Part shown: positions 1-64,000 of the stretch, in pieces | Layout: each line of letters begins with the position of its first letter | Position numbering within the stretch: the stretch's first letter is position 1 | NCBI GenBank assembly: GCA_950097015.1 | Contig: CATNEN010000037.1 | Location: 1,488,001 to 1,552,000 of the forward strand | Source: Macrostomum hystrix | Taxonomy: Eukaryota > Animalia > Platyhelminthes | Direction of reading: 5' to 3' | Length of the DNA: 64,000 nucleotides | Notes under the pieces: generated by a model | Databases searched by the model: none | The model's input: only the letters and a program-made list of their open reading frames with translations | Told to the model about the DNA's origin: nothing | Position numbers and translations under genes: made by a program

Positions 1-1849
1 TATATAAACTATAAGGCGACTTAGTAGTTATCAGTTACGGTTACTGTTACTGTTGGCATTGTTAAATTATGTTGTTATTCAGTTTTATATTCTAGAATCT
101 AGACTGATTACTGTCATTTACTTTACCGCATGCCTCATCAGTTAATCAGTTTGTATGTTCGCTCTGTGTCTAAGGAAGAAACTGTATCCAATTCAGTTTT
201 TTATTTAAGCTTCGCAAATGCTCCATGTTCTAATTGTAAAAACATATTTTTTTCTATGGTCTTTTCATAGCTTGCCTGCTTAGGCAGCTACCCTAGCTAG
301 GTAGGCCTAACATATTTCAACAACGATAGTTGGCAGTAAAAATTTCAATAGGCCTAGGCAATAGTCATTAGGCCTAGTCAGACTCAAATGCATTGGGCCT
401 AGCCTAATCTGTATATTTATATAGGGCCTAGTAAATAGTATAATAAAGCTTGCTTTTTTGATTCATTAAAACTCAAATTGTATTATGCAATGTATGTAAT
501 ACAATGATTTGGTTGATGTCTTACATAGCAGTCTAAATGAATGAACAAACTGCCTAGCCTAATCAGTGTAAACTCTAGCAAAATTATTCATTGCTGTATT
601 ATATAAATAATTGATGATCATTAAAAAACATTAAAAAACCAAGTGTAGGCCTAAGTAAAGTATATTCTAAAAAAGATGCTTCACTGTCTAAAATTTTATT
701 TAAAAAGTCAAAATTGTGCTTTTGCTTGTTTAAATGTACAAATAAAAAATATATAACATATAGGCCTAATATTATTAATAATATGAAAATTACAAATTTT
801 AACAAACAGTTTACTGTGTATAGGCCTATAAGCAATTGTAAATGTTAGTGAAAGAGCAACTTGATTTACTCATATTCAGATAATTCACAGATATGCTATA
901 GGTCTTAAGTTATATTGTTTTATTATTTTATTTATTATTTAGTTTTTATTTATTTATTTGTTTGTTTTATTGTTTTATTAAAGTCATATTGTTTTAGACT
1001 CAAAGTGTCTAGGTGAAACTGAAGCCCCGCACAAATCATTATCAATTACATAGCATTTAAATTGAATGTTGATAGGCCTAATTTCATCAACTGCCATTTT
1101 TATCAATTATATTGACATAAAGATATAACACTGAAATAGAACAGTTGTATCTGTTATAATGATACTCTGTTTTAGAGCCTCTGTTTACTCTGTTTTATAT
1201 AATTTAAATCTCCAAAGTAAATGAGAATGAATTGACCATATCTTAACTCCTTGCATGTTACATTTCAAATTGTATATGGATTTACTAACATTTGTGTTGA
1301 AAAAGCAGGTAATATATTATGCTGATTAAAACAAGGTTGAGTTGAAATACTGTTTTTAATTTTTATTGTTTTATTGTTTTATTGTTTGCAGTTGTAAAAG
1401 CAAAACAGTGGGACCAAATGAAGTTGTCATTCCCTAGAAGTGATATTACATGGATCCAATTATTTCACCATTTATTCATTGTGGTTTTTAAATGATCAAC
1501 TCTTTTTTGTGATCAAGTTGCAACAGATAACAATTTCATATTTTGGGAAACAACCAATCAGCACTGTTAACTATCTATAATTTAAATAAGGTGATAATGA
1601 CCTTAGCTATTTATTTAAATTAGAATATGAATTTAATTTTAATCAAAGCACTAGTTTGACTGGTCCTCAATTAATTAGATAGATGTATGGTAGAATTACT
1701 ATTCATATTTTTCTTGACTTTTTATATATATTATATAAAGGTTTCATTGTCTGAAACAGAGTAGGCATCATTCAAAAGAAGCTTTTTTGTCAGTTGCGTA
1801 ATTAAAAGTGTAGTCATCTGACTTTGCAGTGTTGAAATTCCAACAAATC

Positions 1850-2359
1850 ATGGCAGAGCAGCAGCTGGAACAGTTAGACTTGGACCAGCTAAGTAAATTT
1901 CGTGCCTTCCTGCAAAACGAACTCTTAGCCGATCTAGAAGCCTGGACAAGACGACGCAATCAGATTGAAGAGGAGGTCAGACGACTTCGCTCAATTCGCC
2001 AGACAGTTGACGACTTGCTTGCCTCTTCGCGTTCCAGTCACCCGGGCCAGCCTAAGTCTGTAGAATTGCTGGGCAATCTTGGCTGCGAGTTCTTTACGCG
2101 AATGCGAGTCAATGTTGGAACCGATGCTAAACCTACGCGCTGCTTGTGCGTCAACATCGGATTGGATGTACACCTGGACATGAGCATTGGCGAGGCTGCT
2201 GCGTTTGCCGATTCTCGCCTGGCTAGCCTAGAATCTGAGCTTGAGGAGGCTGGCGTCAAGATTGGCCAAATCAGGGCCTACACTGCGCTGTTTGCGTACG
2301 GCCTGGCAGCCCTGCCCGGCGGTGGGCCAGTAGAAACTACAGGCGTCACACTCAGTTGA
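1850..2359 (+). CDS. UXT: Alpha-type prefoldin, UXT-like (single exon)
   Basis: ORF has the coiled-coil / beta-hairpin / coiled-coil layout of UXT: 'LSKFRAFLQNELLADL...LGNLGCEFF...CVNIGLDVHLDMSIGEA'. The first ATG is at 1850, just after a tttgcag acceptor ending at 1829. Confidence 0.8.
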   Translation: MAEQQLEQLDLDQLSKFRAFLQNELLADLEAWTRRRNQIEEEVRRLRSIRQTVDDLLASSRSSHPGQPKSVELLGNLGCEFFTRMRVNVGTDAKPTRCLCVNIGLDVHLDMSIGEAAAFADSRLASLESELEEAGVKIGQIRAYTALFAYGLAALPGGGPVETTGVTLS

Positions 2360-2537
2360 CAAGTTTTAAATTTATGAGTTGGTTTATGTGAACATGTATA
2401 AGGTTGCTGCATTTATTATGTCCGTATTATATTGGCATAACTGCTTCTCATAAAACGCGCATAAAAAACACAATTGTGTGTCGAATCATAAAACTCTCGT
2501 TAATGAAATCCTTTTAAATTGACTTTTTTACAGCTGA

Positions 2538-3205
2538 TTACATCAGCTGACAATTACATCCTAGCTCCTTATCAATCAGCTGACAATTACATCCCAGCTC
2601 CTTATCTATCAGCTGACAATTACATCCCAGCTCCTTATCTATCAGCTGACAATTACATCCCAGCTCCTTATCTATCAGCAGACAATTACATCCCAGCTCC
2701 TTATCTATCAGCTGACAATTACATCCCAGCTCCTTATCTATCAGCTGACAATTACATCCCAGCTCCTTATCTATCAGCTGACAATTACATCCCAGCTCCT
2801 TATCTATCAGCTGACAATTACATCCCAGCTCCTTATCTATCAGCTGACAATTACATCCTAGCTCCGTATCTATCAGCTGACAATTACATCCCAGCTCCTT
2901 ATCTATCAGCTGACAATTAAATCCCAGCTCCTATCAATCAGCAGACAATTACATCCCAGCTCCTTATTAATCAGCTGACAATTACATCCCAGCTCCTTAT
3001 CTATCAGCTGACAATTACATCCCAGCTCCTTATCTATCAGCTGACAATTAAATCCCAGCTCCTTATCTATCAGCTGACAATTAAATCCCAGCTCCTATCA
3101 ATCAGCAGACAATTACATCCCAGCTCCTTATTAATCAGCTGACAATTACATCCCAGCTCCTTATCTATCAGCTGACAATTACATCCTAGCTCCTTATCTA
3201 TCAGC
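2538..3205. repeat. 33-bp minisatellite (cagctgacaattacatcccagctccttatctat)n
   Basis: Unit read directly; it explains the SADNYIPAPYL repeat ORF. It lies between UXT and the WASP-like gene. Confidence 0.95.
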
Positions 3206-3620
3206 CGATAGTTACCATCAGATCTAGATCTAGTGCTGCTAGGAGCTAGGGAGCTAGTAGCTGAGGCTAAAATGTCAAAATAAATGATGGTTATGGTTAC
3301 AGTATTGTGTGCGTGCTTGTATTATTTTAAAGTATCATTTGTTTTTGTTCTACGGGCTCGTAAGCAGATTTATAGTTTGTATAGAAAGTGCATTTTTCTA
3401 GCTTGGTTTAGGGCCATATCAATATGTTGTTTGTGTTATTTTACTTGATAAAGTTATCTTAAGTAATTAATTATAAATATAAATAATATTTTTTTTCTTG
3501 GCTGCCTTCTATTTTCTAAACTTACAGAGTTTTTTAAAGTACAAGTAGTTTTGAATACATTCTTAGTTCACTTCGATACGCGCTACTTATAGTAATACGA
3601 ATTCGTGTGAAAATTTGCAG

Positions 3621-5490
3621 GCTGCCTCCAGCGGCAGGGATAGCCACAGCTTTACAGAGCTGCTGACAGCCAGCGAGCAGGCCAGCTTAGCGGCCAGCCT
3701 GTCTAGCAGTGGCGGCCAGTGCGTAGCTAGCGCTGTGGCCCAACTCTATCGTGGCCAGGAGGCTCCACCAAGCCGTTGGGTGCCGTTAGCCACGGGAGTT
3801 ATTTGCTTTGTTAAACAGCGTCCCGGCAATAAATTCTCGTTGAAATTCTTCGACATGGACGCTATCGATAAGCAGGGCTGGCCAGCCATTCTGCTAGACC
3901 AGCCTCTCTATCCTGGCCTGCAGTTTCACAGCGCCTATGACTTCTTTCATCATTTCGAAGCGGAGGATTTCGTTGTCGGCTTCTGCTACGCCGACTGCGA
4001 CGCCGGCTTAGACGACGGAGCTAAACTAGCGCAGTGCGTGAAGATGCAGGCACTCAAGATGGGCCCGCTGAGGCCCGCGGAGCCGTCCTTTCCAGTGTCC
4101 AGGAGTTCCAGCACTATAAAACCCGGCGGATCTGGGGGCGTTGCCGGACTCGGCCGGCGATTGTCGCTTCGACGTGTCAAACCAACTGTGCCAGATTTTA
4201 CTAGCAATAAAATTGTAAGAGCTCCGCTCATAGCTAAGTGCGAATTTGTTTAACTGCCTGCAGACTATTTGGTGATGATCAATCTCGTGTTACAGTTCCT
4301 GTTTAGATATTAAGCTTTGGGGCTTGTCGTGCAATTTATACCCTTGATGGCCAACCTTCAAGGCACAGTGAGGGTGTTCTATGCTTGAGAAAGTCAGGGC
4401 AGATGTACACACCTGTGTGAGTGTGCTCAGGAGTCAACGAAATGGGCAGACTGTAACGAAATGATGTGCCATTGACCGCAGCCCTCATGCAATTATTATT
4501 ATTATTGGCGCTTTCCAGTCCATGGATTGATCAGCCGTGCGCAGCCTTCAGCGGCAATAGCTGCGGCTGTTCTGGATAGACGTGCACGCACATGTCATGT
4601 TTATGCGCCAATATGAATTCTATTTCACTCCGCAGGCAAAGTCCCTGCGGCCCAGTTCTGAATTTAGCGGCGGAGTCGGCGACGCTCGCTCTTCGTCTCC
4701 ATCCGCTGCCGCTGCCGCGTCGACGAACATCGCGCCAACAAGCCAGAAGCCGGAGCGTCATTATCGTCGCCGTGCTGGCCGACTGCGCCGCAAAGACATC
4801 GGCGCGCCGGAGAATTTTCGCCACGTTCAACACGCCGGTATTGACAATTTACTCGGCGATCTGTCGGAAGCCGCGGCCAGCGGCAGCATCGACAAGTTCA
4901 ACTGGCAGTCGGATCCGGTGCTGTGCAAACTATTCGGCAGTTTAGATGTCAGTTTGCAGGCGAAGTTGGCTGCCAGTCCGTCTGGCTCTTTGGCTCTGGA
5001 TCAGTTCGCGCTCAAGCACGGCGGCATTCAGAATCTGCTGGCCTTGGCTAAATCGCAGGGCTATGGTGATGCAACGCCACCCGCTAATTCCGAGACGCGT
5101 CCGCCGCCGCCGAAGCCGAAGGAGCTGCCGCCGATGCAACTGCAGCAGCAGGAACAGTCGCCAGATAAGCCACGTCGTCCAAGACCTCCACCGCCGCCAG
5201 TTCCAACTGGACCGCCACTTTTGCCTACTTCGACAGCGCCTCCGCCGCCACCGCCACCGCCGCCGCCTCCGCCGCCACCACCGCCGCCGCCAATTTTCTC
5301 TATGCCTAGGCGCCAATCCGATCTGAACTTGAAGTCGCCAACGGGCAGCGGGTGTAAACAGGCTGGCACCGGTGATTTGGCATCGGAATTGCAGAATTAT
5401 CTAATTCAAGTCTACCAGGGCACTCACGGAGCTAAAACTGGCGAGTGCAGCGACTCTGACAGCTCAGACGGCTCTTGGGGAAGCGATTGA
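3621..5490 (+). CDS. WASP: WASP/N-WASP-like actin nucleation-promoting factor; exons 3621-4214 and 4636-5490
   Basis: WH1/EVH1 domain ('CVASAVAQLY...WVPLATGVICFVK...HHFEAEDFVVGFCYAD'), CRIB ('DIGAPENFRHVQHAG'), poly-Pro, and an acidic end with Trp ('SDSDSSDGSWGSD'). Phase-0 GT..AG intron 4215-4635 joins the frames. AATAAA at ~5536. No ATG of its own before the WH1 domain. Confidence 0.85.
4315..4455 (+). mobile_element. SINE family B, internal fragment in the WASP intron
   Basis: 'ggggcttgtcgtgcaattt...gagaaagtcagggcagatgtacac' matches the copies at 27.3-27.6 kb and 31.6-31.9 kb. Confidence 0.75.
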
Positions 5491-6216
5491 TGTGGATTTA
5501 GTGGATTATTTTCATGAAAGGATGTTGCACTCGCAATAAATAAACTTAATTAGATATCTATTAGCAGTGCAGGACTGTGTGATGGCGCCCACGACATCTA
5601 AACTTTTTAAACGCTATTATAAACAGTTTTATACCAAAGACAGAGAGGCGTTACTAATATTCGACCGATTCAATTGCTGATATTGGCACGTGCTTTTTTC
5701 ATTTTACTGCCGCATGTTTTATCAATAACTGTGTTGATTATTTCTCAAAATCGGCCTTCTACAAAGCCAAACTTTTACAATAAAGCAATCTTTAACCTAG
5801 TTTATCTATTCTGATTTGCATGCATTTAACTTACTGATACGGTTGCATACTATTTTTGTCAGTAGTGCCAATTGACTATTTCTCTTTAAACAGTGGCTTT
5901 CATTGTTTGAGTTTGTCTGTTTCCTACAGAATATTTTAAGAATATTTGTTACAGACAGTTTTTCTATAAACGCAACTCAATAGACACTTTATAAGAATAG
6001 AATCTCACAGTGATTTGTCTGTAATTTGTGCTCCTACATTTCTCAAACGATTTATTGTGTTTTGATATTCCCGAATAAATTGCGACGCGTTGGTTTAGTG
6101 ACTGAGCCATTCTTATACGCCGTGATTTAGTTCATTTATTTAGCCACAAATTTTCATAGAAATGACTTCAATCTTTCTCTATTATTTTAGACTTTTAAGT
6201 GTCGAATATTTTTTTT

Positions 6217-9200
6217 CTAGGATGATCGCTTTTCCGGATCGGTGACGCCGTCTTGCTCTGCACCGGGTTGTCCTTCCACCACGCGATTGGTCTCTTCGAA
6301 GAGCTCGTTCTCGATCGCCCTGATCTCTTCTTCGGACAGACCTGTTAAACGAACCATAAAAACCTGTTATGTGACAGTTCTGGCACTGCCTCCCAGCTCA
6401 CTGACAGTTCTGGCACTGCCTCCCAGCTCACTGACAGTTCTGGCACTGCCTCCCAGCTCACTGACAGTTCTGGCACTGCCTCCCAGCTCACTGACAGTTC
6501 TGGCACTGCCTCCCAGCTCGCTGACAGTTCTGGCACTGCCTCCCAGCTCACTGACAGTTCTGGCACTGCCTCCCAGCTCACTGACAGTTCTGGCACTGCC
6601 TCCCAGCTCACTGACAGTTCTGGCACTGCCTCCCAGCTCACTGACAGTTCTGGCACTGCCTCTCATCTTCTCTCATCTCTTACCCAGCCAGTCGTCCATC
6701 CAGGCGGCGGCCTGCCGGTGCGCGTGCAGCAGGAGCTGCTGAATGAGCCGCTGCTGCAGGTAGGCCTCCACCCGGGTCTGCAGGCCCCACACAGGAAAGG
6801 CTGCCCGCACCAGTTTGTAGCAGCAATGGACTGGCTTTGCCCGGCTCTGCCAACCTGGAAGCAGCGGCAATCGGCCTGTCGGTGAGGTCAGCAAGGTCAC
6901 GTCCTGCAAGCCGGTTGTGTGTAATGGGGTTAAGGAGTGGTTACGAGTCAAAAAGTCTACAAAGACTTACGAGTCTACTAAGTACTAAATATTCAATTAG
7001 TAGTCCCTGGCTTACGACTATAACGCGCGGCTAAATATCAAAGGTACCCTCCATTCGATACGAGTTTGCTTCTAATCAAATTTTAATTTACCAATTAGAA
7101 ACGTTCTTTAACATGAAATGCGGGAAATTAGACGATAGATATTTAAACAATTGGACAGTTATTTGTATAATCTGTCAATCGATTTCTCATCTCTCCCGTG
7201 TCCCATCTCTCCCATGTCTCATCTCTTCCGTGTCTCATCTCTCCCATGTCTCATCTCTCCAATGTCTCATCTCTCCAATGTCTCATCTCTCCAATGTCTC
7301 ATCTCTCCCATGTCTCATCTCTCCAATGTCTCATCTCTCCCGTGTCCCAACTCTCCCATGTCTCATCTCTCCCATGTCTCATCTCTCCAATGTCTCATCT
7401 CTCCCATGTCTCATCTCTCCCGTGTCCCAACTCTCCCATGTCTCATCTCTCCAATGTCTCATCTCTGCGTGTCTCATCTCTCCCATGTCTCATCTCTCCC
7501 GTGTCCCATCTCTCCCGTGTCCCATCTCTCCCATGTCTCATCTTTCTCGTGTCCCATCTCTCCCGTGTCCCATCTCTCCCGTGTCCCATCTCTCCCGTGT
7601 CCCATCTCTCCCGTGTCCCATCTCTCCCGTGTCCCATCTCTCCCGTGTCCCAACTCTCCCATGTCTCATCTCTCCCATGTCTCATCTCTCCAATGTCTCA
7701 TCTCTCCCATGTCTCATCTCTCCCGTGTCCCAACTCTCCCATGTCTCATCTCTCCAATGTCTCATCTCTGCCGTGTCTCATCTCTCCCATGTCTCATCTC
7801 TCCCGTGTCCCATCTCTCCCGTGTCCCATCTCTCCCATGTCTCATCTTTCTCGTGTCCCATCTCTCCCGTGTCCCATCTCTCCCGTGTCCCATCTCTCCC
7901 GTGTCCCATCTCTCCCGTGTCCCATCTCTCCCGTGTCCGATCTCTCCCGTGTCCCATCTCTCCCGTGTCCCATCTCTCTCGTGTCCCATCTCTCTCGTGC
8001 CCCATCTCTCCCGTGTCCCATCTCTCTCGTGTCCCATCTCTCTCGTGCCCCATCTCTCCCGTGTCCCATCTCTCCCGTGTCCCATCTCTCTCGTGTCCCA
8101 TCTCTCTCGTGCCCCATCTCTCCCGTGTCCCATCTCTCCCGTGTCCCATCTCTCTCGTGTCCCATCTCTCCCGTGTCCCATCTCTCCCGTGTCCCATCTC
8201 TCCCATGTCTCATCTCTCCCGTGTCCCAACTCTCCCATGTCTCATCTCTCCAATGTCTCATCTCTGCCGTGTCTCATCTCTCCCATGTCTCATCTCTCCC
8301 GTGTCCCATCTCTCCCGTGTCCCATCTCTCCCATGTCTCATCTTTCTCGTGTCCCATCTCTCCCGTGTCCCATCTCTCCCGTGTCCCATCTCTCCCGTGT
8401 CCCATCTCTCCCGTGTCCCATCTCTCCCGTGTCCGATCTCTCCCGTGTCCCATCTCTCCCGTGTCCCATCTCTCTCGTGTCCCATCTCTCTCGTGCCCCA
8501 TCTCTCCCGTGTCCCATCTCTCTCGTGTCCCATCTCTCTCGTGCCCCATCTCTCCCGTGTCCCATCTCTCCCGTGTCCCATCTCTCTCGTGTCCCATCTC
8601 TCTCGTGCCCCATCTCTCCCGTGTCCCATCTCTCCCGTGTCCCATCTCTCTCGTGTCCCATCTCTCCCGTGTCCCATCTCTCCCGTGTCCCATCTCTCTC
8701 GTGTCCCATCTCTCCCGTGTCCCATCTCTCCCATGTCATCAATCATACCTCATCGGCGCGGTACTTCCTTGCATCCAGCTCATCCGCCGCAATGTCGATG
8801 CGAACAATTCGCCTGCGGTCCAGATCCGACTCCGACAGTTGGAAAATCTGCGCGGTAAAGCAGATTTTTTCGTAAAAATCCGGAAATTTGAAATACGCCA
8901 ACAAGCCACTCACATTTTCAATCTCGTCCAAGCCGTCAACAAATTTGGTGTCCACCCGAATGCTCAGTCGAGTGAGTACAGAGCACTGGAAAGTGTGTTT
9001 TGAATATGATTTTCCGATTCGTATCGATCGATCCACTCTGGGCTCTCATTTAGTATTGTTGGCTGCAGTTGCAGATTGGCATTGCCTGCTCTTACCGAGT
9101 ATTCTGAAGAGAATGAGGCGGGCGGGACTAGAAATTACAACAAAAGTACAAATCCTTTAGTAGCTTGGGAAGGAAATGGAAACCTTGGAAAGAAATTGTC

Positions 9201-11084
9201 AATCCTAGATAAGGAAATGGCAATCCTAGATAAAGAAATGGCAATCCTAAATATTGAAATGGCAATCCTAAATATTGAAATGGCAATCCTAGATAAAGAA
9301 ATGGCAATCCTAGATATAGAAATGGCAATCCTAACTATAGAAATGGCAATACTAGATAAAGAAATGGCAATCCTAAATATAGAAATGGCAATACTAGATA
9401 AAGAAATGGCAATCCTAAATATAGAAATTAATGGCAATACTAGATAAAGAAATGGCAATCCTAAATACAGAAATGTCAATCCTAAATATTGAAATGGCAA
9501 TCCTAAATATTGAAATGGCAATCCTAAATATTGAAATGGCAATCCTAGATAAAGAAATGGCAAACCTAAATATAGAAATGGCAATCATAGATAAGGAAAT
9601 GGCAATCCTAAATATTGAAATGGCAATCCTAGATAAGGAAATGGCAAACCTAGATATAGAAATGGCAATCCTAGATAAAGAAATCCTAAATACAGAAATG
9701 GAAATCCCAAATATTGAAATGGCAATCCTAGATAAAGAAATGGCAATCCTAAATATAGAAATGGCAATCCTAGATAAGTAAATGGCAAACCTAGATATTG
9801 AAATGGCAATCCTAAATATTGAAATAGCAATCCTAGATAAAGAAATGGCAATCCTAAATATAGAAATGGCAATCCTAGATAAGGAAATGGCAAACCTAGA
9901 TATTGAAATGGCAATCCTAAATATTGAAATGGCAATCCTAAATATTGAAATGGCAATCCTAAATATTGAAATGGCAATCCTAGATAAAGAAATGGCAATC
10001 CTAAATATAGAAATGGCAATCCTAGATAAGGAAATGGCAAACCTAGATATTGAAATGGCAATCCTAAATATTGAAATGGCAATCCTAGATAAAGAAATGG
10101 CAATCCTAAATATAGAAATGGCAATCCTAAATATTGAAATGGCAATCCTAGATAAAGAAATGGCAATCCTAGATATAGAAATGGCAATCTGAAATATAGA
10201 AATGGCAATCCTAAATATTAAAATGGCAATACTAGATAAAGAAATGGCAATCCTAAATATAGAAATGGCAATACTAGATAAAGAAATGGCAATCCTAAAT
10301 ATAGAAATGGCAATACTAGATAAAGAAATGGCAATCATAAATAAATAAATGACAATGCTAGAAAAGGAAATGGCAATCTCAGTATTACCTGTCCGCGTGT
10401 ACGGGAAATGATTGTACGACTTTTCCAGCACGTAGAGGCCCTCGTTCGGTAAAAGTCGACTTATCCATGCGGCCAAGCGGCTAAAAGTAATATAAAAGGC
10501 AAACGTATTAGATATTTTTCAGCTTTAAAAAACGACACAAATAAGCCGACTCACTTTCCGGGATAAATTCGCTTCTCGCAATACCGGCCCGGACCCAGTT
10601 CTGGCGAGTGGTAAGTCTCGTTCAGCATCACTCTGACACCCTCGGAGGCATGCGACTGCTGCCGGCAGTGCTTGGCTATCATGTAGATCTGGCCCAGTCT
10701 GTACTCCTCTACTGAGCACGGCATTGCGATTCTGTACTCAACCAGCTCAAGAATGTCTGCCGCAGTGGTGGCCGGAGCTGGCACGGAATCTGTGGCTACG
10801 CGGCGGGATTCCAAGTGATTCCAATAAAATGAATCTGACCAATCAGGGCTCTCCAGTTTCCGAGAATGGAGCGGGGTGGGTATGACAGGAGTCTGACCAA
10901 TCAGAAATATCAATTTTGAGGAGTGAGAGGGTTGGGTGTTTAGAGTCTGACCAATCAGGGCTCTTCATTTCAGTTTTCGGGAGTGGAGCGGGGTGGTAGT
11001 TAGGACTCTGACCTATAAGTCCCTCGAGCTGATTATAATTTAAATAACTGCCATAGATAATAAGGCGTGCTTATACTTACCCAT
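6217..11084 (-). CDS. PITPNC1: Cytoplasmic phosphatidylinositol transfer protein (PITPNC1/RdgB-beta); exons 11081-11084, 10555-10795 (or 10789), 10389-10480, 9096-9103, 8914-8985, 8749-8847, 6684-6903, 6217-6341
   Basis: Spliced product reads '...VEYRIAMPCSVEEYRLGQIYMIAKH...YCEKRIYPGNRLAAW...EKSYNHFPYTRTEYSCSVL...CCYKLVRAAFPVWGLQTRVE...HRQAAAWMDDWLGLSEEEIR', colinear with PITPNC1. All junctions are GT..AG and phase-compatible. The first exon is the least certain. Confidence 0.9.
6372..6662. repeat. 30-bp minisatellite in the last PITPNC1 intron
   Basis: (gacagttctggcactgcctcccagctcact)n. Confidence 0.95.
7185..8735. repeat. 16-bp minisatellite in a PITPNC1 intron
   Basis: (ccatctctcccgtgtc)n with variant units and block duplications; it produces the long SHLSRVPSLPCPISPV ORFs. 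Confidence 0.95.
9200..10380. repeat. 21-bp minisatellite in a PITPNC1 intron
   Basis: (gaaatggcaatcctaaatatt)n and variants; MAILNIE/MAILDKE repeat ORFs. Confidence 0.95.
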
Positions 11085-11989
11085 GAAACACGTGGACAAA
11101 TGAAACTTCTAAGGCAATAAAGAAAGTTGGCGTTAGCCGCAAAGCGTGAATGAGGATTTCTAGAATGCGCCAGCAAAAGGCAGATTCTAGGAAAGCTGCC
11201 CTGTCTTATGCCGGGCTGGGAATGCTGAATTTGCTTTTGCCGGCCGGTTTTTCATTCCAAGCTGGAATGGAAAGGAGAGTGGAGGGGGAGAAGGGTCACG
11301 ACTACGGTGGGTGTGAGGTTGGCGCGCACTCAGCGGTTAGGCAAATGTATGTTAGGTATCAATAAACGCAATGAGGAATATCAGCTGAGGCGGGGTGCGG
11401 TCTGTGGAACGACATTGCGGGAGCTCTGAACGCCGTGTGAGAAAAGGATCGCGTGCAATTTTGGGAAAAATATCCCCGAGTGCTTCCTTTTCTCTCTCGC
11501 TTCACGTTTCTTTATCTCAATATTAAGTCAAGCATGAGTGTTCTAAAAATATCAGAAATTTTTATATCAGAAAAAATATATTTCTCTCACCCCTCCACGG
11601 GTCCATGGACTGTACGCCGCTTTCACGCCCGATTGGCCCAATTGGAGCAGTTGCAGTCAATTATGTTATTGCTGATTGATTTCGCAGACTAGACTGCTTT
11701 ACAAACGGCCCATCTTCTGCCCGCTGTCGGGCTGGGCCATAGACGAGAGAAAACTAAAAATCCATGCTACGTCATGAACAGAAACGATTGTATTTAAATT
11801 GTAAAAAGTACAAAAAGAACTACAGTAACTATTTAATAGTCTTGTGGTGCATGACGCGCCGTCTCCACAGTGCATTGGGTAGAAACGACAACCATTTTTC
11901 TCCAACAATCCAGTCGGCAGAACTCCAATTAAGTCCCTTTGTTCGCATTGAACAGCAGATATACTTTTAGGTCGCCACGCTCAACGCAC

Positions 11990-12570
11990 AAACCAGGCTA
12001 TTGAAGTGGACGTCGCTTGTGACTCGTTTAACGATTGGACCAGGCGGTGAAGAATCTATTGTCAGAGCATCGGACAGTTGACGCTTCTTCTGTGTTCCTC
12101 TGTACCGACTCTGGCCTCTTGTGACCGGTAACACATTGAATGTCGCCAACAGAAATGTTTGGAGCCCTCTGAAGCCAAAATGTGTACACAGCTTGAATGA
12201 TTGTAGAATTGTAGGCTTGTTGAATTGACGATGAAGGCCAGCACGGAAGCCAGCAAGCGTGCTGACGCTGTAAACTTGTCCATCTGCCCTTTTCAACGAT
12301 GCAAAGACGCACGTACGTACTCAATGAGATACCTTGGCGGCATGGTGTCGATGAAATCAGGAAACCTGTTTCCCGAATTTCTCCACACACTGTCTTGTTT
12401 TTGCTTCGGTAGAGACGACGCGTGAGGCATTCTCGTGAGGCGCTCACTTCATAAGTTGTTAGCTCCCAGAGTTGATTGTCGCTACTCGCTTCGGCAGAAA
12501 GATCGTTTACTAGAGCATCCAACAGGCCGTTGTCGAGCGCCTTGCTGAATCCGTACTGATTGAGCATTCA
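11990..12570 (-). pseudogene. Internally deleted, frameshifted Crypton-like tyrosine-recombinase remnant
   Basis: Joining frames gives 'MPPRYLIEYVRAxFASLKRADGQVYSVSTLAGFRAGLHRQF' fused almost directly to 'YNHSSCVHILASEG...DIQCVTGHKRPESVQR'. These match the N-terminal and catalytic C-terminal blocks of the ORFs at 54.5-55.9 kb and 63.1-64 kb. Confidence 0.65.
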
Positions 12571-13004
12571 CCCACGACCACAGAGTTGGCATACAAAGTC
12601 GATTACATCACGCTGCAACCCGCAAATCTCGTCTCCTTCTCAGAACTCTCAGGTCAGGTCATTAACCCTCCGCGCCCGCCCTTGAAATCAAGAAGTAATA
12701 TAAAGCCAGCAGGTTGTCTAGGGCAGAAAGGATAATGATTAAATATTGTAATCAAATGTACTTTTACCGATGCACTAATTTTGTACTATATTAGGGCAGC
12801 TGTTCAGCGAGAAATCGAGAGCGAGTTTGGATTTAAAAAATAATTTTAGTGTTTTACTCTGTGGCTAAAGTCATCTGTGGAGCAGATAAACTCACAAAAC
12901 CAATTTTTCGTCTAAAATTCTAGAAAGCCCAGTGTGCAGAGGATTCACTTCAAATAGTTGAATATAGTTTTTCCAGAATAAATTTAACAGCAGCAATAAA
13001 GCGG

Positions 13005-13719
13005 ATGAAGCGGCTGAAGCACAAGCAACACCCGGAATTTCTCGTATCGGACGCTACCTCGCAGGTTGACACCGACCGTTCAACGCCACCAGCAACCGTT
13101 GAGTCGCAGAATTCTAGCGCATCGATTCGCTCCTCCGACACGCACGACTGGCAGGCTAACGAGGCCGATGGCTTTGAAATAACCGGCTCCTTCATCGCCA
13201 AGTGAGCATGAACAGCACAACCCAACCCGCAGGATAACTTAGAGTCTTGAAGTTTAGGACATAGAAGTTCAATCCTATTTTTGTGATATCTCTAGTGACT
13301 TACTTGACTAAGCAAATACTTTTTTGGTTGTGGTTGTACTCCGCATTAATCCACTAAGGGACGAAGACAAGCCGGTCGAGGACAACCTTGTGCGCAAATT
13401 TGCATTCCTTGGCATCATGTTTCTCAGCCTGACCATTGCGGGTGACACCATGCGCATTGCTGAGGAGACTTACGCGTTCCACTATGAGAACGGCCACCCG
13501 GAGGTCAGGATCGGCATATTCGGCCAGCTGTTTGTCTTGTCTATCTCCTCCTGCATGTCGGTGATTGGCACCTTGGGCCTGGTGCTATTGTTCTCTCTGA
13601 CTGCCCAGGTGGCGCACGTGAGCCGGATCCTGTTGACCAATGAATTATCAACTATGCGCACCATCACTGCAGATGAGGCGCGCTTTGTGCGCATGATGCT
13701 GCCTGATGACGGCAACTGA
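13005..13719 (+). CDS. Uncharacterised protein with two predicted transmembrane helices; exons 13005-13201 and 13359-13719
   Basis: Phase-2 intron (gtgagc...ctaag) joins two ORFs (AA|G = Lys). Hydrophobic stretches 'FAFLGIMFLSLTIAG' and 'IGIFGQLFVLSISSCMSVIGTLGLVLLFSL'. An acceptor 'tttaacag' lies just upstream of the ATG. I do not recognise the family. Confidence 0.6.
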
Positions 13720-14460
13720 GCTGAACTCGACACTTTCAAGTTGATTCGTTCGCACACTTACCATTTGCGAGTTAACTTATTTACTCTTACGGAAGTGAAT
13801 TACATAACGACATCAAAACCTTAAAAATAGGAATACCACGCTTATTTTTCACCCTGGGACAGACCATGGGGTATTTTATTCAACTGTGTCAGCGTAAGAT
13901 CTGGGATACCTTAGGCATGACCAGTGTGAGACGATAGAATATACAATTCTGTGGTACATAAATACGAGTATGTTATGGGTCAGAAGGCAGTTGGACAGAA
14001 GTGTATTTTAAGAATAATAAGTTTGGCTCAAACGAATACTAACAGTTGAAGGACCGTAATTATCGTAAAGGGCGAATAATGTTGATCCATTTGGTGGAAT
14101 TTCACAAAAATCGGTCATTCGGTTTGGGAGCCGTCGTAGGGTAGGCAACTTGCACATTTATCTCTGTCGTCTGCTCTGCTAACAATTTTTGCTACGGCAA
14201 TAATTGCGTTCGGGTCATTCCGCCAACTCCTAAGCGCAGACACGCGCACAGTGGATGTACGCTGTAGGTTTTCATGGTCAGGCAGTGAGTGGTCACTCAG
14301 ATAACTTAGTTCGAGAGTCAAATAATCAACACAAAAAGTGGCACAAAGTTATCAAGTTTTTTTTCGAACAGAAATCTCAAATGCATTCGATAGCATTCAA
14401 CCATTATATGTACAAATTCATTTTAGAGTAGAACCAATGACCCCGCAAGCGCCGGATAAG

Positions 14461-14931
14461 TTAACAGCTCGATGGCGAGCGGCGGACCAGCTGGTCAAGC
14501 AGCTGCGGCCAGTCAGACAGCGGAGGCGCCAGGATGCACAGGTAGCCCTCGCCAGCCGGATCGCTGACCGCCAGGGCCGGCTCGGCTGACAATCGCTGAT
14601 TGACTTCGATCAGCTTGCCGTTCACCGGACAATGGACTGGCGACGGGGGCGGAGGCGGCGAAGTTGAGTCGGCGATCATTAAACTCAGCTCGCAGAGCTG
14701 GCCGCCTCTGCGCAAGAACTGCCCGCCGCGCTTCTTCTTGCCGCTAACTTTGGAATCGGCGCGCTGACCAAAGTTGACAGAGTGGACAACAGCAGCGCTG
14801 TCACAGATGGCCGGATGCCGGGGTCCCAGGCAGAGCACCAGCAGCCGGTTGGAGTGCACCAGAACAGTCACGTGACCATCCGCAGTCTCGTAGCGAGTGT
14901 AATACCTGCTGATGGGATCTGTGGCCAGCAT
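14461..14931 (-). CDS. ABITRAM: Abitram/FAM206A (Simiate) homologue
   Basis: 'SRYYTRY...HSNRLLVLCL...HP...SKVSGKKKRGGQFL...CPVNGKLIEVNQRL...GEGYLCIL' follows the FAM206A motifs. The frame stays open upstream to 15012. Confidence 0.85.
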   Translation of the reverse strand: MLATDPISRYYTRYETADGHVTVLVHSNRLLVLCLGPRHPAICDSAAVVHSVNFGQRADSKVSGKKKRGGQFLRRGGQLCELSLMIADSTSPPPPPSPVHCPVNGKLIEVNQRLSAEPALAVSDPAGEGYLCILAPPLSDWPQLLDQLVRRSPSSC

Positions 14932-15704
14932 GCCGTCGAGGTAGTTCGAGCAGCAGCCGGGACCGTGCCCACCGTCGCCGCCGCCGCCACACTTGAACTC
15001 GTCCAGTTGTAGCTTTTTTGTTTTAAATATTTACTACTTGTAGTAGGCAAAATAGTAGCTGAAAAGTCGAAGTCGAAATTAAAATTTCAAACGCTTTATA
15101 AACGATGATTCGTTGATTTTCTATTAAATGAAAATAAACAAACCACATAAACAACAAGATAAACAATGAAGCCATTGTGTCAGATTATCAAAAAACAATC
15201 CACTACTGTGTCAAAAAGTCCAGCTAGACATTGTGAACTGAATTTGCTTTATATATTTTTCAGCAAGAACTTTAGATAAAAAAGATCGGACAATGATATC
15301 TAAACACGATAAAAATGAGGAAAGCTAAAAAATTAGTGACAAGACGAACAAAGCGAATAGAAATTGATTAATTATTATTATCAAAATAGCATAGACGACT
15401 ATCATTTGCTACAATACAATCTGTAAGCTATACGCATTTGTTATTCAATATAATCGGTTCGTACTTTAAAATCTACCTATTACAAATCTACTTCATGTAT
15501 TTGCTAACTATATGCTATCTACGCCTAGATAGATTGTAATGGGGCATTGTCAGAAAAAAAAGCAAAAACACATATGCAGCTGCACTGAGGTGAAATGAAA
15601 GATAGGTTCAGTATCAAGTAGTACAATGACAGAGGGAATGTCACACACGCCATTCCCGTCGCTTGATAGCTCAAATATTGTTCCAAATATTCAAGAATAT
15701 TCGA

Positions 15705-16655
15705 ATCTCATCTATTAATAGACCCGAATCTCATCCATTGATAGAAACAAATCTCATCTATTGATAGACAGGAGTCTTATCTATTGATAAACAGGAATCT
15801 CATCCATTGATTGATACAATCTCATCTGTAGATAGACACGAATCTCGTCTATTGATAGACCCGAATCTCATCCATTGATTGACACAAATCTCATTCAATG
15901 ATAGCTACTAATCTAATCTGTTAATAGACCCGCATGTTGTCAGTTGATAGACACGAATCTTATCGTTGATAGACACTAAACTCATCGGTTGATAGACACG
16001 AATCTTATCTGTTAATAGACACGAATCTCATCTGTTAATAGACACGAATCTTATCTGTTAATAGACACGAATCTCATCTGTTGATAGACCCGAGTCTCAT
16101 CTATTGATAGACCCGAGTCTCATCTATTGATAGACCCGAGTCTCATCTATTGATAGACCCGAGTCTCATCTATTGATAGACCCGAATCTCATCTATTGAT
16201 AGACCCGAGTCTCATCTATTGATAGACCCGAGTCTCATCTATTGATAGACCCGAGTCTCATCTATTGATAGACCCGAGTCTCATCTATTGATAGACACGA
16301 ATCTTATCTGTTAATAGACACGAATCTCATCCGTTGATAGACACGAATCTTATCTGTTAATAGACACGAATCTCATCCGTTGATAGACACGAATCTCATC
16401 TGTTGATAGACACGAATCTCATCTGTTGATAGACACGAATCTCATCCGTTGATAGACACGAATCTCATCTGTTGATAGACACGAATCTCATCTGTTGATA
16501 GACACTAATCTCATCTATTGATAGACACGAATCTCATCTGTTGATAGACACGAATCTCATCTGTTAATAGACACTAATCTCATATATTGATAGACACTAA
16601 TCTCATCTATTGATAGACCCGAGTCTCATCTATTGATAGACCCGAATCTCATCTA
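15705..16655. repeat. 23-bp minisatellite, intergenic
   Basis: (gatagacccgagtctcatctatt)n and (gatagacacgaatctcatctgtt)n variants. Confidence 0.95.
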
Positions 16656-17247
16656 TTGATAGATACAAAGCTGGTCTTATCTCATTGGAAAAGTTTTCTC
16701 TAGCAAAAATAAAACGAGGCCAGTAGAAGCAAATGAAATACAAGCAAGATATTTATGGACAGAGCATCATCAAGATCCGAGATCTGACATAGTTATCGAT
16801 GTAGAACATACCGGGTGAAGTGCTCAAACGGCAAAGAAGCCTTATAGCCGAACAGTTGCAACATAGAGGGACAATAGATTCTACTCAGTTTTAGTCGCTT
16901 ATTACATATTCAATTGCTGAGCCTAAATACGATGAAATGGCAGGATATAAGTCAATTTTTGAAAAAGAAACGCGACAGGCTTTGCACACTACTTAGGATA
17001 TCTAAAACCGAGTGTTATGTAAAGAAATAATCTATAACTATGATAAATTAGTTAGTGAAGTCAATCAGCTATAGAGAAATAGCTAATATATATACACCCA
17101 TTATAAGTTTCAAGAAAGCGAATGCGAGACGTACATTTAGAAAGGAACTACTTACTGAATTTAGTAGTATATAAGGATAAGCTATAGAAACAAATTAATA
17201 CTCGCGACAGATTGTTACACCATAATGGACATGGGCTGAACAGACGA

Positions 17248-20200
17248 TTACACTGACAGACAGTTGATCTCAACATCCTCCTCCTGGTATTTGATTGGCA
17301 GGCACTCGCCCAGATTGCGCGAGCTGTCCCGACCCAGTCTGGCCACGCGCTCGCGCAGCAGCAGGCGGCGCCGGCGAACTAGTTCAGCCAGACTGGTATT
17401 CGCCTTGGCGTCTGTTCTGGCCGAGCTGCACGATTGGACGCAAGCGCCCCCGGAGCCGCCGCCACCGCCGCCGAGGTGCCCGATGCCCGGTCCGCGTCCA
17501 CGCCGACAGCGCAGACGGCCAGACTCGGCATCCGGCAGTGTCAGAGCCGATGTTAAAAGCATCTGGTTGAGCAGCTCCGAGTCCGGGTCGTTGATGGCTG
17601 AGATAAGCGACTGGTCGGAGGCCATCATCAAGTCCAGGGCCGCCACCAACGAGGAGGTGGTCTCGTCGGCCAGGCTGAATGCGGCCGCCGCCGCCGAATC
17701 GACGGCCTCGTCCACGCCGCCGGTAACAACGCCGGCGCCATTGACAGACCCGGCGGTGACACAAGCCGCGTCCGAGCCGGGGCCGGCAACCCCGGTAGGC
17801 AGGCCGATCAGCGAGGCCACATCGCCGGGCACCTGGCCAGATAAGTGATCGGCGAAGTGGCTTTTAAAGTCGGGGAGATTGTCGAATGACGATGCACAAT
17901 CGGTTACTGGGCAGCAGTACACCAACTGCTGCTGCTGCTGCTGTTGCTCCAACTGCTGATGCTGACAAGACGGCGGAGACGGCGCGTGAATTGAAGAGTC
18001 GGAGGAGACTGCCGCGGCTGGCGATGAGGCCGAAGAGACGCCGCTGCAGCAGCAGGCGCCGCCGCCACCAACACGGCTTGATAGTCGGCGACAGCAGCAG
18101 GGCGACGGCTCACTAGCCAGTCGACGCGGTTTCGGACGATGCAAGGACAGTCCGCCACTGCCAGTTAGGCCGCTAATGCAGCTGCCGCTAGTGCTCAGGC
18201 TGGCTCCTTCACCCATGTGCCGATGGCCGCCGACGCGAAATTCGGTCATCGGGCAGTCGGGTGAGGACGATGTGGCTGGCAGGTCCACGGTCTGTCAAAT
18301 GGAAACAGATAAATTATTACTTATGGCTTTTGAGGGATACAAATCTGAAAGGTAGCAGCTAACAACCAAACCTGAGGATCTGAAGGATGCTAACAACCAA
18401 ACCTGAGGATCTGAAGGACGCTAACAACCAAACCTGAGGATCTGAAGGATGCTAACAACCAAACCTGAGGATCTGAAGGATGCTAACAACCAAACCTGAG
18501 GATCTGAAGGATGCTAACAACCAAACCTGAGGATCTGAAGGATGCTAACAACCAAACCTGAGGATCTGAAGGATGCTAACAACCAAACCTGAGGATCTGA
18601 AGGATGCTAAAAACCAAACCTGAGGATCTGAAGGATGCTAACAACCAAACCTGAGGATCTGAAGGATGCTAAAAACCAAATCTGAGGATCTGAAGGATGC
18701 TAACAACCAAATCTGAGGATCTGAAGGATGCTAACAACCAAATCTGAGGATCTGAAGGATGCTAACAACCAAATCTGAGGATCTGAAGGATGCTAACAAC
18801 CAAATCTGAGGATCTGAAGGATGCTAACAACCAAACCTGAGGATCTGAAGGATGCTAAAAACCAAACCTGAGGATCTGAAGGATGCTAACAACCAAACCT
18901 GAGGATCTGAAGGATGCTAAAAACCAAACCTGAGGATCTGAAGGATGCTAACAACCAAACCTGAGGATCTGAAGGATGCTAAAAACCAAATCTGAGGATC
19001 TGAAGGATGCTAACAACCAAATCTGAGGATCTGAAGGATGCTAACAACCAAATCTGAGGATCTGAAGGATGCTAACAACCAAATCTGAGGATCTGAAGGA
19101 TGCTAACAACCAAATCTGAGGATCTGAAGGATGCTAACAACCAAACCTGAGGATCTGAAGGATGCTAACAACCAAACCTGAGGATCTGAAGGACGCTAAC
19201 AACCAAACCTGAGGATCTGAAGGATGCTAACAACCAAACCTGAGGATCTGAAGGATGCTAAAAACCAAATCTGAGGATCTGAAGGATGCTAACAACCAAA
19301 TCTGAGGATCTGAAGGATGCTAACAACCAAATCTGAGGATCTGAAGGATGCTAACAACCAAATCTGAGGATCTGAAGGATGCTAACAACCAAATCTGAGG
19401 ATCTGAAGGATGCTAACAACCAAATCTGAGGATCTGAAGGATGCTAACAACCAAATCTGAGGATCTGAAGGATGCTAACAACCAAATCTGAGGATCTGAA
19501 GGATGCTAACAACCAAACCTGAGGATCTGAAGGATGCTAACAACCAAACCTGAGGATCTGAATGATGCTAACAACCAAACCTGAGGATCTGAAGGATGCT
19601 AACAACCAAACCTGAGGATCTGAATGATGCTAACAACCAAACCTCAGGATCTGAAGGATGCTAACAACCAAATCTGAGGATCTGAAGGACGCTAACAACC
19701 AAACCTGATGATCTAAAGGGTGCTACCATTTCAGGCATGCAACACACCACAGGCTCGGCTAGTCCGGCAGCGGCCAGTAGCATTCGCTGGTGACTGGCCA
19801 GAGATCGCCGGCTAGGAAACCGCCGACCACAGTGCACGCACGCGTGCCTCTTGGCGTGACCGTTGCTGTGCCGACGCAGGGCGTTCTGGTGATTGGTGGT
19901 GAATGGGCAGAGCGGGCAGGCCAGCTGGGCCCTGGGCGTGTTGCTATGCCTCTCGGCGACGTGGCGCGCCCGTTCAGCCTTGGAGGTGAATAACTCAGTG
20001 CAGGTGGCGTGCGGGCAGAGCCAGCGCCGGTGTCCGCGCAGCAGATGTCGCTGAAAATAGCTCCGGCTGCCGACTAGACGTTCCGAACAGAGAGGGCAGG
20101 TCAGCGGCTCCGAGTGCAGACTGTTGACGTGCCGACTGAGGCCTTTCCGACTGCGAAACATTCGCCCGCAGCTGGGCCAGTCGCAGGCCAAATAGCCGTG

Positions 20201-22006
20201 CGCCGCGCGCTGATGCTCCCGAAGCTGGTCGGCGTTGGCAAAGGCCACCGCCGACGCTGAGCAAGTCGGATAGTCGCAGAACAGCAGCGTGGCGTCGGCG
20301 TCTTCAATCAGCGACGCGGCCGTTGCAGTGGGCACCGCAGGCGGCTTAGGCGCCGCAACAAGCAAAGAGGCGGACGCCGAGGCAGACGAACTCGCTGAGA
20401 GTTGCCGATTGCAATCAGCGACTGCTGGCAATGAGGCCGACGACTGTACGACGATATCGACGGCTGTGTCCAGATCGACGTCAACAGAGGCGGCACTATT
20501 GACGGCCACCGAGGCAGTTTGAGCAGTCGGAGTCTCCGGCGTTGGGGTTGGAGCTTGCGACTCAAAGTATACAGAAGCAGAAGCGGCGCTGGAAGATGAA
20601 AACACAGACGGCAGCGACGGTGGCTGCTGCTGCTGTTGCTCCAGCGCCAGCGACGGCTGCGGCGTCGGAGGCTCAGACGAGTCGATCAACAACTGGCGAC
20701 TGATCGGGCATTCCGATAGTGGGCGCCTCAATGGTGGAGGATGCGCCCCGGCTGACTGGCCTTCAACTGACACGGCTGGCGAAGCGGAGGCGTGCGTCGC
20801 CGTCGATTCGTGCGGATCAAACGATGTGAGAGCGTCAACCTAGACGGGCACGCGAGTGGGAGATTTAGGTTTTGCTTATTGAAAGAAGCGAGACACTGCT
20901 GACAGTAATAACAATATCAAAGCGACTAACCGGATCAAAGCAGGCCAAGCCGCGAGTGAAGCTGGCATCCAATGACAGATTGCGGCTGCGCGACTGGAGC
21001 ATAGAGGATGACGCGGCCTGCGGCAACGGCTGCGGCGGCCGCCGACGAGAACGAAACACCGCCGAGGCTTCGCCTAGAGGCGGCGTCGCCGTCTTCGCTA
21101 CAGACGTAGTTGACGCCGCCAGCTGCCATTACCGCCGGCGACGCGCCAGGCGAATAGCGGAGCGGAGGTGGCGCTGGCGTAGGAGCGCGACTCGCTAGTT
21201 GGAAACGACAATGCCGAGGACGTCGACTCGCCGTCGCCTTCGTTGTCGCCGGCACCGGTACCAAAGACGCCATTGGCTAGCGAAGCTGGACGACAATAGC
21301 GAAACATCATTGGCTGCTGGAAACACGCGCTTAGATCAGCAGCGGCCGTGTTCACCTGCGGCCTGGGCATGATTAGATTAACCGGATCTAAACGGCGCAA
21401 CTGAGGATCAAAAGCTGGCGCCGTCAACTGGGCGCAGTTAGACGAAGCCGGGCCGCCGAACAGTACGGCGGAAGCGCCGGAAGGAAACGGGGCGTCGATT
21501 AGCGAGTCTACTAAAACAGATTCGCCCAGGCCAGCGAACGAATCGACCATGTCCCACTGCGATGGAGGCAGGCGCTGTAGAAAATGCTGCTGCTGCTGCT
21601 GCTGTTGCACCTGTATTGCAGGCTCCGATTGTTCGTGAGCAGCGCAGCACAGGACGTCCTGCACATCCAGGGCGCTGAAGTTGGGCAATTCAATGCTTGG
21701 ATCCAGCAGGGAGCTGAGGGAGCCGCAGCGTTGCAGCGGGCGCGGAGACAACTGCGGCGACGGATTCAAAGAGCGACTGCCGCCGTAGGAGATTAGACAG
21801 TCGGCTGGGACATGGCCAAACTGCTGCTGCTGCTGTTGTAACTGCTGCAATTGCTGGTGCAGCAGCGCCTGCTGATGCTGAGGCGGCATCTGCGAGCCAG
21901 AGAAGCCGGAGAGCAGGCCTAAAGAATTCGACGTCGCTTCGTCGCCAGCCGGCGGTGACAAGCAGCGTCGGGGACGGACGCCGCCGAATCCGGCGCCGAC
22001 GGGCAT
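17248..22006 (-). CDS. Multi-C2H2 zinc-finger protein with Gln/Ser/Ala-rich regions; exons ~20931-22006 (frame break near 21130-21180), 19727-20839, 17248-18291
   Basis: Six C2H2-type fingers in 19727-20839 (e.g. 'CDWPSCGRMFRSRKGLSRHVNSLH', 'CPLCPFTTNHQNALRRHSNGH') and one in the last exon ('CPVTDCASSFDNLPDFKSHFADH'). The last two exons are whole-codon lengths. Exon 1 needs a 1-nt correction or an alternative intron. Confidence 0.75.
18358..19710. repeat. 31-bp minisatellite filling the zinc-finger gene intron
   Basis: (gctaacaaccaaacctgaggatctgaaggat)n. Confidence 0.95.
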
Positions 22007-22138
22007 CGACGGCAGCCTCTGCGCTGCGGCTGACGAGTACTGCTGCTGCTGCTGTTGAAAGATTTTTATTCCGAGATGTTTTTAGCTTTAAAACAGTACA
22101 GAAAAGTAGGAGGTGTGGATTTCTATCCCTAGTAACAA

Positions 22139-22322
22139 TAATAATGGATTACACCTGACTTAATTGGGCCAGATGTGCAGCCGACAGCACAGCCGCAGCT
22201 ATGGCGCGGCGCACCTGAAGAATGCGTACAGTTGTTCAGTCCATGGACTGAGAGACGCCACACCCGGCTAAACTTATTTCCGAATTGTAGGGTCTACTAT
22301 GTGCCCTTATTCAGTTCAGTTA

Positions 22323-22363
<41 letters not shown>

Positions 22364-22627
22364 TGATTACACCTGCCCCAATTGGGCCAGATGTGCAGCC
22401 GACAGCACAGCCGCAGCTATGGCGCGGCGCACCTGAAGAATGCGTACTGCTGTTCAGTCCATGGACTGGGGCGACGCCACATCCACCCCCAATTAACAGC
22501 TGGGTGAAGTGAAGCAATGCAGAGTTAAGAGTCTTGCTAAATGACACAAATTGTTCCAGTATAGTCGGGAATCGAACTCCCGACCTTCAAGTCGTAAGTC
22601 AGACGCTCTAACCACAAGGCTAAAACC
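22139..22627 (-). mobile_element. CORE-SINE family A: full copy (22323-22627) followed by a spacer and a second 3' SINE part
   Basis: tRNA-like head with A/B boxes ('tagccttgtggttagagcg...ggttcgattccc'), CORE-like block 'gtgtcatttagcaagactcttaactctgcattgcttcacttcacccagctg', and (TAT)n tail. Confidence 0.85.
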
Positions 22628-23157
22628 TGTACTACAGTCCGTACAATCTAAAATCTACCATAAAGGCTACAATCGCTAATTAAGTTCATATAAGCAGGTA
22701 ATACTACTGACTATTTCATCAATCTAAAACTTCATCAATGAACTAAAATGCTACGCCTACTTCACACTCGTAGTAGGAATTAATTGTGAAGTCAGGAAAA
22801 GTTTAGCGAGGAAAGCATGGTAAATAATACCAGGTTACTCGTGTAATTTTATGAAAACAAGCGCAATTAAGAAAATCTGATACCCAAAAAACTGACTAAA
22901 TAAATGAGAATTTTATTTATTGAGACTATACTCGTAGAAGTATAAAACTGACAATTCAATTAAAAATGCAAAACAAATTTTCCCTAAGCAAAAGCATCCT
23001 GGCTAATAATAAACAAATTCGTTCAACGAACGATAGCTCGGTAGTTTGAACTATCCGTCAATGTTCAGATATAGAATGCTAAGCGCATAACAACCCTCGC
23101 ATTTCTTCATCAACATTTTTACAGTTTCAAATGCTAAGAAATATGAATTAAAGTACA

Positions 23158-26100
23158 TCACTTCTTTGAACCCGAGGGCTTTCGCTTCCGTCCGGCTGTA
23201 GTGGCGGACGCTGCCGCTGCAGCAGTTTTTTTCGTTGTCTTCCCAGCAGCCGTCCCCGAAGAATCCGCAGCCGAAGCCGCAGCCGAAGCCGCCGCCGCCG
23301 CCGGCGCAGGTGCGGGTCCGGGATAGAGAGCGCAGAATTTCGCCACATCAAATTTACGCTTGCAGCCGTTAAAGTTCATGTAGCGAATTTTGCCAAATAT
23401 GGCCCGCTCAAACCAGCCTTGGTCATGGATGCCGCAGATTGACCACATGCAGCCTGCGGAGATGCGACAGAGAAACGGAGTTGGGCGGTGACTGGTTGAT
23501 AATGGGGCGGTGACTGGTTGATAATGGGGCGGTGACTGGTTGATAATGGGACGGTGACTGGTTGATAATGGGACGGTGACTGGTTGATAATGGGACGGTG
23601 ACTGGTTGATAATGGGACGGTGACTGGTTGATAATGGGACGGTGACTGGTTGATAATGGGACGGTGACTGGTTGATAATGGGACGGTGACGGGTTGATAA
23701 TGGGACGGTGACTGGTTGATAATGGGCAGTGACTGGTTGATAATGGGGCGGTGACTGGTTGATAATGGGGCGGTGACTGGTTGATAATGGGCGGTGACTG
23801 GTTGATAATGATGCGGTGACTGGGTGATAATGATGCGGTGACTGGTTGATAGTGGGGCGGTGACGGGTTGAAAACGTTGATAACAGGTTCAGAACGGGCG
23901 ATGATAGGTTGACAACGGGTCGGTAAGGGGTTGATGACGGGTCGGTAACGGGTTGATTGATTAATAACGGAGAAGTGTCGAGTGGCGATGGAATGTTATC
24001 AGAGTTGTTAAAAAATGATTACTGCTCCAAACTAAATAGTTAACGAAGTGGTAGCGGAATCGCAACTGGTCGAGTAATGTTTTTGGCTACCGGTTCTAGG
24101 TGGACAGAAGATTATTCACACTCACCAACGTATCCATTGGGGTCTCTGCCGTCCAGATTATATTTGTCATTCAGATAGATGGCTATAGCCAGAGCCTCTG
24201 CCGGGGATGGCGTCCATTCTAGAATCTTCTTGGCCCAGTACATGCGCAGGAAGCCGTGCATCTTGGCCTCGCGAACCATCTGCAATTGGGACGCGTTCCA
24301 CAATGGATCGTGCGTGCGGCCCTCCTCTAGCTCCTGCCGGCTATATAGATAGGGTCGAGGATCGGCGGCGTGAGTCTGCAGCGTCTCCCGGGCCCAATTG
24401 TAGGCTCCATCCAGGGAATCGTAATTGGAATTGTGAAGACAGAAATTGTCGGCCAATTCTCGGCGCACTACAGACTCCTCGATGAAGGCGTCAACGGACG
24501 CTGGGTGACTTTTGCGATGCTGCATTTGGTGAGGCAAATAAAAGAGTAAATGATAGAATTTACTCGCATAGTAATAATAATAATAATAATTGATTACACC
24601 TGGCCCAATTGGGTCAGATGTGCAGCCGACAGCACAGCCGCAGCTAATGCGCGGCGCATCTGAAGGCTGCGTACGGCTGTTCAGTCCATGGACTGGGGGA
24701 CGCCACACCCACCTTCAATTATCCCAGCTAATGCTGGTACCCATTTAACAGCTGGGTGAACTGAAGCAATGCAGAGTTAAGTGTCTTGCTAAAGGACACA
24801 AATTGTTTCAGTGGAGTCGGGAATCGAACCTCCGACCTTCAAATCGTGAGTCCGACGCTCTAACCACTAGGCTACAACCTCTTCACTAGGCTACAACTCG
24901 TATAGCAAATTATAATAAATTAAGTATCATAACAGTAGAACTACTAAGTGGGATTTCCCCCCATGACAATTTTTCGCTGCACCCGAACAGAGCAACGCAA
25001 GCACACGAAACTCAAGAACAAGGGCCAACTTCTTGTTGCGCATCTTCTGAAACAAGAACCAAGTCGCCAGCTCTTCAGACCGTCGAGATATTCAATGGTT
25101 CTTGCCGAAGGTCAGATTTTTCCCATTAGCGCTAGTGTATTACATACACCCCTATACACGAATTTGCACTTCGCCTCAGTGCCGCCTTGCCAGGCCTTCA
25201 GACTTTATCAAAATGTCACCCGAATGTGCCTGCATCATCTCCGTCTCCGGTGGTCACCTACCTTTATCTTGATGGACTGCTGGACCTTCAAGAGCTACAA
25301 CAGGTGGAACTAGGCCACTATGGACATCATTACGCGAATTTCACTGATCAAGCCTAAATATTAGGCGCAGCTCAACCACAGGACACCCTCGCCTAGTCTG
25401 TCAACCAATCAGTCACCACCAAACGCTGTTAGCATTCAAACGCTGCCAAAAAACCCCTTGGTATTGGTAAAAACTGGCGGCAAAATGGATTGGTAGTCAT
25501 ACTTACTTTCTTGACCTCGAGAGCGCACCGCTGGGCGCTAATCTGGCCAAAGTGCAGCCAGGGCGATATGTTGCTTAGCGCCGCCACGTTGGGATCATTG
25601 CGACCGGTGGCAAATAGGGCCAGGCGTTTCTCAATGAATTCGGACAGTGTCCGGTTGGCCCCGGCCGGGCCTGGCTTCGCCCAGCTAACCGGCTTAACAT
25701 CCATGTTTACCTACAGGATTAGCTGATTCTATAGAAGTCTCTTTGGAATAAGATAGGCTAGAAAGGCGACTTAGAGTATCAGATAGGGGATGTAGCAAAG
25801 CAGAGATCAGAGTAAATTATAGGATAAGAGAATGCTGCGAAAAAAACTGAGAGAAAGGGAAAATAATCAACAAGACAAGATAAAAGAATGTAAGAAAAAG
25901 AGAAGACAGTGGAGAGGAGAAAGAAGATAAGGAGGAGGGAAGAAAGAAGGGAGGGAGAAGAAGAAGGGAAGGAAGGAAGGAGGGGAAGGAAGTAGGGGAA
26001 GGATGAAGGAGAAGGAAGGAGGCGAAGGAAGGAGAAGGAAGGAGGGGAGGGAAGGAAGTAGGAGAAGGAAGGAGGGGAAGGAAGGAGAATAAATGACGGG

Positions 26101-27901
26101 AAGGAAGGAGGGGAAGGAAGGAGGGAAAGGAAGAAGGAGAAGGAATGAGGGGAAGGAAGGAGAAGGAAGGAGGAGAAGGAATTAGGGGAAGGAAGGAGGG
26201 GAAGGAAGTAGGAGAAGGGGAGGTGAAGAAGTGAAGGAACGAGGCGAAGAAAGGGAGAAAGGGATAAAGAAAGAAGGACAGAAAGACGGTTGGAAAGGAG
26301 AGAAAAAATGGAATACTGAGGGTACAAACGGAGAAAAAAACTGGGAAGACAAGAAAAGAGATTTCAGAGAAGAGGAAAAGAAATAATACAATAATAAAAG
26401 TGCAAAATTAAGCAACAGAAATGGAGATAATAGATTTTTAATATCGCCCGGAGACGTGGCAAGTGAGAAAAGCAGGTAAACTGCAAGAGGCAAATTAAAA
26501 GCGCACCTCTAAGCTGTCCCTGGCAGCCTGCCAGTCAACAGGTTTGCTTAATTTGGCCGGCTCCATCTGATGCGGATGCGCAACAACCTTGGGAAACTCG
26601 GTGAGATATTCGCCCAGGTGGCGATGAATTTTAGGCCGAATAGTTCTGGCGGCGTATTCGAGTTTGTCCGAGGTTACCCAGACTGGCACAATGTTGTGCG
26701 CATCAACCTGAAACATTGGCACACCTGCTGGCAGCTTGGCGGCCACTGATTTCACCCAACTGAGCGGCACCCGGAGCGGGCTAAAATCGCACACTACTGC
26801 GGCAGCTGATAGGCGGCTAGCCAGGCTGGGCAGGCCGTCCACTGGTTGGCCGGTGAGTAGGCGAAAGTCGATGCCTAATTGGCGACACTCGTTCTCAACT
26901 TGGGCCAGGCCGTTTAGCATGAAATCAAACTGGCGAATGGTGGCGTCTAAGAATTTCGGCACTAGATTGAAGGCAACAGTCAGGGGCAGTCGGCTGTGCA
27001 GGGCCAGGCGTTGGGCAGTAGATCAGGGCCCAGTTGTCTGCAACAAATGTCATTCTAATTTCTGTTGGTATTCCATGGTTCGAATCTAGGGAGGGCGAAC
27101 CCCGATGAAAATTTGCGAAGTAACAACGACGAGGAATACAAACTTTTACCATATTTCAGACAACCAACTCAATGCAAGAGTTTTCGGGTTCTGAAATTTC
27201 TGTCTTTTGAACGGTCTCGCAAGAGCTTAGTTTAATAAATAATAATTAAGAATTTAAGAAATAATAAATAAGAAACAGCCAGCGAGGAGGCAATTCTGCC
27301 CGTTTCGCTGACTCCTGAACACACACGCATACAGATACTGTACGCAGGTACACACTCATATAGATGTGTACATCTGCCCTAACTTTCTTATCATCAGGCA
27401 GTGTACTCTCTCACTGTGCCTTGGAGGTTGGCCCTCAAGGTCTTAAATTGCACGACAAGCCCCCAAGCCTTCTCTCCGAGGCTGCGCCCAGAATGAATGT
27501 GGCCTCGCCGCGGAATCGAGCTCAGGAACCTCGGTGCGAGAGGCAAACGGGTTAACCGGTTAACCGCTTAGGCCCCACCGAATTTGCACACCGTCTGTAC
27601 ACCGTACATCCGTCTAGTACACCTCACTGAGCTCACCCTGGACGCGCTGATCTCGCGACATCCAATAGATGACCACTCTACCGGTGGGAAGCAGCTCCTT
27701 GATCTTGTCTGTTAGTAAGCGAACTCGCTTCTCGGCGAAACGAAATTGGCCGACAGACTCCTGCGAATAGTTAAACTCAATGAGCGGCTGGACGGCGGAG
27801 CCCGAAGCGGACGCGAATGTCGATGGCCCGGCTCTGGCGTTGGTGTTGGTGCCGGCAATCCAGACGTCCAGAACGCGCTGCTTCTTGCTTGGCGGCTCCA
27901 G
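23158..27901 (-). CDS. phr: Class II CPD photolyase; exons ~27637-27901, 26507-27037 (+1 frameshift at 27017), 25507-25710, 24126-24519, 23158-23453
   Basis: Class II motifs '[17 protein letters not shown]', '[25 protein letters not shown]', '[17 protein letters not shown]', '[14 protein letters not shown]', '[17 protein letters not shown]', '[34 protein letters not shown]'. Junction phases are consistent. No ATG at the N-terminus. Confidence 0.92.
23482..23870. repeat. 22-bp minisatellite in the last photolyase intron
   Basis: (gggacggtgactggttgataat)n. Confidence 0.95.
24571..24879 (-). mobile_element. CORE-SINE family A, full copy in a photolyase intron
   Basis: Near-identical to 36634-36950: tRNA-Val-like head, CORE 'gtgtcctttagcaagacacttaactctgcattgcttcagttcacccagctgttaaatgggtacc', (TAT)n tail. 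Confidence 0.88.
25880..26290. repeat. Purine-rich degenerate (GGAA/GGAG)n low-complexity tract in a photolyase intron
   Basis: Almost pure G/A on the + strand. Confidence 0.85.
27273..27580 (-). mobile_element. tRNA-headed SINE family B
   Basis: Reverse complement matches 31635-31905 (B-box-like 'gagctcgattccgcg', body 'ggggcttgtcgtgcaattt', 3' end 'gggcagaattgcctcctcgctggctg'). Confidence 0.8.
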
Positions 27902-28016
27902 TTTTAACAATTAACGGACTGCAAATGGCGAAACAGATTACTACTATTTGCTACTACTGTTAGTAGGGTAAAGTAGAGTAAATTATTTATGGTTAAAGAG
28001 GTAAGGTGAGGTAACC

Positions 28017-28146
28017 ATTAGCTGGGGTAATTAAGGGCGGGTGTGGCGTGGACTGAACAGCCGAACGCAGCCTTCAGATGCGCCGCGCAATAGCTGCGGC
28101 AGTGCTGTCGGCTGCACATCTAGGCTAATTGGGGCAGGTGTAATTA
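28017..28146 (+). mobile_element. CORE-SINE family A, 3' fragment
   Basis: 'ggactgaacagccgaacgcagccttcagatgcgccgcgcaatagctgcggcagtgctgtcggctgcacatc' matches the family A 3' part. Confidence 0.8.
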
Positions 28147-28877
28147 TCCATGTGAAATAAATAATACAAAGCTTTAAATAACATAATGCACAGAAGTCGC
28201 ACAGACACACTCCATTCATAATAATATAATTACTATAAGTTAGGCCTCGAACCGGGGTACTCTGAAAAAGTACAAAATCTTCACCTACTATTTAATTTTA
28301 ATAAAAGCATGGCGTGGAAAATTCAAAGGAGAAGCCAAAGTGCAAATCGGACGACGAAGTATGGGGTCGCTGGTTCTAGTAAGCATTGCAGAATGCACGG
28401 AGAACAGTATCGATTTGTGAGTACAAATTCAAAGCTATATAAGCAAATCAAAGCAACATGTGAAATGCCCGCGACAAAAATAACAATTGCAATTCATTGA
28501 AGGCAATTGCATGTCTGTTTTCTTTACTGTCTGAACGGAACTGACACAGAACTAGGCTAATGTTGAACAGGCTAAATTCAACAGATTCTATTCGATTTTC
28601 GCTAAAAATTAATATACTGGGAAGTTATTTAGAATTTAGAATTATTTTATACATAGCTATAAATTAAATATTTGAATCTAATATTAGATTAGGGAAAGAG
28701 AAAAGGAAATCCTCTTAACTATCAAAGCGTGTAAGTTAACTCCATTAAAATAGACAAAAAATTCTCTAAAGTCATGAGAAAATAAGTAGCAGAGAGATGA
28801 ACGAAGAGAATATAATTATTTGGATACACTCATTGTATTGCTCGGAGACACACTTTTCAGACAAGAATGGCTAATCA

Positions 28878-29950
28878 ATCATGTGATCTTGGAGCATGGC
28901 TACTCAATCTTGGGATCTTGGAGCATGGCTACTTTATCTTGGGATCTTACGGGAATGGCTACTTTATCTTGGGATCTTACGGGAATGGCTACTCAATCTT
29001 GGGATCTTACGGGAATGGCTACTCAATCTTGGGATCTTACGGGAATGGCTACTCAATCTTGGGATCTTACGGGAATGGCTACTCAATCTTGGGATCTTAC
29101 GGGAATGGCTACTCAATCTTGGGATCTTACGGGAATGGCTACTCAATCTTGGGATCTTACGGGAATGGCTACTCAATCTTGGGATCTTACGGGAATGGCT
29201 ACTCAATCTTGGGATCTTACGGGAATGGCTACTCAATATTGGGATCTTACGGGAATGGCTACTCAATCTTGGGATCTTACGGGAATGGCTACTCAATCTT
29301 GGGATCTTACGGGAATGGCTACTCAATATTGGGATCTTACGGGAATGGCTACTCAATATTGGGATCTTACCGGAATGGCTACTCAATCTTGGGATCTTAC
29401 GGGAATGGCTACTCAATCTTGGGATCTTACGGGAATGGCTACTCAATCTTGGGATCTTACGGGAATGGCTACTCAATCTTGGGATCTTACGGGAATGGCT
29501 ACTCAATCTTGGGATCTTACGGGAATGGCTACTCAATCTTGGGATCTTACGGGAATGGCTACTCAATCTTGGGATCTTACGGGAATGGCTACTCAATCTT
29601 GGGATCTTGGAGCATGGCTACTCAATCTTGGGATCTTACGGGAATGGCTACTTAATCTTGGGATCTTGGAGCATGGCTACTCAATCTTGGGATCTTACGT
29701 GAATGGCTACTCAATCTTGGGATCTTGGAGCATGGCTACTCCGTCTTGGGATCTTACGGGAATGGCTACTTAATCTTGGGATCTTGGAGCATGGCAACTC
29801 CGTCTTGGGATCTTACGGGAATGGCTACTCAATCTTGGGATCTTGGAGCATGGCTACTCCGTCTTGGGATCTTACGGGAATGGCTACTCTATCTTGGGAT
29901 CTTACGGGAATGGCTACTCTATCTTGGGATCTTCGAGCATGGCTACTCAA
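28878..29950. repeat. 30-bp minisatellite between photolyase and CNOT10
   Basis: (gggatcttacgggaatggctactcaatctt)n, very homogeneous in the centre and divergent at the edges. Confidence 0.95.
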
Positions 29951-30264
29951 TCTGTGAATAGTGGAGAAAGGAGTTGGCACTTTGCTATGATAAGTATTGA
30001 AATTATTGGTTTGGCTTAAGCCCTGCTGTCCACGAAACCGCGTTTTTTTAAAAATCATCTATGTAGTCCAGTGTTTAGCACTTTGAATAACTTAAATTAA
30101 AAATAAGAATACCATTTAGAAAATTAAATATTCTAAAATTAAATTAACCCAAAAGAGACAACAAAACAATGCTTAATAGAGAGACAGAGCAGCTGAAATT
30201 GTTCTATCAGAAATCGCAACACTGATTGATAGAAGACAGTCTACTATGATATAAAATTAATTAA

Positions 30265-33200
30265 TCAGGGCTGGGAAATGACTCCCGGTAGCGGTGGCTG
30301 CTGCTGCTGCTGCTGCTGACCAGCGGACGCATCGGGCGGCGCCGAAGCCGCAGCCGGCTTGGACCGCCAATTGGGCGGATTCGGTGTCAAATGACCGAAA
30401 GTCTCTTTTAGCAGCAATTGGGCAAAGCTGCGCCTGCCCTGCATCAGGTCCAGGTAGAGCTTGAAGAAGTAGAAATGAGCCGGGAATGGCGGCGACATGC
30501 CCTGACCCTTCGGATTGTACACAACGTCCTGCAGGGACTGCCTAGCCTGATCGTATTCACCGTTGATAGCGTACACAACCGATAGATTGTACTTCATAAT
30601 ATTCTGTGCCTCCAGAACATTGTCAGGAGTCCACTGGCTAACAGCGGAGGTTGAGGGAGATTCTTTGCACCTGGGCCAATCCTCCGGTCTAGGCGGCTGG
30701 GCGGGCTGGATGTCCACCCGAGTCACGGAGGCCGGGTTCAACAGCTGAACAGCGTCCTTCAGATAGTCCTTTGAGATGTGCTCGGGTACCTGGTGGACAG
30801 GGTTGCAGTGAAGGCCATTGTGATTTAGCTCATATTCTATAGTAAAATTTCGGGTTAGAGCAGGTTTGATAAAGCTCACAGAAATGTCTACTGACTAAGA
30901 TAAGTGACTAGTTACTAAGTAAAAGTACCTGGAGGTTGACCTTTGCCTCGGCCAGGTACATGCGACCCAGGTAGTACTGGCAGTCGGACAAAGCTGGCTG
31001 TTTGAGCAGCTGATCGCAGTATCTCAAAGCCTGCAGATGATCGCAGAGGCACAATGCAATGTAAGCAGCCGAGGTGAGCACGGAGGCTCGGAACTGAATC
31101 AGTTGAATGCCGCGCAGAAATCCGGCAGGACTTAGCGGCACTCGTATTGTCTCGGCCCAGAGCATCACGTGACTGTGATAATCGGTCTCGCCGGCTGGCA
31201 TCGGCGGCTCCTGCGGCAGTAGCAGCAGGGCGTTGCGAACGCACAGCGAAGCAAACTCCAGCGTAGGCGTTGGCATTGCGGCAGACTCTTCCCATGGCTT
31301 TTTGATCTCTTGAACCCCGGTGCCTAGAAGCAGCTTCCTGTGCCGGCCGGTGCCAACAACGCCTTTAACAGCGCGTTGTCGGATCCGAAACTCCCTATCG
31401 GCGCTGTTGCTGGGGCGCTGGTATTTGATGCAGCACTCGGCCAGGCGTAGCCAGAGACGCGGATTGCGCGGATAGACGTTGATCACCTCTAGTAAATAAT
31501 CGAACGCCTGCACTGGTTTGCCGCTGTGGAAAGAAAATTTGCTGGCTAGAGACTGTTAGCTGTTATTATTATCTATTGTTGTCAAATGGAATCTTAAAGA
31601 TTCAGATTAGGAGACGATAATGATTTGATTTAAAGTGGGTCGGTGGCAGGGCGGTCTAACGCGTTCGCACCCAGGTCCCTGAGCTCGATTCCGCGCCGAG
31701 GCCACATTCATTTGGGGCGCAGCCGCGGAGAGAAGGCTTGGGGGCTTGTCGTGCAATTTACCCCATTGAGGGCCAACCTCCAAGTCATAGTGAGAGTGTT
31801 CACTGCCTGACGATGAGAAAGTCAGGGCAGAGGTACACAACTGTGTGAGCGTGTAGTTCTTTGCTCAGGAGTAAGCAAATGGGCAGAATTGCCTCCTCGC
31901 TGGCTGAAGGTCTATTCTGTCACCAAATGATGTGCCATTGCCCGTGCAGTGAATAAGTGACTGATGGGTCTGGTAGACTAGAAGGGAGAGGAGCTGGTAG
32001 TGTTGCAGGGTCTGGTAGGCTAGAAGGGAGAGGAGCTGGGAGTGTTGGAGGGTCTGGTAGGCTAGAAGGGAGAGGAGCTGGGAGTGTTGGAGGGTCTGGT
32101 AGGCTAGAAGGGAGAGGAGCTGGGAGTGTTGGAGGGTCTGGTAGGCTAGAAGGGAGAGAAGCTGATAGTGTTGCAGGGTCTGGTAGGCTAGAAGGGAGAG
32201 AAGCTGATAGTGTTGCAGGGTCTGGTAGGCTAGAAGGGAGAGGAGCTGGGAGTGTTGCAGGGTCTGGTAGAAGACATTCATAAGAAACACCGGGATGCCG
32301 AACCTGAACAGCAGCTCGAGTCCCAGATTGTGCAGCAGTTCATAATGCCGACTTATTGAATAGGCTCGCAGCGGTATTTGGTGATGCAATACGTGACTAC
32401 CCTTGCCGTTGGCCTTCTTAGCCTGGTACTCCGAGCAGGCCTTTTCATTCTCCTTAATCGCCCGTTTCAAATAGAACGCGCCCAAATTGTGCTTGCCCAG
32501 TTGGAAGTGGATGCAGGCCAGGTTGTTCCACTGCATGACAGCTTCGCATTCGCCAGTATCCGTGGGACTGCGCGGCGCCCCGGGTATGTCGTGCATTAAA
32601 CGCAGAGCCTTGCGCAGATTGCCAGCTAGATAAGCCAGGTGTGCCCGGTGGAATTGCAGGGTGTGGGCATAGTCGGTGGATGTCAGCTGGCGAGCTGCCC
32701 GAATCTGCAGCTTAGCAGAGCCAAGATCTCTGCGCATTAGCAGGGCCGATATGCGCATCAGGCTGAGCTCGGCTTTGATTCGCTCGCCGCCGACTCCGCC
32801 GTCGGCATCTTCGTCAGTCGGACAGGCCGCCACATTCTTTTCGCAGTCGTCTAGAATTGCTAGTGCCTCGTCTGGGCACTGCAGCTTGAGCTGACTGTCC
32901 AGAAGCAGCAGAACTAGGGCCGTGTAAAATGCCGGTTCTAGTAGCTCAGAGAGCGGGAGCATCGCCTGAAATTTTAGCAGTTTGATGTCTTCTACTGTTT
33001 CTTGTGAAATCGTATAAGCTGGACTGTATCTTAATCTATAAAGGAGTCCCAGAGGCTGTGATCAAGGGGACTCGGGTAGACTCTCAGAGAGGCTGTGATC
33101 AAGGGGAGTCTGGTAGACTCTCAGAGAGGCTGTGATCAAGGGGAGTCTGGTAGACTCTCAGAGAGGCTGTGATCAAGGGGACTCGGGTAGACTCTCAGAG

Positions 33201-35046
33201 AGGCTGTGATCAAGGGGAGTCTGGTAGACTCTCAGAGAGGCTGTGATCAAGGGGAGTCTGGTAGACTCTCAGAGAGGCTGTGATCAAGGGGAGTCTGGTA
33301 GACTCTCAGAGAGGCTGTGATCAAGGGGACTCGGGTAGACTCTCAGAGAGGCTGTGATCAAGGGGAGTCTGGTAGACTGTTAGAGTAGCTGTGTGATTAT
33401 GGGGAGTCTGGTAGACTGTTAGAGTAGCTGTGTGATTATGGGGAGTCTGGTAGACTGTTAGAGTAGCTGTGTGATTATGGGGAGTCTGGTAGACTGTTAG
33501 AGTAGCTGTGTGATTATGGGGAGTCTGGTAGACTCTCAGAGTAGCTGTGTGATTATGGGGAGTCTGGTATACTCTCAGAGTAGCTGTGTGATTATGGGGA
33601 GTCTGGTAGACTGTCAGAGTAGCTGTGTGATTATGGGGAGTCTGGTATACTCTCAGAGTAGCTGTGTGATTATGGGGAGTCTGGTAGACTCTCAGAGTAG
33701 CTGTGTGATTATGGGGAGTCTGGTATACTCTCAGAGTAGCTGTGTGATTATGGGGAGTCTGGTAGACTGTCAGAGTAGCTGTGTGATTATGGGGAGTCTG
33801 GTATACTCTCAGAGTAGCTGTGTGCTTATGGGGAGTCTGGTAGACTCTCAGAGTAGCTGTGTGATTATGGGGAGTCTGGTAGACTCTCAGAGAGGCTGTT
33901 ATTATCGGGAGTCTGGTAGACTCTCAAAGGGGCTGTGATTATCGGGAGTCTGGTAGACTCTCAGAGAGGCTGTGATTATCGGGAGTCTGGTAGACTCTCA
34001 AAGGGGCTGTGATTATCGGGAGTCTGGTAGACTCTCAAAGGGGCTGTGATTATCGAGAGTCTGGTAGACTCTCAGAGAGGCTGTGATTATCGGGAGTCTG
34101 GTAGACTCTCGGAGAGGCTGTGATTATCGGGAGTCTGGTAGACTCTCAAAGGGGCTACAATTCTACAATAATGAATTCAATGAGACGCATTACCTGCAGT
34201 ATCCGCCTAGCTTCCAACTGCTGCCTCTGATAGAAGTGCAGCAGAGCCAGATTATAAAACAATACAGCACAGTCCGGCTCTTCAACCTGATCGCACAAGT
34301 CAAACGAGAATTTGGCGCTAGAAGCGATGTTAAGCAGGGTCTGACGAAATTCGTCCGTACGAAAGTAGGCCGAGCGAACGTAGTCGGCCACCGCCCGGTT
34401 CTGCTGAGCTGCCCAGTCCGTTGGATGGGCGGTGCACAGCTGCTTGACCTGCGTTGTGGTGAGTGCGGCATTCGAGTTTGTAATACTTTTAAGGGCAAAA
34501 ACGACTACTGCAACTAGACTGATTTATAGAGGATTTCTGTGTACTTTATAATCGGAATATAACTAATTTATAAAATAATCGATAGGAAATCCCAGAGTCA
34601 ATCCCAACTCAATCTCAAATCGATTGGGAATCCCAGAGTCAATCCCAAATCAATCTCCAATCGATAGGAAATCCCTGAGTCAATGCCTAATTGATAAGAA
34701 ATCCGAAAGTCAATCCCCACTTGATAGGAAATCCCAGAGTGAATCCCTAAACCGATCCCCACACAGCCTAACCCTGAACAAAAGTACAAAACGAAGTACT
34801 CACCAGCTGCAGGCAATCCTCCATGTTGCCCTGTTGAAAGTGTTCAGCGGCCCGCTGAGCCATCTGGCGCTCCTCAGTCGTGTACTGCTCCAACGGTGCG
34901 GCAGTAGCCGCCGCCGACGCCGCGGCGGAATTCATCTCGCCGACGCCACCCTCGTCGCCTAGGCCACCGCCGCCAGAAGACGAAGAGGAAGCCTGGGACA
35001 ACGCGGCCGCCGCGGCTTTATCAAAGTCTGACACGTTTTGAGTCAT
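30265..35046 (-). CDS. CNOT10: CCR4-NOT subunit 10; exons 34804-35046, 34194-34448, 32304-32965, 30929-31523, 30265-30768 (or 30789)
   Basis: TPR-like segments colinear with CNOT10: 'EHFQQGNMEDCLQ', 'NRAVADY...DEFRQTL', 'VLFYNLALLHF', 'WNNLACIHFQLGKHNLGAFYLKRAI', '[46 protein letters not shown]', 'MKYNLSVVYAINGEYDQARQSL'. Exon phases are consistent. Confidence 0.92.
31635..31905 (+). mobile_element. tRNA-headed SINE family B in a CNOT10 intron
   Basis: A-box-like 'ggtggcagggcggtc', B-box-like 'gctcgattcc'; three copies in the window. Confidence 0.8.
31965..32270. repeat. 42-bp minisatellite in CNOT10 intron 3
   Basis: (gggtctggtaggctagaagggagaggagctgggagtgttgga)n. Confidence 0.92.
33050..34157. 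repeat. 37/39/37-bp compound minisatellite in CNOT10 intron 2
   Basis: Three successive blocks built on the core 'gagtctggtagactctcagag'. Confidence 0.92.
34570..34760. repeat. Degenerate ~40-bp repeat in CNOT10 intron 1
   Basis: Recurrent 'gataggaaatcccagagtcaatccc'. Confidence 0.7.
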
Positions 35047-35440
35047 GCTGAACTTTTATGAAGTGAAAGGCTGGAATATTTATTTAATAAGTATTATATA
35101 TTGTGCAGCTAAAGCAGGGAAGTTATCACAGGGCTTCACAAAATAAGCAAAGCAGCAGCAGCCTAGCGGGAACTTTTCTTCATTATTTTCATTGCTAAGC
35201 AGAAATTCTAAATGATGCCATTTTGTCACGTTTCTGGTTGAGATTCATGCTTAGACAGATTTTCATAACCGATTTTACTCAATATTAACACGGAATTAAC
35301 AGTCATAATATATTTGAAATATCTGAAGCCAATGAGAACGCAAAGAAATGCATTTATAATTGACAGTAAATGAGTTGTAAATGCAAGCAAATGCAAACTG
35401 ATTTGAATTACTCGTACAACTAGCTACTAGCATGCTCAAT

Positions 35441-35906
35441 TTATCCCGTATCAGCTGCGGCGGTAGCAGAGTCTGCCGTCCCTTCGTCCAGTTCAACTGG
35501 CCCGCTGCCTGCGCTATCCTTGCTCTTCTTCCGCTTGCCAGCGGCCCCGCCGCCGCCGCCGCCAAGCGTTAGCATCGTGACGCAATAATTGCGGATTGCG
35601 CCTGGCGCATAGGCGAACATCGTCGACGCTGACCGTGCTGCGCTTGGCGTGCCTAGCGAAGGCTTCGAGATCCAGCGAGTAGGTCTGGGCCAGCCGGTGA
35701 ACAGCCTCGGCTATGGCGGCCACAACTTCCGGAGCGAATTCGCACGATTGGCTGGCCGAGACCGAGTCGCACAGCTGCGACACTGCGTAGTGGACGCTCA
35801 TCTTGTAGTCTCGCGACGGCCCGGAGCTGGCAGCGGGACTGTCGCCGGCGCCGCTGCTCCCGCCGCCGCCGCTAGTCGAAGAACAGGAAGCAGATTTAGA
35901 AGAGGA
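35441..35906 (-). CDS. CENPS: CENP-S / MHF1 (APITD1) histone-fold protein
   Basis: 'SVHYAVSQLC...EVVAAIAE...DLEAFARHAKRSTVSVDDVRLCARRN..LL' is the CENP-S histone fold. The frame is open back to an acceptor at 35907. It stops at 35514 as assembled, or at 35441 if a 1-nt indel near 35575 is corrected. Confidence 0.88.
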
Positions 35907-36543
35907 CTGAAATGAATTGACTGGCTATGTTTTATCAACTAGGGGAGGACATTGTGCCAATTAAAAAAGAGAAAGTTTGGCACTCGTTAACCTAGGCGGG
36001 AGAATTAGCCCAATGATAAGTGGGGGATTTTTTGTCAACAATGGGAGATAGTTTTCATACTATATGACCCGATAAAGGGTGGGGAATGATAGGGTAAATC
36101 AACGAGCGTATAATCAAAATTTGTCTAATTGCTTTCCTACTCAGTGGGAGAGGAAGGGAGATGAGATTTACAGGTACATGAGAACTAATCAAAAAATAAA
36201 AAGGTGGGATTTTTGTATACGAATAGACTTAGGATTGTCTTGGCATATATGAGGCTTTTTTATCCCTTTTTGAGGCTGGATTTAGGTTTGTAAAATAATT
36301 TTTTAATGCATAGGCTTTTGCTTTTTTCCAGATTAAATTAATCTCCAAGCAGGCGCGTAATATAATATACGAGTAATTATCGTAAATGCGGAAACGCGAT
36401 TGAAATTAACAAATCTAAAATAGCACATTGAATAAAGTTAAAGTCTAACCTAGATAGATCAATGCTAGAGTGGATAAAACAATGACACAAGCATGTAGCC
36501 TAGTTGGTCCAGATAAAGTCGCAGTTATTGCGTGGTATATGCT

Positions 36544-36950
36544 GCGTACAGTCCATGGACTGAGAGACGCCACACACGGCTAAACTTATTTCCGAATTGT
36601 AGGGTCTACTATGTGCCCTTATTCAGTTCAGTTAGTAATAATAATAATAATAATATTAATTGATTACACCTGCCCCAATCGGGTCAGATGTGCAGCCGAC
36701 AGCACAGCCGCAGCTAATGCACGGCGCATCTGAAGGCTGCGTACAGCTGTTCAGTCCATGGACTGGGGGGACGCCACACCAACCTTCAATTATCCCAGCT
36801 AATGCTGGTACCCATTTAACAGCTGGGTGAACTGAAGCAATGCAGAGTTAAGTGTCTTGCTAAAGGACACAAATTGTTTAAGTGGAGTCGGGAATCGAAC
36901 CCCCGACCTTCAAGTCGTGAGTCCGACGCTCTAACCACTAGGCTACAACC
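36544..36950 (-). mobile_element. CORE-SINE family A full copy (36634-36950) plus the same 3' spacer seen at 22.25-22.32 kb
   Basis: tRNA-Val(CAC)-like head 'gtagcctagtggttagagcgtcggactcacgacttgaaggtcgggggttcgattccc', CORE block, (TAT)n tail. Confidence 0.88.
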
Positions 36951-37124
36951 TCTTCGTAATTTAGGTATTATATACAAACATTTACTAACAGTTAGTAATA
37001 CAAACATTTAAATATACGTCCTAGCATTTCATTATTTTTATCTATAAACAAAGGGTTTGCTGGTTAATCTCAATTATTTATTTATTCGTCCTAAAACTGA
37101 GATCACGGAACAATACAAGCAGCT

Positions 37125-39195
37125 CTAAGCTAGACTACGGCTAGGCAGTCCCCCACTCTCCGTGTCAGAATACTTGACTAAAAAGTCCTCCGTACGCCAA
37201 GATACCGACTCTCGGCTGCCTTCATCCCATAGGCTTCTAGAAGCTGTAATGGGAGCACTGCCTAAGCATTCGTTGCCTCGGTAGAACACAGCGTACTGGC
37301 CGGGCGCCACGCAGCGCATCGGCTCAGCCAGAGTCACGCGCAGGCAGCCGTTGTCGGTTAACGTCAGCTGACAGCCAACCGGGCGCCATTTGTTCTGCCA
37401 GCGCAATTCGCAATCCAACTGGCCGCAGCCGCCGCTAGTTAGCTCGGATGGCGCCGAGTGAATCCAGTGCGCCTGGCCGCACTCCATATTGGCGTAGTAG
37501 AGCGATGGATGGCCCTCGCCTGTGTTTGATACAATTGACAATGCCTGCTACGATCTTAACGAAACCTTTGCGGGAACAGCACTTCAAAAATGCGCCTAAC
37601 ACCTGCTCTTAGGTAGGCTGTATCATAATCTAATCCCTTTACGAGATCATTCAGTGAGCAGTCGAACTTCCTTCCCCAGATCGTTCAGTAAGCAGTCCCT
37701 ACTCCCTTCAGTGAGCAGTGCCAACTACCTTACCCAGATCCTTCAGTGAGCAGTCAGAACTTCCTTCCACAAATCCTTCAGTAAGCAGTCCCTACTCCCT
37801 TCAGTGAGCATTCCCTACTCCCTTCATGAGATCATTCAGTGAGCAGTCCCTACTCCCTTCATGAGATCATTCAGTGAGCAGTCCCTACTCCCTTCATGTG
37901 ATCATTCAGTGAGCAGTCCCTACTCCCTTCATGAGATCATTCAGTGAGCAGTCCCTACTACCTTCACCAGATCCTTCAGTGAGCAGTCCCTACTCCCTTC
38001 ACCAGATCCTTCAGTGAGCAGTCCCTACTCCCTTCATGAGATCATTCAGTGAGCAGTCCCTACTCCCTTCATGAGATCATTCAGTGAGCAGTCCCTACTC
38101 CCTTCATGAGATCATTCAGTAAGCAGTCCCATACTACCTTCATGAGATTATTCAGTGAGCAGTCCCTACTACCTTCACCAGATCCTTCAGTGAGCAGTCC
38201 CTACTCCCTTCATGAGATCATTCAGTGAGCAGTCCCTACTACCTTCACCAGATCCTTCAGTGAGCAGTCCCTACTCCCTTCATGAGATTATTCAGTGAGC
38301 AGTCCCTACTCCCTTTCAGTGAGCATTATTCTGCAGATGAGCAGATGTCTCACTTACCGTCCACCAAAAACACAGTCTGACTAGCGGCGCACAGTTTAGA
38401 AACAAAGTAGCTCCGATGATCGATGGACAGTCTGGGCCGCTGGCCAAGTGTATAATGATGCACTCCAGCATGCTGTCCTAGGTCACGGCCAGTCTCTAGG
38501 TGAATAAATCTACCCGGCCGGCGCTCAAGATACTGATCAATGAAACCTGAAAAGTTTCTTTTCCCAATGAAACAGATGCCGGCGCTTTCCCTTTTAGCGG
38601 CAATGCGGGCCAGGCCGTCGATGCTGGCGCATAGACGCTTCACGTCCGGTTTTAGCCAGCTACCGATGGGAAAGGCGGCTAATCGGAGTGCGTTCTGTGG
38701 AACCTGGCAAAGCCAGAAGGTCTGATCCTTCACCGAATCGGCGGAGCGCAACAGTCGGACACTCTCGCCAGGCCGGTGATGCTCGAGAAAATCGCCGAAC
38801 GAAGTCCTGGCGTAGTGGCCAGTAGCCAATGCGTCAAATTCGAGTTCCTCTACGCAGCGCTTATATAGGCAGTCGAATTTAATATGCCTATTGCAGAGCA
38901 CATCCGGATTCGGCGTACGTCCAGCCTGGTACTCGCCAATGGTGCGCTGAAACACGTTAGTCCAATACTCCTTGGTGAAGTTCAAGTGCAGAAATGGCAG
39001 GCCAAGTTGCTCGCTGACTAGTTTAGCATCGCGAAAATCTTTCTCGCCGGAGCATTCGCCAGTCTCGTCGCGCTCATCCCAATTAGTCATGTGGACGCAG
39101 GTGACACGAAAACCGCGCTGCCTCAGCAGGTAGGCGGATACGGCGCTGTCAACGCCGCCAGAGACTGCGCATGCGATGCGACGAATAGAACCCGA
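37125..39195 (-). CDS. TRMU: Mitochondrial tRNA 2-thiouridylase MnmA/TRMU; exons 38358-39195 and 37125-37519
   Basis: 'IACAVSGGVDSAVSAYLL...VHMTNWD', 'GRTPNPDVLCNRHIKF', 'LATGHYAR', 'KDQTFWL', 'KRESAGICFIG', 'HHYTLGQR', 'PGQYAVFY.G.ECLG'. A phase-1 intron restores 'VFLVDGEGHPSLY'. No ATG before the SGGVDS motif. Confidence 0.93.
37642..38325. repeat. 35-bp minisatellite in the TRMU intron
   Basis: (cagtgagcagtccctactcccttcatgagatcatt)n. Confidence 0.93.
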
Positions 39196-40917
39196 CTGAT
39201 TTTATCAAAATGATTGATTGTCAGTTTGAGATTTTTATTTTGTTCCTCTTATAAACGTGCCTTAATGCTGGGCACCACAGACCACTTATTATAGTAGTGT
39301 TATATCTCAATGCAAAAGGTGTGAAACACTACACAATAATATGTAAAACTTTAAACAATTGTTGCTATTAAAAAAACTATTGATAATAGTTGATAATGTT
39401 GATAATATTGAGAATAACTATTGATAATTATAATAATTGATAATAGACAATTTTATTGTAATTGCTTATGTCAAAACTGCCTTGGTTTATATTGTAGCAA
39501 TCATATTACTTAAGGACTTATGGAATGTCTAATTTCTTTAAACAAGACAGAACTGAAAATAAGAGCATATCTGTACTAGATAACACAATATTATATTTTT
39601 AAATACATGAAATAAGATAACTTTGTTAGCAGCAATTACCTGGCTTTTGTAGTGTGTTTATATAAAAGTATAGGAATGGTGAATTCTCTTATATATTTAT
39701 ATAATATAATTGACTTTGTAGCATATAAACTAAAGACCAATATTTTCTAACTGACAGCTTTTTAGTGGAAAGCATAAATTTTGTTAATTTAGATTTTTGT
39801 AACACAAACCAATCACAAATTGAAAAGCAAAGGCTTTCAGATCAGAATGAAACAAATTATTATTGCCTCATTATTACTAATTGCCCAGAAAATATAGTGG
39901 CTTTTAACTAATTATTGGCCTACTAATAAAATGCCACTAAGAAAGCTATACCTTTTTCTAAAATTCTTTTTGCTTCTGAATTATTCAAAATATATTTGTG
40001 ATCCTTTTGTTTTAACATAACTTTTTGTTGTTTGACACATTTATGGTTTTTAATGCATGGTTTTCAATCAGAGAAAAGTTAGAATAAATATTAATAACTA
40101 TATTTGAAGATTTACTTTAGCTTTTGTCACTGTTCTCTTCAAGTGCCCCTTTAGCAGCTTACTATGGAGTGTTGTTAACTATGGGCCATCCATTTCTCTC
40201 CCAAGGCTGTTCTTTCTGTTTGTGTACTTTGACACTAGCCTATCACAAGTTCTCTAGACTCAAGACAACTTTCAAGCAGATTTAAAGAATGCTATCGTAA
40301 TCAGGCTGAGATCAGGCAATGTCCACCTTTTTGTTGTTAAGAACAGGGACCTAGTACCCTCATTCTCCAACAAGACCACTTCTTAAGAACAAACCTTAAT
40401 TAAGGACCAATCAAATATGGTACATTTCAAACTCAAGCTGACCAATTATTTTTTCACATTGTCTATGATGCTTCATGTGGGAAAATTATAGGAAGACTTG
40501 CAACTTCTAAATCAAATAGGATAGCCATTCAAAAAAGGCAGTCACAGAATTAGACTTAAGCACAAGATCTTACTTTTTGATCATAGAGTATTACTAAAAA
40601 AACTATTAGAGATCAAGTTAAAATTTGGTATTTGGTATTCATATTGTTTATATTGTTGGCTCACTATTTGGTATTTTAAAAGGTGAGTCCCAACATTTAT
40701 TATTTCGATTTGGAAAAATCTTATATTTGTTCCATCTCTAAAAACTATCAAGCTCTACAGTCTTTTTGAAATATGTTATAAAAAATAACAGAGCCCTGCT
40801 CTTGAAGGGTTGCCTAGCAGTTATAAGACATGACCTCATGTTGTGATATATAATACCAGTTTTAATTTACAAATGAAACAGGTTGTACTTGTAACTCAAT
40901 TTTTTAAAGGGCAGAGC

Positions 40918-41566
40918 TTATTCCCACCATCCCGTGCCAATAATTTCAATTTTATCCACACAGATCCGTGACGATAATTTTCTGCTTAACCACACGGCAG
41001 CTTAAATGAATAGATCTAAAACTTTTTATATAAATATGCTGTGCCATTAATTTCAATTTTATCCACACTGTTCTGTTCTTTGAAACAAGGCCCTTTGGGG
41101 TTTGAACATTTTGTTGAACCCTCGAGCCAATAGATTGACAAAGTTGCCAGTGTTTTACAACAGTGTCCTACATTTTGACCTACACATTCATTAACCGACA
41201 TTAATGTCATCCTTTTTAATTATTGTAATAACAACTTACTAAATCTTTTGTCATCGTTACATGTTTTCATTCAAATTGTATTGACTTAAAAAGTAAGAAG
41301 TAAGAAAATCATACAAGTCAACCAGCAGAATTCTAGTCAGCACCAAACTTGTCACACATATTATACATCATTGTTATTCTTTTACACTATGCATTGATAG
41401 TGTACACTATACACTATACTCTGAAGCAAAAGCCTTATGCTTAGAGAAGAATAGGTAGTGACTTGAAAGTAGACCTATTCAAGCTGCAGTGTGGATAAGC
41501 AGAAAATTATCAGCACAGATCCGTGTGGATAAAATTGAAATTATCGGCACAGGACTGTGGGAATAA
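40918..41566. mobile_element. Non-autonomous foldback element with ~100-bp imperfect terminal inverted repeats
   Basis: 40918-~41020 is the reverse complement of ~41470-41566 ('ttattcccac...taatttcaattttatccacac...gataattttctgctta'). No clear TSD. Confidence 0.75.
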
Positions 41567-41889
41567 AAGTGTCACTTCCTTTTTAAAGTGACACTACATT
41601 CAGAGTAGTGTCACTTTATATTTCCTTATCATTAAACTCATCATCATTATATCATTAATCATTGTGCTTTAATCATGTTTTCCATAGACCTAAGCCTATT
41701 TTAGGCCTATCTTTTTATTGAATGAAAAATATAAATATGTATGCAAACAAATGGTCAAGTCAATCAGTCTTAATTTTATTATTCATTTTATAACACTTTA
41801 GAATAACAATAAACATTTGTATTTTGAATATAAAATTCTTTCTGCAACACTGTTAATAGGTAGGCAGGCCTAATTAGCAAATAAAAATT

Positions 41890-43210
41890 GGATCCTAGTC
41901 ATTTCATCAACTGGTCACTTCGTCAACTGGATTCCCATATTGGTCATTTTGTCAACTGCCAAAAAAATATCACCCATTCCGTGACTTGTATAGCTTGTAT
42001 AGCCTAACCCATACAAATATAGACAAGGAATGCTTTGTTAAAATGATTATCATATTCAAATTGGTTCGAACTGAATAAATTAGTATATTAGAATATTCAG
42101 TTTTAAATACCACATAACCATAGTCCCTCGAATTCGAATATACTATAGTTTAAATATACTGGTGCAATGTCATCACAAATATATCACAAAGATCACAAAG
42201 GTCACAAAGATTAAGTGTGTGCGGGCATACAACTACATGTACATGTGAGTACAATGTAAATCTATATTGTACTACGAGCTACATTATATAGTGTTTGAGG
42301 AGGGTGTAGTGTCAGGTTTAAGTATTTCGGATTGGCTTGGCTGGTGAGGCCGGTTGTTGAGACATGATATATAGGGATATAAGACATGGTGCTAATTTGC
42401 ACCTCACAAGAGCTACCTACCAATTAAAGGTGTCATTTACCCCTCCGCTCCAGCACCACCCACGTTTTGATTGAAACCAAGACCAAGATAGGGTGCACAT
42501 TGTCAGCTTGGGAGGTGCATGGCTGTGAAGATGAATTGGGAGAATTAACAGACGTCAAAAGATGTTTTAATTTGTTTGTTTCAATTCAGTGGGGATTTCA
42601 GAAAGTGGGCGCTTTCTAGGAGAGCTGGATGCTTTCCAACAAAACATGACAATGTGCAATATGACTCTTGGCACAACTCCCCCTACTCTCTCTCTCTCAC
42701 ACATATGTTCATTCTCTTACAATGAATGTCAATTTGCATCTAGATCATACATGCGCAACCTCCCAAATCTTAGCCAGCCGTGCGACTTAGTTTTTGCTCT
42801 TATTTGCGACTTAGTTCGTTTCATTGCTCTATTTACGACTTAGTTTGCTCTCATTTGCTCTCTTTTTCTCTCCCCTTTTCCTTTTTTTCACGCCTTCCTT
42901 TTTTGTCCCTTGGTCCCCCCTTTGATTTTTTTGCGCTTGGTTGATTGGTTTTTGCGACTTACCTTGCTTGGCCCTCGTTTCACCCGGCCGGTTCGGCTGG
43001 GTCGGCCGGGTGTTGCGCATGTATGATCTGGATGCACGCATGGCATTAACTAGACAACATTACACTAAAAAATTTTTACAATGTTAACTGGTTGACGAAG
43101 TGACTAACAGTGTGAGGTCATTTTGTCAACTGCCAGTAAGACCACCCTTAAATGTTGGTCACTTCGTCAACCGAGTTGACAATGTGGCAGTTGACGAAAT
43201 GACCAGCACC
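41890..43210. mobile_element. Non-autonomous DNA transposon, possibly MULE-like, with GGTCAxTTCGTCAAC subterminal repeats
   Basis: Ends 'ggatcctagtcatttcatcaactg' and 'cagttgacgaaatgaccagcacc' are inverted. Flanks ataaaaatt / ctaaaaata resemble a decayed 9-bp TSD. Confidence 0.55.
42746..43025. mobile_element. hAT-type MITE, copy 1 (nested in the 41890-43210 element)
   Basis: TIR catacatgcgcaac / gttgcgcatgtatg; 8-bp TSD atctagat / atctggat. Confidence 0.85.
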
Positions 43211-43587
43211 CTAAAAATAATGTTATTAAATTGTAATGAATAGGCCTATCTTATATTTTGACTACATATTGTATTACTGTGCAAGTTGACCAAACCAGCT
43301 TTAGGGCAAAATTTATTTTGCCCCAAAATTGAATCGCTATTATTATGTCTGAATTGAATTGTTAGTTAAGCTACCTTACTAGGCCCTAGATGAACACAAG
43401 ATCAGTCTGCATCAGGCAATAGGCCTAATATATTCACCCATGAGTCAAGCCTGGCTTAGGCCTGACAAAAAAAGAAAAATTTGGCACATTGTGCTACAAA
43501 TTTAACCTACATATTAGGTCTACTTCTTAGCTGATAAATTTATCTATTAAAAAATTGTGAATCTTATCATAGAATTATATTTGCTTT

Positions 43588-43859
43588 CATACATGTGCAA
43601 CACCCGGCCGAACCGCCCAGGTGAAACGAGGGCCAAGCAAGGTAAGTCACAAAAACCAATCGACCTAGCGCAAAAAAATCAAAGGGGGGACCAATGGACA
43701 AAAAAGGAAGGCGTGAAGAAAAGGAAAAAGGGGAGAAAAAAAGAGAGCAAATGAGAGCAAACTAAGTCGTAAATAGAGCAATGAAACGAACTAAGTCGCA
43801 AATGAGAGCAAAAACTAAGTCGCACGGCCGGCTAAGATTTGGTAGGTTGCGCATGTATG
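43588..43859. mobile_element. hAT-type MITE, copy 2 (inverted relative to copy 1)
   Basis: Same TIR and body in the opposite orientation; perfect 8-bp TSD tttgcttt (43580-43587 and 43860-43867). Confidence 0.88.
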
Positions 43860-46036
43860 TTTGCTTTGACATTCTAAAGACTACCTATCGAGTATCGACT
43901 AGGCAGGCCCTACCTATGATATTTGTGTCCTTATGAATCGCACTTGCGTCGCTTAGCTTTAGTCAAGATCACTTAACGTCACAATAGTGTAAAACATAGA
44001 AAAATAGACAAATTAATAATAATAATAATGACCTAGAATAAAACTATTTAAAAACAGCTGCTGAGCTGCATAAAATGTTATAGTGAGCAATGAGCATCCC
44101 AATAATCAAATTGATTTTTTTTGTCAGCTCTTAACCATTCGGTCCGTAAACCCATTAGGCCTACAATTTTAAAAAGAAGTCCAATGTGCTTTTTGCAATA
44201 AAGCTATGAAAGCTTATTCGTTTTTAAGCATTTTTTCGAAATATGCTGGCTTATTTAATTGCGAACTCAATTTGTTTTACTAAAATGATAACATATTAAT
44301 TACGCACATTTTATTTAGTAGGGCCTAATTAACTTTTTTGATTTTACGTTGCTTATACGAAGCCCAATTGAAGTATTATTTTTGCAGTTTCGTTCCACTT
44401 GTACTTTAAAAAAACTACGAATTATGTATCCGAGTATTCTTTTAAGTAAAGAACAATTGCTAATCGATCTTACATGTACGTGTATGTTGCAACGTGAAGT
44501 TCAATCGATATTAACAAGTTATCACAATTCTCAGGATAGCGAGACAGCTAACTCCTTAGGTTGTAACTTGCATTGCTAATAAGGCTCTACGTTTAAAGCT
44601 GCGACGACGTACAAAACGAACGAATACTAATATTAAGAAGCTAAGCAACACTTACATTAAATGTGGTAGACTAAGCAATTATCATTTGAGTTCACATGAT
44701 ATGAGTTCGCACGAGTTCGCCTATGATCTACCGACCGGCGAGCTACAGTAAGGATAGTAATAAAAACTAAAGTCTTAAATTTATCATTTGCAGGGCAAAT
44801 GAGGGTTCACGTTATTTAGCAAACATGTGTTAAATACATGCGTGTTAGGGTTATGATTTGAGGGTATTTTGGGTTTAGGTTAAAAAATTATTGCTAATTT
44901 TTTGGGTTTGTTAATGCCTAAATGCTAAATATTTAAGGAGAGGGCAGGAAACAAAGAAACTAAAATTAAGAAACTGAACCAACAATGGGATTACAATACA
45001 ACTAAGAGGAACCCAGTTAAACACAGGGTAGCAGTTGAATGAACCTAGGGTTGAAATTAAACACAGGGTTGAATGAACCTATTTTCCAGAAATAAAAACA
45101 TTTTCAATCCCTAAACGGGGATGAATCTACTACTAATATCCACTCAAAGGATCTTAAATATCAGAGAAAAATAAGTGAATGTTTCACAGCCTGTGGCAGC
45201 GATAAAGTTCAAGCAAAAACGGAAGTCCACGTTGACGGTTCCAATGCATTTTCTTGCAAGAGAAAACAAGCTAAAACCATTTAATCGAAAATCGAAACAC
45301 CAAGTGCGGTAATCCACAAACGGATGATGCATATATTGCATTCTATTAAGATATTGAGTAAAATAGTTTTGTAGTTCAGCGAATGAGAAGACAATTTTTT
45401 GTCAAATTATGCAGATAGGAATAAAGAAAAGGAATAGCCACAAAAGACGAATGAACTCCTGCATTCTGAACACAACAGCAAACCAAATAGACTAGAAAAA
45501 ATACAGTTTCAGAGCCAATAATAAACCGAACGACGAAAGATGCTTCGCTTCCAAGATACTTTGTTTACTTTTTCTTGATTATAATTTAGAAGCTCAGCGA
45601 CAGAAAAAAACAAAGAGTTAGATATAGTGCCACGCAACAATGTCAAACAAAAATATATTCTTGGACAAGCTGTATCAGAAAGCAACTTATAATACTTCAT
45701 TTGTGAGCTCAAATTTATCTTGACGACAGACAATTAGAAACACAAAGACACCGAGAAATAATGTAACCAATTATTGCGATTAAAAAGTCAATCGATTTTT
45801 GTAACAATAAAGCTGGATAGAGCATAATAGTATAAAAAATTAACCTTTAAGTCGTAAACCCAGCAACCAGAAGTATGATGAAAGCAAGAATGAAAGCAAG
45901 AATGAAAACAAGAATGAAAGTTAATTTATTGCAGCTTGTCAAGTTAATAATGAACGTGTCTTAATAACAATTTTGGTGATAGAGATTCTTCATGCTGCAA
46001 GCAAATCAGACGGATGGTCAGCTACTAGGATCGAAT

Positions 46037-46501
46037 TTAAGTGGCCTTTTGTGAGTCAGACTTCCGCTGGGAGGCAATGAACTCTGTATAGTCAACGTAG
46101 CCGTCTTCGTTGGTGTCCTCATTCTTCAGCACATCGTTGACGGCCGATTCCAGACCCTGGTCAGACATGGCCAGCTTGCCGTCGTGGTCCAGCATGGATT
46201 TAAGCAGCTCAAGGCCGTCCAACTTGTCATTATTGTCAAAGTCGTGCATTTTAAAATAATAATACTCCTGTTCGGCTTCGCTCAGCTCACGATCTTTGGG
46301 CGGCTTGATGCTCAGGTGCTCCATGTGTGAGAACATGTGCGCCGAGTCGTGAACATGCAATCCATCACCTGAGCTAGCACTCGCCGATGTCAGCACCAGC
46401 GACACAATCAACGATGCTAACAGTACCCATAGCGACGAACGCGTCCTTGGTAACAACTCCTGGCCTCTTCTGAGATCATTGCAGCTAGAAACTGGCAGCA
46501 T
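46037..46501 (-). CDS. MCFD2: MCFD2-like EF-hand ER-Golgi cargo receptor subunit
   Basis: Signal-like hydrophobic stretch, 'HDSAHMFSHMEH', 'EQEYYYFKMHDFDNNDKLDGLEL' and 'EDTNEDGYVDYTEF' (two EF-hands). Confidence 0.85.
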   Translation of the reverse strand: MLPVSSCNDLRRGQELLPRTRSSLWVLLASLIVSLVLTSASASSGDGLHVHDSAHMFSHMEHLSIKPPKDRELSEAEQEYYYFKMHDFDNNDKLDGLELLKSMLDHDGKLAMSDQGLESAVNDVLKNEDTNEDGYVDYTEFIASQRKSDSQKAT

Positions 46502-47376
46502 TTTTTTATTGGCTGGAATGTGTAGATTTTGTGATCAAAACAGTTCTATAGATATCCATCTATCAAAGGTAGAATGTATTGATCATTTTAGGACTAAATT
46601 ATAAAGTCAGTCAATTTGCTTTATCTAAATTTATTTGCAAACAAAAAAACTAATATTTAACTGCCATGTTCCAGTTAAGAGTCCAATAGGCGTACGATTT
46701 TAATCAATGAAACTAGCTGCTACAGCAATATGTAGATATTGAGAAGACAATATAAAATCAGCATCACAAAAACGAAACCCTAGCTTCTCTTCTCTACTTA
46801 AATCAGCACCCGCAGCACACTACGCTAATAGGGTGCTGATTTAAGTTATTGTTTGTTAAAAAACGGTTTCTTTATTATGAAAACCAATACGCGAAAGAAA
46901 AGTAACGGCGATAAAAAGAGGCGACATGAAAGTAAAAGGGAGAAAGCAATGCAAGATTCGGAAAACATCAAACGCTTTAATGAATTAAAAAAGTATTAAA
47001 CCAGTGCATATGCTCAATTGCATAGAATGCCTATTGTATAAATAGGTATTGAACATTAAAATTATTTTTTACTTCGATAAACAATACGCAATAATAACAT
47101 AAATCGTGTTTAAAAAACTTCTCAATCTAAAACTTTACTTCCATAACGGTACAAGTACAAGTATCTTCGACAAAATCGCCGGCGCATGGTTGCCGAATTG
47201 CAGAGTGGCATGGGTTCGTTCAGACTGACGAAAAAATGTCAGAGGGAATCTCTTTAGTACTAAAATGGCGAAATGGAAAACTAGACTGACATTTCTACTG
47301 TTAATTTTCAAAGCCATGATTGATATTATTGCAGTAGCCAAACCACTACTCATTGTCCATCGCTGAGGCCCATAAG

Positions 47377-48441
47377 TCAGCCTAGAATCTCTTCAAGCAG
47401 AGCCTGATAGGCTTCTAGTTTAATGCCGGTCACGAAGGTAGCGGGTGCCGTAGCGACCCGGCTAAGTCCACGGTCGACTTTGTGAAACCAGTCGACAACC
47501 AGCTGGCCGCGGGTGACCTCGCCGGCCAGTTCAATGGTGCAGCGCTTGTCAAAGGATTCAGCAATCAGGCTGCGCCTTTGACAGATGGCCGCGGCTAACA
47601 GATCGCAACTTCGAAACGCCAGCGGGCCAGCAGAGGTGACCTTGGCTGGCTGCAGGGCGGGCTCCTGGTTGTCCTGCATGCGGCACTGGTGCTCCACAAT
47701 GTATCGCTGCAGTCGGCGCCACAGAGAATTGTCGTCGGCCTTGCCAGCGGCCCACGCTTTGGCCCAGTCGAATGGCAGGCTGCTAGTTAGGCAGACTTCG
47801 TAGGGCACCAGAAGGCGCGGACCCGATGGAAGCAGTTCGTGCAGCACGATTCGAGCTGCTACCGGATCCGACACAAAGTTGAACTCGGCGCTCAGGTGAC
47901 GCTCGTTGTTGCCAAGCGAGTGATGCGCGCCGCCCATGATTATTAAGCCGCTCAGCCAGTTGCCCAATTGCGGCTCTAGGCGCATCGCGACAGCTATGTT
48001 GGTCAATGGAGCCAGAGTCAGAAGCGTCACTTCGCCTTTGTGCTGTGAAACAATTTCGACTAGGCCTAGAGCAGCGTGTGCGGACTCCAATGGAACAGAA
48101 TTGATGGCCTCCTCCACCTCGGTCGCAGCCTCAGTGTTAAGACGCCCGAATGCTCCCCCGATGCCGTCGTCACCATGATAGTGTGACGCCCGAATCTCGC
48201 CAGTAGCACAGGGTCCGTCCGACAATAATGGAAGGCTGCAGCCAGCAAAGACGCGCGGCTTTGGCCGGTTCGGCGGAGTCGAAGCTGCCACCACTAGGCG
48301 AGTGTTGCGAATAACAATGTCCAGCGGCACATTGCCGCCAACACAAGTGACAGCCAAGACCTCACAGAGTGGACTGCGCAGGGCTAGCATCAGAGCCTGG
48401 GCATCGTCCATTCCAGTGTCAACATCAATAATGAGCTTCAT
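47377..48441 (-). CDS. Inosine-uridine preferring nucleoside hydrolase (single exon)
   Basis: 'IIDVDTGMDDAQAL' (DxDxxxDD), 'HGDDGIG', 'LAPLTNIA', 'AEFNFVSDPVAA', 'SCDLLAAA', 'IELAGEVTRGQLVVDW'. Confidence 0.93.
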   Translation of the reverse strand: MKLIIDVDTGMDDAQALMLALRSPLCEVLAVTCVGGNVPLDIVIRNTRLVVAASTPPNRPKPRVFAGCSLPLLSDGPCATGEIRASHYHGDDGIGGAFGRLNTEAATEVEEAINSVPLESAHAALGLVEIVSQHKGEVTLLTLAPLTNIAVAMRLEPQLGNWLSGLIIMGGAHHSLGNNERHLSAEFNFVSDPVAARIVLHELLPSGPRLLVPYEVCLTSSLPFDWAKAWAAGKADDNSLWRRLQRYIVEHQCRMQDNQEPALQPAKVTSAGPLAFRSCDLLAAAICQRRSLIAESFDKRCTIELAGEVTRGQLVVDWFHKVDRGLSRVATAPATFVTGIKLEAYQALLEEILG

Positions 48442-49445
48442 CGCTTATGCTGCCACAAGCTGTGGGTTTAAGTGAGTTAAACAGCAAGCTGTTAATGCAT
48501 TCAAATATGAACTAATGAACGTATTAAAAAATATAGAAAGCTTGCACAGTTTCTAATAGTGGAATGGTTGGAAAGATTGAAGATTTAAGTAACTATATAG
48601 AAAATCTACACAATAACGTATAGGTAAGGTAGCTTGCTTTAGAGGCACAGAAAAATAACTAAAATAATCAACATAGATTGTTTAATAGATTCCAATGTGT
48701 CTGTCATGGGCCATCTTCAGGGTCTGTGGTATATTTCACACATGCATCAATATTTATAAGAAAGAGAGAAAAGTCCAGTACAGTCCAGCCCAGTACAGTC
48801 CAAAGTACAGTCCAAAGAGCAGATCAGGGGCAAAATAACCGAACTAAGCGAGCAAAGTATGGAGATTGTTAGGAGATGCGATTACAATGATAGGTTTTGT
48901 AATTTCAGTTAGAATACTTAAGGCAAATAGACTGAACCACTGTAAATTAGTTGAACATTGAGATTTGGTTTCTGGTTTACATAAATTTGAGTAAATTGTG
49001 AAGTCTAAAGTCATTCCTACTGTAAATAATAATTTCAAACTGTCAAGTTTGCTCACTGTCACAACAGCTGTTGTGGCCGGTTCGGTGTTGTTGCATAGCA
49101 AAGGAGAGTGAGATGAGATTAGTTAAAAAGATTGTGTATACAAGACCACATTGAATTGGATGAAGCAATCTATGTTGATTATTTCATTTATCTACAAAAA
49201 ATAAAAAGGCACATTGTATTCAGCTCATAAACAGGAATACAGAAAAAAATATTTTTTGTTTTTATTAGTAGATCTCTATTAGAAAATTTTAGTATACAAC
49301 TGCAAACTGAAGGTTTTCAATTGCTAGCCTGAATTTGACAAATTAAACATGCAAAATAAAAAACCATATACCTTATGATTGGTAAAATTAACATTCTTAG
49401 AAATAGTTGCATTGTTCTTGACCTCAAGTTGCTAAACTAACTGCT

Positions 49446-50615
49446 TGAAGGGTTGATAAGGATTACTTATTTGCTCAATGCATTTTTTCACAGCAATCTT
49501 TTTCGTTACCCACTGTTTTTGACACTATGCAAAATAACAAAGAAGCCAAGCAAAGTGTCATTTGGTTTTTGTGGAGGCAAGGGAAGTGTCAAGCTGACAT
49601 TGAGCGCCGTATGCAAGCTGACCAGGGGGATCCTGCTGCAGCAGGACAATGCCAGGCCTCACACCAGTCAGGCAACAATGGCTGCCATCGCCAACCTGGG
49701 CTTCGAGCTACTGCCACATCCGTCATACTCGCCAGACCTAGCATTGAGTGACTACTGGCTGTTTGGGCAGATGAAGGAGTCCCTCCGAGGTCACTGGTAC
49801 AGTAGCCTACAGGCCATGGCCTCTGCCATTAGGGTAATGTATCATCAACCAAACAAGAATGTGTATTTTTTTACTTCAAACCTAAGCTACAGATTTTCTA
49901 TTTAAGATATCATGATAAATCAAAAGCCAAGTTATAGAAAACAGTTACATCTTTCTAAAAAGTATCTGCTTTTGCCATTTTGTCAAATAGAAAAGTTATT
50001 CCTACTTTTTATCTAAAATCGAACAATGATTTTAATGTATCTTCAAACCGAACAGAGAATTTGATGTTTGATGTCATTTGAAAGCATTTTTCATGCTCTA
50101 TAAATAACTAAATTTATGGTCATTTAATTGGCAAGCAACCACATACAATTTTCGTCTAAAGTACATACTGAAAAAATGTTGTTAAAAAGTATGCTTTTGC
50201 AATAAAAATTTCTACTGAAACATCAATATCTTTCTTTCCTCTTAATGCTTCATTGCACATCATGCCTCAGCTTGTAGATAATTTCTTCAACTTTCAAATT
50301 AGTTGTTCTGTGAAACACAATAGCTTGTTTCTGTCTTGCACGAGACCAAGGAAGGAGTCAAAATTCTTGTTTGGTTTTGAAGATACACTGTTCGGTTGAT
50401 GATACATTACCCTAGGCCTAGGCCTAGCCTGTGGGTCAGAGGGACCCCCAGAGAATTTTTTGCTACTGGAATTGAGAAGCTGCCAGAGCGATGGCACAAG
50501 TGTGTCTGCCTCAAGGGCACATATATTGAGAAGGTTGACAACAAATGTTTTCATATACATATGCAGTTACAGTTTTTTTTTCAAGTTTGTCTGCAAACTT
50601 TCCGAACAACCCTTG
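49446..50615 (+). mobile_element. Internally deleted mariner (DD34D-type), interrupted by a MITE
   Basis: N-terminus 'KQSVIWFLWRQGKCQADIERRMQA' fused to 'LLQQDNARPHTS...ELLPHPSYSPDLALSDYWLFGQMK', resuming after the insertion as 'WVRGTPREFFATGIEKLPERWHKCV'. 3' TIR 'aaactttccgaacaacccttg' followed by TA. The 5' TIR is decayed, so the start is approximate. Confidence 0.85.
49832..50412. mobile_element. MITE with GGG...CCC termini and TA target duplication
   Basis: TIR gggtaatgtatcatcaacc / ggttgatgatacattaccc, flanked by TA at 49830-49831 and 50413-50414; it splits the mariner ORF. Confidence 0.88.
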
Positions 50616-51825
50616 TAATATAAACTCTAAAGATAGCTTTAGGACAAGGTCATGTATATCTATATTTACATAACCTAAACTAAACTCAGATTTACCCCGA
50701 TATAAAATTAAGAATGATATAAAATATAAAAATGAATAGGCAACTCCAAGATTCATTTCATTTTCATCAGATGATTGTACTAGCCAACTAGCATAGGCTA
50801 TCTTTTTAAGTAGACATTCATTAAAATTCTTAAATAGCTAATCTAATAATTTATAATTCAGTTGTTGTTTATTCATTTCCTATTATAATAAATTGTTTAA
50901 ATTGAGCATAGCTAATATTAATAAAACTCTAACTATAATCTATAAATGACTTTAAAACCTTTTATAATTATTTAATTATATTATAGATAAATTGTTCATA
51001 CACGCCTATATTATATACCATGGGTTTTGAAATTTACTGTTATATTCTTTCAGATCAGTTATTGATCAAATTAGGGTTAGGCCAAGACCAAAGGACAGGG
51101 CATCTGTAGAATATGTATGTATTTATAGCTATTTTACTGCATAACTAACTACATACAATTGCAGCAAGCCGAAAAGCAAACAACTTTATCACTTTCATTT
51201 TTAAAGTTCAATAGTAAAAGACACATGAAGATTAGTAAAAATTGAGGATATGGTATAGGCAATTCTTTTTTGTTTTTAATTGCGTTTATACTTTTTAAGT
51301 TTATATATATGTTTTCTCAGAACAAACGCGTGATCGCAAAATTAACTCGGCAAACAATTAATTTATGCAATAAATAAAATAAAAATAAAATAAAATAATA
51401 ATAAACGTTAATTGACTTGCATGTGCATTTGGCTGGGTGAATAAACAAACGCGAAATAAGTAACACGAAATAAGAAGAAGAAATAATGTATTACCGTGAT
51501 CAAAGTAGTCAGGCTATTAGTATATAAAAAAAGTTTTTTTACCTTAAGGCACTTTCGAATTTTTTTGAAAAAGGCAGCGACTAAATTATGAAGTAAAGAA
51601 ATCGTGTTAAGTCTTTTTTTTGCATCAAGATTTTACTTTTTTGAATGGTCTTTTATGAGTTTTTAATTAGCTCGTATCAACTCCATATTGTTCTTTATAA
51701 AAAATATATGCAACTTATGCGTTCGTTCATATCCTTCAGTAAAAAGTACAAGCATTCAAATTGTAGCGTGAAAACTTTCCCTTTCTTTTCTAATAAGTTA
51801 CAGTTTTCCCTGTCGCCCACAATAT

Positions 51826-52164
51826 TTACAGCTCCTCTCTGACGTTTATAATATACAATTCGCCCTTATTAGCCTTGCTGCGCACAGTCTCACAGTGAAC
51901 CTCCCAGTCCAGTTCGTTATGAAATCGTCTCGGGCAGTGCATCATGGTGCAAGAGTCCAGGCTGCCACCATCGATTGTGCACAGGCAGCTGTTACAACCA
52001 TCCGGTGAGAAATGATATCCCCCGTGCTTTTTGTCCTCGCAGAACTCGAACGCGCTGAAACAGGATCCTCGGGTATCGTTGGCCAGCACTTGCTGAGGTA
52101 AAAAATTCACAATGGCGATTGAAAGCTGCAGCACGATTAGCCAGCACGTATATCGATGTGACAT
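51826..52164 (-). CDS. Small secretory-pathway Cys-rich protein with a pacifastin-like motif, copy 1
   Basis: Signal-like N-terminus, 'C...DGCNSCLC..DGG...SCTMMHC', C-terminus REEL. The ORF is intact in both duplicate copies. Confidence 0.65.
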   Translation of the reverse strand: MSHRYTCWLIVLQLSIAIVNFLPQQVLANDTRGSCFSAFEFCEDKKHGGYHFSPDGCNSCLCTIDGGSLDSCTMMHCPRRFHNELDWEVHCETVRSKANKGELYIINVREEL

Positions 52165-53180
52165 CTTTGAAGAATTTACGTTTAGCTTGCTGGATTAGAG
52201 ATTTGAATGTCAGCTACTGAAGAGCTAGACCTTCTATCGGTATCAATAAAAGTAATTTATATACTCAGTTCTAATAGTATTCCATGTGGTGTAACACTGA
52301 TAGTGGAACGTGCCTTATCCACAAATTGTTAGACACCAAAATGTGTTCGGATTGTAATTCTCACAATTGCTTTTCCATGTGCACGCGCGAGCCTGGTAGA
52401 ACCTTGACTGTGCTTTTCTGGATACAGCTGACTTATCAAATAATAGCTATAGGAGCGGCTTCTAAAACAAAAATATCACAGATCTATAGTCGCTTCACTG
52501 CAGTCACGTAGATTAGTAGTCTTGAAAAAGATACAGGGTAAATGTTAAAAACAGCATTTTCGAATGGCTTATAAGCGTTCGAGAATGGTACGAGAATCGA
52601 GTATATTCTTGCTAATATATTCTGATCGCCTGTTTGTTTTTTAATAAAACCTCAATTAACTTTTCGGTGACAGTGCAGGAATGAAATTTCTGAAATTTGA
52701 CTGGACTTTTTTTACTCGTTTTTACTACAAAAATACTCGTCTATTTAGCGTGCAAGAATCTCAAATAGCGTCCGCTAAATCGTACAGGAATGTTGTGCAG
52801 TACAGTCTGCGGTAAAACCTCACTCAAAATTTTATAATGCTCAGCGTTCAAGAATGAAACGCACTCTTACTTGATTTAGTGTGCGGGATTGCTTTAGCGT
52901 GCGGGAATTTTAGCGACGACTTTGTCGTCATGCTCTGAGCTCTGAAATGGTCAGAGCTCGTGCAGAGCTTCGCGCAACTCGTGTTTTTGCGATTCTACTC
53001 GTCCCGAACTCGTGCAGGAATGTACCAATCAATATTGCTTAAATCATCTAATACTCAAAATAAGTTATCACAGTTTTCGTTAGGAACAAAATAATAAGTA
53101 AGTGTTCGCACCGGAAAATTAGATTTGTAAAGCTCCAATGCTAAATGCCGGGAGAGCTAGCTGCTGACGACAACAAGCTG

Positions 53181-53967
53181 CTACAGTCGCATTGTGCACT
53201 GAACGAATTCGTCATAGGTAAAATAGCAGGTGCCAGTCTCTTCGTCATTGTGCTGCGCCCGGTCACGCGCTCGAAAAGTCTCCGTAAAATAGCGCAGGCG
53301 CACGGACAGCGCGACAAAGTCGTCGAATGCCAGCAGAGAGCGGCCATCGTTCATGGCTCTTGCGTGACGCTTGAGTAGCGTGGAAATCGCCTGAGGCGAC
53401 AGGATGTAGCGAAATCTTTGCGTGATGAGGTTTTGCAGCTCGTGGGCTTCAATGTATCCACTCCGGTTAAGGTCGAATTCCTGGAATGTGCTGTGCCAGT
53501 ACACAAGGCAGGTCAGAAGCTCGCGAAACTCGTCGTACTGCATGATACCATCTTGCGACCGGTCAAGCATGGCCAGCATGATTCTGCAGAGCTCCATAGA
53601 CCAGGTGACACCGTAGTAGCTGCGAATGTTTGGGTGCTCGTTCAGGATGCGGCAGAGCTCGTGAGCCTGGATACCGCCCAGTGTTGGCGAGGCGTAGCTG
53701 TTGAACATTCCTGCGAACTCGTTCTCGTTTTGGAACTGAAAACTCTGAAAAAATAGCGTAGAGAAACACAGGTTAGGCAAGCTAATTTAGGTTTACATTT
53801 AAACGCAATCGAATGAAACTCTCGCTCACCTGCCATGGGTTCACATGCTCGTAGACATTCTGCGCCATATTCTCTCCATAGCTACCGTAGAACTGGCTGT
53901 TCTGATGACTCGTCATCTGCTGCCTGTAGAACTGTTTACCCAGCTGCTGTGCTACGAAGCGCCTCAT
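53181..53967 (-). CDS. Penta-EF-hand protein (sorcin/grancalcin-like), copy 1; exons 53830-53967 and 53181-53735 (or 53744)
   Basis: 'IQAHELCRIL', 'ELCRIMLAMLDRSQDGIMQYDEFRELL', 'FQEFDLNRSGYIEAHEL', 'LAFDDFVALSVRLRYFTETFRARD', 'FTYDEFVQCTM'; phase-0 intron gtgagc..cag. Confidence 0.88.
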
Positions 53968-54231
53968 GCTGATCGGATGATGGAATGATCTGATCCTTAA
54001 CACAGAAGACAACTTATCCATAAGTGAAACAAAGAAATGATACTTAACCCAGTTGGGCCAGCAGCCAACGCTTTAAATAAAGGCTTGTTCAACTGTTCAG
54101 TCCATGAACTGGAGAGGCCGCCACCCAAAATTTCCCTGCAAAATGTTATTTCAGCTCTTCAAGAAACTAACCTTGTATACTTGTAATCCGCGTCAGTTGA
54201 GTCTGTTGGTGCTTCAGAACTTAATGGTAGC

Positions 54232-56227
54232 TTAATACCAGGCTTTTAAGCGCGTAGCGCACTCGTGCCGCGTCATTTCCGCACGCAAAAGCCTGGTATA
54301 AGGCACATTGTCACATTCTTTCTCTTATTATTTCTCGTTGTGTAATTTTGTGATTATCAAACGCCAACTTTTCAACATCTACCATAGACTATGGTGGAAC
54401 TGCGAGTTTATTTTTCATATCAACGAGAAATCAGCTTCAATGGTTAAGCAATGAACAGTTTACAGTTTTTAGTTGTTTATAGTTGCAATTCTCAATGACG
54501 CAGATGTCTCTAACCATTCAAGTTGAAAGTGCAGCCAGAGAAATGACAATCCGTGAAGATAGTTGAGACGTTCTGCCTACTAAGTGTAATGTTCTGGTTA
54601 CTCACGTCCATCGTGCTTGACGATCCAGCGTTAGATGGCTGATCAGTCCTAACCAATTCTGTGTTCGTACGAGAATCACTTGATTGCAAAGCTTCCCCCA
54701 CAGTCGTAGCCATGTCTCGCAGCGTGTGGTCACGTTTCCTCGATAGATACCGCCGAACTGTCGACTCAGATTGATGTCCCGTGATATTCATGATGTCGGA
54801 CAGAGTATAGCCAGCTTCGTGTAGATCAGCCGTCCTAGTTACTCGAATGCAATGGTTCGTATACTTTTTGCTGAGCTCACACAGGGTGCTTAATCGAGAT
54901 CGTGCTGAACGATCCTAACCAATTGATTCCACGAACCTGCTTAGTTGAAAACTGCAGCTGTCCTTCTTTATTTGCCATCGGTCTTGGAAAAAACGAATTG
55001 TCCTTGGTTTCGTTGGGCAGGACTTGAAGGTAGGTCTTAATGAGTTCATACTGACCGCCATAGATTCTCGCTTGCTTTGGGTTGAAACCTTTGGCCTTGA
55101 CTGGATTGGCACTCTGGTTCTTGGTTCTGAGGTTAGGTAGCTCGTAATACTTCTTGCCGTCGCCGTCTTCTTTTTCTACGAGTATGTCTCTCTGACGAAG
55201 GTGTTGGAGGTGCTCTTGACCGCGCTCTCCCAAGACATACAATAAAGTGTAAATCACTTCATCCTGTAGTCGTTCTCCAGTCGAGCGATCAAAGTAACTG
55301 GACAACTTGGTTAGATCGGCGCGCTCTATCGGTTCGTAACGCTTCACGCTCCCGCCTTTAGAATGAAAATCCCGCACCTTAACTCGAAGCATGCGATTGG
55401 CAGTATAGCAAAGTTAGGATCATCGACGATGTTGAGTTCACGCTTGATAATGAAGTGAAAAAATCGCTGGATGCCGGCCCGAATGCAGACCAAGCTAGAT
55501 GGCGAGTACGACTCTCCATTCGGTTTAGAAAGCCGAAAGTAGTAGAACCGCAGGTGCTCGTTGAGGCTACTGGGCTCCATTGTTTTGAGACTTTCAACAG
55601 GATGACCCAAGTCACTCATGTAGCTGGCAAACGCTTTGCCATAAAGGAACATTTGCTCCTTGGTCGATCTTGGTAGAGAATCCACCTCGGCCTTGTCCAT
55701 GACATCAGTAGCAACAGAAGCTCCATCCTCTTCACATTCCGGCAGATCGACACCAAGCAGTTCATCGTCAGATCGTGAATGATCGGTAATGAAGTTAATA
55801 AAGTCCTCCAGCTGATTGTCATCTCGGTGATTGTCACTGCTCAGCTCCGCAATGAATGAGTATTCGCTGGATGAAACGCCATCGAGACTATCAACCGGCA
55901 GATGAGACCAATTGATAAGATGCGTAGCGGTCATGTTTAAGGCAGGCAAGCGAAGACGGCTTAAAATGAAAAACTGAGAAGTCTTCGCTGTAACTTCGAA
56001 CATTTAAGACCAAAGTTTCTGACGAATTACCATAGACGGTATCTAAATTTAGTCATGCATTATCAACCGTTTGATAATGAAAGATTATTAAACGCCTATT
56101 TTGTGTAGAAATCATGAGACAATAATATTGTGTCTATGGTTTTAGGCTTTGATAATGCTCAAATGACACTCGTGGCTTCGCCACTCGTTTATTTGAGCAT
56201 TATCAAAGCCTAAAACCATAGACACAA
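54232..56227 (-). mobile_element. Crypton-like tyrosine-recombinase DNA transposon A (CDS ~54510-55934, two frameshifts)
   Basis: Joined frames give 'LRFYYFRLSKPNGESYSPSSLVCIRAGIQRF...LGERGQEHL...KYTNHCIRVT...IMNITGHQSESTVRRY', with catalytic R, HxxR, H and Y intact. Hairpins at both sides, no TIR/TSD pair. The 5' boundary is uncertain and may extend to ~56860. Confidence 0.8.
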
Positions 56228-56697
56228 CTAACCATTATTTTCTCGCCTTTAGTTTCTCGCCATAGACATAATAAAATTCATTCGCCTATGTCTCCTATCG
56301 GTTCCTGCAGTTTGAAATGGCGTGCGGTAATGCCACCGCCATTACTGCACGCTTTTTGGACTTCTCTTAAGTCCAACGCATACGAAATCACCATAGACAT
56401 TTGTCATTACCGCAGGCTAAAAAGTATCATACCGCAGCTAGGCGAGATGATAATGGAACTTTACCGGTTGGGTGCCGAGCAAGTTAATGGCGGTCGATCG
56501 AGGCGCGTAGCGCCGAGATCGTAATCGCCATTAACTGCGAGGCAGCCAACCGGTAAAAGCATTATAAGGCTTCAGGCCATAGACAAATCAACTCCCCCTA
56601 TAACGCCGTTGCTTGTCGACCGACAGCCGCCAGATAGCGTTATAGGGGGAGTTGATTTGTCTATGGCCTGAAGCCTTATAATGCTTTTACCGGTTGG
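56128..56697. other. Cluster of long DNA hairpins next to Crypton A
   Basis: Perfect 37-bp arms (56128-56164 / 56191-56227), an imperfect stem 56460-56557, and perfect 61-bp arms (56546-56606 / 56637-56697). Confidence 0.92.
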
Positions 56698-57458
56698 TAA
56701 AATACTTTAATTGATAATTGAAAAGAAACAAATATAAGCGTCCAAATTTTGTAAGCTTCTGGCTCATGGCGGATTGGCGCAGTTTGTGCCATAGACATGC
56801 CATTATCGCTGAGTGATCGTTTATACCATAATACGTTGCTGAAGCCTTATAATGATGCTTAAATGATGATGATCAAATCGCTTAATATTTATTTATATAT
56901 TTCACTCAGATATCAGCTGCCCCATTCAGGAAGTCGCCTAAGGTTTATTGACTAAACGGTGAAGGGCGGTCAATATCTAGCTCGAACTGGTTTGAATAAT
57001 TCATCTCTACATTTGCTATATTTGCTGAGCACATGTATTGCTTGCCCATGGAAATGGATCTCGTATTGATCACGATTGAGGCACGATTCTTTTGAGTCTA
57101 AACTTCTAAAATAACTGCAAATAAAAATGCCCATTCCTTATTCTTCCACTTCCAACACTTCCAACAACCACAGCAAGAGCGAGATGCGCTTCTGAATCAA
57201 ATGTAATGCAGAGGTCCATTTTAGGAAATAAGCTTTCAATGACTCAATAAAACTTGTTTTGTCCTGCAGTGTCAATCAAATAAGATTTATTAAACTTTTT
57301 TCCGGATGACCACATAAAAACTAAGAATTCTGCTGAGATTGCATGCAGCATGCAGTGTGATGTTAAAATCTAATAATTTATAATTCAGTTGTTGTTTATT
57401 CATTTCCTATTATAAGAAATTGTTTAAATTGAGCATAGCTAATATTAATAAAACTCTA

Positions 57459-57491
57459 TCTATATATATAAATGTGAAAACTCTGTCTGTC

Positions 57492-57526
<35 letters not shown>

Positions 57527-59399
57527 AACCTTTTGTCTTTATAGACGCCGAAACCGCTCAACCAAATCGCACCAAACTTTGCACATACCTAAAACCACCT
57601 ACGCTGAGTGCAATAGGCTACTCAAATTCCCGAAAAATCATTTCCTTCCTGCTCAAAAGTGCAAAAAACTGCTCAAAAATCGTCAAAAAATCACTCAATT
57701 CGACATATCGTCGCCCCACTTTCTCAGATTTTCTCCAAATTTGATCCACTTACACTTTACATGTTTTCCAACAATGCTGTCAATTTTGAACATCTCTACT
57801 CAATCCAGAGCAAAGCTGCATCATCTCAAAGTGAGTCACTTTTTGTTTTCCGAGGACAGCCACCCCAACTCCCCTCCGCCACTCTGCGGGCCAAATTTTA
57901 TTACAGCCACCCCCTCCCTTCCCCGGGCGCCGAAGCCCCAGACTGTACATTGTATTTCAAGCCGTGAATGTACACAGCCCAAACCCCAAGACTGTCTACT
58001 GGCCCCCAAGCAGCACTGAGACTGAGTGCGGTGAGTGCGGTGGCGTCCCAGTGCGCAGGGCTCTCCGGTCGATATTTCTCTCCAGCCAGCCTGGGATAGA
58101 AGAAAGAGAGAGGCTGGCGTTGACTGGCTGTCAGAGAGGGCAATTCTGTGTCCTAGAAATGATGCCGCCAACGAAATTAACTACCAACTCCTTCAGGAGT
58201 TGCCAGGTGCAGTTTTCACCTACAAGTCAATTGATACAACGTTGACTGATGACACCGCTGTGGAGTATCCTGTTGAGTTTCTGAACTCTCTAGATCCTCC
58301 TGGAACTCCATCGCACAACTTGCAGCTGAAAGTTGGGGCACCAATTATGCTCCTCCGCAACCTGAATGCGCCAAGGCTGTGTAACGGCACCAGACTGATA
58401 GTCAGGCGGCTCTTCCCACACGTGATTGAGGCCACGATAATGACTGGATCTGGCAGAGGAGAGTCTGTGTTCGTTCCCCGGATTCCAATTATCCCCACGG
58501 ACCTGCCATTTCAGTTCAAGCGACTGCAGTTCCCTGTGAGAGTGTGCTTTGCGATGACTATTAACAAGGCTCAGGGACAGTCGCTGAAGGTAGCTGGCAT
58601 CAACCTGGAGACTCCTTGCTTCTCGCATGGGCAGCTTTATGTCGCCTGCTCCCGTGTTGGAACTCCAGCTGGCCTATTCATTTTCGCACCAAGGGGAAGA
58701 ACGAAGAATGTGGTGTATCCCCAGGCCTTGAGGTGACTCGCAAGCAATTAATAGAAAAGTAGTCACGAATTGACCTTGACCTGTCTAACTCTGAACTCTG
58801 AAACAGTTTAATTTTGTTTCTTTGACATTGTTATTGTTATGCCATGGCTATTTTCCTTATGTATACGCGTGTACATGCATACTGTATACAGAGGCAGATT
58901 TAGGGGGGGGGGCGGGGGGGCAGTCGCCCCCATAAATTTTAATCATGGGAATAAGATGCCCCCACCAGGGGTGCCAGTCGCAGCACTGGCGCCCCTTTTC
59001 GGCCGCTGGCGCCCCTTTTTCAGCCGCTGGCTCCCGTTTTTCAGCCGCTGGCGCCCTTTCTTGGCTCCTGGCGCCCTTTTTCGGCCGCTGGCACCCCCTC
59101 TGTGATTCTCATGGCGCTCCCCTGACAGACCGCCCCAAAACAAAATTCCTGGATCTGCCACTGACTGTATAGAGGAGTGGCTAAGAGACATGTTTCTAAA
59201 GAAGTAATCAAGAGGGGGCTGTTTGGACAAACTTTTCACATATTTTTTACTTAAAACGCCCTTAAACAAACTCTTCACTTTTCATTAATGCAGTAAATAA
59301 ATAAATGGTGACCTTCACTATAAGTTAATACAGAGACGTGAATTGCTTACTGCTTTGCTTTAAATTTCTGCCCCAAAAGCAACGGGCAAAAAAAGCTAG
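57459..59399 (+). mobile_element. Non-autonomous Helitron retaining the C-terminal part of the PIF1-like helicase (58035-58736)
   Basis: 5' TC ('tctatatatataaa...ctgtctgtctg'), 3' GCCC..GGGC hairpin then CTAG, inserted between A and T with no TSD, absent from copy 1. ORF contains 'RAILCPRN', 'LKVGAPIMLLRNL...LCNGTRL', 'RLQFPVRVCFAMTINKAQGQSL', 'FSHGQLYVACSRV'. Confidence 0.93.
58889..59163. mobile_element. hAT-type MITE nested in the Helitron
   Basis: Imperfect TIR cagaggcagatttagg / cctggatctgccactg; perfect 8-bp TSD actgtata (58881-58888 and 59164-59171). Confidence 0.88.
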
Positions 59400-60373
59400 T
59401 AACTCTATATAACTCTATATAACTCTATATAACTATAAATCTATAAATGACTTTAAAACCTTTTATAATAATTTAATTATAGATAAATTGTTCATACACG
59501 CCTATATTATATACCATGGGTTTTGAAATTTACTGTTATATTCTTTCAGATCAGTTATTGATCAAATTAGGGTTAGGCCAAGACCAAAGGACAGGGCATC
59601 TGTAGAATATGTATGTATTTATAGCTATTTTACTGCATAACTAACTACATACAATTGCAACAAGCCGAAAAGCAAACAACTTTATCACTTTCATTTTTAA
59701 AGTTCAATAGTAAAAGACACATGAAGATTAGTAAAAATGGAGGATATGGTATAGGCAATTCTTTTGTTTTTTTTTAATTTGTTTTTAATTGCGTTTATAC
59801 TTTTTAAGTAATTATAAGAAAAGTATCGGCACTACTGTCTAGAAAATTATATTGATGTTTTCTCAGAACAAACGCGTGATCGCAAAATTAACTCGGCAAA
59901 CAATTAATTTATGCAATAAATAAAATAAAAATAATAAAATAATAATAGGCCTAAACGTTATTGACTTACATGTGCATTTGGCTGGGTGAATAAACAAACG
60001 CGAAATAAGTAATACGAAATAAGAAGAAGAAATAATGTATTACCGTGATCTAAGTAGTCAGGCAATTAGTATATAAAAAAGTTTTTTTACCTTAAGGCAC
60101 TTTCGAATATTTTTGAAAAAGGCAGCGACTAAATTATGAAGTAAAGAAATCGTGTTAAGTCTTTTGTTTGCATCAAGATTTTACTTTTTTGAATGGTCTT
60201 TTATGAGTATTTAATTAGCTCGTATCAACTCCATATTGTTCTTTATAAAAAATATATGCAACTTATGCGTTCGTTCATATCCTTCAGTAAAAAGTACAAG
60301 CATTCAAATTGTAGCGTGAAAACTTTCCCTTTCTTTTCTAATAAGTTACAGTTTTCCCTGTCGCCCACAATAT

Positions 60374-60712
60374 TTACAGCTCCTCTCTGACGTTTATAAT
60401 ATACAATTCGCCCTTATTAGCCTTGCTGCGCACAGTCTCACAGTGAACCTCCCAGTCCAGTTCGTTATGAAATCGTCTCGGGCAGTGCATCATGGTGCAA
60501 GAGTCCAGGCTGCCACCATCGATTGTGCACAGGCAGCTGTTACAACCATCCGGTGAGAAATGATATCCCCCGTGCTTTTTGTCCTCGCAGAACTCGAACG
60601 CGCTGAAACAGGATCCTCGGGTATCGTTGGCCAGCACTTGCTGAGGTAAAAATATCACAATGGCGATTGAAAGCTGCAGCACGATTAGCCAGCACGTATA
60701 TCGATGTGACAT
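60374..60712 (-). CDS. Small Cys-rich pacifastin-like protein, copy 2
   Basis: Identical to copy 1 except one N>I change in the signal region. Confidence 0.65.
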   Translation of the reverse strand: MSHRYTCWLIVLQLSIAIVIFLPQQVLANDTRGSCFSAFEFCEDKKHGGYHFSPDGCNSCLCTIDGGSLDSCTMMHCPRRFHNELDWEVHCETVRSKANKGELYIINVREEL

Positions 60713-61694
60713 CTTTGAAGAATTTACGTTTAGCTTGCTGGATTAGAGATTTGAATGTCAGCTACTGAAGAGCTAGACCTTCTATCGGTATCAATAAAAG
60801 TAATTTATATACTCAGTTCTAATAGTATTCCATGTGGTGTAACACTGATAGTGGAACGTGCCTTATCCACAAATTGTTAGACACCAAAATGTGTTCGGAT
60901 TGTAATTCTCACAATTGCTTTTCCATGTGCACGCGCGAGCCTGGTAGAACCTTGACTGTGCTTTTCTGGATACAGCTGACTTATCAAATAATAGCTATAG
61001 GAGCGGCTTCTAAAACAAAAATATCACAGATCTATAGTCGCTTCACTGCAGTCACGTAGATTAGTAGTCTTGAAAAAGATACAGGGTAAATGTCAAAAAC
61101 AGCATTTTCGAATGGCTTAGCGTTCGAGAATGGTATATTCTTGCTAATATATTCTGATCGCCTGTTTGTTTTTTAATAAAACCTCAATTAACTTTTCGGT
61201 GACAGTGCAGGAATGAAATTTCTGAAATTTGACTGGACTTTTTTACTCGTTTTTACTACAAAAAATACTCGTCTATTTAGCGTGCAAGAATCTCAAATAG
61301 CGTCCGCTAAATCGTACAGGAATGTTGTGCAGTACAGTCTGCGGTAAAACCTCACTCAAAATTTTATAATGCTCAGCGTTCAAGAATGAAACGCACTCTT
61401 ACTTGATTTAGTGTGCGGGAATTTTAGCGACGACTTTGTCGTCATGCTCTGAGCTCTGAAATTGTCAGAGCTCGTGCAGAGCTTCGCGCAACTCCTGTTT
61501 TTGCGATTCTACTCGTCCCGAACTCGTGCAGGAATGTACCAATCAATATTGCTTAAATCATCTAATACTCAAAATAAGTTATCACAGTTTTCGTTAGGAA
61601 CAAAATAATAAGTAAGTGTTCGCACCGGAAAATTAGATTTGTAAAGCTCCAATGCTAAATGCCGGGAGAGCTAGCTGCTGACGACAACAAGCTG

Positions 61695-62485
61695 CTACAG
61701 TCGCATTGTGCACTGAACGAATTCGTCATAGGTAAAATAGCAGGTGCCAGTCTCTTCGTCATTGTGCTGCGCCCGGTCACGCGCTCGAAAAGTCTCCGTA
61801 AAATAGCGCAGGCGCACGGACAGCGCGACAAAGTCGTCGAATGCCAGCAGAGAGCGGCCATCGTTCATGGCTCTTGCGTGACGCTTGAGTAGCGTGGAAA
61901 TCGCCTGAGGCGACAGGATGTAGCGAAATCTTTGCGTGATGAGGTTTTGCAGCTCGTGGGCTTCAATGTATCCACTCCGGTTAAGGTCGAATTCCTGGAA
62001 TGTGCTGTGCCAGTACACAAGGCAGGTCAGAAGCTCGCGAAACTCGTCGTACTGCATGATACCATCTTGCGACCGGTCAAGCATGGCCAGCATGATTCTG
62101 CAGAGCTCCATAGACCAGGTGACACCGTAGTAGCTGCGAATGTTTGGGTGCTCGTTCAGGATGCGGCAGAGCTCGTGAGCCTGGATACCGCCCAGTGTTG
62201 GCGAGGCGTAGCTGTTGAACATTCCTGCGAACTCGTTTTCGTTTTTGAACTGAAAACTCTGAAAAAATAGCGTAGAGAAACACAGGTTAGGCAAGCTAAT
62301 TTAGGTTTACATTTAAACGCAATCGAATGAAACTCTCGCTCACCTGCCATGGGTTCACATGCTCGTAGACATTCTGCGCCATATTCTCTCCATAGCTACC
62401 GTAGAACTGGCTGTTCTGATGACTCGTCATCTGCTGCCTGTAGAACTGTTTACCCAGCTAGCTGCTGTGCTACGAAGCGCCTCAT
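61695..62485 (-). pseudogene. Penta-EF-hand gene copy 2, exon 1 disrupted by a 4-bp duplication
   Basis: Exon 1 is 142 nt (62344-62485) versus 138 nt in copy 1. The extra AGCT gives ATG...CAG CTA GCT GGG TAA. Exon 2 is intact and a downstream in-frame ATG (MTSHQ) exists. Confidence 0.7.
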
Positions 62486-62771
62486 GCTGATCGGATGATG
62501 GAATGATCTGATCCTTAACACAGAAGACAACTTATCCATAAGGGAAACAAAGAAATGATACTTAACCCAGTTGGGCCAGCAGCCAACGCTTTAAATAAAG
62601 GCTTTGTTCAACTGTTCAGTCCATGAACTGGAGAGGCCGCCACCCAAAATTTCCCTGCAAAATGTTATTTCAGCTCTTCAAGAAACTAACCTTGTATACT
62701 TGTAATCCGCGTCAGTTGAGTCTTCAGAACTTAGAACTTTTGTTGGTGCTTCAGAACTACTTAATGGTAGA

Positions 62772-64000
62772 TTAAGTCTATGGTTTCAGGCTTGGCGAAG
62801 CCACTCGTGACTGTGATCATTATTTAATTCTGAAACCATAGACATAAGCGCATTATCACATAGACTAGCGTTTTCGGTTGATCATTATGTAACGCCATTA
62901 AGCCAAGCCATTAAGTAACGCTGCAGTGTCTTCGTGCCATAGATATTGGCAGTGAGCAGGGTCAAGGGAGCGCAGCTCCCTTGCGGGGGTGTGGGGGCAG
63001 AGCCCCGACTAATCGGACTATAGACAATTTTTAGAATACAGTTCTCTAAAAGAAAAGCTCGACCATAAAGTATGTTAGGAAGTTAAGAACTAGAAGCAAG
63101 AAGCGAGAGAAATCGAATTAAAAATGCCACTTATCAACTGGAAAAATCTACCGGTCGACAGTTAGATGGCGTCTCGTCTACTGAACTAGATTTTCTGAGT
63201 GAACTGAGCGCCATGAACCACAGTTCCGATGAAATTCTTGGAGATTTTATCGACTACCTGTCTAAAATCGAGACGGCTGATGAGGCCGCTGCCGTTTCTA
63301 GTGTCGAGCTTCCAGAACTATCTGATTTACCCAGTGCGATGGATGTTGTCGAACTGGAATCACTGACGAGCACTACACAAGAACACATGTTTCTGTATGG
63401 CAAAATGTTCGTGGAGTTTTTGAAGAAGCATTGTGCTGTGGATGTGAGCGAGATCAGTGACAGTCGCTTGGCCGAATTTCTAAGGTTCTTTTACTTCTGT
63501 CTAAAAAAATCTGACGGCAGTTGCTATTCGCCAGCTACGTTGGTCTGCATTCGTGCTGGAGTGCAGAGGTACTTGACTCTCGTGCTGAAGCGTCGAACAA
63601 ATATTATTTCTAGTGACGAGTTCGACACTGCCAACCGGATGCTGCGAGTAAAGGTGCGGCATTTTCATACTGATGGAGGCACTGTCAATCAGCACGAGCC
63701 AATAGAAGAAGGTGATTTACAGAAAATGCGTGCTTATTTTGACCGTTCTACAGCTGAACGGTTGCAAGATGAAGTACTATTTACGCTGCTGTATGTCCTG
63801 CATGGGCGAGAGAGGTCAAGAACACCTGTCAAGTCTAAAGCAAGTTGGCACGCTCCAAGAAGAAGTCGACGCTGATGGGAATCCATATCTTGCGTTGCCA
63901 CCGTTAAAGACAAAAAACCAGAGTAGCGATCCAACAAAATGCTAAGGAAATCAGCGCAAACAGAGTCGGATCTACGGCGCTCAGCGGGAGTTGATCCTGC
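62772..64000 (+). mobile_element. Crypton-like tyrosine-recombinase element B (degenerate, runs off the window; ATG at 63124)
   Basis: Clearly homologous to element A ('LINWKNLPVDS.DGVSS', 'LRFFYFCLKKSDGSCYSPATLVCIRAGVQRY', 'ANRMLRVKVRHF', 'ERLQDEVLFTLLYVL.GERGQEHL', 'KQSRIYG'). It has a -1 frameshift near 63162, a 4-nt insertion near 63800 and an in-frame TAA near 63943, plus a 14-bp-arm terminal hairpin. Confidence 0.8.

Follow-up and report, generated by a model that had tools for sequence, protein, structure and literature searches.

Different members of one CryptonA-type transposon family occupy the same AATG position in two tandem duplicates of Macrostomum hystrix

The window analysed here is a 64,000-nt stretch of DNA from Macrostomum hystrix; positions above 64000 are extended window coordinates. 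Its right-hand part contains two copies of one host segment with transposons at the same point, as follows.

50840..54222, no strand: left flank, duplicate copy 1 (alignment: 97.7% identity to 59847-62723), with host ORFs for a sorcin-like EF-hand and a pacifastin-like protein (Pfam)
54223..54309, plus strand: element C, 5' part, delimited by the uninterrupted C copies at loci L032, L033 and L036; AATG 54223-26, 8-nt leader including TTAA 54232-35, palindrome arms 54235-47 and 54287-99, then a trailer and the inner CATT 54306-09
54310..56236, minus strand: element A, autonomous Crypton of 1.93 kb, nested in C at CATT; 3' end ...GAATGTGAC at 54310, 5' end AATGGTTAG at 56236-56228, palindrome 56128-56227
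54510-56003, minus strand: ORF remnant of A, with two frameshifts
56237..56455, plus strand: element C, 3' part, terminus ...GGCGAGATGATAATG
56452..56854, plus strand: 403-bp non-autonomous element (MITE), head-to-tail with C, AATG 56452-55 being common to both; hairpin 56460-56557, inner inverted repeat CATTATAAGGCTTCAG at 56560-75 versus the 3' terminus at 56839-54, and a perfect 61-bp inner palindrome at 56546-56697
56855..57366, no strand: right flank, duplicate copy 1, ending at the unit junction between 57366 and 57367
57367..62762, no strand: left flank, duplicate copy 2, interrupted at ~57475-59429 by a Helitron-like fragment (ORF 58035-58736 with a Pif1 2B domain, Pfam)
62763..64000, on to window-equivalent 64697 (G000:C37:1552697), plus strand: element B, autonomous-type Crypton; AATG 62763-66, leader TTAA 62772-75, palindrome arms 62772-89 and 62830-47, inner inverted repeat CATTATCACATAGAC... 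at 62851-74, ORF starting at 63124 on the plus strand with three frameshifts

Alignment confirms the flanks as duplicates of a single segment, as a sequence-only reading of the window had proposed. The tandem duplication is young and ~3.9 kb long; its units span 50840-57366 and 57367-65228, and the two flank copies differ by about 0.65% substitutions. The same reading had placed the elements at the boundary of the duplication and suggested, as one of two options, that recombinase activity set that boundary. Neither idea survives: the duplication resumes past the elements (56871-57366 versus 64733-65228, 99.6%) and the duplicated segment continues ~500 bp beyond them. The unit junction, with a 2-bp microhomology, thus lies ~500 bp away from the elements, which indicates that the recombinase did not set the boundary. 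Just downstream of the duplication there are older EF-hand paralogues (82% and 77%), and at the site itself these units have diverged beyond alignment. The proposed search for empty alleles found neither these nor a third paralogue of the site in the assembly, where each flank is present exactly twice, and the state before the duplication is therefore not observed. For the pacifastin-like ORF no record of the exact product was found in other assemblies, and the best M. lignano match of the flank EF-hand ORF is only 71% identical, so that no orthologous site was retrieved.

Elements A and B (1.93 kb each), C (~300 bp) and the MITE (403 bp) form one CryptonA-type tyrosine-recombinase transposon family, whose units are dispersed over dozens of loci in the genome, with about 8 copies of A at 97-100% identity and at least 40 copies of the MITE. 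They share a common layout, in which AATG is followed by a leader of 2-9 nt, a long palindrome, a trailer of 2-7 nt and an inner CATT, from which an inverted repeat leads into the body; a matching inverted repeat ending in AATG forms the 3' end. The 5' palindrome measures 60-110 bp and is bounded by inverted AATG/CATT. The 3' terminus pairs with the inner site just after this palindrome; in B the inverted repeat so formed is 24 nt long (92%), in the MITE 16 nt (100%).

The strings from which TTAA had been taken as the integration boundary are present, 'cttaatggtagcTTAA' ending at 54235 and 'cttaatggtagaTTAA' at 62775, each directly followed by a palindrome (z = -3.8 and -3.5, respectively, versus shuffles, folded as DNA). 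However, the 13 bases AATGGTAG(A/C)TTAA are part of the elements: they recur next to unrelated flanks in 6 B copies elsewhere, in 1 B copy of M. lignano and in 4 C copies. As TTAA travels with B and C to unrelated loci it is not a boundary, and on this comparison the supposed TTAA site is a 13-nt leader that B and C, as related families, have in nearly identical form. The M. lignano copy comes from a public assembly. Nor is TTAA a specific target, since neither A (leader AATGGTTAGTTGT) nor the MITE (leader AATGGAACTTTAC) has it there and no family element has it at the 3' end, which reads ..GATAATG/atg.. instead. The true element boundary is t/AATG, at 54223 and 62763. At unrelated loci, copies of B, C, A and the MITE all start with AATGG and end with ..AYAAT(G); AATG stands at both ends of all four, with the last base varying (AATG, AATA, AATT) in some copies.

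The nesting of A in C provides an empty and a filled version of one target. Uninterrupted C reads GGCA-CATT-ATTTTCTC in L032, L033 and L036, whereas the window has CATT-[A]-CATT, that is, one CATT in the empty C site and two when it is filled by A. This pair shows, at the level of sequence, that an inserted element is flanked on either side by the 4-bp core AATG, of which the empty site has one copy. As the window copy of A sits inside the CATT of C, duplicate copy 1 enters C and not, as had been thought, the 3' end of A; the hairpin at 54235-54299 belongs to the separate, non-autonomous plus-strand element C. We also rejected this hairpin as a 3' terminal hairpin of A, as five other A copies have none beyond the 3' end ...GTGACAAT and as elsewhere it runs directly into the C body. 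The caveat that the hairpins might belong to separate non-autonomous elements accordingly holds for copy 1. Copy 2 does enter element B on the plus strand, through its AATG (62763-66), leader and palindrome.

Both recombinase genes in the window, those of A and B, are frameshifted, but an intact A ORF of 490 aa is found at locus L008 of G000:C28, positions 1232-2704 on the minus strand. In this protein R260, K294, H382-x-x-R385, H408 and Y417 are invariant or nearly so among 15 sequences, and its C-terminal catalytic stretch NHCIRVT...TGH...RY (H-x-x-R, His, Tyr) aligns to XerA 5hxy in a profile comparison. The PF00589 match to A, at 24.5 bits, is just below cutoff, and PF00589 is on record for many homologues; matches of PF25561 (QRICH1) to A and B are likewise sub-cutoff, while homologues at 30-35% identity carry PF12012 (DUF3504) and PF25561. 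A has a single ORF and no other Pfam domain, and reverse transcriptase, RNase H and methyltransferase are absent; the absence of these three enzymes sets Cryptons apart from DIRS, Ngaro and PAT elements. A and B thus encode CryptonA-type tyrosine recombinases, with a complete catalytic set in intact copies. Sequence of the DUF3504/QRICH1 type is characteristic of Cryptons of animals and of their domesticated derivatives. The Crypton-type identity that had been proposed is upheld by the catalytic residues, the single ORF and the homologue domains, and the A and B recombinases are indeed diverged and oppositely oriented, their proteins being ~48% identical and encoded on opposite strands. With the catalytic set, DUF3504/QRICH1-type sequence, lack of reverse transcriptase and short terminal direct repeats that agree with the target, as expected of a crossover core and not of a duplication from staggered cuts, the elements conform to Cryptons; they depart from them in having a 3' terminus that pairs with an inner site, but the lack of terminal inverted repeats in Cryptons is a descriptive trait of the literature rather than a mechanistic requirement.

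A comparison of flanks of genomic copies had been suggested as a check, and what they share is the AATG core with a loose upstream preference, not a TTAA target. Across 19 independent MITE copies, A stands at position -2 in 13, T or C at -1 in 17 and G or T at -3 in 15, pointing to a common core AATG with only a loose K-A-Y preference before it. Head-to-tail joints with a common AATG are found between C and the MITE in the window, between B and A in L010, and between others in L033 and L034. A strict leader-plus-hairpin arrangement directly follows the MITE 3' end in 2/19 cases (versus 2/688 control AATG sites); this being so few, clustering is better supported by the enrichment of the word CCATAGAC, with 15 occurrences in the window where 1.6 would be expected, and by its presence within 300 nt of 13 of the 19 MITE copies. 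Taken together, these data show that new copies preferentially land at AATG preceded by K-A-Y and within or beside resident family members.

The occupied site reads ctt/AATG/atg.. In copy 1 it is filled by C, in which A is nested, and by the MITE; in copy 2 the occupant is B. The usual outcome in recent segmental duplications is one and the same element in either copy, as at L015/L016 and L002/L003. Different family members thus sit at the same chromosomal position in the two duplicates and, as the sequence-only reading had recognized, were not simply co-duplicated. We favor, with a probability of roughly 0.6, a history in which this AATG was occupied before the duplication, and excision with fresh integration then gave the two copies different occupants. 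The early occupant would probably have been an array containing B and C, from which precise recombinase-mediated excision, followed by fresh integration beside residents, would have produced the present contents of each copy. Binding by the recombinase is predicted at the inverted repeats, at the palindrome and at the CCATAGAC words. An element would leave as a circle, whose junction would recombine with an AATG target, after the Crypton model of Goodwin (2003). Such an intermediate would give end-to-end junctions such as ..GTGACAATGGTTAG.., with ..GTGACAATGGTTAGTTG.. predicted for A and ..CCTTATAATGGAACTTTACC.. for the MITE, and the empty form of the site would read ..CTTAATGATGCTT... A 1.8-kb Logan contig carrying A (L039) contains no circle junction and ends in ordinary flank. 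Against this history it may be noted that, once the segment had duplicated, it requires recombinase activity on ends of both the B and the C type, whereas 7/7 sampled B copies in the M. hystrix genome are broken and none was found intact.

Alternatively, the site might have been empty at the time of duplication, with C (then the MITE and A) and B later hitting the same AATG independently because its sequence context or local chromatin made it a hot spot. The family does select its targets, through the AATG core and K-A-Y upstream, its positions are reused, as the arrays and nested copies indicate, and at least three integrations took place in copy 1 alone. However, the site itself, C-T-T before AATG, matches K-A-Y poorly, and the flank beside it has neither a palindrome nor a CCATAGAC word. 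With ~1 million or more AATG sites against on the order of a hundred family copies, we estimate the odds of a second hit on the orthologous AATG at about 1e-4. Furthermore, B and C, at 1.65% and 1.76% substitutions from their family consensus (A 0.17%, MITE ~0.3%), look ~5x older than the duplication, though such divergence-based ages do not date insertion if elements move by cut-and-paste, and B lacks a close sibling, no other B copy more than 97% identical to that of the window being found in a genome search. We consider independent hits unlikely. Like turnover, independent insertion would require B- and C-type ends to be acted on by a recombinase once the segment had duplicated.

It is also quite improbable that the duplication is an assembly artefact in which two haplotypes stand in series and the occupants are an allelic structural polymorphism. 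Assemblers can duplicate heterozygous regions of this kind: the copies differ by large transposon indels (the Helitron fragment; A/C/MITE versus B) besides their substitutions, and each flank has the two genomic copies that this would predict. Nevertheless, the older EF-hand paralogues downstream point to a genuine tandem array, the junction, with its clean microhomology, lies inside a 4.5-Mb contig, and even two true alleles would leave different elements at one AATG unexplained. A TTAA-specific recombination system whose activity made the duplication boundary is scarcely credible and is not what the locus shows: TTAA precedes both hairpins, but it moves with B and C to every locus, is missing from the A and MITE leaders and from every 3' end, and the duplication extends past the elements.

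As recombination occurs at AATG and not TTAA, the family behaves like ordinary Cryptons, albeit with ends that are unusually clear, and does not constitute a new site-specific system. Like the CryptonA group, it has a single ORF for a tyrosine recombinase that includes DUF3504/QRICH1-like sequence, lacks reverse transcriptase, carries a 4-bp direct repeat at both ends that is a single copy in the target, and has more non-autonomous derivatives than autonomous copies; it differs in its frequent head-to-tail arrays. Little is known about the ends of animal Cryptons and the rules by which they choose targets, and the reference survey of Kojima and Jurka (2011) reported no terminal repeats of any kind (PMC3212892), whereas here the ends are defined by the AATG core, the 5' palindrome and an inverted repeat of 16-24 nt. 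The family thereby offers exact boundaries, a conserved palindromic end module, abundant young non-autonomous copies and a 4-bp core proven by an empty-versus-filled pair, and, with at least one recombinase gene preserved intact, it opens the mechanism (circle, core and function of the hairpin) to direct tests. That the two duplicates differ in their occupants speaks indirectly for excision or replacement having taken place in an animal genome. In Chlamydomonas, clean excisions and a core-matched insertion of CryptonF-1_cRei were seen directly (PMC9977147), whereas activity in Macrostomum is inferred from copies alone. In that element, too, the terminus motif equals the target motif (CACCG versus CAYCG there, AATG here), clean excision leaves the target, and recombination takes place between copies and target-like sites; in contrast, it belongs to group F with a GCR1_C domain, and no hairpin module is reported for it (PMC9977147). 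PiggyBac elements share only the letters TTAA beside an element-like end: here there is no DDE transposase, the sole gene is a tyrosine recombinase, and TTAA is one-sided, internal and missing from other family members and from the 3' ends. HUH transposons (IS200/IS605, Helitron) were rejected, as there is no HUH domain and the only Helitron-related sequence is the separate flank fragment.

Integron attC sites resemble the 5' module in being imperfect palindromes with a variable center, bounded by short conserved inverted motifs, and integron cassettes are joined head-to-tail at a core by a tyrosine recombinase; loss and gain at a fixed site would yield discordant occupancy like that of the Macrostomum duplicates. 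By analogy, the module (AATG-leader-palindrome-trailer-CATT) might act as a folded or cruciform attC-like site, and an AATG once hit might become a persistent cassette-exchange locus, a doubtful proposal in our estimate. If it were true, the module would make any resident element a landing pad, the two duplicates would be two snapshots of family members added and removed at an exchange locus, and the family would be a eukaryotic analogue of cassette arrays, powered by selfish Crypton recombinases. With the integron cassette system the family has only the attC-like shape of this module in common, however: it has no platform (attI, Pc and a resident integrase outside the cassettes), its units are selfish elements scattered over the genome with recombinase genes inside the mobile units, and its recombinase has no specific relation to IntI.

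The copy-2-specific bases to the right of B match none of the fetched elements and are not identifiable as a remnant. The flank bases beside the junctions differ by small indels between the two copies, which could be footprints or plain slippage.

CryptonA-type elements that recombine at an AATG core form a well-preserved cluster in this region, inserted into the two units of a young tandem duplication. Genome searches run on the 220-Mb flatworm assembly distinguish four repeat families here, two of autonomous type (A and B) and two non-autonomous (C and a MITE), arranged as follows (positions beyond 64000 are window-equivalent).

Element A: about 54310-56236, minus strand, 1.93 kb; about 8 copies at 97-100%
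Element B: 62763 to window-equivalent 64697, plus strand, 1.93 kb; at least 12 copies at 88-97%
Element C: 54223-54309 plus 56237-56455, about 300 bp; at least 7 copies
MITE: 56452-56854, 403 bp; at least 40 copies
Duplication units: 50840-57366 and 57367-65228
Copy 1: flank ..gaactt, C on the plus strand from 54223, MITE, flank atgctt.. from 56855
Copy 2: flank ..gaactactt, B from 62763 to 64697, flank atgatgctt..
Palindrome tips (5' hairpins): 54249-54259, about 62793-62801, about 56170-56182, 56501-56511

An intact A copy at another locus (L008) encodes a 490-aa protein. PF12012 (DUF3504), PF25561 (QRICH1) and PF00589 are carried by its relatives, foremost among them 'Tyr recombinase domain-containing' proteins of Macrostomum lignano. 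R260, K294, H382-x-x-R385, H408 and Y417 are invariant across 15 aligned sequences, and in a profile comparison the HxxR...H...Y part aligns to XerA. With a single ORF and no reverse transcriptase, the family fits the PMC3212892 definition of a tyrosine-recombinase transposon of CryptonA type; in protein and core logic alike it is a Crypton. The protein of B shares 94% identity with M. lignano P0002 and about 48% with that of A. The A and B copies of the window are both defunct, with two frameshifts in A relative to L008 and three in B relative to the intact M. lignano ORF, and none of the seven B copies sampled in this genome has an intact ORF.

B starts with AATGGTAGATTAAGTCTATGG.. beside unrelated DNA at six other loci and at one in the public M. 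lignano assembly, and its copies end in ..TAGTCTATATGATAAT(G). Copies of C run from AATGGTAGCTTAATACCAGG.. to ..GGCGAGATGATAATG, those of A from AATGGTTAGTTGT.. to ..GAATGTGACAAT(G), and those of the MITE from AATGGAACTTTACC.. to ..CCTTATAATG. The sequence-only reading had both duplicate copies ending at an identical TTAA, followed by the terminal hairpin of a Crypton-like element. This stands in part: the strings 'cttaatggtagcTTAA' (ending at 54235) and 'cttaatggtagaTTAA' (ending at 62775) are present with a palindrome directly after each, and a single segment, present twice, makes up the flanks, but the boundary was misplaced. As the same B and C starts occur beside unrelated flanks, the 13 bases that include TTAA are element leader, identical between B and C at 12 of 13 positions. 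The A and MITE families lack TTAA, and the sole string common to all four is AATG; a TTAA-specific target is not supported. Uninterrupted C copies (L032, L033, L036) read ..GGCA-CATT-ATTTTCTCGCC.., whereas in the window the filled site is ..GGCA-CATT-(A, minus strand)-CATT-ATTTTCTCGCC.., one CATT lying at 54306-09 and the other at 56233-36. This empty-versus-filled pair proves a 4-bp core. A core on both sides when filled and single when empty is the classical Crypton signature, here of 4 bp (PMC9977147 among sources). One other A copy (L009, G000:C38:5339800-5343800) has its 5' hairpin replaced, with an inverted half of the A 5' hairpin, ending ..ACAACTAACCATT, just past its 3' end, a configuration suggestive of inversion or rearrangement between cores.

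In copy 1, A is nested 87 bp into C, and the AATG at 56452-55 is common to the end of C and the MITE. The hairpin of this copy, previously assigned to the 3' end of A, is part of C, because five other A copies have unrelated DNA directly past ..GTGACAAT. Both copies hence enter the plus-strand 5' end of an element, and not the opposite ends of A and B as had been proposed. Past the elements homology resumes (56871-57366 versus 64733-65228, 99.6% match), and the unit junction (..gatgttaa followed by AATCTAAT..) has only 'AA' in common with the outer borders, and no end of an element falls within it; the duplication boundary was therefore not set by the recombinase, contrary to the earlier interpretation. 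Older EF-hand paralogues downstream (82% and 77%) identify the locus as a tandem gene array, and the older paralogous units show no alignment at the insertion site. Each flank occurs exactly twice genome-wide, with no empty paralogue or haplotig of the site in this genome assembly. The left flank of copy 2 only carries a Helitron-like fragment (57475-59429), with an ORF (58035-58736) containing a Pif1 2B domain (2e-19), a (TG)n run before and G-rich repeats after.

The discordant occupancy of one AATG in the two copies is best read as turnover at an already occupied site. The duplicate flanks differ by about 0.65% substitutions (22 of about 3,400). Relative to their family consensus, A shows 0.17% substitutions and the MITE about 0.3% (flipped loop set aside), B 1.65% and C 1.76%, and the genome search found no B copy more than 97% identical to that of the window. 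Separate hits on the orthologous AATG in the two copies would be an improbable origin: the site (CTT before AATG) poorly matches the upstream preference K-A-Y (G/T, A, T/C), neither a palindrome nor CCATAGAC adjoins it, and the odds of a second independent hit are estimated at about 1e-4. The distances, the lack of a close B sibling, the poor match and these odds therefore favor ancestral occupancy. The simplest occupant would be an array with both B and C in it; precise excisions would afterwards have removed B from copy 1 and C from copy 2, and copy 1 would later have received the MITE and A. In Chlamydomonas, Cryptons have been directly observed to excise cleanly and to insert at matching cores (PMC9977147). 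A caveat to the ages is that cut-and-paste movement uncouples the divergence of a copy from the time spent at a site. Turnover and independent insertion alike need post-duplication activity on B- and C-type ends. Still less likely, the 'duplication' might be two haplotypes assembled in series, which would make the same puzzle one of allelic polymorphism. Small indels cluster in the roughly 40 nt next to each of the two junctions, and may be footprints or slippage.

Folded as single strands of DNA, the palindromes at both sites and two further ones nearby form much more stable structures than shuffled controls do (z of -3.5 to -13.8). The 5' palindrome of B, C, the MITE and another family, D (in L010), is framed at near-symmetrical distances by AATG on the outside (leader 2-9 nt) and CATT on the inside (trailer 2-7 nt); the inner position is TATT in A, and C's own inner CATT is the site used by the A insertion. 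From the inner CATT onward the sequence recurs in inverted form at the 3' terminus, over 24 nt at 92% in B and over 16 nt at 100% in the MITE. Hairpins that are otherwise dissimilar have conserved tips, with GCGAAGC or GCGTAGC mini-hairpins and a CACTCGTG/CACGAGTG box. The inner palindrome of the MITE (56546-56697) has a 30-nt loop between perfect 61-bp arms. Compared with 18 other MITE copies, the window copy and L012 have this loop as its reverse complement, although those copies are otherwise only 0.25-1% from consensus; the difference is that of a flip-flop isomer. Copies of B, too, differ in the orientation of their 5' hairpin loop.

The window contains 15 occurrences of CCATAGAC, where 1.6 are expected; ten of them are inside elements. 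The word also lies within 300 nt of 13 of 19 independent MITE copies. In the same 19 copies the bases upstream of AATG tend to follow K-A-Y, imitating the elements' own 3' ends, and the downstream flank is unconstrained. Head-to-tail joints sharing an AATG are found in the window (C-MITE), L010 (B-A-D-MITE), L033 and L034, and by a strict test a leader plus hairpin immediately follows the MITE 3' end in 2/19 cases versus 2/688 control AATG sites. On this evidence family DNA is a preferred place for insertion. The same motif at 53594 and 62108, in the duplicated EF-hand ORF region of each copy and some 630 bp away from the insertion site, is probably there by chance.

No terminal repeats have been reported for animal Cryptons in the literature. 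In the Macrostomum family, unlike those described, the termini are defined, inverted cores bracket a palindromic 5' module, and a subterminal stretch is repeated in inverted form at the terminus. The 5' module resembles integron attC in shape only, and the integron platform is absent here. Cryptons of Macrostomum are not described in the literature searched, where the sole co-mention is in a general review, and a wider search (Cryptons, palindromes, tyrosine recombinases, circles) returned no obviously relevant title.

Most of the homologous recombinases lie on contigs of only 1.4-2.5 kb (Logan, ENA and JGI assemblies), a length close to that of a single element; such families appear widespread in other sequenced samples, assembling as stand-alone repeats. 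Element B DNA (62763-64000) is 96-97% identical to an intact element of the public M. lignano assembly (L040, NIVC01002014.1:150654-157003), whereas the host EF-hand ORF beside the elements (53181-53780) has a best M. lignano protein only 71% identical. The contrast could reflect paralogy, or the sister species being a close one, or the Crypton having been transferred horizontally.
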